A stretch of 63,709 bases of DNA, filler included. It is 8 parts of 8 records of this genome, joined end to end, with 100 filler letters (N's around TTAATTAATTAA, not from the genome) between each part and the next. Parts side by side here need not be neighbours in the genome. Positions count along the whole stretch, not along the records: positions 1 to 9,172 come from SRR31156797_67794; 7 more parts are not named here. The stretch is one strand, 5' to 3'. Below, one piece after another: positions 1 through 63,709 of the stretch. A program made the position numbers and the translations under genes. The stretch's first letter is position 1, and every line of letters starts with the position of its first letter. The notes beneath the pieces are model-generated. The model saw only the letters and a program-made list of their open reading frames with translations. It had not been told where the DNA came from and searched no databases.

Positions 1-291
1 ACGGTCTTTTACGTTTAGTATAAAAAAGGATTTGCTGAAATTTTGACAATAAGGATATTTTACAATTTTGTTGATTCGCCCGGTATTAAATTTATTCGGT
101 ATATTCTTTCTTTTTCAAAGGGAATGGGCCAACCCTATATTTTGCGGTCGAGGGAATTTTGAAGAAAGCGGTCAATCATAGCCATAACCATCTCCTTGCA
201 TTTTTTGATCTGGAATTCTATTTTGAGTAGTTTCAACTTTATAAAATTATTCTGTTCGATGTGTCTATCACTTTATGGACAGCTTTTTGTG

Positions 292-324
292 CCCCTTTCC
301 CTGTAGAGCATACAGGGGAAGGGG
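292..324. terminator. GC-rich hairpin just downstream of pntB, possible terminator
   Basis: CCCCTTTCCCTGTA-GAGCA-TACAGGGGAAGGGG, 14-bp stem with one wobble/mismatch, 6 nt after the pntB stop; no clean U-tract. Confidence 0.45.
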
Positions 325-330
325 AAAAGG

Positions 331-2352
331 TCAATTGACTGTTTTGAGGCCGTAGATCAGGTCCCCTGCCGTTGATGCCGCATCGCCCTCAAGCATAACG
401 GTTTTGGGGTTGTCGTACAGGGTGTTTTCCACACCAGAATAGCCAGGTTTTCTGTCAAAATTACAGACAATGACGTTGTCGGCTTTATGGGCAGAGAGAA
501 TGGGCATACCCGATATTGGCGTGCCGTCGGCTTCCATGGCAGCCGGGTTGACCACATCGCAGGCACCGAAAACGATGGCCACATCCGAGTTGGAAAATTC
601 GGGGTTGATGTCATCCATTTCGTAAAGCCGGTCATAATCCACTTCAGCCTCTGCCAGGAGCACATTCATATGACCCGGCATCCGACCGGCCACCGGGTGG
701 ATGGCAAACTTGACATCGGCCCCCTGCTGCTCCAGCATGCTGGCCAGTTCCACCACCTTGAACTGGGCCTGAGCCTGGGCCATGCCGTATCCGGGCACTA
801 CAATGACCTTTTTGGCGGCGGCCAGAGTGTTCACCGCCGTCTCCAATAGGTCCTGGGGGCCATCCGATTCAGCAGATGAGGCATCGACTGCTTTGGGCGG
901 TATATCCAGCAGGCGGTCCGCCAGTGTATGAACGCTCTCTTTGGCATCCCCGGACAGCATGATGGTATTTTCATTATAATATAGGAGGTTTTCTACCCCG
1001 GAATACCCCGGTTTTCTGTCCAGGTTGCAGCAGACCACGGTCCTTGACTCATGGGCCAGGAGTATGGGCATGCCGGAAATGGGGGAGTCGTCCGTCTGTA
1101 TGGCGGCGGGGTTGACCACATCGCAGGCCCCGATGATCAGGGTAAAATCCGTCTCCTTGAATTCATGGTTGATTTCGTCCATTTCAAAGAGCAGGTCATA
1201 ATCGATGCCGGCCTCTGCCAGGAGCACATTCATATGGCCGGGCATCCGGCCGGCCACGGGATGGATGGCAAATTTCACCTCCTTGCCCATGGCCGTCAGC
1301 TTCTGCACGAATTCAAGCACGGCAAACTGGGCCTGGGCAACGGCCATGCCGTATCCCGGTATAACAATGACCTTTTGGGCAGCGGCCGCCGCGTCTGCGG
1401 CCTCCCGGAACCGATCACCGACCTCCTTGCCGGCCGGGCCGGGGGGAACAGGGGCAGATTCCAGCTCTGAAACGCACCCGTCTTCAGCGGCTTCTTTACT
1501 GCCGCTGGAAGGTGCGGATGCCCGAGCGGCATGGATTCCGGGGATAAATATGTTTAAAAGGTTCCGGTTCATTGCCCTGCACATGACATGGGTGAGAATA
1601 CTGCCCGAGGCCGCCACGGTGGCACCGCAGGAGATCAAGAGTTTATTTTCAATGATCATGCCGCAGAAGGCCGCCGCAACACCGGCCGTGGCGTTCAAAA
1701 ACGAAATAAGCACCGGCATGTCGGCCCCGCCGATGCGCATGGAAAAAATGATCCCGAACAGGGCAGAGCTCAGAATGATGATAATATAAAGGGCCAACCG
1801 GCGGCTTTCGGGCACCACCAGGGCGGCGACGATCAGTCCCACCATCACCAGAAGGTTGGCCAGGGTCACCAGGTTATGGCGCTGTAAAACCACAGGTTTC
1901 TGGTTGAGTTTATTGGAGAGTTTACCGGCGGCCATGAGGCTGCCGCTGAATGTCAAAGCACCGATGGCCAGGCCCAGCAGGCCAGAAATTTCATTTAACA
2001 GCCCTAGGTGTCCGCTTCCCCGCATGAGTTCAGCCAGGGAAAGGGAAAAGGCGGCCACCCCGCCGGCACCGTGCTGAAAGGCCACCATGGCTGGTATCTG
2101 GATCATATCGATTTTCCTGGCCACCGCAATCCCTGGCAGGGCGCCGGCTATAAGACAGAAAACCAAAAGCCAGGGATATTGTGATCCGCTTCTGGCCAGA
2201 ACCAGGACGGCGGCACAGGCCAGGGCCAAGGCCGCGGCCAGGTTGCCGAATTTAGCCGTGAGGGGGCTGCCGAAAAGCCAGATTCCGGCAAGTAGGATGG
2301 CGATGACGGCAAAATCCAGGATGAGATTAAGTCCGGAGTATGTTTCCATCAC
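331..2352 (-). CDS. pntB: NAD(P) transhydrogenase subunit beta with two tandem dIII nucleotide-binding domains
   Basis: N-terminal multi-TM domain with IGGADMPV..FLN and MCRAMNR; PGYGMA..AQ / FAIHPVAGRMPGHMNVLLAEA occurs twice; 673 aa. Confidence 0.95.
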   Translation of the reverse strand: MMETYSGLNLILDFAVIAILLAGIWLFGSPLTAKFGNLAAALALACAAVLVLARSGSQYPWLLVFCLIAGALPGIAVARKIDMIQIPAMVAFQHGAGGVAAFSLSLAELMRGSGHLGLLNEISGLLGLAIGALTFSGSLMAAGKLSNKLNQKPVVLQRHNLVTLANLLVMVGLIVAALVVPESRRLALYIIIILSSALFGIIFSMRIGGADMPVLISFLNATAGVAAAFCGMIIENKLLISCGATVAASGSILTHVMCRAMNRNLLNIFIPGIHAARASAPSSGSKEAAEDGCVSELESAPVPPGPAGKEVGDRFREAADAAAAAQKVIVIPGYGMAVAQAQFAVLEFVQKLTAMGKEVKFAIHPVAGRMPGHMNVLLAEAGIDYDLLFEMDEINHEFKETDFTLIIGACDVVNPAAIQTDDSPISGMPILLAHESRTVVCCNLDRKPGYSGVENLLYYNENTIMLSGDAKESVHTLADRLLDIPPKAVDASSAESDGPQDLLETAVNTLAAAKKVIVVPGYGMAQAQAQFKVVELASMLEQQGADVKFAIHPVAGRMPGHMNVLLAEAEVDYDRLYEMDDINPEFSNSDVAIVFGACDVVNPAAMEADGTPISGMPILSAHKADNVIVCNFDRKPGYSGVENTLYDNPKTVMLEGDAASTAGDLIYGLKTVN

Positions 2353-2648
2353 AATTGCCCTCCTTTTTCTTCTTTTTTCCTGAACATACTGAGCATCCGG
2401 TCTGTGATGGCGAATCCGCCCACAAGGTTGAATGCGGCCATGATAAAGGCTACTGCTCCGATTCCTTGTTCTAAGGCCGTGGATTCAAAGCTGAACAGAA
2501 TCAATACCCCCAAAATAGTCACAGCCGAAATGGCATTGGTCATGGACATTAAAGGGGTGTGCAGCAGGGTGGGAATTCTTGAAATGAGGAAATATCCCAC
2601 CACAAAGGAAAAAATAAATACCCCTGTCAACAATAGAAGATTAATCAT
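2349..2648 (-). CDS. pntAB: NAD(P) transhydrogenase subunit alpha, membrane part (PntAB / alpha2)
   Basis: LHTPLMSMTNAIS and NLVGGFAITDRMLSMF motifs, 99 aa, 3 TM; stop overlaps the pntB start. Confidence 0.95.
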   Translation of the reverse strand: MINLLLLTGVFIFSFVVGYFLISRIPTLLHTPLMSMTNAISAVTILGVLILFSFESTALEQGIGAVAFIMAAFNLVGGFAITDRMLSMFRKKEEKGGQL

Positions 2649-2677
2649 ATTAGGTACTCCAAAAAGTCTATATATAA

Positions 2678-2708
2678 GGGCCCCAGGTTGCAGAACCCGG
2701 GGCCCCTG
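2678..2708. other. Intergenic hairpin between pntAA and pntAB
   Basis: AGGGCCCCAGGTT-GCAG-AACCCGGGGCCCCT near-perfect inverted repeat. Confidence 0.55.
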
Positions 2709-2735
2709 TGTTTTACACCATGGTAAGGTCGCCTG

Positions 2736-3896
2736 CTAATTAAGCTCCATTGCCTTGATGGTCCCCTTGTGCATCAGGTCCCCATTATGGGTAACCAGGG
2801 CCCCGGCTACAATTTCGTCATCCAGGTTAAAATCCTGGGTGCCGGGTTTGTGCAGGTTCTCAACGAAATAATAGAGGTTCTGGGCGTAGAGCCAGGAGGA
2901 ATGTACCGGCAGAGAACCCGGGATGTTTTTGATCCCGCAGATATACACCCCGTTGTGCACGGTTTCTTTTCCCGGATCGGTCAGTTCGCAGTTGCCCCCC
3001 TGGTCGATGGAGACATCCACAATGACAGACCCCGGTTTCATGCTTTCAACCATCTGCCGGGTGATGATGTGTTGGGCCACCTCCCCGGGGATCAAGGCCG
3101 AAAGAACTATGATGTCGGATTCAGCCACCAGGGGGGCCAGGGCCTCACGTTCCTTTTCAAGCCATTCCCTGGGAAGTGCCCTGGCATACCCGCCTTCACC
3201 CACGGCCAGTTCCGGTGGAACCTCAAATTCCGCCACTTTGACGCCCAGACTCTGGGCCTCATTTCTGGCGTCGGGCCGGATGTCAACGGCCGTTACCTGG
3301 CCGCCCAGCCGTTTACCTGTGGCAATGGCCTGGAGTCCGACGACGCCGGTGCCCACCACCAGAATTTTGGCCGGCTTGGTCATGCCGATGGAGGTGCCCA
3401 CCATGGGGATGAATTTGGGGTAATTGGCCGCGGCAATGATAATGGCTTTATAGCCTGTGATGGCGCTCATTGAGGTCAGGGGGTCCATGCGCTGGGCCCT
3501 GGAGATTCTGGGGATGCCGTCCATGGTAAAAGCTGTGACCTTTTTCCCCATCATCTTTTTCACATCCCCGTGGTTGGAGGGGGCTGCCGGGTGGAGAAAG
3601 GTCACCAGGGTCTGGCCCTCTTTGAGCATATCAATCTCGTGGCAGTCAAACGCCTCGTTGAACAGGGGTTCTTTTACCTTGAGGATGATATCTGCCTTGT
3701 CAAACACCTCTTTTGCATCTTTTGCGATGGCGGCACCGGCTTTTTCATAATCGGCATCGCCGGCAAAAGCTCCGCTGCCGGCCTGGGTTTCCACCAGTAC
3801 CTCAAAGCCCAGGGCTTTAAATTTTTCAACGGTTTCAGGCAGCGCAGCCACCCGATTTTCTTTGTACATGATCTCTTTTGGAATTCCTATGAGCAT
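2736..3896 (-). CDS. pntAA: NAD(P) transhydrogenase subunit alpha, soluble NAD(H)-binding domain dI (PntAA / alpha1)
   Basis: IGIPKE..ENRVA, PRISRAQRMD, GTGVVGLQA..D(I)R Rossmann motif, GGYAR, DQGGNC. Confidence 0.93.
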   Translation of the reverse strand: MLIGIPKEIMYKENRVAALPETVEKFKALGFEVLVETQAGSGAFAGDADYEKAGAAIAKDAKEVFDKADIILKVKEPLFNEAFDCHEIDMLKEGQTLVTFLHPAAPSNHGDVKKMMGKKVTAFTMDGIPRISRAQRMDPLTSMSAITGYKAIIIAAANYPKFIPMVGTSIGMTKPAKILVVGTGVVGLQAIATGKRLGGQVTAVDIRPDARNEAQSLGVKVAEFEVPPELAVGEGGYARALPREWLEKEREALAPLVAESDIIVLSALIPGEVAQHIITRQMVESMKPGSVIVDVSIDQGGNCELTDPGKETVHNGVYICGIKNIPGSLPVHSSWLYAQNLYYFVENLHKPGTQDFNLDDEIVAGALVTHNGDLMHKGTIKAMELN

Positions 3897-3939
3897 TTTT
3901 TTACTCCTGTCGATTCTTTACAGATTGGAAAATTTTTTA

Positions 3940-4389
3940 TCAGGCGGCTTTGCCGCCATGGCGCATTCGGTTCAGTGCGGTTTCCAGGGCATCGTGGAAT
4001 TTGGGGGGTTCCGGTGTATCAAGGTATTCCTCCAGCCCTTTTATTGTCCGTTTGATGAACCCGTTGACCTCATCCACATCCAGGTCTCTGCGGCCAACGA
4101 TTTTTTTTATAAGTTTTGAAAGGCCGTTCACAGCAAGGATTCTCACGTCGTAGTACAGGTCTTTCCGGCCCACAAGGGCATAGACTTCCTTTGCCAGTTC
4201 GACACCGGGCTCCCGGACAGATTCCAGGGCTTCAATGGCCGCCTCCCGAAGCCGCCAGTTCTGGTCAAACCGGAGCAGGCGGATCAGTTCGCCCTGATTG
4301 TTATCAAGCTTGTCATTTTTTTTAAGATCCTCCAGAATTTCCAGCGCATTCCCCCAGTCCATCAGATTCCCGAAATTCATATTTTCCAT
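3940..4389 (-). CDS. Small alpha-helical HEAT-repeat-like protein, first gene of the pnt operon
   Basis: 149-aa ORF with AGGAG RBS; two HEAT-like units (NWRLREAAIEAL; YYDVRILAVNGL). Confidence 0.65.
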   Translation of the reverse strand: MENMNFGNLMDWGNALEILEDLKKNDKLDNNQGELIRLLRFDQNWRLREAAIEALESVREPGVELAKEVYALVGRKDLYYDVRILAVNGLSKLIKKIVGRRDLDVDEVNGFIKRTIKGLEEYLDTPEPPKFHDALETALNRMRHGGKAA

Positions 4390-4505
4390 TTTATTCTCCT
4401 GAAGTTGTATTTTGTAATTGAATGCCCGGTTAACGGTCTAAACGGGCATGCCGTATCCCGGACAGGCCTGTGCACCGGCCTGTTTCCGGTTTAGGAATGA
4501 TATTG

Positions 4506-4520
4506 GCAAATTGCATGCCA
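4506..4520 (-). promoter_or_regulatory. sigma54 -24/-12 promoter for the HEAT-pntAA-pntAB-pntB operon
   Basis: Minus strand reads TGGCATGCAATTTGC (GG-N10-GC), about 115 nt upstream of the 4389 start, next to a sigma54 activator gene. Confidence 0.75.
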
Positions 4521-4601
4521 TCGGCAGGTAAAAGAGGTAATGCGCTGTAATTATAAGATTATTTTATTTTTTTCGGAAAGGGGGAGAGGATGAAGGACCG
4601 A

Positions 4602-4631
4602 TGCAATGTGCAATAGGTGTTGCACGTTGCA
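4602..4631. promoter_or_regulatory. Palindromic upstream activator sequence, candidate enhancer-binding-protein site
   Basis: TGCAATGTGCAATA-GG-TGTTGCACGTTGCA (12/14 inverted match), about 80-110 nt upstream of the sigma54 site with an AT-rich tract between. Confidence 0.6.
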
Positions 4632-4656
4632 CCACTCCATTTCAAAAAAGCTAGGG

Positions 4657-6027
4657 TTAATTAAGATTGAGCCGGTTCATGATCCGCCAGAGGGTAGAGC
4701 GGTCGATTCCCAGGAGCCTGGCGGCCTGGGTTTTATTCCGGCCAGTGAGGTCCAGCACTTTTTCAATATGATTATGGGTGAGCTGTTCAAGAGTTTCAAT
4801 GCCCTCTTTGCCCCCGCGGCTTTGGGGACGGGCAAAGGGATGGCGCAGGTGATCGGGCAGGCTGTCCACGGTGACCTCGCAGCTTTCCTCAAACAGAGTG
4901 GCCCGTTCAATTATATTTTCCAGCTCCCGGACATTTCCGGGCCATTCATAGGCCTCCAGCAACTCCAGGGTCTCCCGCCCGATCCGTTGGATGTTTTTGC
5001 CGTTCTCCGCCGCATACTGCTGGAGAAAATGCTGTGCCAGAAGGCCGATATCCCCCTTGCGGTCCCTTAGGGGCGGCAGCTCAATGGTCACCACGTTCAG
5101 CCGGTAATATAAGTCCTCTCGAAAGCTGCCGTCTTTGACCATGACCTCAAGATTCTTATGGGTGGCCGCAATCACCCTCACCGCCACTTTTTTCCGCTCA
5201 AAGGACCCAACGGGCTGAATTTCACCGCTCTCCAGCGCTCGCAGGAAGGCCTGCTGAAGCCCCATGCCGATGTCTCCAATTTCATCCAGGAATACCGTGC
5301 CGCCGTCCGCCGCCTCAAACAGGCCCTGCTTGGCAGAAACCGCACCGGTAAAGGCCCCTTTTGCGTGGCCGAATAATTCACTGGCCAGAAGGTTTTCATT
5401 TAGGGCCGCGCAGTTCACCGGCAGATAGGGGGTGCCGGCCTTGCGGCTGTTAAAGTGGATGGCCTTGGCCACCAGCTCCTTTCCCGTTCCGGTCTCCCCG
5501 CGGATGAGTACCGTTGTTTTGGAATCTTTGACATTGTTGATCACCTTGAACACCCGCATCATGGGTTCGCTGGTGCCGGTGATATTGTCAAAGGTGTATT
5601 TTTTTTTCAGCTGATCCTGGAGCCTTAAGTTCTGGAGAACCAGTGCCCTTTTTTCCAGGGTCTTTTTCACCACCAGGCGCAATTCATCCATGTCAAAGGG
5701 CTTTAGAATATAATCTTCGGCCCCGTATTTCATGGCCAACACCGCCGTATCCACGGTGCCGTAAGCGGTGATCATCAGCAAAAGGATATCCGGGTCATAG
5801 GCTTTTACGGCCTTGAGCAACTCCATCCCGTCGATGCCGGGCAGTTTGAGATCGGTGATGACCAGGTCATACCTGTGATCCGTTATTTTCTCCAGGGCCT
5901 TTTCCCCGGCATCTACGGACTGGACCTCATATCCTCGGCTCCCCAGGATGTGCATCAGTCCCTGGTTCATTTTTGGGTCATCTTCAACGATTAAAATTCG
6001 GTATTTATACATCATCTCTCCTGGCAT
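4657..6027 (-). CDS. sigma54-dependent NtrC-family response regulator (REC-AAA+-Fis HTH)
   Basis: [56 protein letters not shown]. Confidence 0.97.
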
Positions 6028-6033
6028 TTTTCA

Positions 6034-7677
6034 TCATTCAACGGGAAACTCAACAGTAAAAACTGTGCCGGTCCTGATGGCTTCACTGGATGTGGCGCTG
6101 ACCACCTTAAGGTCGCCCCCCAGCTTGCGTACCATTTCGTGGCTGACGAATAACCCCAGCCCGGTGCCCCGCCCCTGTTTTTTGGTGGTGAAAAACGGGG
6201 TGAAAATTTTGCTCAGCACCGGCCCAGGGATACCTGGGCCGGTATCCTGAACCTCAATTTTAACCATGTTCAACACTTTTACATAACGGGTTTTCAGCCT
6301 CAGATGCCCACCGCCGGGCATGGCTTCAATGGCGTTGGATACAAGGTTGGTCAAAATGGCCCTCACTGTGCTGGCATCGGCATTGACCCTGGGCATCCCC
6401 TTTTCCAGTCGCCACCTTACTTTTATGGCATGGGATTCACAATGGGGCCCGGCAATCTTCATCAGTTTTTCCAAGGTGGCGTTGACATCGGTTTTCAGCC
6501 CGTCCCGGCGGGAGTGGCGGGAAAATTCCAGAAGATTACGGATGATCTGGCTTCCCTGACGCACCTCTTCTACCACCGTGGAAAGCCGCTCCTGAACCGT
6601 ATCCACAGACGGGTCAGGCGTGTTCAAATCTTCTTTGGCAATCTGGGTGTACAGCAGGGCATTGGCAAGTGGCGTGTTCAATTCATGGGCCAGCCCCGAG
6701 GTCAGCAGCCCCAGGGAGGCCAGTTTTTCCTTCTGGATGACCTGGAATTCCAGTTCTTTTTCATATCGGTACTTGGATTTTAGAATATTGACAATGCCCA
6801 TGGAAACAAAAAGGGCCAGGCAAAGGACAATCAGGGCCGTCATCACGCCGTAGGCCACTGCATCACGGCCCATCTGCCGGATTCGTTCCAGGATTTCAGC
6901 CATGTCCTGGTCGGCCATGACATACCAGGGAAAGCCTTCAACTTTTTCATAGGCCTGGAGTACCCGCTTCCCACGGTAATCAATGGTTTCATATATCCCC
7001 TGCATCCGTCCCCGGACATCCTCCATTGAAATCCGGTCTTCAAACACCCGGGCCCCGAACCGAGATGTCGACAAAAACCACCCGGTGTCATCCACCAGAT
7101 AGACCTCCCCGGTCACTTCAATATTGCTCTTTCTAAGCAGGGTGTCGATTTGCCTGAAATCGATCAAGGCGCACAGATGGCCGCAGTTTTCCCCGCACTC
7201 CACCGGGGAACAGATCATCATGGCAGGCACCCGGTCATCCTCCCTGCTTAACATAAAAACCGTCCCTTCCCGGTGATGGCAGCCGTTGGCAAATAGACTC
7301 TCTCCGGCCGGGGATACCAGGGCTTCAAAATTTAAATCCAGGGTGGAAAATATGGGATGCCAGTCCCGGTCCAAAACAAAAAAAGAGAGATAGGGATGGG
7401 CTTTCATTTGCCCCAGATGGGAGAGAAGTTTTTCCCGGTCATATCCAAACATGAAGACTATGCTGGCCAGGCTGTTGATATCGCTGCGCCGCTCGGCAAT
7501 AAATTCCTGAATATCCTCTGCATTGCTCCGGGCCAGTCCCCTGAGGTAGGAGGATGATTTTTTTTCAATGAGGATCTGCCCCTGTGAGAGGATCTTGAAG
7601 CCCAGCGCCGCCAGGGGCAGCAGCGACACCATCATAAATGCGGCAATCAACAGCAGCCTGATCCGTTCAAAATTCAT
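6034..7677 (-). CDS. Membrane sensor histidine kinase with Cache-like periplasmic domain
   Basis: Two TM helices flanking a Cache-like region; H-box GLAHELNTPL; N, G1, F, G2 boxes (NAIEA, DTGPGI, PFFTTK, GTGLGL). Confidence 0.95.
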   Translation of the reverse strand: MNFERIRLLLIAAFMMVSLLPLAALGFKILSQGQILIEKKSSSYLRGLARSNAEDIQEFIAERRSDINSLASIVFMFGYDREKLLSHLGQMKAHPYLSFFVLDRDWHPIFSTLDLNFEALVSPAGESLFANGCHHREGTVFMLSREDDRVPAMMICSPVECGENCGHLCALIDFRQIDTLLRKSNIEVTGEVYLVDDTGWFLSTSRFGARVFEDRISMEDVRGRMQGIYETIDYRGKRVLQAYEKVEGFPWYVMADQDMAEILERIRQMGRDAVAYGVMTALIVLCLALFVSMGIVNILKSKYRYEKELEFQVIQKEKLASLGLLTSGLAHELNTPLANALLYTQIAKEDLNTPDPSVDTVQERLSTVVEEVRQGSQIIRNLLEFSRHSRRDGLKTDVNATLEKLMKIAGPHCESHAIKVRWRLEKGMPRVNADASTVRAILTNLVSNAIEAMPGGGHLRLKTRYVKVLNMVKIEVQDTGPGIPGPVLSKIFTPFFTTKKQGRGTGLGLFVSHEMVRKLGGDLKVVSATSSEAIRTGTVFTVEFPVE

Positions 7678-8194
7678 GGATTTCCCTTTTTATATTCCGT
7701 TCATCCCGTCTCCCCCCCCCTCGGCTCCAGGGAAATAGAACATATTTTTGTCTTTGGTACAACCTCAAAGCCAGTTCTCCTTTTTCCGGTTGAAAAAAGA
7801 GTAGTCTGGATCGGCCCCGGACACCATCACAGGCAATGGCAGCATGTAAGGCCGAAATAATGCCGTGGGCCGACGGCATATAAGATATGCTAAAAAGATA
7901 TTATACCGATGCGTGAAACTATCGGAATTACGTATGGCAACACGCTGCCTTGACAAAGCAACCGGTAACAATTTGATAGTGACCGAATTTTCCAGATGTG
8001 TCGAGGTTCCATTATAGCCTGGCCGCTGGAACAGCACGTCCTTTTTTGGGTCTTATCGGTGATTATGATCAAAACCACAAAAAGTAGGCCAAGAATTTAT
8101 GGTATAAGTCTCGGACTTTTTAGCATCAGGCCAACCATTAAATCTTAGGGTTGGCATTTTCCGGTTTCTGTGGAAAAGGAAAGAGTTTACATTC

Positions 8195-9037
8195 GGGGCT
8201 GTTTCTAAAAAAGTTTAAAATAATATAGACACTTGAAATGGGACATGATTTCGTCTTGTTTATGAACAGACACTCTATTTTAGATGAAAAATGGATGCAA
8301 ATAAAACCGATACTTGCACCACCGAAAAAAGAAACACTGGGCCGGAAACCAAAGGATAACCGACTAATGTTTTAAGGAATTTTGTGTGTTTTAAAAACTG
8401 GGGCTCCTTGGCGTGATCTTCCTGAAAGATTTGGGCCTTGGCAAACTGTGTATAAAAGATTTGAAAAAAGGACTTCTCTGGCAGCATGGGATGACCTTTT
8501 CAACAATGTTGCAAAGAATCAGGACAAAGGAGCCGGTATTATAGACGGTTCCTAGGTAAGATTTCACCAACACGGTTGCAGGGCAAGAGGAGGACAATAT
8601 TCTCAGGCTATTGGGCGAAGTAGAGGTGGTTTAACAACAAAAATCCATGCTGTCGTTGATGGCATCGGTAATCCAGTACGAATAAAACTGACCGGGGGTA
8701 ATGTTCATGACATGGTACCTTCTTATGATTTAATGGCTGACATAGAGGCAGATCAATTCCTTGCTGATAGGGCATATGATACGGACAAACTCATTGAAAT
8801 TGCAGAATCCAAAGGCTCTAAAGTCATTATCCCATCAAGAAGAAACAGAACGATTCAGAGAAAAATTGATAAACACCTTTATAAGGAACGACATTTGGTG
8901 GAGTGCTTTTTTTGCAAAAACAAAATCCTGTCGGCGAGTTTCAAATCGATATGAAAAATTCGCCAGAAATTATCATGCAATGGTGCTTATTGCATCTTGC
9001 TTGGTCTGGTTAGCATGATTTATTTAGAAACAGCCCC
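8195..9037 (+). mobile_element. Degenerate IS5-family (IS427-like) insertion sequence
   Basis: Perfect 15-bp terminal inverted repeats GGGGCTGTTTCTAAA (8195-8209) and TTTAGAAACAGCCCC (9023-9037), 843 bp, low GC. Confidence 0.9.
8262..9018 (+). pseudogene. IS5-family transposase pseudogene
   Basis: Translates MNRHSILDEKW..GRKPKDNRLMF*GIL..TGAPWRDLPERFGPWQTVYKRF, then GRSRGGLTTKIHA, ADRAYD, YKERHLVECFF, RYEK; in-frame stops and frameshifts. Confidence 0.9.
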
Positions 9038-9108
9038 TAGTATCCTGTTTTTCTGCAGCGCCGGCAGAAGTCGGAAAATATTGATCCTGGGGAAATACAG
9101 GGACAGGC

Positions 9109-9137
9109 TTGACCCCCTTTAAAAGGGGGTGTATTTT
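9109..9137 (+). promoter_or_regulatory. sigma70-like promoter with palindromic operator in the spacer; downstream gene lost at the contig end
   Basis: TTGACC-N17-TATTTT overlapping ACCCCCTTT-A-AAAGGGGGT (9112-9130); possible RBS and GTG start at 9168. Confidence 0.5.
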
Positions 9138-9172
9138 AAGACAAAATTAACCATAAGCGGGGATATCGTGAA

Positions 9173-9272
9173 NNNNNNNNNNNNNNNNNNNNNNNNNNNN
9201 NNNNNNNNNNNNNNNNTTAATTAATTAANNNNNNNNNNNNNNNNNNNNNNNNNNNNNNNNNNNNNNNNNNNN
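9173..9272. other. Artificial contig linker
   Basis: N run, TTAATTAATTAA (stops in all frames), N run; 100 nt. Confidence 0.99.
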
Positions 9273-9770
9273 GAGGTCCCTGAAGAGGATGAAAGCCTGT
9301 CCGCTGAACCGGCCCCGTTTATAGGGAACTCCGCTGATAAGAAAATCCTCTCTCCCGGCGCCGATCCCGGCCTCGGCTAGAAACCGGCGTTTCCCGAACC
9401 GGTACCTCACCTGATACACAGCCCGGCTCCCGGGGAAGGAATGCAGGGGCAGAGGGAGCTTTCGTTCTTCTGTAATTGTGTGTCCGGCGGTAATTGATTC
9501 ATGATGAAAGACCGGAGGCTGCGGGTGTTCTTCCGCTTTCTGAAGACGCAGATTCAGGATTCCGCTTATAAGAACAGCCGTCAGACAGAAGAGGATGAGA
9601 AAGAGGAGGGTGCCGCCCCAGAGGAGGGAGGCCAATTCCCCGCGGAGAAGACCGGAGAGGAAGAGAAGAAAAGCCGTAAGAATGAGAACCCCACCACCAA
9701 TGGCCCCCATTCCCCGGGAGGAAAACCGCAGGCGGAAACCGCGCTCCCGCTGTGACTGACCAAAACTCAT
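9273..9770 (-). CDS. Probable DUF58-family membrane protein, N-terminal part (partial)
   Basis: Two N-terminal TM helices followed by PYKRGRF; start overlaps the MoxR stop, the usual MoxR-DUF58 arrangement; cut by the contig end. Confidence 0.6.
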
Positions 9771-10768
9771 TTTGAGGCTTCCAGACCGTCCATAAGCAGC
9801 TGCCGGGGAATTTTGTCCCACTCCCTGCGGTTGTCTTTGAATCGGAGCCTATGGCCCCAGACCGGAGCACCCAGGTCGAGAAGGTCCTGATCGACCACAT
9901 AATCCCGCCCCCGGATCACCGCCAGGGTCCGGGCCGCCTGAATCAGATGGAGGGTTCCCCGGGGGGAGATCCCCAGGACAACCGATTTATGACGCCGGCT
10001 CTCGTCCGCCGCCGCCACTGCCGCCCGGATAAGCGTCTCGTCACAGAAAACCGCGGCCGTATACTGTCTGCAGGCCAGAAGGTCTTTTCGGGTAATCACC
10101 GGCTTCAAAGCCGGAAGCTCACTTTCCGAGGGATTGGCCGTTACGATCTCCGTCTCGGCGGCCCTGTCGGGGTAACCGATCGACAGGCACATCAGAAACC
10201 GGTCCACCTGCGCCGCCGGAAGAAGGTAGGTCCCTTCGATCTCCAGAGGATTCTGGGTGGCCATGACGAAAAAGAGATCGTCCATCTTATGGGTCTTGTT
10301 CCCGACGGTCACCTGATGCTCGGCCATCACCTCCAGAAGGGCCGACTGGACCTTGGGTCCCGCCCTGTTGATCTCGTCGGCCAGGAGAATCTGGGAAAAA
10401 ACCGGTCCCGGAGAGAACTTGAATTTCCGAGTATCGGGATTGAAGATTTCGACCCCGGTAATATCGTAGGGAAGGAGATCAGGAGTGAACTGAATACGCT
10501 GAAAGGCCGCCGCCTTGCCTCTGAGGGAAGTGTCCGATCCGGAAATCAGCTTCGCCAGAGACTTGGCCACCGTCGTCTTTCCCAGCCCCGGCAGGTCTTC
10601 CAGAAGGACATGCCCCCCGGAAAACAGGGAACAGACAAGAAACTGAAGAAACTCATGCTTCCCGCGGATAACCCTCTCCAGGGAGGAGACAAGATTCTCC
10701 GCGGCTTCGGTAACGGCTTCCCGGGTCGGAAGCCCGGTGATTTTTGAACCGGTAGTAATTTTTGCCAT
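9767..10768 (-). CDS. MoxR-family AAA+ ATPase
   Basis: HVLLEDLPGLGKT, RIQFTPDLLPYD, LADEINRA, ATQNP.E.EGTY.LP.AQ.DRF, SPRG. Confidence 0.95.
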   Translation of the reverse strand: MAKITTGSKITGLPTREAVTEAAENLVSSLERVIRGKHEFLQFLVCSLFSGGHVLLEDLPGLGKTTVAKSLAKLISGSDTSLRGKAAAFQRIQFTPDLLPYDITGVEIFNPDTRKFKFSPGPVFSQILLADEINRAGPKVQSALLEVMAEHQVTVGNKTHKMDDLFFVMATQNPLEIEGTYLLPAAQVDRFLMCLSIGYPDRAAETEIVTANPSESELPALKPVITRKDLLACRQYTAAVFCDETLIRAAVAAADESRRHKSVVLGISPRGTLHLIQAARTLAVIRGRDYVVDQDLLDLGAPVWGHRLRFKDNRREWDKIPRQLLMDGLEASK

Positions 10769-10864
10769 AGCTTAAGTGTAGCACATCGGAGGAATTTTTC
10801 CGAGAAGCGAATGGGAAAAAGCAGAAACCGATCGGGGATGATGACAGAGAGATCGCCGTCGGTC

Positions 10865-13800
10865 TCAGCCGCGGGAAGCCTCCCCGATGGTCCCGGCAGG
10901 TGCGGAAAACTGCAGTTCTTCCACCGAGCCGTCCCGGAGGTAGCAGACGAAAGCCCTGATTTCAGGAGCATTGTCTGACCCGGCCGCCTGCTCCATTCCC
11001 CGGACCGCTTCCGCGTAGAGGTCCAACTGGGCGAAGTGCTCCTCCGGCTCCCTGAACCGGTCGGTTTTGAAATCGATCACCCGAATTTCCACCGGCCGGC
11101 CGTCGGCTCCCTGAGCCTTCGAACGGGCCAAAAGGTCGATCTGCCCCCGCAGGAAAACCTCATCCTTTTTCATCAGAAAGGAGACCTCCGCCTCCAGTTC
11201 AAACCCGTCGCGCAGTTCTTCGGCAAAGGGGGTGGCAAAAAAGTGGCCGCAGAGAGTCTCGCCGTCGGCGATCAGCTGCCGGGCCTCCGCTGCCGGAAGA
11301 TCAGCCAGGAGAGCCTCTTTCCTGCCGGGGATGAGAGGTCCGCCCCAGCCCTCCTCCATAATGATGTGACAGAGGGTTCCGAAGCGGGTCTCCAACTCCT
11401 TCTCCCGGATCACAGGGTCGCTCTTCAGGGCGGGAAGCTCCTCAAACTGGGCCGAATCGCCGCGACGTACGGAAACGCCCTCTACAGGAACTCCGGTGGT
11501 TTCAGGTTCCATCCAGTCAAAGGTCTGCTGGCCACCGGCCGGAGGAGTGGCTTCCCGGGGAACATCGAAAACCGGGGACTTATCGCTCCCGGCCTGGGGC
11601 CCGGTCCGCTCCTCACGGATCCAGCCGGTGACGGGAAACTCATCCACCGGAATCTTCCGGTCCAGAACCGCCGCCCGTCCGTATTGAACCAGAGCCGAAT
11701 CGGCATCGATGGGCCTGAGTCCTCTCATGAGAGAAAAACTCTCCTCCCGGCTCACCGGATCCATTACCTCGACGATCTCCTGGAGGTCGGGGATGATAAG
11801 GGGATCGGTCTTGGCCTGCCACCCGAATCCCATCAGAAAAAGGTTGAGAAGATTATTGGGTTTGGACTGGTTCCGGGATGTGTGACGGCCGGCAAGGATG
11901 AGGTGACATTCGGACCGGGTCAGGGCAACATAGAGGAGTCGCTTCATCTCCGCCAGTTCCCGTTCGGCTTCCTCTTTCTCCATTTCCGCGTAGACCGGGT
12001 TCCCGAGCTTGTTTCCTTCGGCGTCCTCCAGCTTGAGGGAAATTCCCAAATCCGGATGAAAATAAAAAGGAGATCTTTTGTCCCCGCCGGTGACGCCGAC
12101 GGAGCCGCAGTCGGCGAGGATGGTCACGGGAAACTCCAGCCCTTTGGAGGCGTGGACTGTCATGATGGAGACACCGGGACTCTTCCTCTTTAAGACAGCC
12201 AGTTCATCGAGTTTCTTGTTCTGCCCCAGATTCGGCCGGAGTTCATCGAGGAAACCCGCCAGGGTCAGCCCCCGTTCATCCGCCGAAAGGGCCAGGGCGG
12301 AAAGGTAGTCATAGTACTCGAGGTAGTGGTGGTAGGCGGGGTTCTTGAGCAGAGTAAAACGGTACCCCCTGTCGTACCAGATCCACCGGATGAGTTCGGC
12401 CAGGGGGATCCGATCAGCCCGATCCAGACAGCCCTGATAGAGTTCGGCTGCCGTTTTCAGCTTTTCCCGATCCTCCTCCCGCAGAGCCAGTTCAAAACTC
12501 TTCTCTTCAAAGGGCAGCCCCTCCTGATTCAGAAGGAGCCGGATCATCGAGTCATCCCCGAGGTTGACGAAGGGGGAGCGCAGCAGGGCAGTATAGGCGT
12601 TCGGATCCTCCGGATAGACTGTCAGCTGCAGAAGGGCGTAGATGTCGTTTGCTGGAGCCTCCATAAAGAGGGAGCGCACATCGGCGACATCGTAGGGGAT
12701 ACCCATATTCCGGAAGTACTTCTCATAGACAAACTGGTTGGAGCCTGATCGGAAAAGGACGGCGAAGTCATCGTAGCCCGCCGGCCGCCTCTCGCCCTCC
12801 CGGAAAACCTCGAGGTCTCCGGCCTCCACCCGCTCGCGGATGTAGCGGGCGATATGAAAGGCCTCCAGATCCTTTGCCGGGATATTCCGGGGATCGGGTA
12901 CCGATTTGTCCTCTTCGGCGTAAAAGAGTTTGATCACCGGCGGCTTCGTCAGATTGGCGTTTCGGCTCTCCAGAGGCTGAAATCCCGCCTCGTACTCCTC
13001 CAGGCCCGCCCCCATGATGGCAGGGAAAATCTCGTTAAAGAATTCAATCAGTCCGGGTTCGGAACGGTAGTTTGTGTCCAGGGCGATCTTCTCCCCGCCG
13101 CAGGATTCCAGTTCACCGCTTAAGCCCTTGAAAACAGAAACATCGGCTCCCCGAAATCGATAAATCGACTGCTTCTCATCTCCCACAAAGTAGAGCTTCT
13201 CCTTTGCCAGATCCTCAGGCTCCGGCATGCCCTCCGCCTCCCGGGCCTCATCCTCGGCCAGGAGAAAGAGGAGATCCTTCTGAAGCCGGTTGTTATCCTG
13301 AAACTCATCGATCATGATAAACCGGAACTTCTTCTTGTAGTGCCGTCGCAGGTTGTGGTTGTTTTTGAGGATGGCCACAGCCAGTTCCATGACGTCCTGG
13401 AACGAGAGGAGTCCGGAACTGCGCTTCTTTTTCAGCAGCCGCTCCTGGTAGTCGGCGGCCAGCTCGGCGACCCGGCCGATATGCTCCCTGTTTTCAAGAA
13501 CCGCGCAGCAGCCGGCGGTCTGAACCATCACCGGTTTGAACTCGGCCATCAGATCCTTCAGGGCGACCATCGGCGGTTTGGAGACATTGCCCAGGGCTCG
13601 GATCCCGGCAATCGCCGAATATCTCCGCCCCAGGGCAGGCCACTCCTCCGCCTCCAGAAGTGCCTGAACATCATCACATTCCGCCAGTTTGGCCGTCAGG
13701 GTTTCAAAACTCTTACCCGTAGCCCCGTTCAGCTCACCGGCCAGAACGGCGTACTGCTCCAGGGCTTCCACCCCCTTCTTCACCCGCTTGGCCATCGTTT

Positions 13801-14319
13801 CAAACTGATTTTTCGCCAGGGCGCAGAAGTCCGTGGGAACCGCCGGAGAGACCGCTGTTCGCCCCAGGGGCTGCCAGATCTCTTCCAGAACCCTTTTGAA
13901 GCCGTACTCCGACAGGAGCCGGGCCATGGAGGGATCGGTCTTGTTCTCCAGAAGAAACTCCATCGCCGTCTCTTCGATCATCCGATCGGAGGCCGGTTTA
14001 TCCAGTCTGAAGTCCTCGGGAATCCCGTAGCGGGCGCAGTCTCCCCGGACAATCTGGGAACAGAAGGAGTCGAGGGTGGAAATCTGGGCCAGATCGAAGC
14101 GGCCGAGTTCCTCCCGGATAACAGAATTATCCTGATTATCGGTGAAGTGCTTGTGGATTCGGGCGTACATCTCCGCCGCCGCCTTCCGGGTAAAGGTGAG
14201 GGTGAGGATCTCGTCCACACCGGCCCGCCGCTCTTTCACAAGCCTTAGAAAACGCAAGGCCAGAACCGTTGTCTTCCCCGACCCCGCTCCGGCGGTGATA
14301 ACACCGTTTATATTAATAT
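10865..14319 (-). CDS. addA: AddA-like UvrD/SF1 helicase with C-terminal PD-(D/E)XK nuclease (5' partial)
   Basis: Frame extends upstream of the ORF call to VITAGAGSGKT; LTFTRKAA, IDEFQD, VGDEKQSIYRFRGA, TVHASKGLEF, RLLYVALTR; C-terminal GQIDLL..IDFKT..QLDLY. Confidence 0.85.
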
Positions 14320-14419
14320 NNNNNNNNNNNNNNNNNNNNNNNNNNNNNNNNNNNNNNNNNNNNTTAATTAATTAANNNNNNNNNNNNNNNNNNNNNNNNN
14401 NNNNNNNNNNNNNNNNNNN
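14320..14419. other. Artificial contig linker
   Basis: N-TTAATTAATTAA-N spacer. Confidence 0.99.
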
Positions 14420-14630
14420 TTTTCTGCCCGCGCAATTCGCGCAGAAGGTCGAGACCGTCCAGATTCGGCAGAGTCAGATCGAGGACCACCAGGTCGTAAT
14501 CCTGGGAACGCAGAATGACCTCTCCTTCCTCGCCGTCGGCGCTTTGATCGACGGCGTAGTCGGCCTGGCGCAGGGACCGCGCCAGGCTGTCGGCCAGGAT
14601 GGCGTCGTCTTCGATCAATAGAACGCGCAA
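14420..14630 (-). CDS. tctD: OmpR-family response regulator TctD, N-terminal REC fragment (partial)
   Basis: MRVLLIEDD..YDLVVLDLTLPNLDG; divergent from tctCBA; cut by the contig end. Confidence 0.75.
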
Positions 14631-14825
14631 GGTCCCTGCCTTTCGCCCTTATCGGAATCGTGCCCGGTCGGAACAGGCCGGCCGGCGACCGATTCTGTCG
14701 GCTTATTCAAGCTCGGTGAAATTAATAACATTTTTTCCGGCTTGGCACGAAAGGTTGAAGAAGGCTCGTTTTCGTAAGCTGGACGGCATCAATAATACTA
14801 TGCAATCGCAGGAAGGTTTCGAATC

Positions 14826-15806
14826 ATGGGAATTAGCAAGACATTTCGGACGCTGACCCTGGCCGCGGGGGTAATCGGCCTGGCAGTTTCCGCGTCGGCC
14901 GTTCAGGCGGCGGACATCGACAAAATCCACTTCCTCGTTCCCGGCGGCGCCGGAGGCGGCTGGGACGGAACGGCGCGCGGAACCGGCGAAGCCCTGACCA
15001 AATCCGGTATCGTCGGCACGGCATCCTATGAAAACATGTCCGGCGGCGGCGGCGGCAAGGCGATCGGTTATATGATCGAAAACGCCGCCTCCAGCCACGA
15101 TACCCTGATGGTCAATTCGACTCCGATCGTCATCCGTTCGCTGGTCGGACGTTTTTCCTACAACTTCCGCGACCTGACCATGATCGCCGGCACCATCGGC
15201 GACTACGCCGCCTTCGTCGTCAACAAGGACAGCCCGATCAATACGTTCAAGGAACTGGTCGCGGCCTACAAGGCCGATCCGAGCAAGGTTGCCATCGGCG
15301 GCGGGTCGGTGCCGGGCGGCATGGATCACTTGGTTGCCGCCATGGCCATGCAGGCGGCCGGTCAGGATCCCAACAAGGTCAAGTACATCCCCTATGACGC
15401 CGGCGGCAAAGCCATGGCCGCCCTGCTGTCGGGTGAAATCAAGGCGCTGTCGACCGGTTTCTCCGAAGCCGTCAGCCTGGCCAATGCCGGCGAAGTCAAG
15501 ATCATCGGCATAACGGCGGCGGACCGCGTCGATGCCTACAAGGATGCGCCGACCCTGAAGGAACAGGGCTTCGATGCCGAGTTCGTCAACTGGCGTGGCT
15601 TTTTCGGTCCCCCGGGGCTGCCCGACGATAAGGCCAAGGCCTACCGCGACGCCTTCGCCAAGATGTACACCACACCCGAATGGGAAGCGGTGCGGGCGCG
15701 CAACGGCTGGGTCAACATCCACAATCCCGGCGATCAGTTCACGGCTTTCCTGGAAAAACAGGAAACCGTCATCAAAGATCTGATGAAAAAGCTGGGTTTC
15801 CTCTAG
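14826..15806 (+). CDS. tctC: Tripartite tricarboxylate transporter substrate-binding protein (Bug/TctC)
   Basis: Signal peptide; VPGGAGGGWDGTAR, ENMSGGGG, IPYDAGG, PTLKEQG..NWRG. Confidence 0.95.
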   Translation: MGISKTFRTLTLAAGVIGLAVSASAVQAADIDKIHFLVPGGAGGGWDGTARGTGEALTKSGIVGTASYENMSGGGGGKAIGYMIENAASSHDTLMVNSTPIVIRSLVGRFSYNFRDLTMIAGTIGDYAAFVVNKDSPINTFKELVAAYKADPSKVAIGGGSVPGGMDHLVAAMAMQAAGQDPNKVKYIPYDAGGKAMAALLSGEIKALSTGFSEAVSLANAGEVKIIGITAADRVDAYKDAPTLKEQGFDAEFVNWRGFFGPPGLPDDKAKAYRDAFAKMYTTPEWEAVRARNGWVNIHNPGDQFTAFLEKQETVIKDLMKKLGFL

Positions 15807-15823
15807 ACACTGTTGCCAGAGCA

Positions 15824-15852
15824 GGGGCGCCCGCAGGGGCGCCCCATTTTTT
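15824..15852 (+). terminator. Hairpin with U-tract after tctC
   Basis: GGGGCGCCC-GCAG-GGGCGCCCC-ATTTTTT. Confidence 0.65.
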
Positions 15853-15894
15853 GTATAATCGATAACAAATCATCTGCCGGGGGAGGCCGACGTC

Positions 15895-16377
15895 ATGGCG
15901 TTGGACAAATGGATTGCCGTTGTTTTCTTGATCGTCTCGCTGATCTACGGGTACGCGTCCTATACCTACCCGCTGTTGCCGTTCGAGCGAAACATGGTCT
16001 TCCTGCCGAACACCATGCCCATGGTCCTGAGCGTGCTGGCGATGGCGCTGGCGCTGATGATTATCTTTTCCCGCAAGCCGGTGGCGGATGCCGAGAGTGA
16101 CGTGCTCGGCCAAATCGACGTTTCGCGGCTGCGCCAATACAAGGTCGGGCAGGCCCTTTCGCTGATCGGGGCGATGGTTCTTTACGCAATGGCCCTGCGC
16201 CCGGTTGGTTTCATTGCGTCGACCACCCTTTTCCTGGTCGGCACCGGATGGATATTGGGCGAACGCCGGCCGGTGGTCATGGTCGTAATTGCCCTGGTCG
16301 GTGCCGGAAGTATCTGGCTGTTGGTGCAGGAGGCCTTGGGGATTTTCCTGCGGCCGTTGCCCTGGTTTCTGTCGTAG
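15895..16377 (+). CDS. tctB: Tripartite tricarboxylate transporter small membrane subunit TctB
   Basis: 160-aa 4-5 TM protein between tctC and tctA; GFIAST, LGIFL.PLP. Confidence 0.9.
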   Translation: MALDKWIAVVFLIVSLIYGYASYTYPLLPFERNMVFLPNTMPMVLSVLAMALALMIIFSRKPVADAESDVLGQIDVSRLRQYKVGQALSLIGAMVLYAMALRPVGFIASTTLFLVGTGWILGERRPVVMVVIALVGAGSIWLLVQEALGIFLRPLPWFLS

Positions 16378-16389
16378 GGAGGTCGCGTC

Positions 16390-17907
16390 ATGCTTGAAGG
16401 TATCCTGCTCGGCCTGCAAACGGCCTTTTCCATCCAGAACCTTTTCCTCGTGGTGATGGGCTGCGTCATCGGCACCGTGATCGGCATGCTGCCCGGGCTC
16501 GGACCGATGTCGATCATCGCCATCATGATTCCGGTCGCCATCACCATCGGCGATCCCTCGGCGGCCCTCATTCTTCTTGCCGGGGTTTATTACGGCGCCA
16601 TTTTCGGCGGCTCCACATCGTCGATTCTGATCAACGCCCCGGGCGTTGCCGGAACCGTCGCTACCGCCTTCGACGGCTATCCCCTGGCCCGGCAGGGCAA
16701 GGCGGGCAAGGCCCTGACCGTCGCCGCCATCGCGTCCTTTTCCGGCGGTACCATCGCCGCCGTCCTGCTGATGGGGTTCGCGCCGGGGCTGGCATCGGTG
16801 GCGCTGTTGTTTCATTCGGCCGAGTATTTCGCCCTGATGGTGGTCGGCCTGTCGGCGATCGCCGCCTTCGCCGGCACCGGCAAGGTCGTCAAGGCGCTGA
16901 TGATGACGGTCGTCGGCCTGATGCTGGCCACCGTCGGCGAATCGGCGCTGTTCAACGCGCCCCGCTTCACCATGGGGGTGCAGGATCTGCAATCGGGTTT
17001 CAGTTTCGTCACCCTGGCGATGGCCCTGTTCGCGTTGCCGGAAGCCCTCTATCTGGTGCTCGATCCGAAGCGCGGATCGATCGAAGGCCGCAGCGAAAAG
17101 ATCAAGGATCTGCGCATCACCCGCGACGAAGCCAAACAGATAGCCCCGGTCATCGGCCGCCAATCGATCCAGGGTTTCCTGATCGGTGTCATGCCCGGCG
17201 CCGGCGCCACCATCGCGTCGTTCCTCGGTTACGCGGTCGAGCGCAACATCGCCAAGGGCGAGGATCAGGAGGAGTTCGGCAGAGGGTCGCTGAAAGGCCT
17301 GGCGGCGCCCGAGACCGCCAACAACGCTGCCTGCACCGGGTCTTTCGTGCCGCTGCTGACCCTCGGCATTCCGGGGTCGGGCACAACGGCCATTCTGTTG
17401 GGCGCCCTGATCGCGCTGAACGTCAATCCCGGTCCGCGGCTGATGGTCGACAATCCGTCCGTTTTCTGGGCCGTCATCATCTCCATGTATATCGGCAATG
17501 TCGTGCTGCTGATCCTCAACCTGCCGCTGATTCCCTATATCGCCAAGTTGCTGACCGTGCCCAGGAACTACCTGATTCCCTTTATCCTGTTTTTCACCAT
17601 GGTCGGCGCCTATATCGGCCAGAACAATGCGACCGAATTGCTGATCCTGGTCGGCCTCGGGGTTGGCGCGACGATCCTGCGCTTTGCCGACTATCCGCTG
17701 GCGCCGCTGCTGATCGGCTTCATCCTGGGCCGCATGATGGAGGACAACTTCGCCCGTGCGGTCCATCTGACCGACGGCGTCGGCTTCATGGTGCAGCGCC
17801 CGATGACCTTTGGGCTGCTGGTTATCGGCGTGCTGTTGATTGTCATGCCGGCCTATCGCCGCCGCCGCGCCCTGGCCCGGCAAAAGGCAGCCGCCGACGG
17901 CGACTAG
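16390..17907 (+). CDS. tctA: Tripartite tricarboxylate transporter large permease TctA
   Basis: GMLPGLG, YGAIFGGS.SSILINAPG, AFDGYPLA.QG, APETANNA, LTLGIPGS. Confidence 0.97.
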   Translation: MLEGILLGLQTAFSIQNLFLVVMGCVIGTVIGMLPGLGPMSIIAIMIPVAITIGDPSAALILLAGVYYGAIFGGSTSSILINAPGVAGTVATAFDGYPLARQGKAGKALTVAAIASFSGGTIAAVLLMGFAPGLASVALLFHSAEYFALMVVGLSAIAAFAGTGKVVKALMMTVVGLMLATVGESALFNAPRFTMGVQDLQSGFSFVTLAMALFALPEALYLVLDPKRGSIEGRSEKIKDLRITRDEAKQIAPVIGRQSIQGFLIGVMPGAGATIASFLGYAVERNIAKGEDQEEFGRGSLKGLAAPETANNAACTGSFVPLLTLGIPGSGTTAILLGALIALNVNPGPRLMVDNPSVFWAVIISMYIGNVVLLILNLPLIPYIAKLLTVPRNYLIPFILFFTMVGAYIGQNNATELLILVGLGVGATILRFADYPLAPLLIGFILGRMMEDNFARAVHLTDGVGFMVQRPMTFGLLVIGVLLIVMPAYRRRRALARQKAAADGD

Positions 17908-17928
17908 GATTCCTTTTTCAGGAATGCG

Positions 17929-19407
<1,479 letters not shown>

Positions 19408-19468
19408 CTATGGCGCCCCGTGTGCGATAATCGCGCATAAATAAGGTATTTCATGCGGGAATCATGCA

Positions 19469-19930
19469 ATGATCGATCTGGATGCATTCGACTACGAAAT
19501 CCTGCGCTTGCTGCAGACGAATGCCCGGTTATCCAACGTTGCGTTGTCGGAGCGGGTTCACCTGTCACCGTCCCAGGTTTCGCGCCGGCTTCAACGGCTC
19601 GAGGACGAAGGCGTCATCGCCGGATACGGCGCCCGCATCGATCCCCGCGCCATCGGGCTCGATGTAACCGCCATCGTCCACGTCACCATGGAAAAGCAGA
19701 AGGAAAACATGGCCGCCGATTTCCACGCCGCCATCCGCGCCATGCCGGAAATCGTGCAATGCTCGTTCATTACCGGTGATGCCGACTATGTTCTGCGCGT
19801 CGTTTGTGCCGATCTCGACGGCTTTTCCCGCTTCGTCAACGAGCGCATGCTGACCATGCCCGGCGTGTCGTCCTTCAAAAGCCACATCGTGCTGCGTGAC
19901 CTGAAGGACGGCGTCGGCCTGCCTCTGTGA
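19469..19930 (+). CDS. Lrp/AsnC-family transcriptional regulator
   Basis: LDAFDYEILRLLQTNAR.S...LSE.V.LS...RRLQRLE..GVI.GY; C-terminal ITGDADYVL. Confidence 0.95.
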   Translation: MIDLDAFDYEILRLLQTNARLSNVALSERVHLSPSQVSRRLQRLEDEGVIAGYGARIDPRAIGLDVTAIVHVTMEKQKENMAADFHAAIRAMPEIVQCSFITGDADYVLRVVCADLDGFSRFVNERMLTMPGVSSFKSHIVLRDLKDGVGLPL

Positions 19931-19949
19931 AGAGAGGCGCGTCGCCGGG

Positions 19950-20309
19950 TCAGTTGCCGGTTTCGATCCGGACCTTTTCGGGATAGAAGGCGAGATATCG
20001 CCTGATCGCGGCGACCGCCGGGAACGGATCGGTATAGGTCCAGACCGCGTTTTCGATCGTCGCCGTCCGCCCGACGATGCTGAAATGGGACGCATCCCCC
20101 TTATAGGGACAATGGGTCGAATGCGATGTCGGAAGGAGCAAACTCATCTCCGCGTCTTCGCGCGGCAGATAATAGACCGGCCTGTAGGCGGCCTCCTGCA
20201 TGACCAGGGCGCGGCTCGATTCGGCGACGGGTCGGCCGTCAAGGGTGACGATAACCCGGTCCTTCGCGGGTTCGATGGAAATGGGATGGTCCGCTCCCGG
20301 CGTTTTCAT
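19950..20309 (-). CDS. DUF427 domain protein
   Basis: PVYYLPRED, THCPYKGDASHFS, NAVWTY..PFPAV..I..YLAFY. Confidence 0.9.
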   Translation of the reverse strand: MKTPGADHPISIEPAKDRVIVTLDGRPVAESSRALVMQEAAYRPVYYLPREDAEMSLLLPTSHSTHCPYKGDASHFSIVGRTATIENAVWTYTDPFPAVAAIRRYLAFYPEKVRIETGN

Positions 20310-20488
20310 GGGCGTACCTTTCCGGATCGTGCCTTGTTTTCATATGGGCATGGACCGCATCGGCAAAAAGGACGAAAAACGGACCATGCCGGCGAAAGGT
20401 TCGGCCCCTACCGTCTTTCCGGCGGCTTTGGCCTGCCCGGAACGCTGCGAATGGATTAGTTTGAAACGACTGCTGCAAGGGTGATGGA

Positions 20489-21748
20489 ATGGCCGGGCAG
20501 ACCATTGAAAAAGGAGACACGGCAACCGCCTCGCAACCGGCGGACGGGGACGCGCATCCGTTCCGCTGGGCGGTGCTGGCCGGCGTCTGGCTGGCCTATT
20601 ACTGCTTCGGCCTGACCAGCGTTTCCCTGGCGCCCCTGGTCGGCGCCGTCGGCGACGACCTCGGTCTCAGCCATTCGGCCATGGGAACCGTGCTCGGGGC
20701 CTGGCAACTGGTCTATATCGGTTCGGCCATTCCCTGCGGCGTGTTCCTCGATCGTTTCGGCCCGCGCCGGGCGCTGCTGGTCGCCCTGCTCGTCATCGCC
20801 GCTTCGGCCGCCCTTCGCGGCACGGCGACGGGCTATGCAAGTCTGTTCCTCGCGGTCGCGTTTTTCGGCCTCGGCGGCCCGATGGTTTCCATCGGCGCGC
20901 CGAAGCTGATCAGCCTTTGGTTCGAAGGGCGCGAACGCGGGCTGGCCATGGGTATCTACATGACCGGCCCGGCCTTGGGCACGATGACCGGGCTATCGCT
21001 TACCAACGGCTTTTTGATGCCGTTTTTCGACGGCGCCTGGCGGCACGTCCTGTTTACCTACGCTGTCGTCGTTCTGGCCGCGGCGCTGGCCTGGTTCGGC
21101 CTGACCGCGCACGGCGCCAGCCGCGACATGGAACGGCGACTGGCCGCCGAACCGCGCGAATCGCAGTTGCGGGTCTTTGCCGACCTGGTTCGCATTCCGG
21201 CGGTGCGCATCGTGCTGGCCATGAGCATCGGCATCTTTTTTTTCAATCACGGTCTCAACAACTGGCTGCCGGAAATCCTCAGAAGCAACGGCATGACGGC
21301 GACGATGGCCGGCTACTGGGCGTCGATCCCCGTTCTTGTCGGGGTGGCTTCCTCGATCACCATTCCCCGGCTGGCAACGCCGCCAAGGCGTTTGAAGATT
21401 CTGTTCGGCCTGTTCCTGGCTGCGGCCGGCGCCACCCTTTTGCTCAATATTTCAGGTGGACCGCTATTGGCCGGCGGGTTGGTGCTGCAGGGCACCGCGC
21501 GCGGCGCCATGATGACCCTGGCCATTCTGACGCTTCTCGATATCCCCTCGGTCGGTTCGCGCCGGGCCGGGCTGGCCGGAGGCCTGTTTTTTTCGGCGGC
21601 CGAGGTTGGCGGCGTCCTTGGACCGGTATCCATCGGCCTCCTTTCGGATGCGATGGAAGGGTTCGATTCCGTGTTGATTTTGTTGACCGGGATTTGCGCG
21701 GTTTTGATGTTCCTGTTGGCGCGGCTGCGACGCCTTGCCCGCCCGTGA
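20489..21748 (+). CDS. MFS transporter, CynX/NimT-like
   Basis: About 12 TM, GVFLDRFGPRR motif A, WF..RERGLAMG, NNWLPEIL. Confidence 0.88.
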   Translation: MAGQTIEKGDTATASQPADGDAHPFRWAVLAGVWLAYYCFGLTSVSLAPLVGAVGDDLGLSHSAMGTVLGAWQLVYIGSAIPCGVFLDRFGPRRALLVALLVIAASAALRGTATGYASLFLAVAFFGLGGPMVSIGAPKLISLWFEGRERGLAMGIYMTGPALGTMTGLSLTNGFLMPFFDGAWRHVLFTYAVVVLAAALAWFGLTAHGASRDMERRLAAEPRESQLRVFADLVRIPAVRIVLAMSIGIFFFNHGLNNWLPEILRSNGMTATMAGYWASIPVLVGVASSITIPRLATPPRRLKILFGLFLAAAGATLLLNISGGPLLAGGLVLQGTARGAMMTLAILTLLDIPSVGSRRAGLAGGLFFSAAEVGGVLGPVSIGLLSDAMEGFDSVLILLTGICAVLMFLLARLRRLARP

Positions 21749-21975
21749 TTTGTCCGTCGGTTCTTTTAATGCCCGTGGATGCCGCGCGCATCACACCTTG
21801 CGTGGGTGAAAAAGAGGTGGCGGGGCGATCCGGCGGCCGAATCCACATCAAGGCCGAGGGGCTGGTCAATCTCTTCGGGTGTACCGATGTGCGCCGAAAG
21901 CACCAATATAATATTCCTCAAGGGTGAATTTCTTCGTACATTGAAAATTGGGTCGACGCCGGAAGTTTTCCAAAT

Positions 21976-24033
21976 ATGGGCTTTGCCGTTTCCTTGTTTT
22001 GCGCCTTCGGATTGGGAGGTTTGATTCCGATGGTCCGTTTTCCGGACCTGAGAATCGGCCAGGAAACGCCTGCCGGCGGACAATCTTGGTACGGTCTGAA
22101 CTTTTTTGCCGGCGCCTGTGCCATTCCCGCTCTGCTTTTCATCCTGAACCCGGTTCTTGAAATTGGTTTGCGCGCTTCATCGTTTTGCATTTTTGGATTG
22201 GCCGTATTGGGGGCGGCCCGTTCCCTGTTCCGGATGAAGCGGATGGCGGGATTGCCGTCACCGTGGCTGCTGGCGCATCCGATTATCGTATTTCCGGTTT
22301 TGTTGGCTGCTGAAATCGGATTGCGTGGGGGCCTCATCTACCTGCCGCTTGCCGGCGACGAACTGGCGGCCTGGCTCTACTCCAGCAAAATGTTCTTTTC
22401 AGCCGATACATGGTGGACGTCGGAGATGTCCTACCGGCTCGGCCCCTATACGATCGGATGGCCATTGACCATGGTTTTCCCGAGCCTTCTGATCGGGACC
22501 TTCAACGAAGGCTATGCCGCCTCCATTCCGTTCATTTTTCATGTCGGATTGCTTGGCGCCCTTTACGATGTGTTGAAGAACCGGTGTGAACTGGTCGCCG
22601 GCGAACGAGACGGCGTTTCCGGAATCGGATGGCCATGGCTGGGTGTTTTGTCGGTTCTCACACTTGAAGCGACATATCGTCTGTTTCCCAATTTTCTGCT
22701 GATCGAGAAGCCGCAGATTTATGTGATTTGCATATTGCTGTTGGCCGGCATGGCCGGGCAGTTCGATGGGGTTCGGCGGCGCCATCTCGCGTTGAACATG
22801 GGGATCGTTTTTGCGGCGGGTTATTTGTTCAAGGTCGCTTTGATCACCTTTGCAGCGGCGATGTTTTTGTTCCTTGTCGCTTTCGTTTGGCGGGATAAAA
22901 AAACCGGAACCGGAGTCTCTTCCGCACGTGGCTTCGTCGGGGTGAGCGGGATTTATTCGATCCTGCTTTTTCTGCCTTTTGTCCTCGTTTACGTCGTTTG
23001 GGGAGAGGTTCTGAAGGCCCACGACATTGGGAATGGTTGTCTGGGGTCGCCGGCAACGTTTGCCATCAATGCGCTGACGGCCTTGGTGTCGGGTGAGGCG
23101 ACGAGCTATTTTTTTTCGTTCTGGCGCGAGATCGGCGTCTATGTCGGCGAATTCAAACTGCCTGTGACAGTCTTGTCCTTGATCGGGATTGGAATGTTGC
23201 CGCTCATGCGCGGAGGCGTTTGGGTTATGTTGGCGTTCCTGGGCTTCGCGGCGGCATATGCGGCAAGTCTTTATCTTGCCTATTCGGCATGTTTTTCCGG
23301 CTTCGAGGCCGAAACCTTCGCCTCGATTCAGCGTTATTCGCGGGTTCTTATTCGTTGCCTTCATTTCTTTGGCATCGCAATTTTGGGTGTACTTTTCTTC
23401 GAGCGGATCCGCGGCCTGTTCGGAGGTCGGGTTTATCCCTGGACTCGAAATTATTTGGGCAGGGGTGTGACGCTTTTTGCGGTTGGTATCCTTGCGGCAT
23501 GGCAGGCAATCCAACTCGACCGGTCTGTTGACGATATTTCAACCCGCCAGAACGAGGAACCCCGGTGGGTCAGCAGGATGTTGACCATGCGGACAGAGGC
23601 GTTGGCGCTCAATCGGGTGCTCGAGGACCGGAACCTCGGCGATCAACGTACGCGAATCATATATCAGGGAATGGGCGATCTTGAATGGAGGGTTGCCCGG
23701 TATCATTCGGTCAACGTGAATGGCGATCGACCGATGTACCGGTATCGCCTGGAAAGCGGTTGGCGGATTGCGCCAGAACAGGCCGATATCTGGACCAAAA
23801 AACTCTCGACCGGCGATGCGCGAACATATCTTGCCGGCATGGATGTGATCTGGCCGACCGTATTGGATGACTGGATGACCGGCATCCTTCGCGGAATGGT
23901 CGATCCAGCGGATTGCGAGACGGACCTCACGAAGAGTTTTCTTTTGAAGTCGGCGGCCTCGCCGACCCGATTTGACTGTGTCCCGAAAGAAGGCGGTCCG
24001 GGTGCAGGAGACATCGGCCCGTCTCACAATTAA
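21976..24033 (+). CDS. Large polytopic membrane protein of unknown function, possibly GT-C-like
   Basis: 685-aa ORF with many TM segments, an early GDE..W loop and a soluble C-terminal domain; lower GC than its neighbours. Confidence 0.6.
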   Translation: MGFAVSLFCAFGLGGLIPMVRFPDLRIGQETPAGGQSWYGLNFFAGACAIPALLFILNPVLEIGLRASSFCIFGLAVLGAARSLFRMKRMAGLPSPWLLAHPIIVFPVLLAAEIGLRGGLIYLPLAGDELAAWLYSSKMFFSADTWWTSEMSYRLGPYTIGWPLTMVFPSLLIGTFNEGYAASIPFIFHVGLLGALYDVLKNRCELVAGERDGVSGIGWPWLGVLSVLTLEATYRLFPNFLLIEKPQIYVICILLLAGMAGQFDGVRRRHLALNMGIVFAAGYLFKVALITFAAAMFLFLVAFVWRDKKTGTGVSSARGFVGVSGIYSILLFLPFVLVYVVWGEVLKAHDIGNGCLGSPATFAINALTALVSGEATSYFFSFWREIGVYVGEFKLPVTVLSLIGIGMLPLMRGGVWVMLAFLGFAAAYAASLYLAYSACFSGFEAETFASIQRYSRVLIRCLHFFGIAILGVLFFERIRGLFGGRVYPWTRNYLGRGVTLFAVGILAAWQAIQLDRSVDDISTRQNEEPRWVSRMLTMRTEALALNRVLEDRNLGDQRTRIIYQGMGDLEWRVARYHSVNVNGDRPMYRYRLESGWRIAPEQADIWTKKLSTGDARTYLAGMDVIWPTVLDDWMTGILRGMVDPADCETDLTKSFLLKSAASPTRFDCVPKEGGPGAGDIGPSHN

Positions 24034-24170
24034 CCCGTTTACTTTGATAATCCGGCGCGCAAGGCCCGGACAATCTTCGGAAAAGGGTTGAGAACTGGCC
24101 TTGAACCATTTCACGGGTGCGCCATTGGATTGTAGGATGCTCGGGAAAACGGGACGGAATATGTGCTGCC

Positions 24171-24212
24171 AAAACAAAACCGGCGCCCTGAAACGAGCGC
24201 CGGTCTTTGTTT
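24171..24212 (-). terminator. Probable rho-independent terminator downstream of the peroxiredoxin
   Basis: AAAACAAAACCGGCGC-CCTGAAACGA-GCGCCGGTCTTTGTTT; U-rich tail possible in both directions. Confidence 0.6.
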
Positions 24213-24240
24213 GGAAACAGGGTGCGAATCAGGCCGCGCC

Positions 24241-24912
24241 CTACAGGTCCTTTTTCGAGAAGTACCAGTCCGTATAGTCGTAACCCTCGCCGGACCGCTT
24301 GTCGGCATCGGCAGACGTCTTCGGCGGCGGCACGATGACCTTCTCGCCCGGCTTCCAGGCTTCCGGCGTCGCGACGCCGTTGGCGTCCGACGTCTGCAGG
24401 GCTTTGACCAGGCGCAGGAACTCGTCGATGGAGCGCCCGTTGGTCATCGGGTAATAGACCATGGCGCGCAGGATGCCTTCGGGATCGATCACAAACGTGG
24501 CCCGTACGGCCGATGTGTCGCCGGCGCCCGGATGGATCATGCCGTATGAAGACGCGACGGTCATCGACAAATCGTCGATGATTGGGAAGGGGATGTCGAC
24601 GCCGAAATTGTCCTTGATGCTGCGGGTCCAGGCCAGGTGCGAAAAGACGCTGTCGATGGACAGGCCGAGAAGGTTGCAATCGAGCGCCTGAAAATCGTCA
24701 TGGGCCTTGGCGAAGGCCATGAATTCGGTCGTGCAGACCGGCGTGAAATCGGCCGGGTGCGAGAACAGGACAAGCCATTTTCCCTTGTAGTCGGCCAGGG
24801 ACTTCGGGCCGTGCGTGGTGTTGGCGGAAAAATCCGGCGCCGGTTCGTTGATGCGCGGCATGCGTTGAACTTGAATTTCAGTTTCCATAATGTTTTCCTC
24901 CGGTTCCATCAT
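24241..24912 (-). CDS. Peroxiredoxin, Prx6 (1-Cys-like) family
   Basis: FSHPADFTPVCTTEF, AVRATFVIDP, YYP.TNGR..DE..R, TP..W.PG; C-terminal cysteines absent. Confidence 0.93.
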   Translation of the reverse strand: MMEPEENIMETEIQVQRMPRINEPAPDFSANTTHGPKSLADYKGKWLVLFSHPADFTPVCTTEFMAFAKAHDDFQALDCNLLGLSIDSVFSHLAWTRSIKDNFGVDIPFPIIDDLSMTVASSYGMIHPGAGDTSAVRATFVIDPEGILRAMVYYPMTNGRSIDEFLRLVKALQTSDANGVATPEAWKPGEKVIVPPPKTSADADKRSGEGYDYTDWYFSKKDL

Positions 24913-25099
24913 TAAATAAGATTATTCTAATTTACAAAATCAGATGGAAATGTCCAGACTATTTTTATGGTTTTTTTGTTTCGGCAGGGCAAAACGGGAT
25001 TTCGGCGCGGTTGTATAAAGCGCCGGTTGATGGACAAGCCAAGCCATCTCCATTGACGGTTTTCAATGGCGTGAACCGGCGACGAAAAGCAATCCCTGC

Positions 25100-25390
25100 T
25101 GCCGGCCGAGTCGATCGGCTTTCCGGTTTTTCCCGCAACTGGTCGTAGACGGTCTGCGAGATCGCCGGCAGGGCGTCGCGACCGATCTTGCCGGTAACCG
25201 CATAGGCCAGCGGCGAATCGACCCAATAGAAGGCCGAGACGCCGGCATTGGTGACGAAATGAAAGGCCGTATCCTCGTCGTCGCGGGCCGGGCGGACACA
25301 GAGAGTCAGGCGGTTGCCGCCGGCGTTCTCGTACATGAACTGGGCCGCCGCCCTGCCTTCATCGGGCAAAAGGCGTCCACCGACCAGCAC
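25100..25390 (-). pseudogene. C-terminal fragment of a PrtR-like anti-sigma factor
   Basis: LVGGRLLP..G.AAAQFMYE..GG.RLTL, FYW.D..LAYAVTG, VYDQL; the N-terminal anti-sigma/TM half and any sigma gene are absent; left boundary approximate. Confidence 0.7.
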
Positions 25391-25535
25391 TGCACGCGTC
25401 CCGAAGCCTCGGCGATGGCTTTGATACTGTCAACCGAATTTGGCGAGTTTAACGGAACCTCGACCATTGGGATGATCTTCTTGAACGGACGTTCCGCTCC
25501 GGCCATGAAACGGCACGGTCGGAAAGGATCCGACA

Positions 25536-26756
25536 TCAAGTGGGCAGTTGTTTCGGATCCGGGCGAACCGATGAAGGACTCTCTGATTCAGCCTGGAAAA
25601 AGGCGATTTCGGATTCCGGCGGCCTTATATCCGTCAACTCTCCGGTGTAATGTCGCAGCGCATGAGGCTTATAGGGGAAACGCCGGCACGCGCCCTCATC
25701 CAGTTCGACGCCCAGACCGGGCGCCGTCGGAATGGTCATCGCGCCGTCGATTAATTGCACGTCCTCGCGCACAATCTCCGAGCGCCACGGCACGTCCGTC
25801 GCCATGGTTTCAAGGATCGCGAAATTGGGGATGCTAGCTGCCAGATGGAGGGTCATGGCGTTGGCGATCGGGCCGATTGGATTGTGCGGGGCGACCGGCA
25901 GATACCGTGTGCGGGCTATCGCCGCGATTTTCTGAAGTGCCATCATGCCGCCGACGTGACAGACATCCGGCTGCCAGTAGTCCGCCGCCCTGCGGTCCAG
26001 CATCTCGCCGAACCGGGACGGCTCGTAATAACGTTCGCCGCTGGCGATCGGAATCGGGCTGTGGGCCCGGACATCCGCCAACGCTTCGATGCTTTCCGGG
26101 GGCACCGGTTCCTCGTACCAGAAGGGCTTGAACGGCGCGAGTTCGTGGGCCATGCGAATGGCCGTCGGCACGTCCAGGCGACCGTGGACCTCAATCATAA
26201 GGTCGATGTTGTCACCGACCGCGTTCCGGACCGCCTCGACCGTTTTGACGGTCCGCTTCCGTTCGGCGATGTCCATCTGCATGTAGGACGAACCGAAGGG
26301 GTCCCATTTCAATGCGTTGAATCCATTGTCGACAGCCTTCACGGCACGTTCGGCAAATTCCTCGGGTTCCTTGGCGCCGACGAACCAGGCGTTGGCGTAG
26401 CAGTTGATGCGGTCGCGGATTTTACCACCGAGAAGTTCGTAGACGGGGACGCCGAGGCCCTTTCCCTTGATGTCGAGCATGGCCGCCTCGACGGCGCTCA
26501 GGGCGCTTCGGAGAATCACGCCGGTTCGGTAGTAGGAATCCCGGTTCAGGATCTCGCAGTGTTGTTCCACTTCGAAGGGATCCCGGCCGACCAGATACCG
26601 TGCCGTTTCCTTGATGGCCGCGGCGACCGTCGGTTCCCGACCTTCCACGGTTCCTTCGCCGACACCGGAAATGCCCTCGTCGGTTTCGATTTTCGTGAAT
26701 ACGTAGTTCGTTCGGAAGGCGTCTACGATGAACACTTTTACGTCAGTGATTTTCAT
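25536..26756 (-). CDS. Mandelate racemase/enolase-family dehydratase, galactonate dehydratase (DgoD)-like
   Basis: KIETDEGISGVGE, DIKGK.LGVPVYELLGG, KWDPFG, IEVHGR, WYEEP, SGER, QPDV.H.GG, APHNP. Confidence 0.88.
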   Translation of the reverse strand: MKITDVKVFIVDAFRTNYVFTKIETDEGISGVGEGTVEGREPTVAAAIKETARYLVGRDPFEVEQHCEILNRDSYYRTGVILRSALSAVEAAMLDIKGKGLGVPVYELLGGKIRDRINCYANAWFVGAKEPEEFAERAVKAVDNGFNALKWDPFGSSYMQMDIAERKRTVKTVEAVRNAVGDNIDLMIEVHGRLDVPTAIRMAHELAPFKPFWYEEPVPPESIEALADVRAHSPIPIASGERYYEPSRFGEMLDRRAADYWQPDVCHVGGMMALQKIAAIARTRYLPVAPHNPIGPIANAMTLHLAASIPNFAILETMATDVPWRSEIVREDVQLIDGAMTIPTAPGLGVELDEGACRRFPYKPHALRHYTGELTDIRPPESEIAFFQAESESPSSVRPDPKQLPT

Positions 26757-27126
26757 TTTGGTTTTCCATCATCGTCAAAAGATCGTCCATTGCGCCCATG
26801 ATGTGGTCGTGCGCGATTCGTGCCGCGTCCGCGCTCTTCTGCTGGCAAAGCGCATCTATAAGATTCCGGTGTTCCTCGACGATCCGGCGCGCGCGTTCCG
26901 GTGACGAGCCGTATTTCAGGCGAAGCGCCGAGAGCAGTTCCCAACCCTGGTCCAGTACCTGCGCCGCGACATCGTTGTCGCCGATCGCATTGATGGCTTT
27001 GTGGAACCGTTTGTTGGCTTCCAGAATTTCAAGTGGCTCCCCCCGTTTTCCGGCTTCCTCCAGACCCTCGGCGAGGGTCGATATGCGGTCCAGGTCGGCC
27101 TTCGATGCCTGGGTTGCACATCGGCC
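26743..27126 (-). CDS. GntR-family regulator, C-terminal FCD domain (5' partial; not in the ORF track)
   Basis: Translates ..EANKRFHKAINAIGDN..IVEEHRNLIDAL..AARIAHDHI; stop overlaps the dehydratase start. Confidence 0.8.
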   Translation of the reverse strand, partial: GRCATQASKADLDRISTLAEGLEEAGKRGEPLEILEANKRFHKAINAIGDNDVAAQVLDQGWELLSALRLKYGSSPERARRIVEEHRNLIDALCQQKSADAARIAHDHIMGAMDDLLTMMENQNENH

Positions 27127-27127
27127 G

Positions 27128-27227
27128 NNNNNNNNNNNNNNNNNNNNNNNNNNNNNNNNNNNNNNNNNNNNTTAATTAATTAANNNNNNNNNNNNNNNNN
27201 NNNNNNNNNNNNNNNNNNNNNNNNNNN
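27128..27227. other. Artificial contig linker
   Basis: N-TTAATTAATTAA-N spacer. Confidence 0.99.
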
Positions 27228-27394
27228 CATCGTCCTCAATCGTCATTTTGCCGTTTTATCCCTTGTTTTCAATGGCTTGACCGGGAAGCCAAGTTCGCGT
27301 TACACCCGCACCTCTTCACCTTTGAATTCGTCTTCACTTGTCAAATATCCTCAATAAAAGAATATATACCCAATTATATAGTTAACTGCCAGAT

Positions 27395-27577
27395 ATGAAC
27401 GATTTTGCAAAAATCGAGGAAATTGAGATTACGCCCGAGATGATTCAGGCGGGCCTTGCTGTTTTGGAAGAGTCGGGGCGGCTGATGTTTGACCGACTTA
27501 GCACCGCTGATGATCTTTTAGTTCGCGAACTCTTTCTCGAAATGTGGAGGCGCTGTCCGCTTGAACAGCGCGGATAA
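27395..27577 (+). CDS. Small hypothetical protein inside the IS1595 end
   Basis: 60 aa, EIEITPEMIQAGLAVL; starts 4 nt inside the inverted repeat; 3' end overlaps the convergent cargo gene. Confidence 0.5.
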   Translation: MNDFAKIEEIEITPEMIQAGLAVLEESGRLMFDRLSTADDLLVRELFLEMWRRCPLEQRG

Positions 27578-28097
27578 CGTCGGTAAATAACGAAATTCTT
27601 TGCGACAACTCATTGATATGAGTAGCGGCCTTAGAAACATCATTTGGGGAAAGGCCGGGTAGCTGCCGGGGGTTGGGGCGGTTATGCATCCTATCCACGT
27701 CTAGCACTGATGGCGTGAGGCGCGTGTGGGTTATTTCGCGCCGTATCACGGAGGTTATGTTGCCGTGGGTTATGTTATTTCTTGTTTTTCTTACCCTGCC
27801 GAGTTTTAGCCATATCGGCTTCCATGCGGCCTCAACCCGTTTGTCAAATGTCGTTTGTGATGCTAGGGCCCACACCGCGCGATCTACAATTTCGAACCTT
27901 GTTTCGGCATTGTTTGGTGTGAAATAAATGACAAAGCCCATTCTTGTCTTAGGGTGTCCGATGGTGGTTTCCAGCAGAACGGCCATATGGTTTTCTAGTG
28001 TCGCCCAACTTAGTGTGACCGAAAGAATGCCGTTTCGGATTGTTTCGTGATCTTTCTTTATTTTCTCAGGTGGAGTTTTAGTGGGTAGTTCGATCAT
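27498..28097 (-). CDS. IS1595 passenger: all-helical protein with a HEPN-like RxxxxH motif
   Basis: ATG at 28097 (MIELPTK..); W..LE N-terminal helix and RNNITH motif. Confidence 0.6.
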   Translation of the reverse strand: MIELPTKTPPEKIKKDHETIRNGILSVTLSWATLENHMAVLLETTIGHPKTRMGFVIYFTPNNAETRFEIVDRAVWALASQTTFDKRVEAAWKPIWLKLGRVRKTRNNITHGNITSVIRREITHTRLTPSVLDVDRMHNRPNPRQLPGLSPNDVSKAATHINELSQRISLFTDVIRAVQADSASTFRERVRELKDHQRC

Positions 28098-28233
28098 GTC
28101 TGATACCCCCAAAGATCAAGACAAGTTAACCGAAGAAGAGACCGAGAGGCGCCGGGACGAGATCGCGCGCCGCATGCTCGCTACCCCACCGACACCGCAC
28201 AGGGCGAAACCCAAGAAGCCCAAGAAAAAATGA
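28096..28233 (+). CDS. Small basic hypothetical protein (45 aa; below the ORF-track cutoff)
   Basis: MSDTPKDQDKLTEEETERRRDEIARRMLATPPTPHRAKPKKPKKK*; shares a CATG with the divergent cargo gene. Confidence 0.5.
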   Translation: MSDTPKDQDKLTEEETERRRDEIARRMLATPPTPHRAKPKKPKKK

Positions 28234-28240
28234 GTGAAAT

Positions 28241-28774
28241 CTATCCTTTGGCGTTCCTGATTTTGGCGGGGAGTATCGCCGTAAGTACCTTCTTCTTGTG
28301 GCGGATCACAAAGAATCTCTTGAGTATGTACAACCGCATCGAAACTGTGGTTACCGATAAAAACCCGCCCTCTCTGCGCAGCGCACAGCCAAACGAATAA
28401 GTCTCTCGTGGTTTTACCCTAATTTCGCACGCAACATTTTGGGCGGTGGGATTTTCTGGTTTTGCGTAGCTGGGGCCAATAAAGCCGTTTTGGGGAGCAA
28501 TAATGATCCCGAGCGGATCATCTACGGCAATAGCTTCGATCAATACTTCCTTATCGCCTCGATTGGTAATGGTGATTTTTAGTCTTAAATCTCCGTGGGC
28601 GGTCAGGCCATCGGCATACAGTTCGTAGCTACTGCTAAGGCTCCTTCTGGCAAGCCACCAGATCAACCCCGCAAAGACGGCAGATGCACCAACGGCTCCG
28701 AGGGTGAACCATTCACGTAGTTCATTCAAAGGACTCGGTGGTGTTGTCATTTGGTGGCTTTTCTGTTGCGCCAT
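28241..28774 (-). CDS. IS1595 passenger: N-terminal TM helix plus beta-rich (Ig-like) domain
   Basis: 177 aa; hydrophobic WFTLGAVGASAVFAGLIWWL, then LKITITNRGDKEVLIEAI and VKPRET. Confidence 0.6.
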   Translation of the reverse strand: MAQQKSHQMTTPPSPLNELREWFTLGAVGASAVFAGLIWWLARRSLSSSYELYADGLTAHGDLRLKITITNRGDKEVLIEAIAVDDPLGIIIAPQNGFIGPSYAKPENPTAQNVACEIRVKPRETYSFGCALRREGGFLSVTTVSMRLYILKRFFVIRHKKKVLTAILPAKIRNAKG

Positions 28775-28798
28775 CGAATGAAGTCTCGTGCCCTCTCT

Positions 28799-29743
28799 TT
28801 AATTGTAACGGGTTTTGTCAGCCCGCCGATAGGTTAAACGCTTACCCTCGGCCCACTTCAAGGCGATGGCTGCGCGTTCCGCGTCCGTAAGGTCGCGGGT
28901 GTTGTACCTGAAATCGAACTCATTGATGTAGCGCTGAAGGTGTTTCTCGGCGCAATGCTGATAGACGCCTTTCATTCCACGTTTGAAGATTGAGAAGTAG
29001 TTCTCGACCTTGTTGGTGCTTTCACCGGAGGGGCCTACGTACTGGCCGCGAACGTGAACCACCGTCTTGTGATCGGCAAACTCTTTACCAACGCGGGTAT
29101 AGAGGCGGCTTTCGTCGGTATGCAATTCGGTATCGCGGGTGACGTTTGTAACCAAGAGATAGCGCACCGTCATTGCGTTGGCGTGCTTGACGTGGAATGT
29201 GCGGGCCTTACCGCCACTGATTAGGGAGACAACGGCACGCTTGTTTGCGGGGCCACGAGATCCGGTTTTGTAGGGCTGGCCGTCTGTGCGGGTGGTGGAT
29301 TGTTCGGCCTTCTTGCCGATGTAGGTTTCATCGGCCTGTACGGGATCGTCGGGTCCGCCCATGGGTTCGGGGTTGGCGTCAATCATCGCTTCGCGGATAC
29401 GGTGCGCCATGAACCAAGCCGATTTGTAAGTGATGCCGAGCATCCTATGGAGTTGATGGGCCGAAATGCCCTTTTTCGACGCGGCCATGAGGTGCATCGC
29501 CGTAACCCACTTGTGCAGGGGGATATGGCTTCGCTCGTACACGGTTCCGACGCGGACGGTGAACTTGCGCTCACAGTCGGTGCAGTAGAACCAGCCCTTG
29601 CCCATGGATTTACCGCGCACGGGGCGGGCGGTTTCAAATTGTCCGCAATAGGGGCAATAGACGCCATCGGGCCAGCGCATTTTCTCAAGGTATTTGCGGG
29701 CCGCGTCTTCGTTGTGGAACATGGGTTTTGTGAGGTCGCACAT
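28799..29743 (-). CDS. IS1595-family DDE transposase
   Basis: Zn ribbon CPYC..YCTDC, HTH (SAHQLHRMLGITYKSAWF), VQADETYIG, LHTDE, NKVENYFSIFKR, YINEFDFRYN. Confidence 0.95.
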   Translation of the reverse strand: MCDLTKPMFHNEDAARKYLEKMRWPDGVYCPYCGQFETARPVRGKSMGKGWFYCTDCERKFTVRVGTVYERSHIPLHKWVTAMHLMAASKKGISAHQLHRMLGITYKSAWFMAHRIREAMIDANPEPMGGPDDPVQADETYIGKKAEQSTTRTDGQPYKTGSRGPANKRAVVSLISGGKARTFHVKHANAMTVRYLLVTNVTRDTELHTDESRLYTRVGKEFADHKTVVHVRGQYVGPSGESTNKVENYFSIFKRGMKGVYQHCAEKHLQRYINEFDFRYNTRDLTDAERAAIALKWAEGKRLTYRRADKTRYN

Positions 29744-29769
29744 GGCACTAACTTCTCAAAAAGATATTA

Positions 29770-30012
29770 TCAATTGGGAACGCCGGGCTCTTTTGAAGCG
29801 TTCGCCCTTCCTTCATCAATTAGCTTTTGCAGTTCATCAAGGGCTTCTAGGGCGAGCAATGGCAGCCTGTCAGTTGAACGCGCACCAAGTTCGAATTGGG
29901 CCGATATCCATACTTTTGATTCTGCCTTCGTCCGACCATCTGACAGAACTAGACGCACCTTGCTCGGGAGTTTTGGGGAACTGAATTGGAGGCGCTTGAT
30001 TGTCACTGACAT
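29770..30012 (-). CDS. Hypothetical protein between the IS end and the transposase
   Basis: 80-aa ORF with a GGAG RBS-like sequence, co-oriented with the transposase. Confidence 0.45.
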   Translation of the reverse strand: MSVTIKRLQFSSPKLPSKVRLVLSDGRTKAESKVWISAQFELGARSTDRLPLLALEALDELQKLIDEGRANASKEPGVPN

Positions 30013-30224
30013 AGCAAATCTCCCATCCTGTTGAAACCATTGTACGAAACGGGCTTACGGCAGTCAAGTATATAATTGGGAATATATACCTATTTTACAG
30101 GAATGTCAACCAGGACAATGAGTTAATTCACCGCATATGGCAGAACGTGAAAATCCACACAAATGGGAAGAGACCGGTCTCAATCTTCCATAGTTCGCCA
30201 TAGTACGCGGGTTCGGAGATCGCT

Positions 30225-32405
30225 GTGACCAAGCGTATAGATAGCGTCTTTGGGGGAAAAATGAGTGTCCACAGAATGATTGCACTTCAGGCAGCAGTCA
30301 TCGCACTAGGATTGATACTCTCAACCGCCTCACTGGCGGCCGACGCCGTCGTTGTCGCTTCGACCCAGCCCGGCCTGACACCGGGCCAAGTTATCGACGG
30401 CGCCAAGACCCTCCATATCGATGCCGGCAAGACGGTATCGCTGATTTCCGAAACCGGGAAGGCCATTGATCTTACCGGCCCGTTCGAGGGCGCTCCGGCA
30501 CCCGGATCCGGCGTTGGCGGCGATCGCAGCGTTTTCCAGTCATTGGCCCGTGCCTTCGGTGGCGGCGATCGACAGAATACGGCGCTTGGAACGGTGCGGG
30601 GCATAAAAGTTGAAGTCAAGGCGAGCGAATCGGCAAACGCGCCCGTGGCAGACACCGTTCAACTTTACGGTTCCTCCCACGCCCTGGTTATCGGCATAGA
30701 TCGGTACACCAAGGGTTGGCCGAGGCTGTCGAAGGCGGTGGAAGATGCCCGAGTCGTCGCCAAGGAACTTGAACGCCAGGGATTTGAGGTGACGCTAGAG
30801 CCCGACCTCGGGGCTGACGCCCTGCGTACTACGCTACGCGAATTCTTTGCCATCAAGGGCGCCGATCCCAATGCACGTTTATTGTTCTGGTATGCGGGCC
30901 ATGGCCACAGCATCGGGGGGGAAGGTTTTTTGGTTCCGGCCGATGCCCCCGCCGATACCAGTCCGGCCTTCCTGGTCAGCGCCTTGCCGATGCGGGATTT
31001 CGGATCCCTGGTCCGGCTGGCCCGGTCCAAGCATGTTCTCTCCATTTTCGATTCCTGCTTTTCCGGCACCATCTTCCAGGCTCGCGCCGGCGCCGCCTCC
31101 CGGGCGATCACGCGTAAGACGACCAAGCCGGTACGCCAGTTCATTACATCCGGCGACGCCGGCCAGCAGGTGCGGGATGACGGATCTTTCCGCGAATATT
31201 TCTTGCGGGCATTGCGCGGTGAGGAAAAGGCCGACTTCAATGACGACGGTTATGTGACCGGCGAAGAACTGGGCCTGTTCCTGAACCAGCAGATAACGGC
31301 GTTAACAAGTGACGCCCAGACGCCGAAAACGGGCAAACTGCACGACGTTAAATTCAATCAGGGCGACTTTGTGTTCGTGCTGCCGGGAGCGGGTTCGACA
31401 GAGAAAACGGGCGGCGGTGCGCCTTCGGCCGGACCGTCGGCGGAAGTGGTGTTCTGGCAGTCGATCCAGGCAAGCACCAACCCGGCGGATTTCGATGCCT
31501 ATCTACGGCAATTCCCGACCGGAACCTTCGCCATGCTGGCTAAAAATCGATTGGCAGCCTTGACCCGGGTGGCGACGGTGCATCCGGCACCGGTTCGGCC
31601 CCCTGCCCCGGCGACCCCGGCAGTCGGCGTTTATAGAAAGCTCCCCGAACCGGTTGAATACTTCAAGGATTGCGCCGAATGCCCGAAAATGGTCGAGATT
31701 CCGCCGGGCAGATTCCGTATGGGCGACCTGAACGGCAGCGGCGACGATGACGAAAAGCCGGTTCACGAAGTCCGCATCGATTACAGCTTTGCGGTTGGTT
31801 TGCACGAGGTGACACAGGCCGAGTGGCAGGCGGTGATGGGCAACAACCCGAGCTATTTTGCCGGTATCCGCAAACCGGTCGAGCGCGTGAGTTGGGACGA
31901 TGCCCAGGAATTCGCGAGACGGCTGAGCGACAAGACCGGGGAAAATTATCGCCTTCTGAGCGAGTCGGAATGGGAGTACGTGGCACGGGCCGGTACGACA
32001 AGCGAATATAGTTTCGGCAATTCGGAAGATGATTTGTGCGCCTATGCGAACGCAGCGGATTTGACGGCAAAAGAAGCCGATCCAAGCTTTACGACCAGTA
32101 ACTGCCGGGACCGGCACGGCAAAACGACGTCCTCCGTCGGCAGCTATCTACCCAACGCTTTCGGTCTTCACGACTTGCACGGCAACGTGATGGAGTGGGT
32201 CGGCGACTGCTGGCACGACCACTACAATGGTGCACCGACGGACGGAAGCGCGTGGAGCAGCGATCGTTGTTCCGAACGGGTCCTTCGCGGCGGTTCGTGG
32301 CTCAACGCTCCGAAGATCATCCGTTCCGCCTTCCGCTTCAGCTATGCGGCCAACGGTCGGTACAACAACATCGGGTTTCGCGTTGCCAGGGCACTTGCGC
32401 AATAG
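30225..32405 (+). CDS. Exported caspase-like (peptidase C14) protease fused to a C-terminal FGE-sulfatase/SUMF1 domain
   Basis: Signal-peptide-like N-terminus (start may be ATG 30261); ALVIGIDRY, YAGHG, FDSCFSG dyad; EF-hand-like DFNDDGYVTGEEL; CPKMV.IP.G.F.MG, RLLSESEWEY, PNAFGLHD.HGNV.EW, RGGSW, GFRVAR. Confidence 0.9.
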   Translation: MTKRIDSVFGGKMSVHRMIALQAAVIALGLILSTASLAADAVVVASTQPGLTPGQVIDGAKTLHIDAGKTVSLISETGKAIDLTGPFEGAPAPGSGVGGDRSVFQSLARAFGGGDRQNTALGTVRGIKVEVKASESANAPVADTVQLYGSSHALVIGIDRYTKGWPRLSKAVEDARVVAKELERQGFEVTLEPDLGADALRTTLREFFAIKGADPNARLLFWYAGHGHSIGGEGFLVPADAPADTSPAFLVSALPMRDFGSLVRLARSKHVLSIFDSCFSGTIFQARAGAASRAITRKTTKPVRQFITSGDAGQQVRDDGSFREYFLRALRGEEKADFNDDGYVTGEELGLFLNQQITALTSDAQTPKTGKLHDVKFNQGDFVFVLPGAGSTEKTGGGAPSAGPSAEVVFWQSIQASTNPADFDAYLRQFPTGTFAMLAKNRLAALTRVATVHPAPVRPPAPATPAVGVYRKLPEPVEYFKDCAECPKMVEIPPGRFRMGDLNGSGDDDEKPVHEVRIDYSFAVGLHEVTQAEWQAVMGNNPSYFAGIRKPVERVSWDDAQEFARRLSDKTGENYRLLSESEWEYVARAGTTSEYSFGNSEDDLCAYANAADLTAKEADPSFTTSNCRDRHGKTTSSVGSYLPNAFGLHDLHGNVMEWVGDCWHDHYNGAPTDGSAWSSDRCSERVLRGGSWLNAPKIIRSAFRFSYAANGRYNNIGFRVARALAQ

Positions 32406-32490
32406 CGACCCGTTTGGGCTACCCTGAAGTTTTCGACACCTAACACCGAAGAACGGGATAATTTCTCCCCTCCCCACTGCCCGCATTTAT

Positions 32491-32519
32491 GTTACTGTTT
32501 TTTAACAGTTTTATTACAA
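32491..32519 (-). promoter_or_regulatory. Pho-box-like triple direct repeat upstream of DUF47-pit
   Basis: Minus strand TTGTAAT-AAAA-CTGTTAA-AAAA-CAGTAAC, 11-bp period. Confidence 0.55.
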
Positions 32520-32558
32520 GATTTATGAGCTCTCTGGACGAATGGGGGGGAGCCATTT

Positions 32559-33221
32559 ATGTCCCTATCGAAAAAGACGACACTGTTCGGCCGGACGCGG
32601 GCGTTGGAGCGTCAGATCGAGGAGTTTCTGGACGCGCTTTCGGAAGCCGGCCTGATCTTTCAACGCGGCATCAAGATCTATCTGCGCGAAGGCGCTTCGG
32701 AAGACTTCATGGAGGCGCAGACGGAGGTCGGCGCCATCGAAACGCGCGCCGACGAGATCCGCCGGTCGGTCGAGGCGCAGCTTTACGAGCAGACGCTGAT
32801 TCCGGACCTGCGGGCCGACGTCCTGAGCCTGCTCGAGGACCTGGACTGGCTGTTCGGGATTTTTCAGGCAAACTGCTATCGGTTTTCAACCGAGCGGCCG
32901 GACATCCCGGAAGCGTATCACCGCGGGTTCATGGACCTGACCGAGACGTCGGTGACCTGCGTCGACTGCCTGGTCATGTCGGCGCGGGCCTTTTTCCGCA
33001 ACATCGAGGCGGTCCGCGACCACAACCACAAGGTCATCTTCTATGAGACCGAGGCCGACAAGATCTGCACCCGGCTGAAGACGGCGATTTTCGATTCCGA
33101 CCTGCCGCTGGATCACAAGATCCATCTGCGCTATTTCGTCGACAAGGTCGACGAGGCGGCCAACGCCGCCGAGGACGTCGCCGACGAATTGGCGATCTAC
33201 ACCATCAAGCGCAGTATCTAG
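32559..33221 (+). CDS. DUF47 (PhoU-like) Pit accessory protein
   Basis: IETRADEIRR..LY...IP..R.D...LLE.LD; YETEAD..; ANAAEDVADEL; directly upstream of pit. Confidence 0.9.
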   Translation: MSLSKKTTLFGRTRALERQIEEFLDALSEAGLIFQRGIKIYLREGASEDFMEAQTEVGAIETRADEIRRSVEAQLYEQTLIPDLRADVLSLLEDLDWLFGIFQANCYRFSTERPDIPEAYHRGFMDLTETSVTCVDCLVMSARAFFRNIEAVRDHNHKVIFYETEADKICTRLKTAIFDSDLPLDHKIHLRYFVDKVDEAANAAEDVADELAIYTIKRSI

Positions 33222-33234
33222 CGGGCTGCCGGCC

Positions 33235-34101
33235 ATGGATATCGTCGTCCTGCTGTTCCTGACCAGCGGCCTGTTTCTGGGCTGGTCGCTGGGCGCCAAC
33301 GACGCGGCGAACGTGTTCGGCACGGCGGTCGGCACCGGCATGGTGCGCTTCGTGACGGCCGCCGTGGTGTGCAGCCTGTTCGTGTTGCTGGGCGCGGTGA
33401 TCAGCGGCGCCGGCGCCGCCCATACGCTGGGCAAGCTGGGCTCGGTCAACGCCCTGGCCGGATCCTTCACGGCGGCTTTTTCCGCCGCGATCACGGTCTA
33501 CTGGATGACCAAGGCCGGCCTGCCGGTGTCGACCAGCCAGGCCATCGTCGGGGCGATCATCGGCTGGAACTGGTTTTCGGGTTCGGTCACCGATACCGGC
33601 GCGCTATTGAAGATCCTCGGCACCTGGGTCGCCTGCCCGCTGTTGGCCGGGCTGATCGCGGTGCCGTTGTTTCATGGGACCGGCGTTGTTTTGCGCCGGG
33701 CCAACTTTCATTTGTTGCGGCTGGACGCCTATACGCGGGCGGCGCTGATATTGGCCGGCGCCTTCGGGGCCTACAGCCTGGGCGCCAACAACATCGCCAA
33801 TGTGATGGGGGTGTTCGTGCCGGTTTCCCCCTTCACCGATTTCAAGCTGGCCGGCCTGGTCACCTTCACGTCGGTTCAGCAGCTGTTCCTGTTGGGCGCC
33901 ATCGCCATCGGCATCGGCGTTTTCACCTATTCCAAAAGGGTCATGCTGACGGTGGGTTCCGACCTGATGCCCTTGTCGCCGGTGGCCGCCTGGGTGGTCG
34001 TGGTGTCCCATTCGATCGTGCTGTTCCTGTTTGCGTCCGAGGGTCTCGAACATTTGCTCGCCTCGTCCGGCCTGCCGACGATACCCTTGGTTCCGGTGTC
34101 G
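33235..34101 (+). CDS. pit: PiT-family inorganic phosphate transporter (3' partial)
   Basis: GANDAANVFGTAVG, GLPVSTSQAIVG, GANNIANVMG signature repeats. Confidence 0.92.
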
Positions 34102-34201
34102 NNNNNNNNNNNNNNNNNNNNNNNNNNNNNNNNNNNNNNNNNNNNTTAATTAATTAANNNNNNNNNNNNNNNNNNNNNNNNNNNNNNNNNNNNNNNNNNN
34201 N
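34102..34201. other. Artificial contig linker
   Basis: N-TTAATTAATTAA-N spacer. Confidence 0.99.
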
Positions 34202-34241
34202 CCCACTAAAACGAGCAATACTGTCTTTTTCATGTTAACTC

Positions 34242-34823
34242 CTATGGTTTGATTATTTTTATTATTTCATTTGCTAACTTATCAGCGCTTTTCTCCACTT
34301 GCTTTTTGAACATATCAACAGTTTCACAATCCGCAAAATCCGTTGTGATCTTGATAGCAGACATGGGAATATTTTTTTGCTTCGCGATAACTGCTAAAGT
34401 ATAGCATTCCATATCTGCTAATCTTGCATTGTGTTTTTTCTGTGATCTGTCCCGAAGCTCACTGTTATCGATCTGTCGTTGAACTGAAAGACAGGTATCC
34501 CCCGATCCTTCGCTTAATAAATGCAAATCAATCGCTTCTTCATTTTCCGTTAAGCACATTTTGATATGATGGATCTCACCCAATTCCATATTTTCCAAAA
34601 GCATTCCTGCGGTACCAATATTCAGAATATGATCCGGTTCATGATCTTCAAGATATGCTTCCAGCGTACGCTGAGCCATAACCGGACCTACGCCCATGAT
34701 CAACAGATCATGCCCTCCGCCTTGATACAAAGCGGTTTTATTGCTGTATGCTTTTACTTTTTCAGCTGATAAAGCATTTAACAATGGAGCGATCTCAAGA
34801 CTTAGGGCTGCGATTATTAACAT
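34242..34823 (-). CDS. Nucleoside phosphorylase / MTA-SAH nucleosidase-like protein
   Basis: IIAAL..E, MGVGP, LNIGTAG, ADME, AIK.TTD.AD. Confidence 0.78.
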   Translation of the reverse strand: MLIIAALSLEIAPLLNALSAEKVKAYSNKTALYQGGGHDLLIMGVGPVMAQRTLEAYLEDHEPDHILNIGTAGMLLENMELGEIHHIKMCLTENEEAIDLHLLSEGSGDTCLSVQRQIDNSELRDRSQKKHNARLADMECYTLAVIAKQKNIPMSAIKITTDFADCETVDMFKKQVEKSADKLANEIIKIIKP

Positions 34824-34857
34824 ATTAAAATGTAAGGGGAATGGAAGAAAAAAACAA

Positions 34858-34927
34858 GCATTCAGCCATCGGCTGTCGGCTGGGGGCTATAATTGTCAAA
34901 TGTCCTTTTTCAATTGTCAATTATAGC
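34858..34927. repeat. Intergenic heptamer tandem repeats and imperfect inverted repeat
   Basis: GCATTCA-GCCATCG-GCTGTCG-GCTG followed by GCTATAATTGTCAA ... TTGTCAATTATAGC. Confidence 0.5.
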
Positions 34928-34947
34928 TTGCATTTGTACTTTCTCTT

Positions 34948-35742
34948 ATGAAACGATTTATAGTAAGCATTATAATATTGATTTTTATTTCAGGTGCATT
35001 TTTATATCCCTCCGATACTCTCCATATTGCACCCTGCGATAAGGTTGTTATAGACATGTTCGGCGATATGATATGCCTTTCTCAAGATGATGGGATATTG
35101 ATGCGATATGTCGACGGTGTACTTGTAGATCAATATTCTGGGGAAGAATCCTCTAATGAGCCCATCCTGCAGGAACCCGGCAAGCCGGTGCTTGACGGAG
35201 CTGATAAGATCTATGTTCTTGATGCCGCAACGAACACTATTCTTGGCTGGGATCGTTTTTTAAATATATATTCGATCACACCGATACATGAAGATGTTCT
35301 TTCGCCTCAAGCGTTCACAGTCACCTCTGAACATGATTGGCTGATCTATGATGATTTTTACGGACAGATCCTTCAAATCCATCCGGGTGAAGATTTTTAT
35401 ACAAGCTGGGGCAATAAAACTGTCGCGGGAGAGATCGAATTATACTCGGTCGACAGGCACGTTCTCCTCTTTTTAAAAGACACCCGAATTCTTCGAATAT
35501 GTGATGAAGAAGGGACAACACTCTCCGAATTTTCTCTACCTGATTCTCTTAATGTCAAAGATGTTTTTCCGCTCGGCAAAATGATGTTTGCTCTTGCATG
35601 TGATGATGGCGTATATAGTTGGAAACCTGAAGATGCTTCACTTCGTTACCTAAGTGATCTGAAACATCCGGTGCATTGTCACACAAACGGAACCTCATTC
35701 GTTCTTATCGACAAAGAAGGGACTGTCATTACCATCCCATGA
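34948..35742 (+). CDS. Exported hypothetical protein, probable NHL/beta-propeller-like fold
   Basis: Signal peptide; repeats such as KIYVLDAATNTIL.WDRFLN and P.AFTVT....LIYDD. Confidence 0.6.
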   Translation: MKRFIVSIIILIFISGAFLYPSDTLHIAPCDKVVIDMFGDMICLSQDDGILMRYVDGVLVDQYSGEESSNEPILQEPGKPVLDGADKIYVLDAATNTILGWDRFLNIYSITPIHEDVLSPQAFTVTSEHDWLIYDDFYGQILQIHPGEDFYTSWGNKTVAGEIELYSVDRHVLLFLKDTRILRICDEEGTTLSEFSLPDSLNVKDVFPLGKMMFALACDDGVYSWKPEDASLRYLSDLKHPVHCHTNGTSFVLIDKEGTVITIP

Positions 35743-38700
35743 CCCGAGTATACAAAATCTTCATTATATTTTTACTCTGCATGCTTACCCTGCCTTTAAG
35801 CGCCGGTAAATTGAATGAATCCATTATTTTAAAACCGGGAAAAACCGTCTATGCCTTGAGGCATCAGTTTATCTCCTTGGATTCGATCGACATTGGTCAA
35901 GATATCCATTATTTGATAGATGATCTGCATGGCCGTTTGATCCTACTTCAAACACCACGATCTGAAGATACGATCAAGGTATACTATTCCTATAGCGATA
36001 TTAAAGCCCCCTTGAAAACGAACCTGGGTATTGGAAAGATCAACGAGTGGTTCCCGAAAGAAGATAAATCCAAAACCAGTGCTTCAACTGAATTTTCCAA
36101 TATCAAAACCCGCGGTTCCGTTTCCCGTCAACTTGAAGTCGGCTCGTCCGGACAAAGTTTGCTTAGCGGGGGATTGGACATAAATATCAATGGTGAGATA
36201 TCCCCCGGCGTTCATATCAAGGGTATTATCTCCGATAATGACGCACCCTTTCAAGATTATGCTTCAACCCAATCCGTTCAAGATGTCGATAAGATCCTGA
36301 TTCAAATTTATTCCGATAATTTCGATGCACAGATCGGTGATATCTATGTTAACAACTCATGGAATCATTGGAGCCGTTTCAATCGAAAATTGATCGGTGC
36401 TCAGGCTGCATACAAGAATGAACGCTATACCGGCTCCGCATTTGTTGGCTCTGCAAAAGGTAAATTTAGACGACAAGAGATCCTTGCCCGGGACGGTGAC
36501 CAAGGGCCCTACCGTTTACAAGGCACGGACGGAGACAACGCTATTACTATCGTTCCGCGTTCAGAAACCGTGTATGTAGATGGCATTCCTTTGGATAAAA
36601 CCCTTTACACCATGTATTATACTGATGCTGAATTATTCTTTACATCGGAATATATGGTCTCCTCTTCTTCTCGTATTGTAGTGGAATTCAATTATGTAAA
36701 TGAATTTTATTCGCGCTCTTCAATGGGTGCCATGTCTTCCTGGAAATTTGGCAAAAATATAAAATTGGGTGCTTCGTATATCAGGGAAAAAGACGATGAG
36801 AACAATCCTGTTGATATTCATCTTGCGAATATTTCACCTGATTCATTGATCGGCATTACCAGTGCTGATGGTTACTTCACTATTTCAACCGCTTTGGTCG
36901 ATACGGCCGGAGATTATACTCTTGCCGGGGACACCTGGATATACGAAGGTGAAAATCTTGGAACCCATACGGTATATTTTTACAGAGAAAATCAAAATGG
37001 CGGTTATGTTCGAAGATACACTTCGGATGGAAAAATGTATTTTCTTTATGCGCCGGATGATCCCTTGTCACAATATTATCCAAGAAGGACCGTAACGCTT
37101 CCAACCACAAAATGGATCGGTTCAATTGATCTTGAGATCGGTCAAAAAGATAAAGCATTTGCATTTATAGAAGGTGCCTACTCCACCTTTAATCCAAATA
37201 ATTATGACCGGGCTACATCCGAAGGGTCTCCTGCCTTAAAATGGGACACCGCGCTTCCACTTGGAAAGTATATTACCCTACAGAGCGACGGTTGGTTCAT
37301 GAATAAAGATTTTTCCACATTCGGCAAAATCACCCGTCCTGATTATGAACGATATTTGGGTTTTGCCACTTCCGACACCATTACTCAAATGGCGACAGTC
37401 GGCGCGATAGTCAAACATGAAAATCTTACGGCAAATACATCCTTCGAATATGCCGGCGATACGAAGGATAATTCAAGAACTCGTTTGCTGGCAAATGGTG
37501 AGGCGCGCATTAAAAAAGCCAAATTAAATTACAAATGGTCTCAGTTATTGGATAATGGGGTTTTACCCTATTACAGCTATGTTTTATCTGCAGATATTCC
37601 AATCGGGGAAAAAGTTTCGTTCTATTCATCTTGGCTGCAAGATAGATTTGATCCTATTTTTTCAACTGCAACTGCATATCGGGCAGAATCTGCCAAAGCC
37701 GGTATAAATCTGGGAAACTGGAAGGTAGACTACACTTATAGAAAAGATTATGATTGGGAGAATGCTGATTCTTTATTTCATTCCTATTCCCAAAAACATG
37801 ATGCCGCTTTAAAATTCGACCAAGCATTCTTTGAGAAAAAACTTCAATGGAGTGCTACTGCAACTTATCGTTACGATCAGCGAGAAAGCGGTGATGAACA
37901 ATATTTATTGACCAATACCCAGCTTCGCTTCAATTTAAAAAAACTAGGACTCGGCGGTTCGGTAAAAACAGTTATAAATCGAACCTCAGAAACAAAGCGG
38001 GAAGCTGTTTTCATTTTCGTCGGTGACGGTTTAGGTTATTATCGTTTGGATGAATTTGGGCAATACGTTCCCGATGATATGGGCAATTATATTTTAAGTA
38101 CCGAGCTGACCAATGAGCGGCAAGACCAATATGTCAGCAAGTTTGCGACCTCTTTAAAATGGAAGGGGAAGATCAAAGATACAAAATTGCATTTTGCCCA
38201 TAACGGATCAAGCGATTATCGAACGCCCGGACTTTTACTCTATGCACCTTTATCAATGGATGCTCCCGATACGAATATCTTTTATGGCAATTTACGCCTT
38301 AAGCATGAAGCCGGTATAACGGGACCCGGTGGCAAACATCGCTTAACGATTGTTTTTGATGATAATCGAACACAAAATTTCCAAACTGCCTACAATGAAA
38401 ACGTATATTTTCAGTCAACCCGATGGCTGAAATACAGGTATAAACCAGAGAATATTATTCTGGATGTCTATTACAAATATAATTCTCGCGACCAGCATCG
38501 TCTGCCTTTGAACAGTTACAGGGTTCAAACACAAAGCAATGCTGCAGGACTTGAGTGCGAATACCTCTTCTCTAAAAAACTGCGTGCAACCCTAGAAGGA
38601 AAGTATGAACATGTTTCAACCGAATTCGATTCTGATTTCATTACACATTGGATAGAATTGAAAAGTGATTGGATCTGGTATCGGATTGCCGGTGAGCGCA

Positions 38701-38924
38701 TGTTCCTGACAGCGAGCATAGATAGGGTCATCTCGGATTATACCGGAACCCTGCCCTATGAAACCACGAATGGCTTGCCTGTCGGCTGGACCTGGTCGGG
38801 TGCTTTGCGATACGAAAAACGCATCAATCAATTCCTGTCGGCAGGTGGATTTATACAATACAGGAAACGCGGCGAACAAAAAGGCATTTTAACGGCAAAC
38901 CTAGAAGTGAAAGCATATTTCTAA
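35739..38924 (+). CDS. Large putative outer-membrane beta-barrel protein of unknown function
   Basis: Likely start ATG 35739 (ATGA overlap) with signal peptide; beta-strand periodicity; C-terminal LEVKAYF beta-signal. Confidence 0.7.
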   Translation: MTRVYKIFIIFLLCMLTLPLSAGKLNESIILKPGKTVYALRHQFISLDSIDIGQDIHYLIDDLHGRLILLQTPRSEDTIKVYYSYSDIKAPLKTNLGIGKINEWFPKEDKSKTSASTEFSNIKTRGSVSRQLEVGSSGQSLLSGGLDININGEISPGVHIKGIISDNDAPFQDYASTQSVQDVDKILIQIYSDNFDAQIGDIYVNNSWNHWSRFNRKLIGAQAAYKNERYTGSAFVGSAKGKFRRQEILARDGDQGPYRLQGTDGDNAITIVPRSETVYVDGIPLDKTLYTMYYTDAELFFTSEYMVSSSSRIVVEFNYVNEFYSRSSMGAMSSWKFGKNIKLGASYIREKDDENNPVDIHLANISPDSLIGITSADGYFTISTALVDTAGDYTLAGDTWIYEGENLGTHTVYFYRENQNGGYVRRYTSDGKMYFLYAPDDPLSQYYPRRTVTLPTTKWIGSIDLEIGQKDKAFAFIEGAYSTFNPNNYDRATSEGSPALKWDTALPLGKYITLQSDGWFMNKDFSTFGKITRPDYERYLGFATSDTITQMATVGAIVKHENLTANTSFEYAGDTKDNSRTRLLANGEARIKKAKLNYKWSQLLDNGVLPYYSYVLSADIPIGEKVSFYSSWLQDRFDPIFSTATAYRAESAKAGINLGNWKVDYTYRKDYDWENADSLFHSYSQKHDAALKFDQAFFEKKLQWSATATYRYDQRESGDEQYLLTNTQLRFNLKKLGLGGSVKTVINRTSETKREAVFIFVGDGLGYYRLDEFGQYVPDDMGNYILSTELTNERQDQYVSKFATSLKWKGKIKDTKLHFAHNGSSDYRTPGLLLYAPLSMDAPDTNIFYGNLRLKHEAGITGPGGKHRLTIVFDDNRTQNFQTAYNENVYFQSTRWLKYRYKPENIILDVYYKYNSRDQHRLPLNSYRVQTQSNAAGLECEYLFSKKLRATLEGKYEHVSTEFDSDFITHWIELKSDWIWYRIAGERMFLTASIDRVISDYTGTLPYETTNGLPVGWTWSGALRYEKRINQFLSAGGFIQYRKRGEQKGILTANLEVKAYF

Positions 38925-40270
38925 TGGTTAAAAAAATGCACATATTGCTCATATTATTTCTGTTCACATTTGCAGGACCAATGCTTGCTGCCACCGAATA
39001 TTATTGTATTATTGAAAACGATACGATCCGGGTAAAGAACGAAACTGATCTTAAAACCGAGGTGGATAATTATATGATTAACATGGGCGATCAAGGATAT
39101 CCCCATGTTGAGTTGATCCTTAATACTTATTTAAAAGATAGCGATGGTGAATATTTCCACTACCGGATTGACAAAGGCTTAAAAGCAATGATCGACACCG
39201 TTGTTTTTGGTGATTATTCTCCCCGTGAGATCTCCTTGCTATCACGGTATATTACCTTGCCGGAGTCAGGCGAATTTAATTATTCAGAGGTCAGAAATAT
39301 GATCGATGAATTAAAGTCAAATCCCTTATTGGAAGTAAGGGAACGTGCAGATATATACGGAAATGGATTAAGGTTATATACCGAAGCCAAGCAAGACATC
39401 CGTTTCGATGCGCTGGCTTCATACAAACAGGAAACGGATCGCCAGGGGATCGTTGGGGATATATCAATGGAGTTGATCAATCTGGGTGGATTGGGTCGTT
39501 TGGCAAGTTTCAATTGGTCAAGACCGACATTGGGTGTCAACTCTTTTGACCTATCCTACACAGAACCCTACATTTTCAACAAGCCTTTTTCGGCACGATT
39601 ATCCTTTTCACAAAGATATCAGGACAGTCTCTATGTAAAACGCGATCTTGACATGTCGGTGATCTATCACATGAATCAACGGTCGGACCTTACAATAAAC
39701 TATGTGAATGAACAGATCAGCACCAGCGAGGTCGGTTCAGATTCCGGATTTGTTACGCAGAACAGATCGGGGTCGAATTTGTCTCTTCTGTGGCGATCAA
39801 AGCCGGGAAATATTTCAGGCTATTTCAATTTAAACTCAGGTTTATATTTTGCAACAGATCAACGGGTTTCCCGGTCCGAACTTGACGCCGGAATGGGAAT
39901 AAGACGATCTTTTCTCGGTATAAATATTGATGTACTTGGCGGGTATGTCGCATCAGAAGACCCTATTGCACTCTATGACCAATTTCAACTGGGTGGTGCA
40001 AGCTTCTTGCGTGGCGCTTATTTTGAGCAATATATCACCAATGCGTTTTTCGGCTGGAAGATCGAAGCGGGATATTTTCGAGGTATGCATTTGTACGCAT
40101 TTTACGATGGAGTGATCATGGATCATGCAGACCCTGTTTCACATCACTTCGGAGTGGGGTTTTCGCTGCCTACCGGCAATAATCGCCTTACCATCGCTCT
40201 TGGCATGAACCCCGATGAAGGCTTCCAACAGGCAAAATTTCATTTGAGTTGGGATTTTGATAGTAGGTAG
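38924..40270 (+). CDS. Omp85 (BamA/TamA)-like outer-membrane protein, compact
   Basis: Signal peptide, POTRA-like GYP, NLGGLGR, SYTEPYIF..P, FQLGG..FLRG.FE. Confidence 0.7.
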   Translation: MVKKMHILLILFLFTFAGPMLAATEYYCIIENDTIRVKNETDLKTEVDNYMINMGDQGYPHVELILNTYLKDSDGEYFHYRIDKGLKAMIDTVVFGDYSPREISLLSRYITLPESGEFNYSEVRNMIDELKSNPLLEVRERADIYGNGLRLYTEAKQDIRFDALASYKQETDRQGIVGDISMELINLGGLGRLASFNWSRPTLGVNSFDLSYTEPYIFNKPFSARLSFSQRYQDSLYVKRDLDMSVIYHMNQRSDLTINYVNEQISTSEVGSDSGFVTQNRSGSNLSLLWRSKPGNISGYFNLNSGLYFATDQRVSRSELDAGMGIRRSFLGINIDVLGGYVASEDPIALYDQFQLGGASFLRGAYFEQYITNAFFGWKIEAGYFRGMHLYAFYDGVIMDHADPVSHHFGVGFSLPTGNNRLTIALGMNPDEGFQQAKFHLSWDFDSR

Positions 40271-40296
40271 TAGCTGGTAGGTAGTAATCTGAAATA

Positions 40297-40776
40297 TTAT
40301 ACCAAGTTAATACTAAATAAATAAACTTCTATCTGAACCGGATTAAAATCCGGTGTTACTGAATTGTTTTCTTTAATAAATTTTTTGATTTCATTTTCCA
40401 AAGTAATACTTTTATGATGTTCTTCCTGATTTCTGATATAATTTCTAATTGTTTCAATTTGATTTTGTCCAATAGCGGCAGCAAAGTATTCAGGGTGCCA
40501 TGCAAATTTTATATCAGTAATATTATTTTTATTTATCCAGTGCGATGATTCCCCTTTGATATAATGAATTATTTCACCAATTGATTGATATGCCCCCATT
40601 GAAACCAACAAATGTAAATGATCATAATATCCATTTATAAAATTAACATGTATGCCTTTATTATCAGCATTATCAATAATGTGATATTTAACTTTATTAA
40701 GAACTGTTTTTGTTAAATAAGGAAATCTATTTTTAGTTGGCCATACTGCATGGATCCAAATTTTCACAAATGACAT
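40297..40776 (-). CDS. tnpA: IS200/IS605-type Y1 (HUH) transposase, RAYT-like
   Basis: IHAVW.TKNR, DHLHLL (HUH), IKGESSHWIN, FAW..EY, NYIRNQEEHH. Confidence 0.88.
   Translation of the reverse strand: MSFVKIWIHAVWPTKNRFPYLTKTVLNKVKYHIIDNADNKGIHVNFINGYYDHLHLLVSMGAYQSIGEIIHYIKGESSHWINKNNITDIKFAWHPEYFAAAIGQNQIETIRNYIRNQEEHHKSITLENEIKKFIKENNSVTPDFNPVQIEVYLFSINLV
40336..40359 (-). repeat. REP-like hairpin at the transposase 3' end
   Basis: Minus strand GTAAC-ACCGGA-TTTTAA-TCCGGT-T. Confidence 0.65.
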
Positions 40777-40795
40777 TATTACTTCCGATATTTCT

Positions 40796-40820
40796 GTAAC
40801 CCCTGGTTTTAACCTGGGGT
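40796..40820 (+). repeat. REP-like hairpin upstream of the transposase
   Basis: GTAACCCCTGG-TTTTAA-CCTGGGGT; same GTAAC leader and TTTTAA loop as 40336-40359, opposite orientation. Confidence 0.65.
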
Positions 40821-40866
40821 AATCTTAGTGCTTTCTACTTATTACCTACTACCCACTACCTACTAA

Positions 40867-40894
40867 GTAGAGGCGCGATAAATCGCGCCTCTAC
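40867..40894. repeat. GTAG-type REP palindrome at the contig end
   Basis: GTAGAGGCGCGAT-AA-ATCGCGCCTCTAC, perfect 13-bp arms. Confidence 0.8.
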
Positions 40895-40994
40895 NNNNNN
40901 NNNNNNNNNNNNNNNNNNNNNNNNNNNNNNNNNNNNNNTTAATTAATTAANNNNNNNNNNNNNNNNNNNNNNNNNNNNNNNNNNNNNNNNNNNN
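40895..40994. other. Artificial contig linker
   Basis: N-TTAATTAATTAA-N spacer. Confidence 0.99.
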
Positions 40995-41646
40995 GACCAA
41001 GCGCATGGCCGAGGACCTGACCGACTATTTCACCGATTTCGGCATCAAGGTGAAGTACCTCCATTCGGACATCGGCACGGTGGAGCGCATCGATATCATC
41101 CAGGACCTGCGCAAGGGGGTGTTTGACGTGCTCATCGGCATCAACCTGCTGCGGGAGGGGCTGGATATCCCCGAGGTCACCCTGGTGGCGGTGCTGGACG
41201 CGGATAAGGAGGGCTTCCTCCGCTCCTACCGCTCCCTGGTTCAGACCTTCGGACGCGCGGCCCGGAACGCCGGGGGCAAGGTGATCATGTACGCCGACCG
41301 CATCACCCCGTCCATGCGCACGGCCATGGACGAGACCGAACGGCGCCGGCTGATCCAGAAGAAGTACAATCAGGATCATAACATCGTGCCCTCCACCATC
41401 ATCAAGGAGATCAAGATGTTCGACTACACCATGGAGAAGGACTTTTCCGACGGCTCCGACAGCTCCGACAGCCCCGCCGGTGTGGCCGAGGCCCAGGCGG
41501 CCTATGGAACCGATTCCGAAAACCTGGATGAGATCATCGAGGGCCTCAAGAAGGAGATGAAGCAGGCGGCCCGGAAGATGGAGTTTGAAACCGCGGCAGG
41601 CCTGAGGGACAGGATCCGGGAATTGTCCAAGATCAAAGAGATGTGA
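40995..41646 (+). CDS. uvrB: Excinuclease ABC subunit B, C-terminal part (5' partial)
   Basis: [43 protein letters not shown]-terminal UVR domain FETAA.LRD. Confidence 0.97.
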
Positions 41647-41653
41647 TAACGCC

Positions 41654-43474
41654 ATGAACGAAATTGTACTCGAACGCTATAGATCGGCCACCCATGATCC
41701 CGGGGTCTACCTCATGAAGGACAAGACCGGGAAGATTATTTACGTCGGCAAGGCAAGGGACCTGAAAAAGCGCCTGGGCTCCTATTTTGCCCGGGAGAGC
41801 GGCCATGACATGAAGACCGGGGTGCTTTTGAAGAAGGTGGCGGATTTCGACGTCATCGTCACCGCAACCGAGCACGAGGCCCTGATCCTGGAAGCCAACC
41901 TCATCAAGAAGCACAGCCCCAGGTACAACGTGCTTCTCAAGGACGGCAAGAACTATCCCTGCCTCAGGATCGGCACCTCCCAGCCCTATCCGGCCCTGGA
42001 AGTGGTGAGAAAGATCGGGGACGACGATGCCGTTTACTTCGGTCCCTACTCGTCGGTCCAGGCCGTGCGGAGCACCCTGAAACAGGTGAACAAGATCTTC
42101 CGGCTCAGGAAGTGCAAGAAGGGCCAGTTCGCCAACCGCTCGAGACCCTGCCTCAATTTTCAGATCAACGCCTGCCTCGGCCCCTGCTGCAACGAGGTCA
42201 CCAAAGAGGCCTACCATAAGGTGGTCCGGGAGGTGATTCTTTTCCTGAAGGGCAGGGCGCCGGAGCTCATCCGGCAGTTGAAGCAGGAGATGTTCCAGGA
42301 GGCCGAGGCGGAACGGTTTGAAAAGGCCGCCCAGATCCGGGACACCATCCTTGCCATTGAAAAGACCCTGGAGCGACAGGTTGTGGTATCCACGGACCGG
42401 ACGGACCGGGATGTGATCGGCTGCGCCATTGACAAGGAAAAGGCCGTTGTCACCATCCTGTTTGTCAGGTCCGGCAACCTTGTGGGCTCCAGGAACTACC
42501 GGTTTGACACGGGCCTGAGCACGGCCCCGGAGATCCTGGACGCTTTTGTCCGCCAGTACTATGACAAAAGCCTGTTCATTCCCGCCCAGGTGCTCCTCGC
42601 CCAGGCCATCGAGACCCATGACCTGGTCCGGGACCTCCTGACCGAAAAGCGGGGCAAGAAGGTGAGTCTGCTGGTGCCGGAGCGGGGGGAGAAGCGCCGC
42701 CTGGTGGAGATGTCCCTGGTCAACGCCGAAAAAGAGCTCGAAAAGGTGCTCTCCAGGGAAAACGAGGCCAAGGACACCCTGGAAACCCTCCGGACCATCC
42801 TGAGGATGCCGTCGTTGCCCCGGCGCATCGAATGTTTTGACAACTCCAACATCGCCGGCACCGATCCGGTCTCCTCCATGGTGGTCTTTATTGACGGGGT
42901 GCCGGACAAGTCCGAATACCGGAAATTCATCATCCGGGATGTGGAGGAGCACGACGATTACGCCTACATGACCGAGGTGCTCACCCGCAGGCTCTCCAAC
43001 ACGGAAGCGCCCCTGCCCGATCTCCTGGTGGTGGACGGCGGCAAGGGCCAGCTCTCCATGGCCCTGGGCGTGATCAAACATCTCGGGCTCGAGGACCGTT
43101 TTTTTGTGGCAGGGCTCGCCAAGAAGGACGCGGAAAAGGGGGAGGAGCACGACAAGATCTACCTGCCCGGCCGGGCCAACCCGGTGAACACCCGGGGGGC
43201 GCTCAATGCCCTCTATCTCCTCCAGCGGCTCAGGGACGAGGCCCACAGGTTTGCCATCACCTTCCAGCGGAAACGGCGCTCCAAGCGGGCCGGCACATCG
43301 GTCCTGGACGCGGTGCCCGGAATCGGGAAAAAACGCAAGCAGGTGCTCATGACCACCTACAAGGGCATCACCCGCATGCGCCAGGCCAGCGTGGAAGAGC
43401 TGGCCAGCCTGCCCGGCATGACCGAAACCGCTGCAAAGGAGGTCAAGGCCGCCCTCATGAACGAACCGGCTTAA
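41654..43474 (+). CDS. uvrC: Excinuclease ABC subunit C
   Basis: PGVYLMKD..IYVGKA GIY-YIG, Cys cluster, RIECFDNS, PDLLVVDGGKGQ, RDEAHRFAI, HhH. Confidence 0.97.
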   Translation: MNEIVLERYRSATHDPGVYLMKDKTGKIIYVGKARDLKKRLGSYFARESGHDMKTGVLLKKVADFDVIVTATEHEALILEANLIKKHSPRYNVLLKDGKNYPCLRIGTSQPYPALEVVRKIGDDDAVYFGPYSSVQAVRSTLKQVNKIFRLRKCKKGQFANRSRPCLNFQINACLGPCCNEVTKEAYHKVVREVILFLKGRAPELIRQLKQEMFQEAEAERFEKAAQIRDTILAIEKTLERQVVVSTDRTDRDVIGCAIDKEKAVVTILFVRSGNLVGSRNYRFDTGLSTAPEILDAFVRQYYDKSLFIPAQVLLAQAIETHDLVRDLLTEKRGKKVSLLVPERGEKRRLVEMSLVNAEKELEKVLSRENEAKDTLETLRTILRMPSLPRRIECFDNSNIAGTDPVSSMVVFIDGVPDKSEYRKFIIRDVEEHDDYAYMTEVLTRRLSNTEAPLPDLLVVDGGKGQLSMALGVIKHLGLEDRFFVAGLAKKDAEKGEEHDKIYLPGRANPVNTRGALNALYLLQRLRDEAHRFAITFQRKRRSKRAGTSVLDAVPGIGKKRKQVLMTTYKGITRMRQASVEELASLPGMTETAAKEVKAALMNEPA

Positions 43475-43500
43475 TCCGCACTGGAATCGAACTTACATGG

Positions 43501-43600
43501 ATGATGGGATATGAAACCGCCGATGCCCTGGTTGGCCCCGCCGATGAAAGATTGCATGAAGCAAAGGAAAAGGGGCGCAACCGGAGTATCGGAAAAAACG
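43501..43600 (+). pseudogene. Orphan C-terminal remnant of a GGDEF domain
   Basis: ETADALVGPADERLHEAKEKGRNR matches the terminal helix of GGDEF domains (AD.ALY.AK..GRN); rest of the domain absent. Confidence 0.6.
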
Positions 43601-43639
43601 ATCACAGGGATGTATTGATTGAAGCCTTCATTGCCTTGC

Positions 43640-45020
43640 TTAATTTTCGCTATAGTAAGAAACTCGGTTTTTCCCCTCTTTCTTGGCCTGGTACATGGCC
43701 ATGTCTGCTTTGTGAATGAGCTTCTGAACATCCGTGGCATCCCGGGGGCAGATTGCGACCCCGATGCTGACCGTGATCCGGGCTGTTTTACTGCTATCCT
43801 CTGATTTTACTTGAATGGCGGAGATGCGCTTACGGATCCTTTCTGCGATCATGCCTCCGATTCTCCTGTTGGCATAGGGAAGGACAACGGCCAATTCTTC
43901 TCCCCCATATCTGGCGCAAACATCCACCTCCCTGACACAGTTGCGGATGAGACCCGCCACTTCCTGTAAAATTCGATCTCCTTCCTGATGTCCGAAACGA
44001 TCGTTGAACGTTTTAAAATCGTCGATGTCAACCATTAGCAGAGTCAAAACGTATTCTCGTCCCAAGGACCTGTTCAGTTCGAGTCCAAGATAATGTTTGA
44101 AAAAAGCATGATTGTAGAGACGGGTCAATTGATCTGTAATTGCTGAATTAAAGGCCGTCTCATACTTTGAGACAAGAACATCCAGGTAGGCTTTTTTCTT
44201 GATAAAAGATCTGATGCGGGCATCGAATTCGGGTTAAAAGTTCCACTGTATTGATCGGTTTGTTAAGGAACTCATCCGCACCGGCATCCATGGCCCTGAC
44301 CTTATCCGCAGTGCTGTCCAGGGCCGAGACATGGATAATCGGGATGTCTCCGGTTATTGGGTCTTTCTTTAATCTCCGGGTTACTTCAAAACCATCGAGC
44401 CCGGGCATCATGAGATCCAAAAGAATCAGATCGGGATGTTCGGCTTTTGCTTTATCCAGACATTCCTGGCCGTCAAAGGCTTCACTGGTTACAAAGGTCT
44501 TTTCGGACAGTTTGGCCTTAAGAATTTTCACATTAAGAGGATCATCGTCAACAATGAGGATTCTGTTTGCATAAAAAATATCCTGGTGAATGTCCATGGA
44601 AACCGGTTCTGTTTGGGGCTCCGGGGAGGCAGGGCCCCTCCTGTCCGGAACGGTCGGCAGATGTGTCTGCAGGGTGGGTAGAAAAGCTCTTGTATCAAGG
44701 GGTTTGCTGATGTACCCGACACAGCCCGCATCCAGAATTTTTTGTTCATCGCCTTTCATGGCATAGGCGGTCAGGGCCAGAACCGGGATCTCCTTGATTT
44801 TGGGTTCGGTTTGGATTTGCCTGGTGGCCGAGAGCCCGTCCAACCCCGGAAGTTGAATATCCATCAGGATTAGATCCGGAACGTGCTTCCTGGCCAATTC
44901 AAGTCCTGCCTCGGCGGTTTGTGCCTCAATGATCTTGTACCCGCCTATTTGAAGAAGACTGCGAACCAATTTCATGTTGTACGCATTATCTTCGATAACT
45001 AGGATTGTTTTCTTTCCCAT
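43640..45020 (-). pseudogene. PleD-like REC-REC-(REC)-GGDEF diguanylate cyclase disrupted by an out-of-frame internal deletion
   Basis: Two REC domains end at LLTRIR near 44225; a second frame resumes ARIRSFIKKKAYLD..AITDQLTRLYN into a GGDEF domain with REVD I-site and GGEEL. Confidence 0.8.
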
Positions 45021-45054
45021 ATTCTGCCTTTTCTCAATGCAACCATCTGTTTTT

Positions 45055-45901
45055 CATCCCTGTAAAACATTGGGGGATAACATGTCTACCAGGTGTCCAA
45101 CGATTCCGGCGTCAAGCTTTCTTTCATCCGCCTCCCTGTGGAGAATTTCAAATCTTTAAACGGCGGCAGACTTCATACCCATCCATACAAGGCATCATTA
45201 TATCCAGCAGAACCAGATCAATATCGATTTTTTTCATCAGAGAAAGGGCTTCTTCACCGTTGTATGCCTTGACGATTTCATGATTGCATGGCGCAAGGAT
45301 GGCTCCCATCAATTTCACGTTTCGGGGGTCATCATCTACAATCAGTATTTTATACTTTTGCTCACCAGCGGACGGTTTTTCTTTTTCCAGGAAATGAACC
45401 GTGTTCTTGCCCCCGCCCTTGGCATCTTCCAGGGCGCCCTGTGCCTCCAGGATGAGGTTTCCCCCTGTTTAAAGCCTCCCCTGGGTAAGACGCAAGACCG
45501 GCGCTTACGGTCAGTGCCCCCCGGGTATGGTTTTCCACGGCCGCCCTGATACGATCCACGGCAGTATACGCCTCATGGGCACTTGATTTTGGAAAAATAA
45601 CAGCGAACACATCCCCTGAATATCTAGATGTCATGTCCAGATCCCGGATATTCTCCAGGATCAATTTTGCCACCGTCTTTAACGCCCGGTCTCCAGTGGC
45701 AGGGCTATGATGTCTGTTGTAGTAAGAAAAAGAATCAATATCGATCAAGGCCAGGGTAAAAGATTCGTGGTATCTTTGCGATCTCTTGATCTCTTCTTCC
45801 AGCAGGAGTTGAAAAATTCCGTGATTATACACACCTGTCAAGCTATCCGCAAAAGGGGCTTGGGTCTCTTTCTCATACGCTTTTAACAGTGGTTCTTTCA
45901 T
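45055..45901 (-). pseudogene. Degenerate GGDEF-REC-(HD-GYP) gene, frameshifted and internally deleted
   Basis: GGDEF domain with SGDVF; frameshift in a G-run near 45462; resumes ..AKGGGKNTVH..KILIVDDDPRN..LLDIMMP.MDGYEVCRRLK, then jumps to an HD-GYP-like tail FEILHREADE/KLDAGIV; left boundary approximate. Confidence 0.7.
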
Positions 45902-45953
45902 GTTTGTGTCTGCTCCGGATTTTTATGCATATGAAAATGCATATGCCAAATGC

Positions 45954-47912
45954 CTATGCCAAAATGACAAATCGAAAGATACTCCCTTTCCCTTTTCCCT
46001 CACTCTCCGCCCATATCCGGCCGTGGTGCATTTCGATGAACTCTTTTGTCAGTGCCAGACCCAGGCCGGTTCCCTCATATTCCCGGCTCATTGAGTTTTG
46101 AACCTGGTCAAAGGGCTTGAAAATACTTTCCAAGTGTTTTGATTCAAGGCCGATTCCGGTATCTATTACCGAAACCTCCAGAAAACCGGTGTCCTGGGCT
46201 GGAACGGAGAGCTTTTTACCGCCAGTGGTTACCAGGGCGCCTCCAACCGCCGTCAGGTAGCGGGCTGACAGACAAATTGATCCGTTATCCGACGTAAATT
46301 TAATGGCGTTGGAAAGCAGATTGTATATGGATTGTTTGAGTTTTCGTTCGTCAGCCGTGATGGTCTCGGGAATGCCTTGAATATCCGTTGAAAGTTTTAT
46401 GCCATGTTTCATGGCTCTTTCTTTGATCATGAAGAAGCTGTTCTCCAATAGCAGATGAATATTTATATCCGATGGCATAAAGTCCATTTTCCCCGCCTCC
46501 ACCTTGGACAGATCCAATATGTCATTGATAAGCGACAACAGGTGCTGGCTGCTTTGAAGCGAATCTTTCAGATACTCTTCCTGGATGTCATTCAATTCCC
46601 CGAAATGTTTATCCACGATTAATTCTGTGAAACCGATGATGTGGTTCAAAGGGGTGCGCAATTCATGGCTCATGTTTGCCAGAAACTGTGATTTTGCCAC
46701 ATTGGCTTTTTCGGCAGCTTCCTTGGCCGCAGCCGTCAACTCAAAAACCCGCAACCGTTCCGTGATGTCCTGGGCCACACAGACAATTCCCATGATATCG
46801 CCGTCAGAGTTGGCAATCACGGACCCTGATAACGATACCGGTATCTTCCCCCCATCCTTTTTTATGTAGGTTTGATCCGTATGGGCCATGGAACGGGATT
46901 GCAACACCCCGGACAACCATTGTTTGACACCCGGTATTGTGTCGGCATGGAAAAGGACTTCAAAGGATCTGCCGATCAATTCCGTCTTGCCATATCCCAG
47001 AAGCTGACAGATAAATGAATTGACACGGGTGATGTCACCCGTCGGGGAAAGAACCACAAGACAATCCCTCATACTGCCCAGAATGCTTTCCAGATAATTT
47101 TTCGAGACCGTTGTATGCTGAAGGTTCTGGCTCATCTGATTGAAGGCATTGACCAGATCCCCGATTTCATCCTTTCTCCCGGATATAAGAAGTTCATGGC
47201 AATCGCCCCGGCCAATTCGCTTTGCATGGATGGACATTTCCCGTATGGGGCGGATGAGGTGGCCTGCCACCGGAATGGATAACCCCATGCCCACCAGAAT
47301 CAATATCAGGGTGGTCAGCCCCATGATGAGGATGATTCGCCGAAGCCCGGCGTAACCAATTTGATTGAGCAATGCTTTTACCGCTGTAATGGCGGAATAG
47401 CTGTTCTTCATGGAAAAAGATATTTGCAGGCCCCCAAGGGGAGTGTCACTGATCCAGATTGGAATCGAGATATCCAGAATATTTCCTCGAACCCGTTTCA
47501 CCAGGCGCCCCCGGGTGTGGATGGCTTTTCGGCTTTCCCCATCGTCCAATAACAGGCCGAATTCAATCACCCCTTTTGTCCCGTCCTGGAGTATCCTGCC
47601 ATGGGCATCATAAACATGGACCCGGGTCACATCTTTTTGCATCTTGACGGTATACAGCAAATCGTAGACTTCGGCCATATTGTACTGGTAAAGGGGGTTG
47701 ACAAGCTTTTCCGCAACCAGTCGGGTGATGCTCTCCCCCTGTCTTTCCAATTGTGCCAGCAGATTTTTTTCCATGTTGGTTGAACTGATTTCAACCATGG
47801 CGTTCAGGGATGCTTTGAACTGGAACAGCAGGATTGCGGTAAGCAAAAACATATTCGTGATGATCAAAGAAAGGATGATAAGCGAATAGCGGGTTTGCAG
47901 TTTGAGCTTCAT
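45954..47912 (-). CDS. Membrane sensor histidine kinase (TM-periplasmic-TM-HAMP-PAS-HisKA-HATPase)
   Basis: DEIGDLVNAFNQM HAMP, PAS ending QDITE, FLANMSHELRTPLN, NAIKFT, DTGIG, GTGLGL. Confidence 0.95.
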   Translation of the reverse strand: MKLKLQTRYSLIILSLIITNMFLLTAILLFQFKASLNAMVEISSTNMEKNLLAQLERQGESITRLVAEKLVNPLYQYNMAEVYDLLYTVKMQKDVTRVHVYDAHGRILQDGTKGVIEFGLLLDDGESRKAIHTRGRLVKRVRGNILDISIPIWISDTPLGGLQISFSMKNSYSAITAVKALLNQIGYAGLRRIILIMGLTTLILILVGMGLSIPVAGHLIRPIREMSIHAKRIGRGDCHELLISGRKDEIGDLVNAFNQMSQNLQHTTVSKNYLESILGSMRDCLVVLSPTGDITRVNSFICQLLGYGKTELIGRSFEVLFHADTIPGVKQWLSGVLQSRSMAHTDQTYIKKDGGKIPVSLSGSVIANSDGDIMGIVCVAQDITERLRVFELTAAAKEAAEKANVAKSQFLANMSHELRTPLNHIIGFTELIVDKHFGELNDIQEEYLKDSLQSSQHLLSLINDILDLSKVEAGKMDFMPSDINIHLLLENSFFMIKERAMKHGIKLSTDIQGIPETITADERKLKQSIYNLLSNAIKFTSDNGSICLSARYLTAVGGALVTTGGKKLSVPAQDTGFLEVSVIDTGIGLESKHLESIFKPFDQVQNSMSREYEGTGLGLALTKEFIEMHHGRIWAESEGKGKGSIFRFVILA

Positions 47913-48884
47913 CTAGTTCAATTCCGAACTAATCATTTTGAGGATGCGGCTGGCTTCTTCAAGGGATGCCCGGCAATCGGCGTCAATCTCCTCAAATTTC
48001 TTTGTCTTCTGGTAGGCTTTCAGTGCAGCGCTTGCTTTTGGATCCTTGTGCGAATTTAACAGCACCGCTTTTAATCGCGCCTTTATTCGGGAATCCAGGT
48101 CCTTGCTGACAAGTTCGACGGCCCTGGGAAAAGGCCTGGATTCGTATATGATTCTCATCTCTCTTCTGTATACCTTACGCACATGGTCGTCTTTATTCCA
48201 ATCCAGGTTATTGAACGCTCCGGCATCCACCAGGCCCCGGTAAACCCAGGTGGAGGTATTTATCTCCTGACTGGAAAATACGTAGCCCACCATATCTGCG
48301 GGTGGTTTTTCCCTGATCGTGGCAAGGGGAATCAGTTTCAGGCCTTTCTCAATCAAGAGTGATACAGGCAGATAGTAGGCAGTGGTTGAGCCGGGATCCT
48401 CAAAGGCAATGGCTTTGCCTCTCAGGTCTGTCAAGGCGTTGATATCGCTGTCTTTTCGGGTGAAAAAAGTGGTGTGGTATTCGCCCACACCCTTTTTCCA
48501 TTTTTTGAGCAGAAATTGTGCGCCGGCCTTTTCATGGAAGTAAACGGCTGAAAAAGCCGTCTCTGTCAACCAGTCAATCTTGCCCTGTTTGAAATAGCGC
48601 ACCATCTGCTGATTGTTTCTGGCCATTAATACTTTTGCCTCGCGGATGCCCAGGTCCTTCATGTGCGCTGCTGCATACTCCGCTATCGGCTTCAGGTATC
48701 GGTACAGTTTTTTGGGGTTGTCCGTAACCTTCCCGATCACCAGGGTCTGTTTTCCGGCAGGGGATTCAGGGGAGCCGGGAGAAGAGGCTGCAATACCGGG
48801 ATCAGGACCGCCGATACTTATCGCCATAAGAGAAACAATCCCCCCTATAATTACTTGCCGTATCTGTTTGAATTTACGGTTCAT
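47913..48884 (-). CDS. PhnD-like phosphate/phosphite/phosphonate-family periplasmic binding protein
   Basis: Signal peptide; DLRGKAIAFEDPGSTTAYYLP, VDAGAF; no ABC permease or ATPase nearby. Confidence 0.85.
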   Translation of the reverse strand: MNRKFKQIRQVIIGGIVSLMAISIGGPDPGIAASSPGSPESPAGKQTLVIGKVTDNPKKLYRYLKPIAEYAAAHMKDLGIREAKVLMARNNQQMVRYFKQGKIDWLTETAFSAVYFHEKAGAQFLLKKWKKGVGEYHTTFFTRKDSDINALTDLRGKAIAFEDPGSTTAYYLPVSLLIEKGLKLIPLATIREKPPADMVGYVFSSQEINTSTWVYRGLVDAGAFNNLDWNKDDHVRKVYRREMRIIYESRPFPRAVELVSKDLDSRIKARLKAVLLNSHKDPKASAALKAYQKTKKFEEIDADCRASLEEASRILKMISSELN

Positions 48885-48893
48885 GGGGGGGCT

Positions 48894-50063
48894 CTAAAAG
48901 TCGACCTGAAAACGGGTCTGGAAGATTTGCGGGTCATCATTCCCGGCAAGATCACCGTCTGCATCGGCATGTTTGTCATTGTCAACGAATATGTAATTTG
49001 CCATGAGCCGGATATTGGGATTTATGTACCAATTCACCCCGAATGTGAAGTTCTCCTCCTTGCCGCCGGTAATTGGCCCATCGTTCAAATCCATCATGCT
49101 GTATCTTGCAGCCAGTTCAAGCGCGCCGTTTTTACTTTTGGGTTTGATGCGGCCGAACCTTCCTTTTTTCTCTTTGTAGGGGCGCGTTTCTCCGGTGGCA
49201 AACCAACTGACGTAGACGTAGCAACCGTCAAAAGAGAGGTCTTCCGCCCCGCCGTCACGTGACACATCCGTGTAAATATATTCTCCCTGGAGGGAGAAGG
49301 GGCCAAACACCCCAGCCGCTTCCAGCCCGTATTTCATGACCCTGTCGGTATCTTTTATCTTGCCGGTATCAAGGTATTCAATATCTGTCAGGTGGGATTC
49401 GGGGCGTTGTTTGAAGCTGACCTTTTTTTCATCATCCGGTTTCCGGAATGAGGCGGCTGCCCCAAGATGCATGACCCGTGTTTCGGAATGAACGGGCGAA
49501 AAGGTGGCACGTCCGGTCATTCCCCAACCTTCGTCTCCTTCGTCGTCGGCGTCATCATCAAAGGCTTCACCAAAAATGCCTGCCGCAGCGCTCCACACAT
49601 CACCGTGGGTGCGGGCCCCGACCCCGATGCTCCGGCCCGGGACAAATTCATTTGGGAGCGCTCGTTCCATAAATGTGATGTGTTTCGAGCTGGTCTGCTC
49701 CTCAAGGCTGAAAGGTTCCTTGAACTGACCAAATTGAATTTTTGCCGGCCACAAGGCGTCATAGCTCATATAAGCGTTCTTGATATCTGCCTCGCCATCG
49801 GCAAAATCGATGCCGAACTCATATCCCCAGTCTCCATGCAGGACTCCTTCAATATCGATACGGGCCCGGCGGAGTTCGGTACCGTTGCCATGACGGTTCT
49901 TGTCCTGATCATACAAAGCCCCATCCACCATGAGACGCCCACCCAGTTCAAAGGCGTATTGCCCGTCGTTGGTGGCTATTTCAATGCCGCCTTTGGTGGA
50001 CACTTGAACATCATTGCTTTCCGGCTCGCTTTGGTCCGGCGTATCTGCCTTCAGGCCATTTCT
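48894..50063 (-). CDS. OprO/OprP-family phosphate-selective porin, 5'-truncated (no signal peptide)
   Basis: ELRRARI, GQFKEPFSLE..TSSK..TFMER, GPFSLQGEY, WFATGE.R.Y, GVNWY.N, C-terminal RFQVDF; frame hits a TAA near 50065 before any signal peptide. Confidence 0.85.
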   Translation of the reverse strand, partial: RNGLKADTPDQSEPESNDVQVSTKGGIEIATNDGQYAFELGGRLMVDGALYDQDKNRHGNGTELRRARIDIEGVLHGDWGYEFGIDFADGEADIKNAYMSYDALWPAKIQFGQFKEPFSLEEQTSSKHITFMERALPNEFVPGRSIGVGARTHGDVWSAAAGIFGEAFDDDADDEGDEGWGMTGRATFSPVHSETRVMHLGAAASFRKPDDEKKVSFKQRPESHLTDIEYLDTGKIKDTDRVMKYGLEAAGVFGPFSLQGEYIYTDVSRDGGAEDLSFDGCYVYVSWFATGETRPYKEKKGRFGRIKPKSKNGALELAARYSMMDLNDGPITGGKEENFTFGVNWYINPNIRLMANYIFVDNDKHADADGDLAGNDDPQIFQTRFQVDF

Positions 50064-50068
50064 TTAAG

Positions 50069-50644
50069 GTGAGTCGGGCGTCGCTGCGGGAAGCATTGAG
50101 TATTCTTCACGCCATGGGGCTAGTGGTTATTTCCCAAAGGAAAAGGACCCGCGTTAAATCCCTGGTGCCGGATAGTTTTGTGGACCCCATCCATACGCTT
50201 TTAAAGGAGGACAGGGAAAGCTTACTTGAGGTGATTGAAGTCAGGAAATGTATGGAGTCCTGGAATGCCTACCATGCCGCCGAGAGGGCGAGTGATGCCG
50301 AGATCGAACGGTTGGGGCAACATGTTGATTCCATGATGTCAAAGGGCACAATAAAGCAGCGTCTGATCGATAATGATGGGGAATTTCATGTGGCAATATC
50401 CGAGATGACCCACAATAAAATTCAGAGCCATTTGATGTTTTCCATATATGGGGTTATTCAGAATTCCGTTGGTATTTCTTATGAAGACAGTCAAATTGTC
50501 GAAATCTTAGAGGAACATAGAAACATATACCTGGCTATCAAGAAAAGAGATCCCGAACTGGCACGCCTTGAAATGATGCGTCATCTTGATAAAATTCAAG
50601 CCAGAATCCATTCTTTCTTTGAGAAAAAAGAAAAATCCAGTTGA
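50069..50644 (+). pseudogene. FadR/GntR-family regulator lacking the N-terminal part of its HTH
   Basis: Begins at VSRASLREAL, the recognition helix normally about 40 residues into the protein; FCD domain (EVR..ME, D.EFH, EEH..I, M..HL) intact. Confidence 0.75.
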
Positions 50645-50732
50645 TCGATTTGTTTAAGTGAGTCCCATATCTTTAATGGGCCGGAGCACCATGTTCAACC
50701 GGAACCACATTTGATAACGAAAAATCATACTT

Positions 50733-51734
50733 TCAACTTTTCAGTACCTCGGGGGGTACCATATGGGGCAGGACGCCGGACCGGTAGAATTCAATGATAT
50801 TCTCCGCGGCCAGCCGGGACATGGCGTCCCTGGCCTCCATGGTGCCGGATCCCACATGGGGAAGAACGGCAACGGTCTCCATGGACAGCAGGGGATTGTC
50901 CTTTGCCATGGGTTCCGGGTCTGTCACATCCAGTCCCGCGCCCCAGATTTCATTTGATTCAAGGGCTTTAATCAGGTCGGGCTCCCGGTGAACCGCTCCC
51001 CGGGCCGTGTTGATGAAAATGGCCGTGGGTTTCATCTTTTTGAAGGCGGCCCGGTCGAAACGTCCCCGGGTTTCGTCGCTCAGCACGCAATGGACCGACA
51101 GCACGTCACTTTGGGCCAGGAGCTCGTCAAAGCTGACCCGGGTGGCGTTCAATGCTTTTTCGGCGGCCTTGTTGGCGTGCCGGTTATGATAGATCACCTC
51201 CATGCCATAGGCGTTTTTGCACCGTTCGGCCATCTTGACGCCGATTCGGCCCAGGCCGAAGATTCCCAGGGTTTTTCCCTTCAGTTCCATGCCCAGGTTG
51301 CCCGTTGGATTAAAATATCCCCATTCCCCCTTGAGGATGGTTTTGTGGAGAAAAAACATTTTCCTTGCGGTGGCAATCATAAGGCCAAAGGCGATATCCG
51401 CCGTTGCCTCGCTCATGACATCGGGGGTGAATCCCACGGGAATACCCAGGTCTGTGGCGGCGTTTATATCAATATTGTCATGGCCCACGGCATATTGGGA
51501 AATGATCTCCAGATGCCTGCACTTTTCAAGGAACGGCCGGTCGATCCTGTCGCCGATGGTGCACAGCAGGGCCTGGTGGTCCATTGAATGCTTAACGAGT
51601 TCAGACGGGGTCATGGGGCGGTCCCTGGTCCAGAGGGTGAGTTCATACCCCCGGGTTTCCAGTTGTTTTATGCCAACCTCCGGAAAAATCCGTGTCACCA
51701 GTATTTTTTTTGCTTTATCCATGGAAATCCTCAT
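50733..51734 (-). CDS. D-2-hydroxyacid dehydrogenase (glyoxylate/hydroxypyruvate reductase-like)
   Basis: AVGHDNID, TPDV.SEATAD, GIFGLGRIG, FINTARG, AGLDVTDPEP, LPHVGS. Confidence 0.93.
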   Translation of the reverse strand: MRISMDKAKKILVTRIFPEVGIKQLETRGYELTLWTRDRPMTPSELVKHSMDHQALLCTIGDRIDRPFLEKCRHLEIISQYAVGHDNIDINAATDLGIPVGFTPDVMSEATADIAFGLMIATARKMFFLHKTILKGEWGYFNPTGNLGMELKGKTLGIFGLGRIGVKMAERCKNAYGMEVIYHNRHANKAAEKALNATRVSFDELLAQSDVLSVHCVLSDETRGRFDRAAFKKMKPTAIFINTARGAVHREPDLIKALESNEIWGAGLDVTDPEPMAKDNPLLSMETVAVLPHVGSGTMEARDAMSRLAAENIIEFYRSGVLPHMVPPEVLKS

Positions 51735-51815
51735 TTATTGTATTAATGCCGATATCGATCCCATGATCAAACCGGGGGAAGGGATTTCTCCTCCCCGGTT
51801 TTAACTGATATTGCC

Positions 51816-52166
51816 TCAGGGGGTGGCGCGCTGTTTGATCTCATAAAAAATGGTAACGTTGTTTTTACCATGATCCCGGAGCTTCAGGTTGGACTGGCCC
51901 AGGGCGAAACCGGTGGATACTTTTCCAGATTGCGTGATCTGGTCCAGGGGGATCGGTTCGGTGAACAGGGTCGTGGTATCCTTCAGGGCCATGCTTCCCC
52001 CCTTGACCATAACGGTTTCCGGAACGGCCTTTGCCGATGAAATGATGAGGCCCTGCCTGAGGCGGCCTGTCCAGGTGGGTTGAACCGCCAGTTGCTTTTG
52101 TATGGTTTCATCCACGGTCACCTCAACCTCGGAAGGCTCGAATTGTTTTAACCGTATGCCGGGAGG
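51816..52166 (-). CDS. CdaR/YbbR-like protein, C-terminal part (5' partial)
   Basis: LPPGIRL..FEPSEVEVTVD, PETV.VKG, TEPI.L repeats typical of YbbR domains. Confidence 0.65.
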   Translation of the reverse strand, partial: PPGIRLKQFEPSEVEVTVDETIQKQLAVQPTWTGRLRQGLIISSAKAVPETVMVKGGSMALKDTTTLFTEPIPLDQITQSGKVSTGFALGQSNLKLRDHGKNNVTIFYEIKQRATP

Positions 52167-52266
52167 NNNNNNNNNNNNNNNNNNNNNNNNNNNNNNNNNN
52201 NNNNNNNNNNTTAATTAATTAANNNNNNNNNNNNNNNNNNNNNNNNNNNNNNNNNNNNNNNNNNNN
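52167..52266. other. Artificial contig linker
   Basis: N-TTAATTAATTAA-N spacer. Confidence 0.99.
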
Positions 52267-52488
52267 GTTCTGGATGGCTGTAACATCTGTACTTTCGAGT
52301 AATACTTTATTGTTTAAAATAATGCCTTCAACCTGTTCTTTTACCTCAATCCGGTAGCTGTTTTTAACTTCTTCTGTAAAAAGAAACGTACCCTTTACTT
52401 TGTTATCGTTTTGGGATAAGATTGCTTGTCCTTCCGATCTTCCATATTCAAAATCTTCCGTATATTTCCATGTGCCGGTAATATTCAT
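52267..52488 (-). CDS. Hypothetical protein, N-terminal part (3' partial)
   Basis: MNITGTWKYTEDFEYG..; open to the contig edge. Confidence 0.55.
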
Positions 52489-52556
52489 ATCGTACATTTT
52501 GTGGCACAAAGGTAGTGTAAAAAAATATTTCGAAAAGGAGTTGTTTAGGAATCCAT

Positions 52557-55016
52557 TTAACCCATATGATGAGAATTCTTTAGGTAACCAGAAATCAGTT
52601 GAATCAACTTTTCAGGATTAATTGGTTTGGATATAAAATCATCGCAACCAGCTTTTAAACTTTCCATGCGATCTACTTCGAAAGCGTAGGCTGTTTGGGC
52701 AATTATGGGAATGTTGTAACCTTTATTTCTTAGCTCTCTGGTAACTTCCCATCCATTCATTAAAGGTAATTGTATGTCCATTAAAATTATAGATACATTT
52801 TTATTCTTGATAAAAGTATCAAGGGTTTCCTGACCGGTTTTTGCCCGGTGAAGAATAAGGTTGTGATTCTTTAATACTTCCTGAAGATAAAGGAAACTGA
52901 TGTCATCATCCTCGGCAATTAAAATATGTTCGCCGTTAAAATCAACAAATTTTGAATCAACGGTAGTGTGATAATCAGTTGGCGATTCACATAAATCAAG
53001 TTCAATGTTAAAATAAAAAGCCGATCCCTTTCCTTCTTCCGACTCGCACCAGATCTCTCCTTTTAGAAGCTTTGTACATGCTTTGGCTATGGACAATCCT
53101 AAACCGGTTCCTCCAAAATTTTGTTCGATTGATGAACCTCCCTGCCTAAAACGTTTAAAGATATGTTTTTGCGCTCTTTTAGAAATCCCAATACCGGTAT
53201 CTTTAACGTAAAACAGTATGTCTGTTTCCCTGAGGTTATATCCGAATTCAATGAATCCTCTTTTGGTAAATTTTAAGGCATTACCCAGCAAGTTTATAAT
53301 TATTTGCCGTAATCTTTTTTCATCGGTTTTAATGTGCAGGTGATTGTGGGGAAAGCGTTTTAACAGTTGAACCTGGTTGTTTTTTTTAGACTTTAGTTGT
53401 GAATGAAAGATATTAAATATGTCGGTAAGAAATTTGATCAGGTCTACTTCTTTCAAGTCAACATTTGCCTGTCCAGCATTTATTTTCGAAATATCAATTA
53501 TGTCGTTAATCAGGTCAAGTAAATGGTTCCCACTATTTATAATGATATTTGCAAAATTATCCAACTCTTCTCGCGAACGTTCTTTGTCTTTCAGGAATTG
53601 CGAGAAACCGACGATTGCATTCATCGGGGTTCTGATTTCGTGGCTCATATTGGCTAAAAAAGTGGATTTTAGTTTGTTGCTTTCCTCCGCTTTTTCCTTT
53701 GCCAGTAACAGTTGTTGCTCGTAATCTTTTATTGTAGTAATGTCCTGAATGGTTCCAAAGAGTTTTACTGGATTTCCATCAGTATCCACTTCCAATTGTC
53801 CTTTTCCATGCACCCAGCCTTCGTTTCCGTTTTTATAGTTAAGTATTTTGTATTCCTTGTCGAAGTTCTCGCGATTGTTTAAAATGTTTACCATCAGGTA
53901 ATTTGTCATTTCTTCTCTCGATGTGGGATGAACCAAATTTAACCAACCTTCGGCATTTCGTTTGTATTTTGTATCAATCCCAAATATTTCATCAAGGGTT
54001 TCAGAACTTGTCCATTCGTCGGTAAGAATATTAAAAACGTAATAACCAATTTTTGCAACTTTTTGCGATTCTTTGAGTTGATATTCACTTTCTTCGGTTC
54101 TTCTTATTGCCGATTTTAGCTCATTTTCAATCTCCTTTTTGTTGGTAATGTCTTCTGATATGCCAAGCAGGTATTTGTTATTATTGTTTTCATCTTTAAT
54201 AGCTATTTTTTTTGTTGACAGAATTCGTTTTCCAAACCTGGTGTCAGCTTCTTCTTCATCAATACTAATTAATCTGTCTTCATCAAAAACAGCTCTGTCT
54301 TTTGAGGTGAAAAAATCTGCTTGTCCTTTTGGGAAAAAGTCATAATCGTTTTTTCCAATTACTTCTTCCCGTGTAAATCCCAATAAATTTTCGCCTGCTT
54401 TATTTAGTTCAATAAATCGTAAATCTTTGGCATCTTTAACAAAAATCATAAGGGGTATATTTTCAATAATACGTTCTAAGAATAACTCACTTTCTTCCAG
54501 TTTTTCCTTTTCACTTCTAAGTGCTTCCTGGGCTTTTTTTCTACTTGAAATGTCGTGGGCGATACCTAATATCCCGATCAGGTTGTTATGTTCGTCATAC
54601 ATTGGCGTTTTTATGGTTTCAAAAAGCCCGCTATAACCATCCTTGGCAAAGGTGAGCCATTCTTCGTTTACGGAAGGTTTCCCTGCATTTAATGCATCTT
54701 TATCTTTGCCTCGGAAAAAATCGGCCAATTCTTTGTCAATAAAATCATAATCGGTTTTACCAATTATCTCCTCTTCAGTTGATCCAAAAAACTCTTCAAA
54801 ACGGGTGTTGCAACTTAAGTAAACTCCTTCCTTATTTTTTATCCATACCAGGTCGGGAATTGTTTTGTAAAGGGTTTTCAAAAAAGTAACTTGATTATTG
54901 TCGGTATTAGGTAATTCCTTTTTAATACGTTCTATTTCCTGTTTTAGCAGATGATTTTCTTCCTGTAGTTTTTGAATGATAACTCTATCTTCAGAATTTT
55001 GATCGGATTTTTTCAT
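52557..55016 (-). CDS. Cytoplasmic multi-PAS hybrid histidine kinase / response regulator
   Basis: Three PAS/PAC units, FLANMSHEIRTPMN, NALKFT, DTGIGI, GTGLGL, C-terminal REC (ILIAEDD, LMDIQLP, KP). Confidence 0.95.
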   Translation of the reverse strand: MKKSDQNSEDRVIIQKLQEENHLLKQEIERIKKELPNTDNNQVTFLKTLYKTIPDLVWIKNKEGVYLSCNTRFEEFFGSTEEEIIGKTDYDFIDKELADFFRGKDKDALNAGKPSVNEEWLTFAKDGYSGLFETIKTPMYDEHNNLIGILGIAHDISSRKKAQEALRSEKEKLEESELFLERIIENIPLMIFVKDAKDLRFIELNKAGENLLGFTREEVIGKNDYDFFPKGQADFFTSKDRAVFDEDRLISIDEEEADTRFGKRILSTKKIAIKDENNNNKYLLGISEDITNKKEIENELKSAIRRTEESEYQLKESQKVAKIGYYVFNILTDEWTSSETLDEIFGIDTKYKRNAEGWLNLVHPTSREEMTNYLMVNILNNRENFDKEYKILNYKNGNEGWVHGKGQLEVDTDGNPVKLFGTIQDITTIKDYEQQLLLAKEKAEESNKLKSTFLANMSHEIRTPMNAIVGFSQFLKDKERSREELDNFANIIINSGNHLLDLINDIIDISKINAGQANVDLKEVDLIKFLTDIFNIFHSQLKSKKNNQVQLLKRFPHNHLHIKTDEKRLRQIIINLLGNALKFTKRGFIEFGYNLRETDILFYVKDTGIGISKRAQKHIFKRFRQGGSSIEQNFGGTGLGLSIAKACTKLLKGEIWCESEEGKGSAFYFNIELDLCESPTDYHTTVDSKFVDFNGEHILIAEDDDISFLYLQEVLKNHNLILHRAKTGQETLDTFIKNKNVSIILMDIQLPLMNGWEVTRELRNKGYNIPIIAQTAYAFEVDRMESLKAGCDDFISKPINPEKLIQLISGYLKNSHHMG

Positions 55017-55342
55017 AGGATCATTTTTTTTCTTTAGACAATGCATCAGAAATAAGGAAGAGTACTAAAAAGATATTGAAATAAATATACTAAAAAAATA
55101 TATATAAGAAAGGTTAAAATTTAGTTTCAGGTAGGAATCTATTTGAGGATTTGAAAGAAAAGAACAAGAAATTGTAGAAATGACACAATGAACCTAAGGC
55201 CTTGAAAAAAAAAGTTTTATGTATTATGACGGTCAGTAATATTTTGTTTTGATACATCTGCTGAAAAACTATATAAAAGGAGTTCCATTATAAATAATAT
55301 TTTAAAGGTATCTGAACATAAAACAGGAATTATTTCAAGAAA

Positions 55343-56110
55343 TTAGATTAAACCAAGACTTTTGCAAAACATTACAGCCTGGGTTGAATTTTCTGTTTGG
55401 GTTTTGCGAAGGATATTTTGGCGATGGTTATTAACAGTGTTTATGCTAATATTCAATTTTTCGGAGATGTTAACACTGTCGTATCCCCTTGCAATAAATT
55501 CAATGACCTCTGTTTCACGTTTGGTTAATACTAGTTGGTATTCTACGTTATCAATGCTATTAAAGAGGTGAAGTTTTCCGGTTTTAATATTGATCATTCT
55601 GCGCTGCGGGACTTTGTTTTGAGCCTGCTCCGATAATATGTTACTAATGATAAGAATTAACCACGACTTACCCTTTTTATCTTGTTCTAAAACCAAAACC
55701 TGGTGCATATGACGTGTGTATATCCCTTCTTTATTTTTTGTTCTGAAATCGTATACAAGTTTGTAGTCCTTTTTCTCAGCAGGCGGCAACAATGCTATAA
55801 AACTGTATACCAAATTATCAGTTTCCAATACAAATGCAAGATCGTCAGGATGAATATTATTGTATTGGTCTTCTTTATCGATTAGTTGTTTTTTCTGACT
55901 AAAAAGACGTTTTTGTTCTGAACTTTGTAATAGAAAATGGCCTTTGTTCATATCAAACACTGCATATTCCGACCGTTCAACTTCTGCCAATCGTTGAAGA
56001 ATCTCAAGTTTTGGCTGTATATTCAAATAGTCCTTTTCACCTACCGCGCAAATGTGTTTCAACTTATTGTTTTTTCGTTCTGTATTTAACCAGTATAAAG
56101 ATGGATTCAT
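55343..56110 (-). CDS. LuxR-family regulator with N-terminal PAS-like domain
   Basis: IHPDD PAS motif; LTKRETEVI..IA.G...I.EKL.ISINTVNNHRQNI. Confidence 0.9.
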   Translation of the reverse strand: MNPSLYWLNTERKNNKLKHICAVGEKDYLNIQPKLEILQRLAEVERSEYAVFDMNKGHFLLQSSEQKRLFSQKKQLIDKEDQYNNIHPDDLAFVLETDNLVYSFIALLPPAEKKDYKLVYDFRTKNKEGIYTRHMHQVLVLEQDKKGKSWLILIISNILSEQAQNKVPQRRMINIKTGKLHLFNSIDNVEYQLVLTKRETEVIEFIARGYDSVNISEKLNISINTVNNHRQNILRKTQTENSTQAVMFCKSLGLI

Positions 56111-56224
56111 AAAAATGATGATTAATCACTATTTATCGTGCCGGCATAGCAAAATATATTTGCAAGGTAAAAATAATGAAATCAAACTTTTAATTGAATT
56201 GTAAGAAATAAAAGCTTTATATAT

Positions 56225-57653
56225 ATGTACGAAAGGAACAAAACTCTAAGAATATTCTTTTTAATAACGGGCACTGTGGCCCTAACTTTTTCAGGTATAA
56301 ATTGGAATAACGGATTTGCTGCCTGGATTGCTCCCTTATTCTTATTGCTGTACACGCGAAAAAGCAATTGGCTTGGATTTGTTGCTTTTTTTCTTGTGAT
56401 CTCAGTTGCTGGAGGAATTTCACAAACCAGTAATAACTTGTTACACTTACCAGAAGTAAACGTATTCAACGGAATAGTTTATGGGGTTCTTACAACCATT
56501 CCTTATTTAATCGATAGAATTATTTATCGCAACAAGTCGGCTTTTTATTACACCTTTCTTTTTCCAGCATCGGTTGTTCTTGTTGAGTATATGGCAAGTT
56601 TTGCCATTGGAACCTGGGGAAGTGTGGCTCATACACAATATGGCTTTAAAGCTTTTCTTCAATTGGGATCCATCACCGGAATTTATGGTATCTGGTTTTT
56701 AATTTCGTGGTTTGCCACTGGTCTTATTTGGTTTTTTGAGAACAGAATCAACAGGCGTTTAGTTTCTCATTCGGCAATTGTTTTTTGCATTTTGTTCATA
56801 GCAGTGATACTTTATGGTGGAGTACGTTTAAAAATAGAAGATTCCGGTACGGGTGAAGTGAAAGTAGCCGCAGTGCTAAGTGACATAGATATTAGTAGAC
56901 AAATGGCAGCTTTTACCGAGTTGGCAAAAGCTGAAGACAAAACCGTACCTGCAGGTCTTTTCTCAGATTCACTCGAAATCGATGTTTTGTTGAACCGAAC
57001 CCGTATAGCTGCCTGTAAGGGGGCAAAAATAATTGTTTGGAACGAGGTTGCGTTAAGTGTTTCAGAAGTGCAGAAACATTTTATACTTGCTGAAGTAAAG
57101 GAAATTTGTACCAATAATCAGGTTTATATTTTGGTTTCGTTTATTGAAGCCTGTACCGATGCCGGTAGCAAGCCTTTAAATAATATTAGCTTGCTGATAA
57201 CCCCAAAGGGAGAGATAGTTTGGGAATATCATAAATCCTTTTTACAACCTACAGCAGAAGCTCCAATTGTTAATGCCGGAGATTTTATATTACCGGTATA
57301 TCAAACAGAATACGGAAAAATTGGAAGCGTTATATGTTCCGATCTGGATATGCAGCACTACATTAAACAAGCAGGAGAGAAAGCGGTTGATATTCTTTTG
57401 GTATCGGCTTCTGATTGGGAAGAAATTACTCCTTTGCATTCGCGAATGGCAGTTATTCAAGCTATTCAGTTTGGATGTAATATTGTTCGGGCAAATGGAA
57501 AGGGAGTTTCAGCTGTGTATAATTATAAGGGCATTGAAATGGCATCATTAAATTCTTTACAAAGCAACAAGAAGATTCTTTACGCCACATTGCCATTAAA
57601 GTCGGTAAGAACAATTTATTCTAAACTCGGAGACGTATTACCCGTGTTAAGTA
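56225..57653 (+). CDS. Membrane-anchored nitrilase-superfamily (Lnt-like) carbon-nitrogen hydrolase (3' partial)
   Basis: Multi-TM N-terminus; E-K-C triad in VWNE, YHK, ICSD; GTWGS.AHTQ. Confidence 0.8.
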
Positions 57654-57753
57654 NNNNNNNNNNNNNNNNNNNNNNNNNNNNNNNNNNNNNNNNNNNNTTA
57701 ATTAATTAANNNNNNNNNNNNNNNNNNNNNNNNNNNNNNNNNNNNNNNNNNNN
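57654..57753. other. Artificial contig linker
   Basis: N-TTAATTAATTAA-N spacer. Confidence 0.99.
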
Positions 57754-58533
57754 CCAGATGGATTCAAGACGTACACGGATAACCCGGAAGAGAAGATCCA
57801 GCTGGGAGTCGACGGATACACCGGAAGCAAAATGTTTCGGACGGCCCTTGTACCTATCCAGCCCGGAGACTACAGGATCGAACCCATAAATCTATCGTAT
57901 TTCGATGTTGAAACAGGCCAATATCGCACGATCGCTACCGCCGCATTCGATGTGACGGCCTCTCCTTCCGAAACGGAAGCCGCCGATGTCGAAGTTTTTA
58001 GAGCTTCACAGGCCCAGCCTCTGTCCATAAAAAAGCGGGTCGAGTTCACCGGGCGTGACATTTTGCCCATTAAAACCAGCCTTGAAGTGGTACAATCAAG
58101 AACTCAAATGGCCACCTGGTGGTTCGGGCTCCTGATGTTCCTGCCCCTTTTGGGGTTTGCCACAACGGCCATCGTCCTGCGTATGAAACGGGAAGATGAC
58201 TCTCCGGGCAGAATCATGGCCGATAGGGCGAAAAAGTCACTGAAAGCCGCCCAGGCCACCGGTAAAACCGATGCCGAGTTTCTTTCCGCTCTGTACCGGG
58301 CCCTGGTGTCGGCCATCAACAGCAAAAAAGGGGTGGCGGGAGCGTCCTTGACCTGGTCGGAGGCAAAAATAGAGCTCGCCGAATTCGGCTGGAAATCGGA
58401 AGATGTCGCGGAAGCGGCCAAACTGCTGGAGACCATCGAATCCTTTAATTACTCCGGTGGCACCCTGGACGGAGACAAACGGGCAGAACTTCTCGAAAAT
58501 ACAAAAAAAGCGGTTCAAAGGCTTACACGATGA
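57754..58533 (+). CDS. batD: BatD-family protein, C-terminal part (5' partial)
   Basis: FKTY.D.P, ALVP..PG.Y.I.P..LSYFD..TGQY, DILPIK, single TM, helical tail. Confidence 0.8.
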   Translation, partial: PDGFKTYTDNPEEKIQLGVDGYTGSKMFRTALVPIQPGDYRIEPINLSYFDVETGQYRTIATAAFDVTASPSETEAADVEVFRASQAQPLSIKKRVEFTGRDILPIKTSLEVVQSRTQMATWWFGLLMFLPLLGFATTAIVLRMKREDDSPGRIMADRAKKSLKAAQATGKTDAEFLSALYRALVSAINSKKGVAGASLTWSEAKIELAEFGWKSEDVAEAAKLLETIESFNYSGGTLDGDKRAELLENTKKAVQRLTR

Positions 58534-59297
58534 AACAAATGTCCGGACCGGTACTGTTTGTCCTGCTCATGGGATGGGGGCTCGGCGTCTGGCAGTTTGC
58601 CCAGGCTTCTGAGTCGGAAACCGCCCGGATTTTTGTTGAAGGGACAAACAGCTATGAAAAAGGGGACTGGCCGGCTGCCATTCAGGCCTTTGAAGATCTG
58701 GCGAATAGCGGAATAGAAAACGGTCTTCTCTTTTACAACCTCGGCAATGCGCATCTGAAAAACGATGACCTGGGACCTGCCCTTTGGTGGTATGAACGGG
58801 CATTGAAACAAATCCCCGACGATCCGGATCTTCGATTCAATTACGACTACGCCCGGACACTCACCCGGGATGAGAGAGGTGAGGAAGGGGGTCCGCTTTT
58901 TCGAATTCTTTTTTTCTGGAAATATCAGTTGAGTGCGCCCATTGTGCGGTGGACGGCCATTCTCCTCAATGCCGTTCTTTGGATCTCCCTCTCCATTCTG
59001 GCCATCCGGAAAAAGCCTCTTTTTCGTCCCAGTATCGTCGTTCTTTCGGCCTGCACGATCCTTTTTTCCGCCACATCACTTTATAATTACTATGAATCCA
59101 GCCAGATTCATCATGCCGTGATTTTACCCCGGCAGGTCTCTGTCCGTTCCGGCTACACAGATTCCGCCACCGAACTGTTTGTTCTTCACGCCGGTACCAA
59201 AGTCCGTGTTGAACGAAAATCCGACACCCATCTTCTCATCCGCTACACCCAGGATAAAATCGGATGGGTGAAAAAGGCTGAAGCCGGAGTGATCTGA
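58530..59297 (+). CDS. batE: BatE-like TPR + SH3b protein
   Basis: LFYNLGNAHLK..DLGPA..WYERAL..PDDPD..FN; LHAGTKV, IGWV. Confidence 0.85.
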   Translation: MKQMSGPVLFVLLMGWGLGVWQFAQASESETARIFVEGTNSYEKGDWPAAIQAFEDLANSGIENGLLFYNLGNAHLKNDDLGPALWWYERALKQIPDDPDLRFNYDYARTLTRDERGEEGGPLFRILFFWKYQLSAPIVRWTAILLNAVLWISLSILAIRKKPLFRPSIVVLSACTILFSATSLYNYYESSQIHHAVILPRQVSVRSGYTDSATELFVLHAGTKVRVERKSDTHLLIRYTQDKIGWVKKAEAGVI

Positions 59298-59337
59298 AGT
59301 TTCCAAAACAAAACCCTGCTTCTTCGGGTTGAAGAAG

Positions 59338-60310
59338 CGCTGAATCATGGATCGTAGGCACGAACCGACATTTCGATTTTATTCAAAATCCCCTCATCCA
59401 CATTCCCGTCCTGGATCAGGCTGCGCGCCGCCTGATCGACACTCATGTTGATGGGCCCGAGGTTGTGGGTTGTTCCGACAATCATATTGGCCCGCGTTAT
59501 CAATCCGTTTTCATCGGTAGAGTAATCGTGAATCAGGGTTCCACGGGGAGCTTCCACGCAACCGACGCCACGTCCGGCACCCGGTATCACTTCGGCCCGG
59601 ATGTTGGGATCCGTAATTTCGGGACCATTGAGAAGTTCGATGGCATGCACGCAGGCGTAGATCCCTTCAATGAGGCGCGCCCAGTGGTAAAGCAGGGTGG
59701 CCTGTGCCGGACGGCCGAATTGCTCCCGGAACTCTTCGAGTTCTGCCTGGGCCTTTGGCGTGGTAAATTTATCCGCCGCATTGATCCGGGCCAGACAGTT
59801 GGCGCGGTAAATCCCCTTCGGTGCATCCAGATCAAGAGAAAAGCCCTCGTTCCAGCTGCTGGCATAGGGAAACTTTCCATAGGACCAGGGAACCACCTGT
59901 TCGGTCAGGTAATCGGTGTACTCCTGGGGATCGAAATCCGTGTAGCTGCCGTCCGGTTTCATCAGCCGGAGTTTACCGTCATACAGATTCAGGGCTCCGT
60001 CGTTATCAACGGTTCCCAGAAATCCGGTGTTGATGACACCAAGGGTCTGAACCGTCTCGAGATAGGGGGGAAAGACCTGGGTTTTGGCAAAATCACTGGT
60101 CTTTTTTGGATTGATTTCGTCGATATCGATTTCAAACACCTCGCCAGGTCTGTTACCCGGCCCTTGTGCCGAATCGACAATAATAATTTGTTTGGGTTTT
60201 TTCGGGGCCAGCAGGATATCAAATAGGAAGTCGCGAATGGATGTCCCTACGCCCAAAAAGCCTGCATGCTCAGGTGCTTCAGGGTGATTTTCCAGTTCGG
60301 GAGCAACTCG
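59338..60310 (-). pseudogene. Chimeric remnant: hydrogenase maturation protease fragment fused to the C-terminal half of an MvhA/VhuA-type [NiFeSe]-hydrogenase large subunit
   Basis: GTSIRDFLFD..IIIVDS..PGEVFEI.ID..KKTSDF joined to ..LYHWARLIE, VEAPRGTLIHDY, ANMIVGTTHN, EM.VRAYDP-TGA-FS; boundaries approximate. Confidence 0.75.
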
Positions 60311-60400
60311 ATTGGCATTCTGCAAAATGGTCAAATTATTTTTTTGATTCCAAAATGGAATGACCGATAGTAAAATAGATACACATGGAGGAGTCGAAGC

Positions 60401-61270
60401 ATGATCCAAACAAAAGCAGCAGGCTGTACCGACATCGGGAAAGTACGCAAGGCCAATGAAGACAGCTTGCTTATTGATCAGTCAACGGGCATCTTTGTTG
60501 TGGCAGACGGAATGGGAGGGCACCGCGGTGGTGCCGTGGCCAGCCGGCTTGCCGTAAAAACAATGGGAGACTATTTGGTCGCCACAAACGGGGAAATTTC
60601 AAAGGATCCCCGCTCAACAGACGCTGAAAAAGTGAAAACCGAAGAGGCTCGGCGCCTTTTTCAGAGTATTACACTGGCCAACAAAAAAATTTATTCCCGT
60701 TCTTTAAACGATGAAACATGCCGCGGAATGGGAACCACCATTTCGGCTCTTTTTCTCCAGAGGGATTCCATCATTACCGCCAATGTGGGCGACAGCCCCA
60801 TCTACCTGATAAGAGAAGGCAAATTAAAAGACCTTTATACCCCGCACACCCTTCTCCATGAACGAAAGGCGGTTCGACAATCCATGGCCGATCGCTTTCC
60901 TCCCGCGAAGATGGCCCATATTCTGACACGAGCCGTCGGTATCCGGCAGCGTGTACGCATCGACCATGTGGCAACTCGAATTTACCCTGACGATATCATT
61001 GTTCTTTGCAGCGACGGACTCAGCGGCAAGGTTTCCCGAAAAGAGATCGGTGTGATGACCGTTTCAAACGAACCGGAAACCGCGTGTAAAAAATTAACGG
61101 ACCTGGCCCTTCAAAGGGGAGGAGAGGACAATATCACAGTGATCATCGTAAAAATCCTTTCTACAAACAGTGGATCCTCAAAAAGACTTCTGTACAGATT
61201 TTTATCTATCCCTGCATGGCTGGGTTCCTTTTTTAAGGGCAAAGGCTTCTTCCACACGAATGAAAAATGA
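60401..61270 (+). CDS. PP2C/Stp1-family Ser/Thr protein phosphatase
   Basis: TDIGKVR..NED, VADGMGGH..G.VAS, GMGTT, NVGDS, LTRAVG, LCSDGL, GG.DNIT. Confidence 0.95.
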   Translation: MIQTKAAGCTDIGKVRKANEDSLLIDQSTGIFVVADGMGGHRGGAVASRLAVKTMGDYLVATNGEISKDPRSTDAEKVKTEEARRLFQSITLANKKIYSRSLNDETCRGMGTTISALFLQRDSIITANVGDSPIYLIREGKLKDLYTPHTLLHERKAVRQSMADRFPPAKMAHILTRAVGIRQRVRIDHVATRIYPDDIIVLCSDGLSGKVSRKEIGVMTVSNEPETACKKLTDLALQRGGEDNITVIIVKILSTNSGSSKRLLYRFLSIPAWLGSFFKGKGFFHTNEK

Positions 61271-61309
61271 CGACACCATGATCGGACGGACTTCAAAGGC
61301 TTTTACGTC

Positions 61310-63709
61310 ATGAAAAAATGGATCGCCATTTTTACTTTTTCTGCCTGCTTCGTGATTGCGCTCTCTTTTGTGAATTTCGAAGAGACTGTAAACAAACAGC
61401 TCATTCTCACCAAATCCGGCGAGCCGATTATCGCCGATCATGTGAGCCAGTCAGATCGCTTCGTTTTTTATAATTTCGACGGCAATTCGGGAATGTTCAT
61501 GAAAAACGATATCGCCTCGGTCGAACCAATTTCCGTGGAAAGGAAAACCCCCTTACTCCGAATTTTTGACCGATGGCGGGATCAGACCATGGATCGTGCG
61601 GGTTGGAACATCAATGCAAAAAAATGGTTTGACACCCGGGCTTTACTGTTTTTGTTCAGCCTTTTCGCTTCATTTGCCCTTCTCCAGCTGTTCAAGGTTT
61701 CGGTGCGATGGATCCGCACGATGGGTGCCGAAAAGACCAGGCAAGAGACCTCCTTGGGTCTCATCGATCCCGATTGCCACAGATGGGAAGAGGACCTGGA
61801 AAATTCGGATTTAAGAAACATCGCGCTCTTTTTTCTTGAGCTGTTTAAAGCCCAAAATGGGGTGGGAGCGGAAACGCCGTCCCATTTTCGGATGACCGGC
61901 CACTCTTCAACAGGGAAAATGACGATTTTTGAGTTACGCGTACAGACCGACCAGGAGTGGTCGACCCGTCGCATGTCCATCGGACCGATCGGTGAGGAAA
62001 CGGGAAGCAAAAGCAAGTGTTACTATGTCATTTATGATACGCACATGGTTATCAAGCTGCCCCCCACGCACATCATAGACATGGGCACGTATGTCCGTAC
62101 CATCCAGAGAGATGAAAGAATTGCATCACAGCTCTCTCCCGTCAAATGCATCGTTCCCATGGTGTCCGTTGTGCTGAAAAAAATGACCTCCCTTCCCTAC
62201 CAGTCAAATTTGAACCAAGAGGAATTGGAGAAAGGGTTTATCCGGCTTGTCGAGAGAAAACCGGACTATGAAGCGTACCTGAAAATCGGCACCCGATTTG
62301 CATTTTTCATGGAGTTGACCAACAATTTTTTTCTTGGACGGGTTATCGACGAATTGCACCTCTTTAAAGAGAAAATCGGTGATGAGATCCGTGAGATACC
62401 TGATATCGTCTGGGATCAGCAAGCTTTTACAAACCGCTACGGGCTAGCATCTCTTCCCGTCTTCAACCGCCTCCAAACACTTTACAAGGAATGTGAATCG
62501 ACCGTTCACAGCGTCGCCCTCATGGACGGCCGGCAATTAAAAATACATACATTCCAAATAAAAAACTGGTTTCTTGCCCGGATTGCAGGAGAAAAACTGC
62601 AATGGGTTGAAAGCGGAGGGGATGCGCAGGTCCTTGACCGGGTTGGAAACGCATTTGAAAAAGTTTTCGAATCCAATCGGGAAATCGTTGACGATCTGCT
62701 CCAACTGCTGAAATCACGGTTGGCCGAAAAAGCCTTTGTCAGCAACCGGGATGCCATCGAAAACCTCGCTTCCAAGACCCTTGACTTGCTTGCCCGGTTA
62801 AAAGAGAATCAACTTGTTCTTAGAGACCTGAAACCGGACAATCTGTTTCTGGATGCGAACCCCGATCATTATCCCGAGGTCCTTAAAGAGGCAGACAAAT
62901 TTTCCATCGGCGTCATCGACGTTGAGACAGCGCTTTCACTGCGACCGGGCAAGGATGGGCGAATCGAGCAACCCCTTCTCGGGGGGACGCCGCTCTATGC
63001 GACGCCACTCCATCTGTTCAACAATGAGACCCTTGCCTCTTTGTTTGAGAACATGGAGGATGCATTTTATTATCAGGATTGGTATGCAGCGGTCGCTATT
63101 CTATTCAAAGAAATAACCGGGGAAAAACTCTTTGTTCGTGCTGCCAAATCATTTCCGGTTGCATTGAAACATCTTAAAAAAAGCCGATCCCAACCGATCC
63201 CGGATGAAGAGACAATCAAAAAAATATGCCGTACATTTTGGTCGGCAGCGCTCTCGGACATGAAAAAAGCGTTGGCCGGATACTCGAACGGATTCAAACA
63301 ATTGATGCTGATGTTGCCCCAGGAGATGGTTCCCCGTGTCAAAAGGGAACTGAGACGTGAGAAAAGGTGTCTCCAACGGGCCATTCAAAAACATGTTTCC
63401 TTGTCTCCCCTTTTGAAAAGTGAAAAAAACAGAACTTTTTTGATGGAGGCGTCCAGCGAAACGATCATAAAACAGGTGGACCGTTGGGCAAATCCCGACC
63501 TTCTTACAGAACAACATCGCCTGGTTGCCCCTGAGATGGTTACCTTTTTGAACAAGCTGAATCGAATGAAACAGGGGGAGATGGAAAAAACCAATTCGCT
63601 GGCAGCCCTATCAGAGGAGAATCATCGAATTTCCACCTATGCGTTGCTTGAAGCCATGTTCCAGATTATATACATTGAACTGTATAAATCATGTTGGAAC
63701 ACTCCCCAA
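61310..63709 (+). CDS. Membrane-anchored atypical Ser/Thr protein kinase-like protein (3' partial, at least 800 aa; absent from the ORF track)
   Basis: Open frame from ATG 61310 to the window end; two hydrophobic segments; GEETGSKSKCY, MVIK, FFMEL, LRDLKPDN, IDVE, GGTPLYATP, QDWYA. Confidence 0.82.
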   Translation, partial: MKKWIAIFTFSACFVIALSFVNFEETVNKQLILTKSGEPIIADHVSQSDRFVFYNFDGNSGMFMKNDIASVEPISVERKTPLLRIFDRWRDQTMDRAGWNINAKKWFDTRALLFLFSLFASFALLQLFKVSVRWIRTMGAEKTRQETSLGLIDPDCHRWEEDLENSDLRNIALFFLELFKAQNGVGAETPSHFRMTGHSSTGKMTIFELRVQTDQEWSTRRMSIGPIGEETGSKSKCYYVIYDTHMVIKLPPTHIIDMGTYVRTIQRDERIASQLSPVKCIVPMVSVVLKKMTSLPYQSNLNQEELEKGFIRLVERKPDYEAYLKIGTRFAFFMELTNNFFLGRVIDELHLFKEKIGDEIREIPDIVWDQQAFTNRYGLASLPVFNRLQTLYKECESTVHSVALMDGRQLKIHTFQIKNWFLARIAGEKLQWVESGGDAQVLDRVGNAFEKVFESNREIVDDLLQLLKSRLAEKAFVSNRDAIENLASKTLDLLARLKENQLVLRDLKPDNLFLDANPDHYPEVLKEADKFSIGVIDVETALSLRPGKDGRIEQPLLGGTPLYATPLHLFNNETLASLFENMEDAFYYQDWYAAVAILFKEITGEKLFVRAAKSFPVALKHLKKSRSQPIPDEETIKKICRTFWSAALSDMKKALAGYSNGFKQLMLMLPQEMVPRVKRELRREKRCLQRAIQKHVSLSPLLKSEKNRTFLMEASSETIIKQVDRWANPDLLTEQHRLVAPEMVTFLNKLNRMKQGEMEKTNSLAALSEENHRISTYALLEAMFQIIYIELYKSCWNTPQ

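Follow-up and report, generated by a model that had tools for sequence, protein, structure and literature searches.

The sulfate-reducer-type pntB gene of the window (the whole stretch of DNA analyzed, 63,709 nucleotides) encodes a transhydrogenase chain in which dIII, the mobile NADP(H)-binding domain, occurs twice; this arrangement has a bearing on the workings of the swivelling domain. A single C-terminal dIII per chain is the usual PntB trait, from which the window PntB departs. An earlier note on this DNA had stated that characterized enzymes have one dIII, and this holds for all 16 distinct matched PDB sequences and for all fold matches, which are single-dIII per chain. To our knowledge, mechanistic models all assume one dIII per protomer, with coupling in the dimer arising as its two dIII take turns at the dI and dII sites.

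Architecture of the window PntB and its operon

The window PntB was matched by Pfam PNTB (PF02233) in two stretches with an E value of 1.4e-219, in agreement with the double C-terminal dIII that the earlier note had expected from a profile scan; the match that includes dII covers residues 15-478. In Foldseek, the protein matched E. coli 9l76_A (E 9e-32). The bounds of the two dIII copies (Table 1) lie near those proposed earlier (925-1385 and 334-825), and the Pro/Ala/Ser-rich linker described after dII was seen at aa 270-312. PGYGMA, HPVAGRMPGHMNVLLAEA, DVVNPAA, and GMPIL, each said to be present twice, were indeed found in two occurrences, as was KPGYSG, and the occurrences are 188 residues apart. 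Copy 1 aligned without gaps to residues 308-458 of E. coli PntB, copy 2 matched residues 279-449 of T. thermophilus PntB (E 8.7e-53), and D411 of copy 1 and D599 of copy 2 align with beta-D392 of E. coli.

Table 1. Features of the pntB locus, in positions of the window
Feature	Position	Strand	Description	Evidence
pntB	331..2352	-	673 aa; dII + tether + dIII-1 + tether + dIII-2	ORF, Pfam, Foldseek
dII membrane domain	1528..2352	-	aa 1-275, nine predicted helices	
Tether 1	1417..1527	-	aa 276-312, Pro/Ala/Ser/Glu-rich, predicted disordered	
dIII copy 1	922..1416	-	aa 313-477	
Tether 2	853..921	-	aa 478-500	
dIII copy 2	358..852	-	aa 501-665	
pntAB	2349..2648	-	99 aa, 4-TM part of alpha subunit; stop overlaps pntB start	Pfam PNTB_4TM, E 2.4e-28
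pntAA	2736..3896	-	386 aa, soluble NAD(H)-binding dI	Pfam AlaDh_PNT_N/C; NCBIfam PRK09424 positions 1-367
HEAT-repeat ORF	3940..4389	-	Small, 149 aa, first gene of apparent operon	Pfam HEAT_2, E 1.8e-7
Putative sigma-54-type -24/-12 element	4505..4520	-	TGGCAT-N5-TTGC, about 116 nt upstream of HEAT ORF	
NtrC-type sigma-54 response regulator	4657..6027	-	Adjoins operon	Pfam Response_reg + Sigma54_activat + HTH_8
dCache sensor histidine kinase	6034..7677	-		Pfam dCache_1, HisKA, HATPase_c

The AlphaFold2 model of the window PntB was confident for both dIII copies, and the only low-confidence segments (pLDDT <50) were aa 275-309 in tether 1 and aa 487-498 in tether 2. The dII helices of the model fall within residues 2-260, and dII superimposed on T. 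thermophilus dII structures with TM scores of 0.89-0.92. The dIII copies matched isolated dIII crystal structures with TM scores of 0.92-0.94 and an rmsd of about 1 Å. The dIII fold, together with PGYGMA, HPVAGRxPGH, and the loop-D Asp, is found in both copies and kept across 97 proteins. When the tandem dIII part was folded alone, pLDDT was again <50 in tether 2 (positions 180-194 of that model), and the pTM was 0.75. These results confirm that the gene encodes PntB, the beta subunit of a proton-translocating NAD(P) transhydrogenase, with two intact dIII.

The gene order is pntAA-pntAB-pntB, with the partner genes directly upstream of pntB, which starts with GTG. The dI domain is encoded as a separate soluble subunit, and pntAA is the sole dI gene within the window. 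Another multi-dIII locus, L001, has the same layout with an adjacent sigma-54 activator, and an ORF 40% identical to the HEAT ORF (E 1e-28) lies at the equivalent place; none was found at the other 79 loci among the matches listed in the genome scan. The putative sigma-54 element is only suggestive, by position, because the pattern overall was not above chance in the window (24 matches against 29.6 expected). Scans for sigma-70 promoters and terminators at the operon ends gave nothing convincing.

Next, we compared the two copies with each other. The proteins align without gaps and share 104 of 165 residues (63%), and the DNA is identical at 333 of 495 bases (67%), with identities of 0.73, 0.80, and 0.48 at the three codon positions. 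Direct DNA repeats at a spacing of 564 nt show 70% identity across 300 nt and 79% across 76 nt, and the longest exact word common to both copies is 26 nt. That the tandem dIII is an artefact of assembly or gene calling is hardly credible. Between the copies, 33% of bases are different, and the two-dIII junction recurs in 96 of the nearest 120 relatives ranked by dII alone; these relatives are independent and include proteins from contigs of 6.0 Mb (P0025 and P0114). Nothing in the window speaks for such an artefact; some relatives do look artefactual, namely P0390, which equals P0090 minus 76 aa internally with flanks 100% identical, and P0371, a chimeric ORF. The duplication is thus old and no assembly echo, as had been argued from the divergence of the copies.

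Conservation, loss, and copy number among relatives

In the Desulfobacterales lineage of the window, copy 1 and copy 2 formed separate orthologous clades across 97 proteins (support 96 and 99), and all motifs were kept in both copies. Conservation of at least 90% was seen in 92 of 166 columns for copy 1 and in 89 for copy 2, with 75 shared, and the mean pairwise identities were 0.748 and 0.761, respectively. No position among these 97 proteins was conserved but different between the copies at the 90% level, and only three were copy-specific at at least 75% conservation each in 99 two-copy proteins. Codon-level tests, which cover three genes (window, L001, and L002), gave dN 0.29 and dS 1.23 between the window copies. 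In L002, from a Treponema genome, the copies are 97% identical in protein while 38% of synonymous sites differ (dN 0.011, dS 0.54, omega about 0.02). Synonymous sites were saturated in the comparisons of the window with L001 and with L002, and the L001 and window copies were 63-66% identical in all four pairings, with no clear copy-for-copy orthology. These results show that both dIII units are under equal purifying selection, and the possibility raised earlier that one copy drifts neutrally was therefore rejected.

The earlier note had also asked whether a copy is freely lost. Loss does occur: a single dIII was found in 14 of 110 complete near relatives, one of them (P0383) on a 3.76-Mb contig, and these are spread across the dII tree (13 changes against a shuffled mean of 16.1). 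Free loss is thus partly borne out; 96 of the 110 keep both copies. Of eight one-dIII relatives examined, six were hybrids of a copy-1 head and a copy-2 body, and the loss junctions lie at the PGYGMA motif, the stretch most similar in DNA. Copy number also differs between proteins with near-identical dII (three copies in P0017 against two in P0127; four in P0008 against three in P0028). Such recurrent loss and variation could mean that unequal recombination changes the copy number almost neutrally, the extra dIII being passengers that are tolerated but bring no benefit. This reading seems improbable, however, given that the copies have been kept under purifying selection until synonymous sites neared saturation, that omega between the L002 copies is 0.02, and that most near relatives retain both. 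Passengers would also be expected to accumulate disabling changes, which were seen only in P0137 and P0138, proteins of two other lineages with a degenerate second dIII. The second copies of these two are degenerate, and therefore an extra dIII is not always catalytic.

Furthermore, we counted dIII copies in database proteins, with organism names taken from the database source labels. All of the best 120 hits were multi-dIII (two copies in 96, three in 20, and four in 4), and five further proteins, of prokaryote type, have five copies each. Among cultured organisms, Desulfotignum phosphitoxidans has two copies; Desulforhopalus and Desulfopila isolates have three. Of the 80 matches listed in the genome scan, 78 were single-dIII loci, and L001 and L002 were the only multi-copy ones. 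The dII tree required at least 15 changes between single and multiple dIII and at least 21 changes of copy number, where the change count is perhaps one too high as P0134, a truncated two-copy protein, was entered as single. In the dIII tree, the copies of about 15 proteins each grouped closest to another copy of their own protein, and the sister was often a single-dIII protein. These results indicate many origins or size changes of dIII arrays within a single PntB subfamily.

Databases label the multi-dIII proteins merely "subunit beta," and our literature search found no paper describing a repeated dIII. PntB with two to five dIII per chain appears to be unreported. The literature found on Desulfobacterales mentions pntAB genes only.

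Possible roles of the repeated dIII

Three roles had been proposed for the second dIII, namely that the copies divide hydride transfer and proton gating, that they change the stoichiometry, or that one serves as a regulatory nucleotide sensor. A division of two roles found no support, since only the three positions noted above differ at the 75% level and none at 90%, and since copies in other lineages are 97-100% identical in protein.

In the sensor proposal, one dIII would be catalytic and the other an accessory sensor of NADP(H)/NADP+, a buffer, or a plug of dII that regulates the enzyme. We consider this unlikely. Both window copies keep all catalytic and nucleotide-site motifs, no column is conserved but different at 90%, and a single sensor leaves arrays of three to five copies unexplained. 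In many lineages, moreover, the protein identity of the copies is 92-100%, which leaves no room for specialization there. On the other hand, the window units may pack together because the pTM of 0.75 of the tandem-only model exceeds the expectation for fully independent domains, hinting at a defined pairing, and the three positions are mildly copy-specific. In E. coli, a face-down dIII is described as plugging the proton channel, with ligand binding controlling its detachment (PMC13635403). A regulatory role is conceivable where the second copy is degenerate, as in P0137 and P0138.

A changed stoichiometry fits best of the three, so that the earlier interpretation overall is partly supported. 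We infer, with a probability of about 0.5, that the tandem dIII is a string of mobile units, equivalent to one another and variable in number, that carry NADP(H). According to PMC13635403, dIII detaches and changes its orientation as it moves between dII and dI, and the two dIII of a dimer are described as switching in antiphase between the face-up and the face-down position (PMC10127272). Each unit of the string would be capable of the normal dIII cycle, in which proton-coupled exchange of nucleotide takes place when it is docked face-down on dII and hydride transfer when it is docked face-up on dI. A protomer with two or more units would leave its docking sites on dI and dII idle for less of the time, and throughput per membrane channel would rise accordingly. 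Unequal recombination between units would set the copy number, and selection would keep it. Traits expected of a carrier array were found: tethers of low pLDDT that vary among 99 relatives in sequence and in length (22-60 for tether 1 and 15-39 for tether 2), equal conservation of the copies, and one to five copies among relatives. Against a carrier array, there is one dI gene per operon and some genomes do without the second unit; moreover, the KRS motif is absent from both copies, and NADP(H) specificity is a prediction. The degenerate second copies of P0137 and P0138 and the possible packing of the units against each other also count against it.

It is possible, although doubtful, that dIII arrays represent a natural multiplexing of the swivelling hydride carrier in which copy number tunes the rate per proton channel. 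If so, all dI and dII sites could be occupied together with no reliance on the antiphase alternation of the partner, in low-energy anaerobes the direction of coupling, or how tight it is, might be tuned as well, and unequal recombination would adjust copy number quickly. Natural chains with two to five dIII would permit a direct test of independent-carrier behavior and of the need for antiphase alternation; matched natural genes with one, two, and three copies exist, and some of the hosts are cultured. The analysis also draws attention to a large PntB subfamily, belonging to anaerobes, that lacks the KRS motif.

Comparison with known transhydrogenases and carrier arrays

The window operon has the same gene set and order as the three-subunit type (alpha1/alpha2/beta) of Thermus thermophilus (4O9U) and Rhodospirillum rubrum, but its beta chain has two dIII instead of one. 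As in solved transhydrogenases, PGYGMA, HPVAGRMPGH, and the Asp aligned with E. coli D392 are present in both copies. In dII, D211, N220, S138, and R263 are invariant in 99 sequences, and H94 aligns with H91, a channel residue of E. coli dII (PMC9529548); this position is His in 78 of 99 relatives and Asn in 21. Loop E differs from the KRS or KRG of the solved E. coli and T. thermophilus chains: it reads N443-L444-D445 in copy 1 and N631-F632-D633 in copy 2. KRS (K424-R425-S426 in E. coli) is described as the loop-E motif of the NADP(H) site (PMC9529548). The window PntB scored 523.5 bits with the NCBIfam equivalog NF006974, under the cut-off of 689.

Sequences with the N-x-D loop E formed a clade in the dIII tree with 99% support (41 single and 80 multi rows), and no member was among the structure-database chains aligned. 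On a bolder view, this subfamily, home of nearly all arrays, may have an altered nucleotide preference. Single-dIII N-x-D PntB shares the loop-E motif, the long tether, and the clade with the window PntB, and some of these proteins descend from two-copy genes that lost exactly one dIII. The median anchor distance between dII and dIII was 52, against 39 in KRS-type single-dIII PntB. A tie between the longer first tether and extra copies was considered and rejected, since single-dIII N-x-D members have a long tether too.

The eukaryotic single-chain NNT, with alpha-beta and beta-alpha isoforms, rearranges the same three domains in another way (PMC7614955). Among 95 long hits in the NNT comparison, 88 had one dIII, five were of prokaryote type with five, and two had no full-length match. 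The closest analogy to the dIII arrays is the tandem ACP of PUFA synthase. There is no homology between them, and dIII carries a dissociable nucleotide whereas ACP carries a covalent prosthetic group. Nevertheless, both consist of near-equivalent mobile domains on flexible linkers in variable copy number; the ACP arrays are described as having a beads-on-a-string configuration (PMC3585217), and PUFA synthase output is reported to rise with the number of ACP domains (PMC5067506).

Two dIII copies in the PntB of the window

The window encodes the mobile NADP(H)-binding domain (dIII) of transhydrogenase twice within one 673-residue PntB. Each of the five dIII motifs is present in duplicate, 188 residues apart, and the Pfam PNTB match to the protein consists of two stretches. 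The copies align without gaps, with 104 of 165 residues identical in protein and 333 of 495 bases in DNA, and third codon positions are just 48% identical; the DNA repeat in pntB, of period 564 nt, shows 70–79% identity. AlphaFold2 modeling with 99 relatives gave a mean pLDDT of 84.4, with both dIII domains confident and values below 50 solely at residues 275–309 and 487–498. The model structurally matched E. coli PntB (9l76_A, E 9e-32), and isolated dIII crystal structures superposed on it with TM scores of 0.92–0.94 at ~1 Å. No PDB chain spans both dIII together, the best TM score normalized to the tandem model being 0.45. These results bear out the claim of an earlier note that the dIII fold is doubled and that the copies have diverged at the DNA level. 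Its denial of an assembly echo also stands, an artifact being excluded as the source of the double dIII in the window. No further dIII or membrane domain (dII) turned up when the entire window was scanned in six frames.

Features of the pnt operon and its PntB
Feature	Protein position (aa)	Window position	Strand	Basis or remark
HEAT-repeat ORF, small, 149 aa		3940..4389	-	heads apparent operon
pntAA, 386 aa, soluble NAD(H)-binding dI		2736..3896	-	Pfam AlaDh_PNT_N/C
pntAB, 99 aa, 4-TM piece of alpha		2349..2648	-	Pfam PNTB_4TM
pntB, 673 aa		331..2352	-	Pfam PNTB
dIII copy 1	313-477	922-1416	-	motifs, alignment
dIII copy 2	501-665	358-852	-	motifs, alignment
Loop-E N-L/F-D	443-445 and 631-633	1018-1026 and 454-462	-	alignment to E. 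coli PntB
Sigma-54-type -24/-12 element, candidate		4505-4520	-	~116 nt upstream of HEAT ORF

The GTG start of pntB overlaps the pntAB stop, and NCBIfam was consistent with the Pfam assignments of the operon genes. Upstream, a gene for a sigma-54 response regulator of NtrC type is paired with one for a dCache histidine kinase (4657–7677, minus strand), and the candidate sigma-54-type element sits between this pair and the operon; the pattern as a whole is not enriched in the window. The pnt operon may be controlled by the two-component system together with sigma-54. A Desulfobacterales genome locus (L001) has the same layout, with a sigma-54 activator, a 144-aa ORF, pntAA, pntAB, and a two-dIII pntB. 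This ORF (5363–5797) is 40% identical to the HEAT-repeat ORF of the window (E 1e-28) and occupies the equivalent position. Such a small ORF was not found in the other 79 of the 80 loci listed, one of which, the multi-copy Treponema locus L002, breaks off at the start of pntB and was compared only from there on. Atlas look-alikes of the HEAT-repeat ORF are small uncharacterized proteins, with Thermodesulfobacteriota and Planctomycetota the commonest sources, and its product may be an accessory factor. Directly after the two-dIII pntB of L001, and overlapping its end, lies a Glu/Leu/Phe/Val dehydrogenase family gene (9821–11107, plus strand). The window has no such neighbor downstream of pntB, where positions 1–330 are AT-rich and non-coding. 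An imperfect G+C-rich inverted repeat (287–325, minus strand) immediately follows the pntB stop with no T run behind it, and was not among the calls of the terminator scan.

Breadth of the family and changes in copy number

Nothing relevant to a repeated dIII was found in the literature searched; an earlier mention is possible, subscription journals being thinly covered. The portions available of sulfate-reducer papers record only the presence of pntAB (PMC4969296), and those of a eukaryotic isoform survey deal only with domain order (PMC7614955). When 8000 candidates were scored against the tandem part (aa 300–673), the best 120 matches listed all carried more than one dIII (two in 96, three in 20, and four in 4). 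Among 95 matches listed from a search of longer proteins, 5 combined dII with five dIII, 88 were eukaryote-type single-chain proteins with one dIII, and 2 lacked a full-length match. An exhaustive search of 50%-identity representatives returned 4230 proteins at E ≤ 0.001 (711 at ≤ 1e-30), the best 150 of which included 22 with at least two dIII matches, 14 of them with at least two full copies. Only a small share of PntB is multi-copy at this clustering level. Their source labels include Desulfobacter, Desulfobacula, Desulfotignum (including D. phosphitoxidans), Desulfosarcina, Desulfococcaceae, Desulforhopalus, Desulfopila, Firmicutes/Bacillota genomes, and a Treponema genome (L002); the nearest named relative of the window PntB is a Desulfobacter protein, 75% identical. 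The repeated dIII is a family trait, not an accident. Some database proteins (P0005, P0014, P0123, and P0130) have 2–4 dIII units without any dII; P0123 starts with a linker-like N-terminus, and P0005 and P0014 start at an internal Met inside a dIII. Possible explanations are split genes, soluble poly-dIII proteins, and mis-called starts.

Of the 84 multi-copy units in a 205-unit dIII tree, 80 fell into one clade along with 41 single-dIII proteins (99% support). Within it, units of the same protein were mutually closest in ~15 proteins, and their sister was often a single-dIII protein; protein-identical units occur in P0013 and as copies 2–4 of P0005. A dII-only tree, dII lying outside the repeat, required a minimum of 15 switches between single and multi (well-supported branches forced 8 of them) and a minimum of 21 copy-number changes, with P0134 mis-scored as single. 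The arrays had repeated origins and their copy number is labile; near-identical dII sequences differ in unit number (2 versus 3, or 3 versus 4).

Relatives were also ranked by dII alone, which removes the bias toward multi-copy proteins. The best 120 comprised 96 with two full copies, 6 that were fragmentary or truncated, and 18 with one full dIII, 4 of which were apparently truncated after copy 1 and 14 apparently complete. These 14 were scattered among two-copy relatives, with 13 changes on the dII tree (at least 9 forced) versus a shuffled mean of 16.1. Compared with the nearest two-copy neighbor, six of eight one-dIII forms had a copy-1-like N-terminal helix and a copy-2-like body, and the remaining two were copy-2-like from end to end. 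In four pairs the stretch missing was one unit, and the junction fell within or next to the PGYGMA motif, where the two repeat copies of the window are most alike in DNA. Judged from sequence, this pattern would be the expected trace of unequal recombination. The same pattern could come from an assembler that skips between copies at a word common to both, and the window copies have words in common as long as 26 nt; one single-dIII form sits on a 3.76-Mb contig. In two distant two-copy proteins, P0137 (KRS type) and P0138, the second dIII is visibly degenerate: its motifs are eroded and its branch in the 205-unit tree is very long. These second domains are candidate non-catalytic extra domains.

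Age, constraint and the loop-E subfamily

A 270-unit dIII tree grouped the first copies of 97 two-copy proteins with the two leading copies of seven three-copy proteins of the Desulforhopalus type (support 96), and the 97 second copies with the final copy of the same seven proteins (support 99). This separation indicates one old duplication that was inherited, plus one further duplication of copy 1. Mean pairwise identity was 0.748 for copy 1 and 0.761 for copy 2, and 92 and 89 of 166 columns, respectively, were at least 90% conserved, 75 being the same in both. No column was conserved but different at 90%, and only three positions were copy-specific at 75%. In the lineage of the window PntB, the copies are under equal constraint. 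The window copies differ with dN 0.29 and dS 1.23 (Nei-Gojobori). The Treponema locus L002 serves as an independent control: its copies are 97% identical in protein, although 38% of synonymous sites differ (dN 0.011, dS 0.54). This rules out an assembly echo, rules out that gene conversion made the two alike, and shows strong selection on both. Purifying selection has kept the extra dIII for a long time, which contradicts the idea of a neutral passenger, although repeated losses show that a second unit is not essential everywhere.

Gap-free alignment placed N-L/F-D of the window copies at K424-R425-S426 of E. coli. In the accessible part of a hydrogen-exchange study (PMC9529548), the loop-E KRS motif is assigned to the NADP(H) site, and loops D and E are said to determine NADP(H) preference. 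The solved E. coli and T. thermophilus chains, the two on which the residue-level comparison rests, have KRS/KRG. N-x-D, the mark of a whole PntB subfamily, is common to nearly all multi-copy units and some single-dIII representatives, and the 80 loci listed comprised 76 single KRS/KRG, 2 double N-x-D, 1 single N-x-D, and 1 unclear. The first tether is longer across the N-x-D group (median anchor distance 51–52 versus 39 in KRS-type proteins), and the dIII-to-dIII spacing is 39–41. An Asp in place of Ser426 may bear on nucleotide preference.

A proposed array of mobile dIII carriers

In the established view, as given in partial texts, a face-down dIII plugs the channel on dII before it comes off and turns toward dI for hydride transfer (PMC13635403), and antiphase alternation is proposed for the two dIII of a dimer (PMC10127272). 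The multi-copy proteins are most likely arrays of equivalent dIII carriers, because the units are equally conserved, the tethers are flexible and variable in length, dI is soluble and separately encoded, and copy number spans 1 to 5. Each unit would run the normal dIII cycle, and with more units per protomer the dI and dII sites would be in use more of the time. The tandem folded alone gave a pTM of 0.75, which would be compatible with a packed dIII pair. One copy might instead be regulatory or buffering, a possibility disfavored where copies are near-identical or units number 3 to 5. The equivalent-carrier array resembles the tandem ACP domains of PUFA synthases, which are described, in the portions available, as beads on a string (PMC3585217) whose output rises with domain number (PMC5067506); this number-output effect is a feature of the ACP arrays and, for dIII, an analogy only.

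What the first reader, a model, noticed from the sequence alone, without database searches (positions are those of the whole stretch)
440..1035. Both dIII copies replace the NADP 2'-phosphate-binding KRS motif with N-[LF]-D
Seen: the loop preceding GY[AS]GV.N reads CCNLDRKPGYSG (1018-1026) and VCNFDRKPGYSG (454-462), and GAND is GACD in both copies. Established: canonical dIII has KRS(M) here, and these residues bind the 2'-phosphate that makes dIII NADP(H)-specific. The proton-channel residues (His in AFQH, Asp and Asn in GGADMPVLISFLN, Arg in MNR) and the NAD-type dI (RISRAQ.MD, acidic residue in VDIR) are retained. Inference: an acidic residue at this site suggests changed cofactor preference, so this may be an ion-coupled hydride-transfer enzyme that is not a standard NADH:NADP+ transhydrogenase. 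The shifted RK could alternatively rescue phosphate binding.
Basis: partly seen in the sequence, partly recalled or inferred. Interest (0 to 1): 0.85.

Follow-up and report, generated by a model that had tools for sequence, protein, structure and literature searches.

The report
PntB subfamily lacking the KRS clamp
This membrane transhydrogenase gene carries two tandem nucleotide-binding domains in which the three residues that normally grip the extra phosphate of NADP are replaced by Asn-hydrophobic-Asp, a change shared by a large, uncharacterised branch of the family found in many bacterial phyla.

Summary
PntB (331-2352, minus strand, 673 aa) has dII plus two tandem dIII domains. They read N-L-D (1018-1026) and N-F-D (454-462) where E. 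coli has K424-R425-S426, and GACD where E. coli has GAND.

This is not a one-off. In 408 non-identical dIII domains of this type, Asn is invariant and Asp is 98% conserved. Phe439 is always Tyr. The type forms one clade in my dIII tree. It occurs in Desulfobacterota, gut Clostridia, Myxococcota, Planctomycetota, Gemmatimonadota and others, with one to four dIII copies per protein.

The proton-channel residues, the hydride-transfer residues and the NAD-type dI partner are all retained.

Seven of 43 genomes with this type also carry a KRS-type PntB, six of them confirmed by motif.

No tool here could identify the bound nucleotide. My best guess (0.5) is a transhydrogenase that still uses NADP(H) through an uncharged pocket. 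A shift to NAD(H) is the main rival (0.3). My eight searches of the open-access library found no description of this variant.

The parts
331..2352 (-). pntB, 673 aa: membrane domain dII followed by two tandem dIII domains
   Evidence: ORF. Pfam PNTB 730 bits with two stretches. NCBIfam equivalog NF006974 scores 523.5 bits, below its cut-off of 689.
1498..2352 (-). dII (residues about 1-285), with the proton-path residues His94 (AFQH, 2071-2082), Asp/Asn in GGADMPVLISFLN (1693-1731) and Arg in MNR (1564-1572)
   Evidence: Alignment to E. coli and T. thermophilus PntB. Coordinates.
1387..1497 (-). dII-dIII tether, roughly 20 residues longer than in E. coli
   Evidence: The E. coli row is gapped across query residues about 280-320. 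The sequence is printed.
913..1386 (-). dIII copy 1 (residues about 323-480): PGYGMA 1342-1359, HPVAGRMPGH 1234-1263, GACD 1120-1131, N-L-D 1018-1026, GYSGVEN 988-1008, Tyr458 979-981
   Evidence: pLDDT is mostly above 90. TM-score normalised to the target is 0.91-0.93 against solved dIII structures.
838..912 (-). Flexible linker between the two dIII copies
   Evidence: AlphaFold2 pLDDT is below 50 for model residues 184-198, which are protein residues 484-498.
334..837 (-). dIII copy 2 (residues about 506-673): PGYGMA 778-795, HPVAGRMPGH 670-699, GACD 556-567, N-F-D 454-462, GYSGVEN 424-444, Tyr646 415-417
   Evidence: Identity to T. thermophilus dIII is 58% (Foldseek row 1). Identity to copy 1 is 63%.
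2349..2648 (-). pntAB (alpha2, 99 aa, membrane helices)
   Evidence: Pfam PNTB_4TM, E 2.4e-28.
2736..3896 (-). pntAA (dI, 386 aa), NAD(H)-type
   Evidence: Pfam AlaDh_PNT_N and AlaDh_PNT_C. Aligns end to end with R. rubrum dI, keeping PRISRAQ.MD and the Asp of VDIR.
3940..4389 (-). 149-aa HEAT-repeat-like protein, apparently the first gene of the operon
   Evidence: Pfam HEAT_2, E 1.8e-7. A homologue lies directly upstream of pntAA in 28 of 63 related loci.
4506..4520 (-). Sigma-54-type -24/-12 promoter, TGGCAT-N5-TTGC
   Evidence: Read from the sequence. The same element lies 540-770 nt upstream of pntAA in 22 of 49 related loci.
4657..7677 (-). NtrC-type sigma-54 response regulator (4657-6027) and sensor histidine kinase (6034-7677)
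   Evidence: ORFs. I did not scan these two window ORFs against Pfam. The equivalent pair in L004 and L018 scores as Sigma54_activat/Response_reg and dCache_1/HisKA/HATPase_c. This cluster is present in 40 of 63 loci.

Best explanation
The window carries a sigma-54-controlled operon: a HEAT-like gene, then pntAA, pntAB and pntB. It encodes a proton-coupled nicotinamide nucleotide transhydrogenase of a distinct 'N-hydrophobic-D' subfamily of PntB.

Shown: the machinery is intact. This covers the proton path in dII, the NAD(H)-type dI, and in both dIII copies the GYG fingerprint, HPVAGRMPGH, Asp392 and the adenine-contacting GDA.

Shown: the cationic clamp K424-R425-S426 for the 2'-phosphate is replaced by invariant Asn, an aromatic or aliphatic residue, and Asp. 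Coupled changes go with it: Phe439 to Tyr (100%), Ala432 to Ser (83%), a long polar residue at position 428 (K/N/R 89%), and Asn391 to Cys (80%).

Inferred: hydride transfer still runs between NAD(H) on dI and NADP(H) on dIII. The 2'-phosphate would be held by an uncharged hydrogen-bond pocket (Asn424, Tyr439, Ser432, Lys/Asn428, organised by Asp426) instead of a Lys-Arg clamp. That should give much weaker, faster-exchanging binding.

Inferred: together with the tandem dIII copies and the longer tether, this suits a high-flux or readily reversible enzyme. One possibility is NADPH re-oxidation with proton export in anaerobes. It would work alongside, not duplicate, the tight-binding KRS-type enzyme that some genomes also carry.
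For: Retained catalytic and channel residues.

The dIII fold is unchanged, with rmsd 1.1-1.3 A over 167-169 aligned columns to solved dIII structures.

The motif is conserved. All 120 best homologues carry it in every complete dIII. Of the 80 genome loci, 75 carry it, 3 are KR-type and 2 could not be read.

Monophyly: one clade holds all 203 N-x-D domains plus one other and no KR domain, with support 0.80.

New polar residues appear in loop E together with the loss of Lys and Arg.

The partner dI keeps the NAD-ribose Asp in 77 of 77 cases. A second, different redox couple is therefore needed for any net reaction. By recall, NADP(H) is the only other common nicotinamide adenine dinucleotide.

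No conserved new partner gene was found in 63 neighbourhoods.

In the five Clostridia-type genomes searched this is the only PntB. In a class sample of 201 genomes, 35 have a PntB and 8 of those carry a KRS type. Most of the rest appear to have only this type. That inference rests on 20 loci read by motif plus score class for the others.
Against: An Asp sits exactly where Ser426 stands in the canonical KRS clamp, which is unfavourable for a dianionic phosphate.

Net charge over positions 424-429 averages -0.5 (range -2 to +1), against +2.4 in KR-type domains. In 66 of 408 loops there is no basic residue. The commonest copy-1 loop is NLDDKP.

The K-R-S to N-hydrophobic-D change looks like the classical NADP-to-NAD specificity switch (my own knowledge, not tested here).

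I could not inspect coordinates. The claim that Asn424, Tyr439, Ser432 or Lys428 can reach the 2'-phosphate is therefore unverified.

Both types co-exist in 7 of 43 genomes that carry this type. Six were confirmed by motif and G185 by score only. This points to non-identical functions.
Confidence: 0.5

Rival explanations
1. dIII of this subfamily no longer recognises the 2'-phosphate. It binds NAD(H), or another nicotinamide adenine dinucleotide lacking the 2'-phosphate. The enzyme would then not be an NADH:NADP+ transhydrogenase, and its second redox partner or physiological role would be unknown.
For: Lys424 and Arg425 are lost in 408 of 408 domains, and Ser426 is Asp in 98%. The loop is neutral to acidic. 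Invariance of Asn and Asp argues for a new specific contact, such as with the ribose diol, rather than decay. Loop D, the other specificity loop named in PMC9529548, also differs systematically. A canonical KRS paralogue is kept in the same genome in 7 of 43 cases. The protein scores below NCBIfam's equivalog cut-off.
Against: dI stays NAD(H)-type in 77 of 77 partners. NAD(H) on both sites gives no net chemistry and would only leak protons. No conserved partner gene or alternative-cofactor gene lies nearby in 63 loci. All hydride-transfer residues remain under strong constraint in every copy. In many genomes this is the only PntB.
Confidence: 0.3
2. The two dIII copies divide the work. One exchanges nucleotide at dII. 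The other holds its nucleotide permanently as a hydride relay or as a regulatory sensor. The altered loop would reflect non-exchanging binding.
For: The duplication is old in Desulfobacterota. The copies are 63% identical and fall into position-specific clades, which are weakly supported (0.51 and 0.52). Copy 1 typically reads CC-N-L-D-D-K and copy 2 VC-N-F-D-A-K. AlphaFold2 gives pTM 0.74 for the two-domain piece despite a disordered linker, which hints at a preferred mutual arrangement.
Against: The same motif occurs in single-dIII proteins (36 of the representatives). In Clostridia the copies are 85-99% identical, so they are not specialised. Every catalytic motif is kept in both copies.
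Confidence: 0.1
3. The substitutions are neutral or degenerate and the gene is decaying or non-functional.
For: None beyond the loss of the canonical motif.
Against: The frame is intact. The new residues are invariant across phyla. The operon and its promoter are conserved.
Confidence: 0.02

Closest known systems
Thermus thermophilus transhydrogenase (alpha1, alpha2, beta; PDB 4O9U, 4J16)
   Same: Three-gene layout of dI, a small membrane subunit and beta. The dIII fold matches (TM-score normalised to the target 0.91, rmsd 1.3 A, 58% identity). The dII and dIII catalytic motifs are shared.
   Different: T. thermophilus has K-R-G and GAND, and one dIII per beta subunit. The window has N-L/F-D and GACD, two dIII copies and a longer tether.
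Escherichia coli PntAB (PDB 9L76, 2BRU)
   Same: Beta-His91, Asp213, Asn222, Arg265, Asp392, Arg350 and Tyr315 are all aligned and conserved.
   Different: E. coli has the KRS motif K424-R425-S426 (PMC9529548) and Arg425 contacts NADP+ (PMC13635403). Here these positions are N, L or F, and D. E. coli Phe439 is Tyr here and Asn391 is Cys. E. coli PntA is one fused chain, whereas here it is split.
Rhodospirillum rubrum PntAA/PntAB/PntB (PDB 1HZZ, 1PNO)
   Same: Split alpha subunit. dI aligns over residues 1-377 with all NAD-site residues. dIII is 50-52% identical.
   Different: R. rubrum has the canonical KRS loop and a single dIII.

Membership tests
PntB / NAD(P) transhydrogenase beta subunit (Pfam PF02233) | Scores above the family gathering threshold over dII plus dIII | tested here: met
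   730.2 bits against a cut-off of 31.7, with two stretches.
Re/Si-specific NAD(P)+ transhydrogenase beta, NCBIfam equivalog NF006974 | Score at or above the equivalog cut-off of 689 bits | tested here: not met
   523.5 bits. The canonical paralogue from the Desulfuromusa kysingii genome (L082) scores 688.2, also just under the cut-off.
Proton-translocating transhydrogenase | dII proton-path residues (E. coli beta-His91, Asp213, Asn222, Arg265) | tested here: met
   All aligned and identical.
Proton-translocating transhydrogenase | dIII fold with the GYG fingerprint, HPVAGRMPG and Asp392 | tested here: met
   Present in both copies. The model superposes on solved dIII at rmsd 1.1-1.3 A.
Proton-translocating transhydrogenase | KRS motif (K424-R425-S/G426) that clamps the 2'-phosphate of NADP(H) | tested here: not met
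   N-L-D and N-F-D at the aligned positions, with no gaps.
Proton-translocating transhydrogenase | One dIII per beta chain | tested here: not met
   Two complete dIII domains.
Proton-translocating transhydrogenase | Partner dI with NAD(H)-site residues (R. rubrum Arg127, Gln132, Asp135, Asp202 equivalents) | tested here: met
Proton-translocating transhydrogenase | Binds NADP(H) on dIII and couples hydride transfer to proton movement | not testable with these tools
   No ligand modelling or assay was available.
N-x-D subfamily of PntB (defined here) | Asn424, a hydrophobic or aromatic residue at 425, Asp426 and Tyr439, and placement inside the N-x-D clade of the dIII tree | tested here: met
   Both copies carry all four features. 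Both fall inside the 204-member clade.

The most novel reading that the evidence does not exclude
A whole, phylum-spanning branch of proteins annotated 'PntB', including those of marine sulfate reducers and gut Clostridia, has a dIII that does not bind NADP(H). These enzymes would then be ion-coupled hydride-transfer machines with a different second substrate or role. Genome-based accounts of NADPH supply in these organisms would be wrong.
Probability: 0.3. Interest if true: 0.85.

Novelty: new variant of a known kind. Interest (0 to 1): 0.62.

Why it matters
The KRS loop is named as part of the NADP(H) site of transhydrogenase in the papers I read. Here an entire clade replaces it with an uncharged to acidic loop and repeatedly multiplies dIII to two, three or four copies.

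The clade includes abundant marine sulfate reducers and human-gut Clostridia. In a sample of the class of Desulfosarcina alkanivorans, a relative of the window's organism, it is the commoner type. Of the 29 PntB loci I read there, 20 carry this motif and 8 carry KRS.

Metabolic reconstructions simply call these genes PntAB (for example PMC4969296, passages read).

If specificity or affinity differs, the redox budgets inferred for these organisms change. The family would also offer a natural experiment on how binding-change coupling works without the cationic clamp. The question can be tested directly with isolated dIII domains.

Tried and rejected
- No whole genome is held for the window, so the organism's other NADPH routes could not be checked.
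- A region-restricted homologue search timed out. It was repeated with the whole protein.
- Cluster look-up gave almost no names.
- Gene neighbourhoods showed regulators only: Cache kinase with a sigma-54 regulator, or Lrp/AsnC in 12 loci. There was no NAD kinase or redox partner, so context does not reveal the substrate.
- I recalled that E. coli pntAB is Lrp-regulated. Searches did not confirm this, and it is not used as evidence.
- A strict sigma-54 pattern search missed the promoter. It was found by reading the sequence.
- Co-occurrence statistics within the class sample are uninformative: one genome has both types, and about one is expected by chance.
- Eight literature searches found no paper describing an N-x-D loop or tandem dIII. 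The Kampjut 2019 and Leung 2015 papers are not held. Supplementary files were not consulted.
- Complex prediction was not used, because it scores only protein partners and could not tell NAD from NADP.
- I had no access to model or PDB coordinates, so no contact analysis of the 2' pocket was possible.

Full report
**What is in the window.** Three co-directional minus-strand ORFs encode PntAA (2736-3896, dI), PntAB (2349-2648) and PntB (331-2352, 673 aa). PntB scores 730 bits on Pfam PNTB with two matched stretches, because it has dII followed by two complete dIII domains. Residues are about 323-480 for copy 1 and 506-673 for copy 2. The linker between them is predicted to be disordered (pLDDT below 50). 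An AlphaFold2 model of the two-dIII piece has mean pLDDT 88 and pTM 0.74. Its dIII fold superposes on solved dIII structures at rmsd 1.1-1.3 A with TM-score 0.91-0.93 normalised to the target.

**Check of the observation.** N-L-D lies at 1018-1026 and N-F-D at 454-462. GACD lies at 1120-1131 and 556-567. Ungapped HMMER alignments put these under K-R-S of E. coli and ovine NNT, under K-R-G of T. thermophilus, and under GAND. PMC9529548 (passages read) calls K424-R425-S426 the KRS motif. [quoted passage not shown] PMC13635403 (passages read) lists Arg425 among the NADP+ contacts.

**It is a family trait.**
- All 120 best homologues carry N-x-D, rarely N-x-N, in every complete dIII. Of these, 105 have two dIII, 10 have three, 1 has four, and 4 have one complete copy.
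- Among the 150 best cluster representatives, my pattern could read 126. Of these, 47 carry N-x-D: 36 with one dIII, 7 with two (one has a D-M-D loop in its second copy), 3 with three and 1 with four. 74 carry KR, all counted as single, and 5 fall in neither class. The remaining 23 have no complete dIII, and P0103 was counted with the first set.
- Two KR-type proteins do show a second dIII: P0141, where it is degenerate, and the fragment P0184.
- Of 80 genome loci, 75 are N-x-D, 3 are KR-type (L071, L078, L079) and 2 end before the loop (L073, L075).
- The record titles name Desulfobacterota, Myxococcota, Gemmatimonadota, Planctomycetota, Verrucomicrobiota, Latescibacterota and many Clostridia (Oscillospiraceae, Christensenellales).

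These sets are ranked by similarity to the query, so they do not estimate the share of this type among all PntB. A more even sample is the 201 genomes of the class of Desulfosarcina alkanivorans. There, 35 have a PntB. Of the 29 loci read, 8 are KRS with GAND, 20 are N-x-D or N-x-N with GACD, and 1 could not be read at the loop.

**Which positions differ.** I compared 408 N-x-D and 78 KR non-identical dIII domains.

| E. coli position | KR-type | N-x-D type |
|---|---|---|
| K424 | K 100% | N 100% |
| R425 | R 100% | F 38%, L 38%, Y 17% |
| S426 | S/G/T | D 98% |
| F423 | I/L/M | C 88% |
| F439 | F 85% | Y 100% |
| N391 | N 98% | C 80%, N 17% |
| A432 | A 80% | S 83% |
| 428 | G/A/S | K 64%, N 14%, R 11% |

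Several loop D positions also differ. The GYG fingerprint, HPVAGRMPGH, Asp392 and the GDA that contacts adenine are conserved in both types. The Arg of this window's D-R-K is not conserved (D 24%, A 19%, E 14%). Net charge over positions 424-429 is +2 to +4 in KR-type domains and -2 to +1 (mean -0.5) in N-x-D domains. In 66 of 408 loops there is no basic residue. This window's +1 is at the top of the range.

**Tree and duplication history.** A FastTree of 287 domains, filtered at 88% identity, puts all 203 N-x-D domains plus one other in a single clade with no KR member. Support is 0.80 with a midpoint root. In Desulfobacterota the two copies are 63-70% identical and sort by position, although these clades are weakly supported (0.51 and 0.52). 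The duplication there is therefore old. In Clostridia and some Myxococcota the copies are 85-99% identical, so they arose recently or are homogenised. Multiplication of dIII has thus happened repeatedly.

**Partner and context.** The dI partners of N-x-D PntB keep PRISRAQ.MD and the ribose-binding Asp in 77 of 77 cases. In 63 neighbourhoods the recurring genes are:
- pntAA (54 loci);
- a sigma-54 regulator and kinase cluster (40);
- a HEAT-like protein of about 150 aa (28);
- Lrp/AsnC (12).

No metabolic partner recurs. A sigma-54 promoter, TGGCAT-N5-TTGC, lies at 4520-4506. The same element is found in 22 of 49 relatives.

**Co-occurrence with the canonical type.** I searched the whole genomes of 43 organisms that carry the N-x-D type. 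Seven also carry a KRS-type PntB:
- Desulforhopalus sp. IMCC35007 and Desulfuromusa kysingii;
- G185, classified by score only;
- four of five Planctomycetota or Gemmatimonadota genomes, with motifs confirmed.

Five of five Clostridia-type genomes have only the N-x-D type.

**Interpretation.** The chemistry of the loop argues that the cationic 2'-phosphate clamp is gone. A plain NAD(H) site would pair NAD(H) with NAD(H), because dI is unchanged. That gives no net reaction, yet every catalytic residue is under strong constraint in every copy. I therefore favour (0.5) a remodelled, uncharged 2'-phosphate pocket that still serves NADP(H) with weaker binding. Multiple dIII copies and a longer tether would then suit high-flux or reversible operation. 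The NAD(H) or other-nucleotide reading stays at 0.3, and specialisation of the two copies at 0.1. None of this could be tested structurally here.

**Novelty.** Eight full-text searches found no description of the N-x-D loop or of tandem dIII. Subscription papers and supplementary files were not seen. The protein scores below NCBIfam's equivalog cut-off. I class it as a new variant of a known kind.

Noticed in passing
window 3940-4389 (-), and position -3 relative to pntB in 28 of 63 related loci: A small protein of about 150 aa with a weak HEAT_2 match and no NCBIfam hit always sits between the sigma-54 regulator and pntAA. It lies downstream of the sigma-54 promoter and may be an uncharacterised accessory or assembly factor of this Pnt type.
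   Followed up: partly
window 4506-4520 (-) and 4603-4632 (-): A sigma-54 promoter, TGGCAT-N5-TTGC, with inverted TGCAAC/TTGCA repeats upstream that could be regulator binding sites. The promoter recurs in 22 of 49 relatives. The Cache-domain kinase suggests induction by an external ligand.
   Followed up: partly
dIII positions equivalent to E. coli N391 and F423 (window Cys410/Cys442 and Cys598/Cys630): Cys391 almost always comes with Cys423: 317 of the 327 N-x-D domains that have Cys391 also have Cys423. The two lie at the ends of two beta-strands predicted in the model, so they could form a redox or metal-binding pair next to the nucleotide site. I did not check whether the strands are neighbours, so this is unexplained.
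   Followed up: partly
L036, L041, L045, L046, L050, L065, L074 and P0016, P0121: PntB proteins with three or four tandem dIII domains. In gut Clostridia the copies are 85-94% identical to each other, suggesting recent expansion or concerted evolution.
   Followed up: partly
L032, L037 (single-dIII Desulfobacteraceae): Their single dIII groups with copy 2 of the double forms in the tree. They seem to have lost copy 1 rather than never having duplicated.
   Followed up: no
L071 (Dehalococcoidia): A mixed form: K-R-T in the loop together with GACD and Cys423. In the tree it falls with the KR group.
   Followed up: no
dI of N-x-D operons (window PntAA residues about 265-272): The conserved TTALIPG[KR] of canonical dI reads LSALIPGE in partners of N-x-D PntB. 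This includes a Lys/Arg to Glu change near the nucleotide or interface region and may reflect co-evolution with dIII. Only 8 canonical dI sequences were available for comparison.
   Followed up: partly
G122:C82:67277-67765, G138:C4:183476-183946, G013:C1:4333892-4334233: Short ORFs (203-308 aa) that match only the dIII part of the PNTB profile at 116-133 bits. In G122 and G138 this is the only PNTB match. They may be stand-alone, diverged dIII-like proteins.
   Followed up: no
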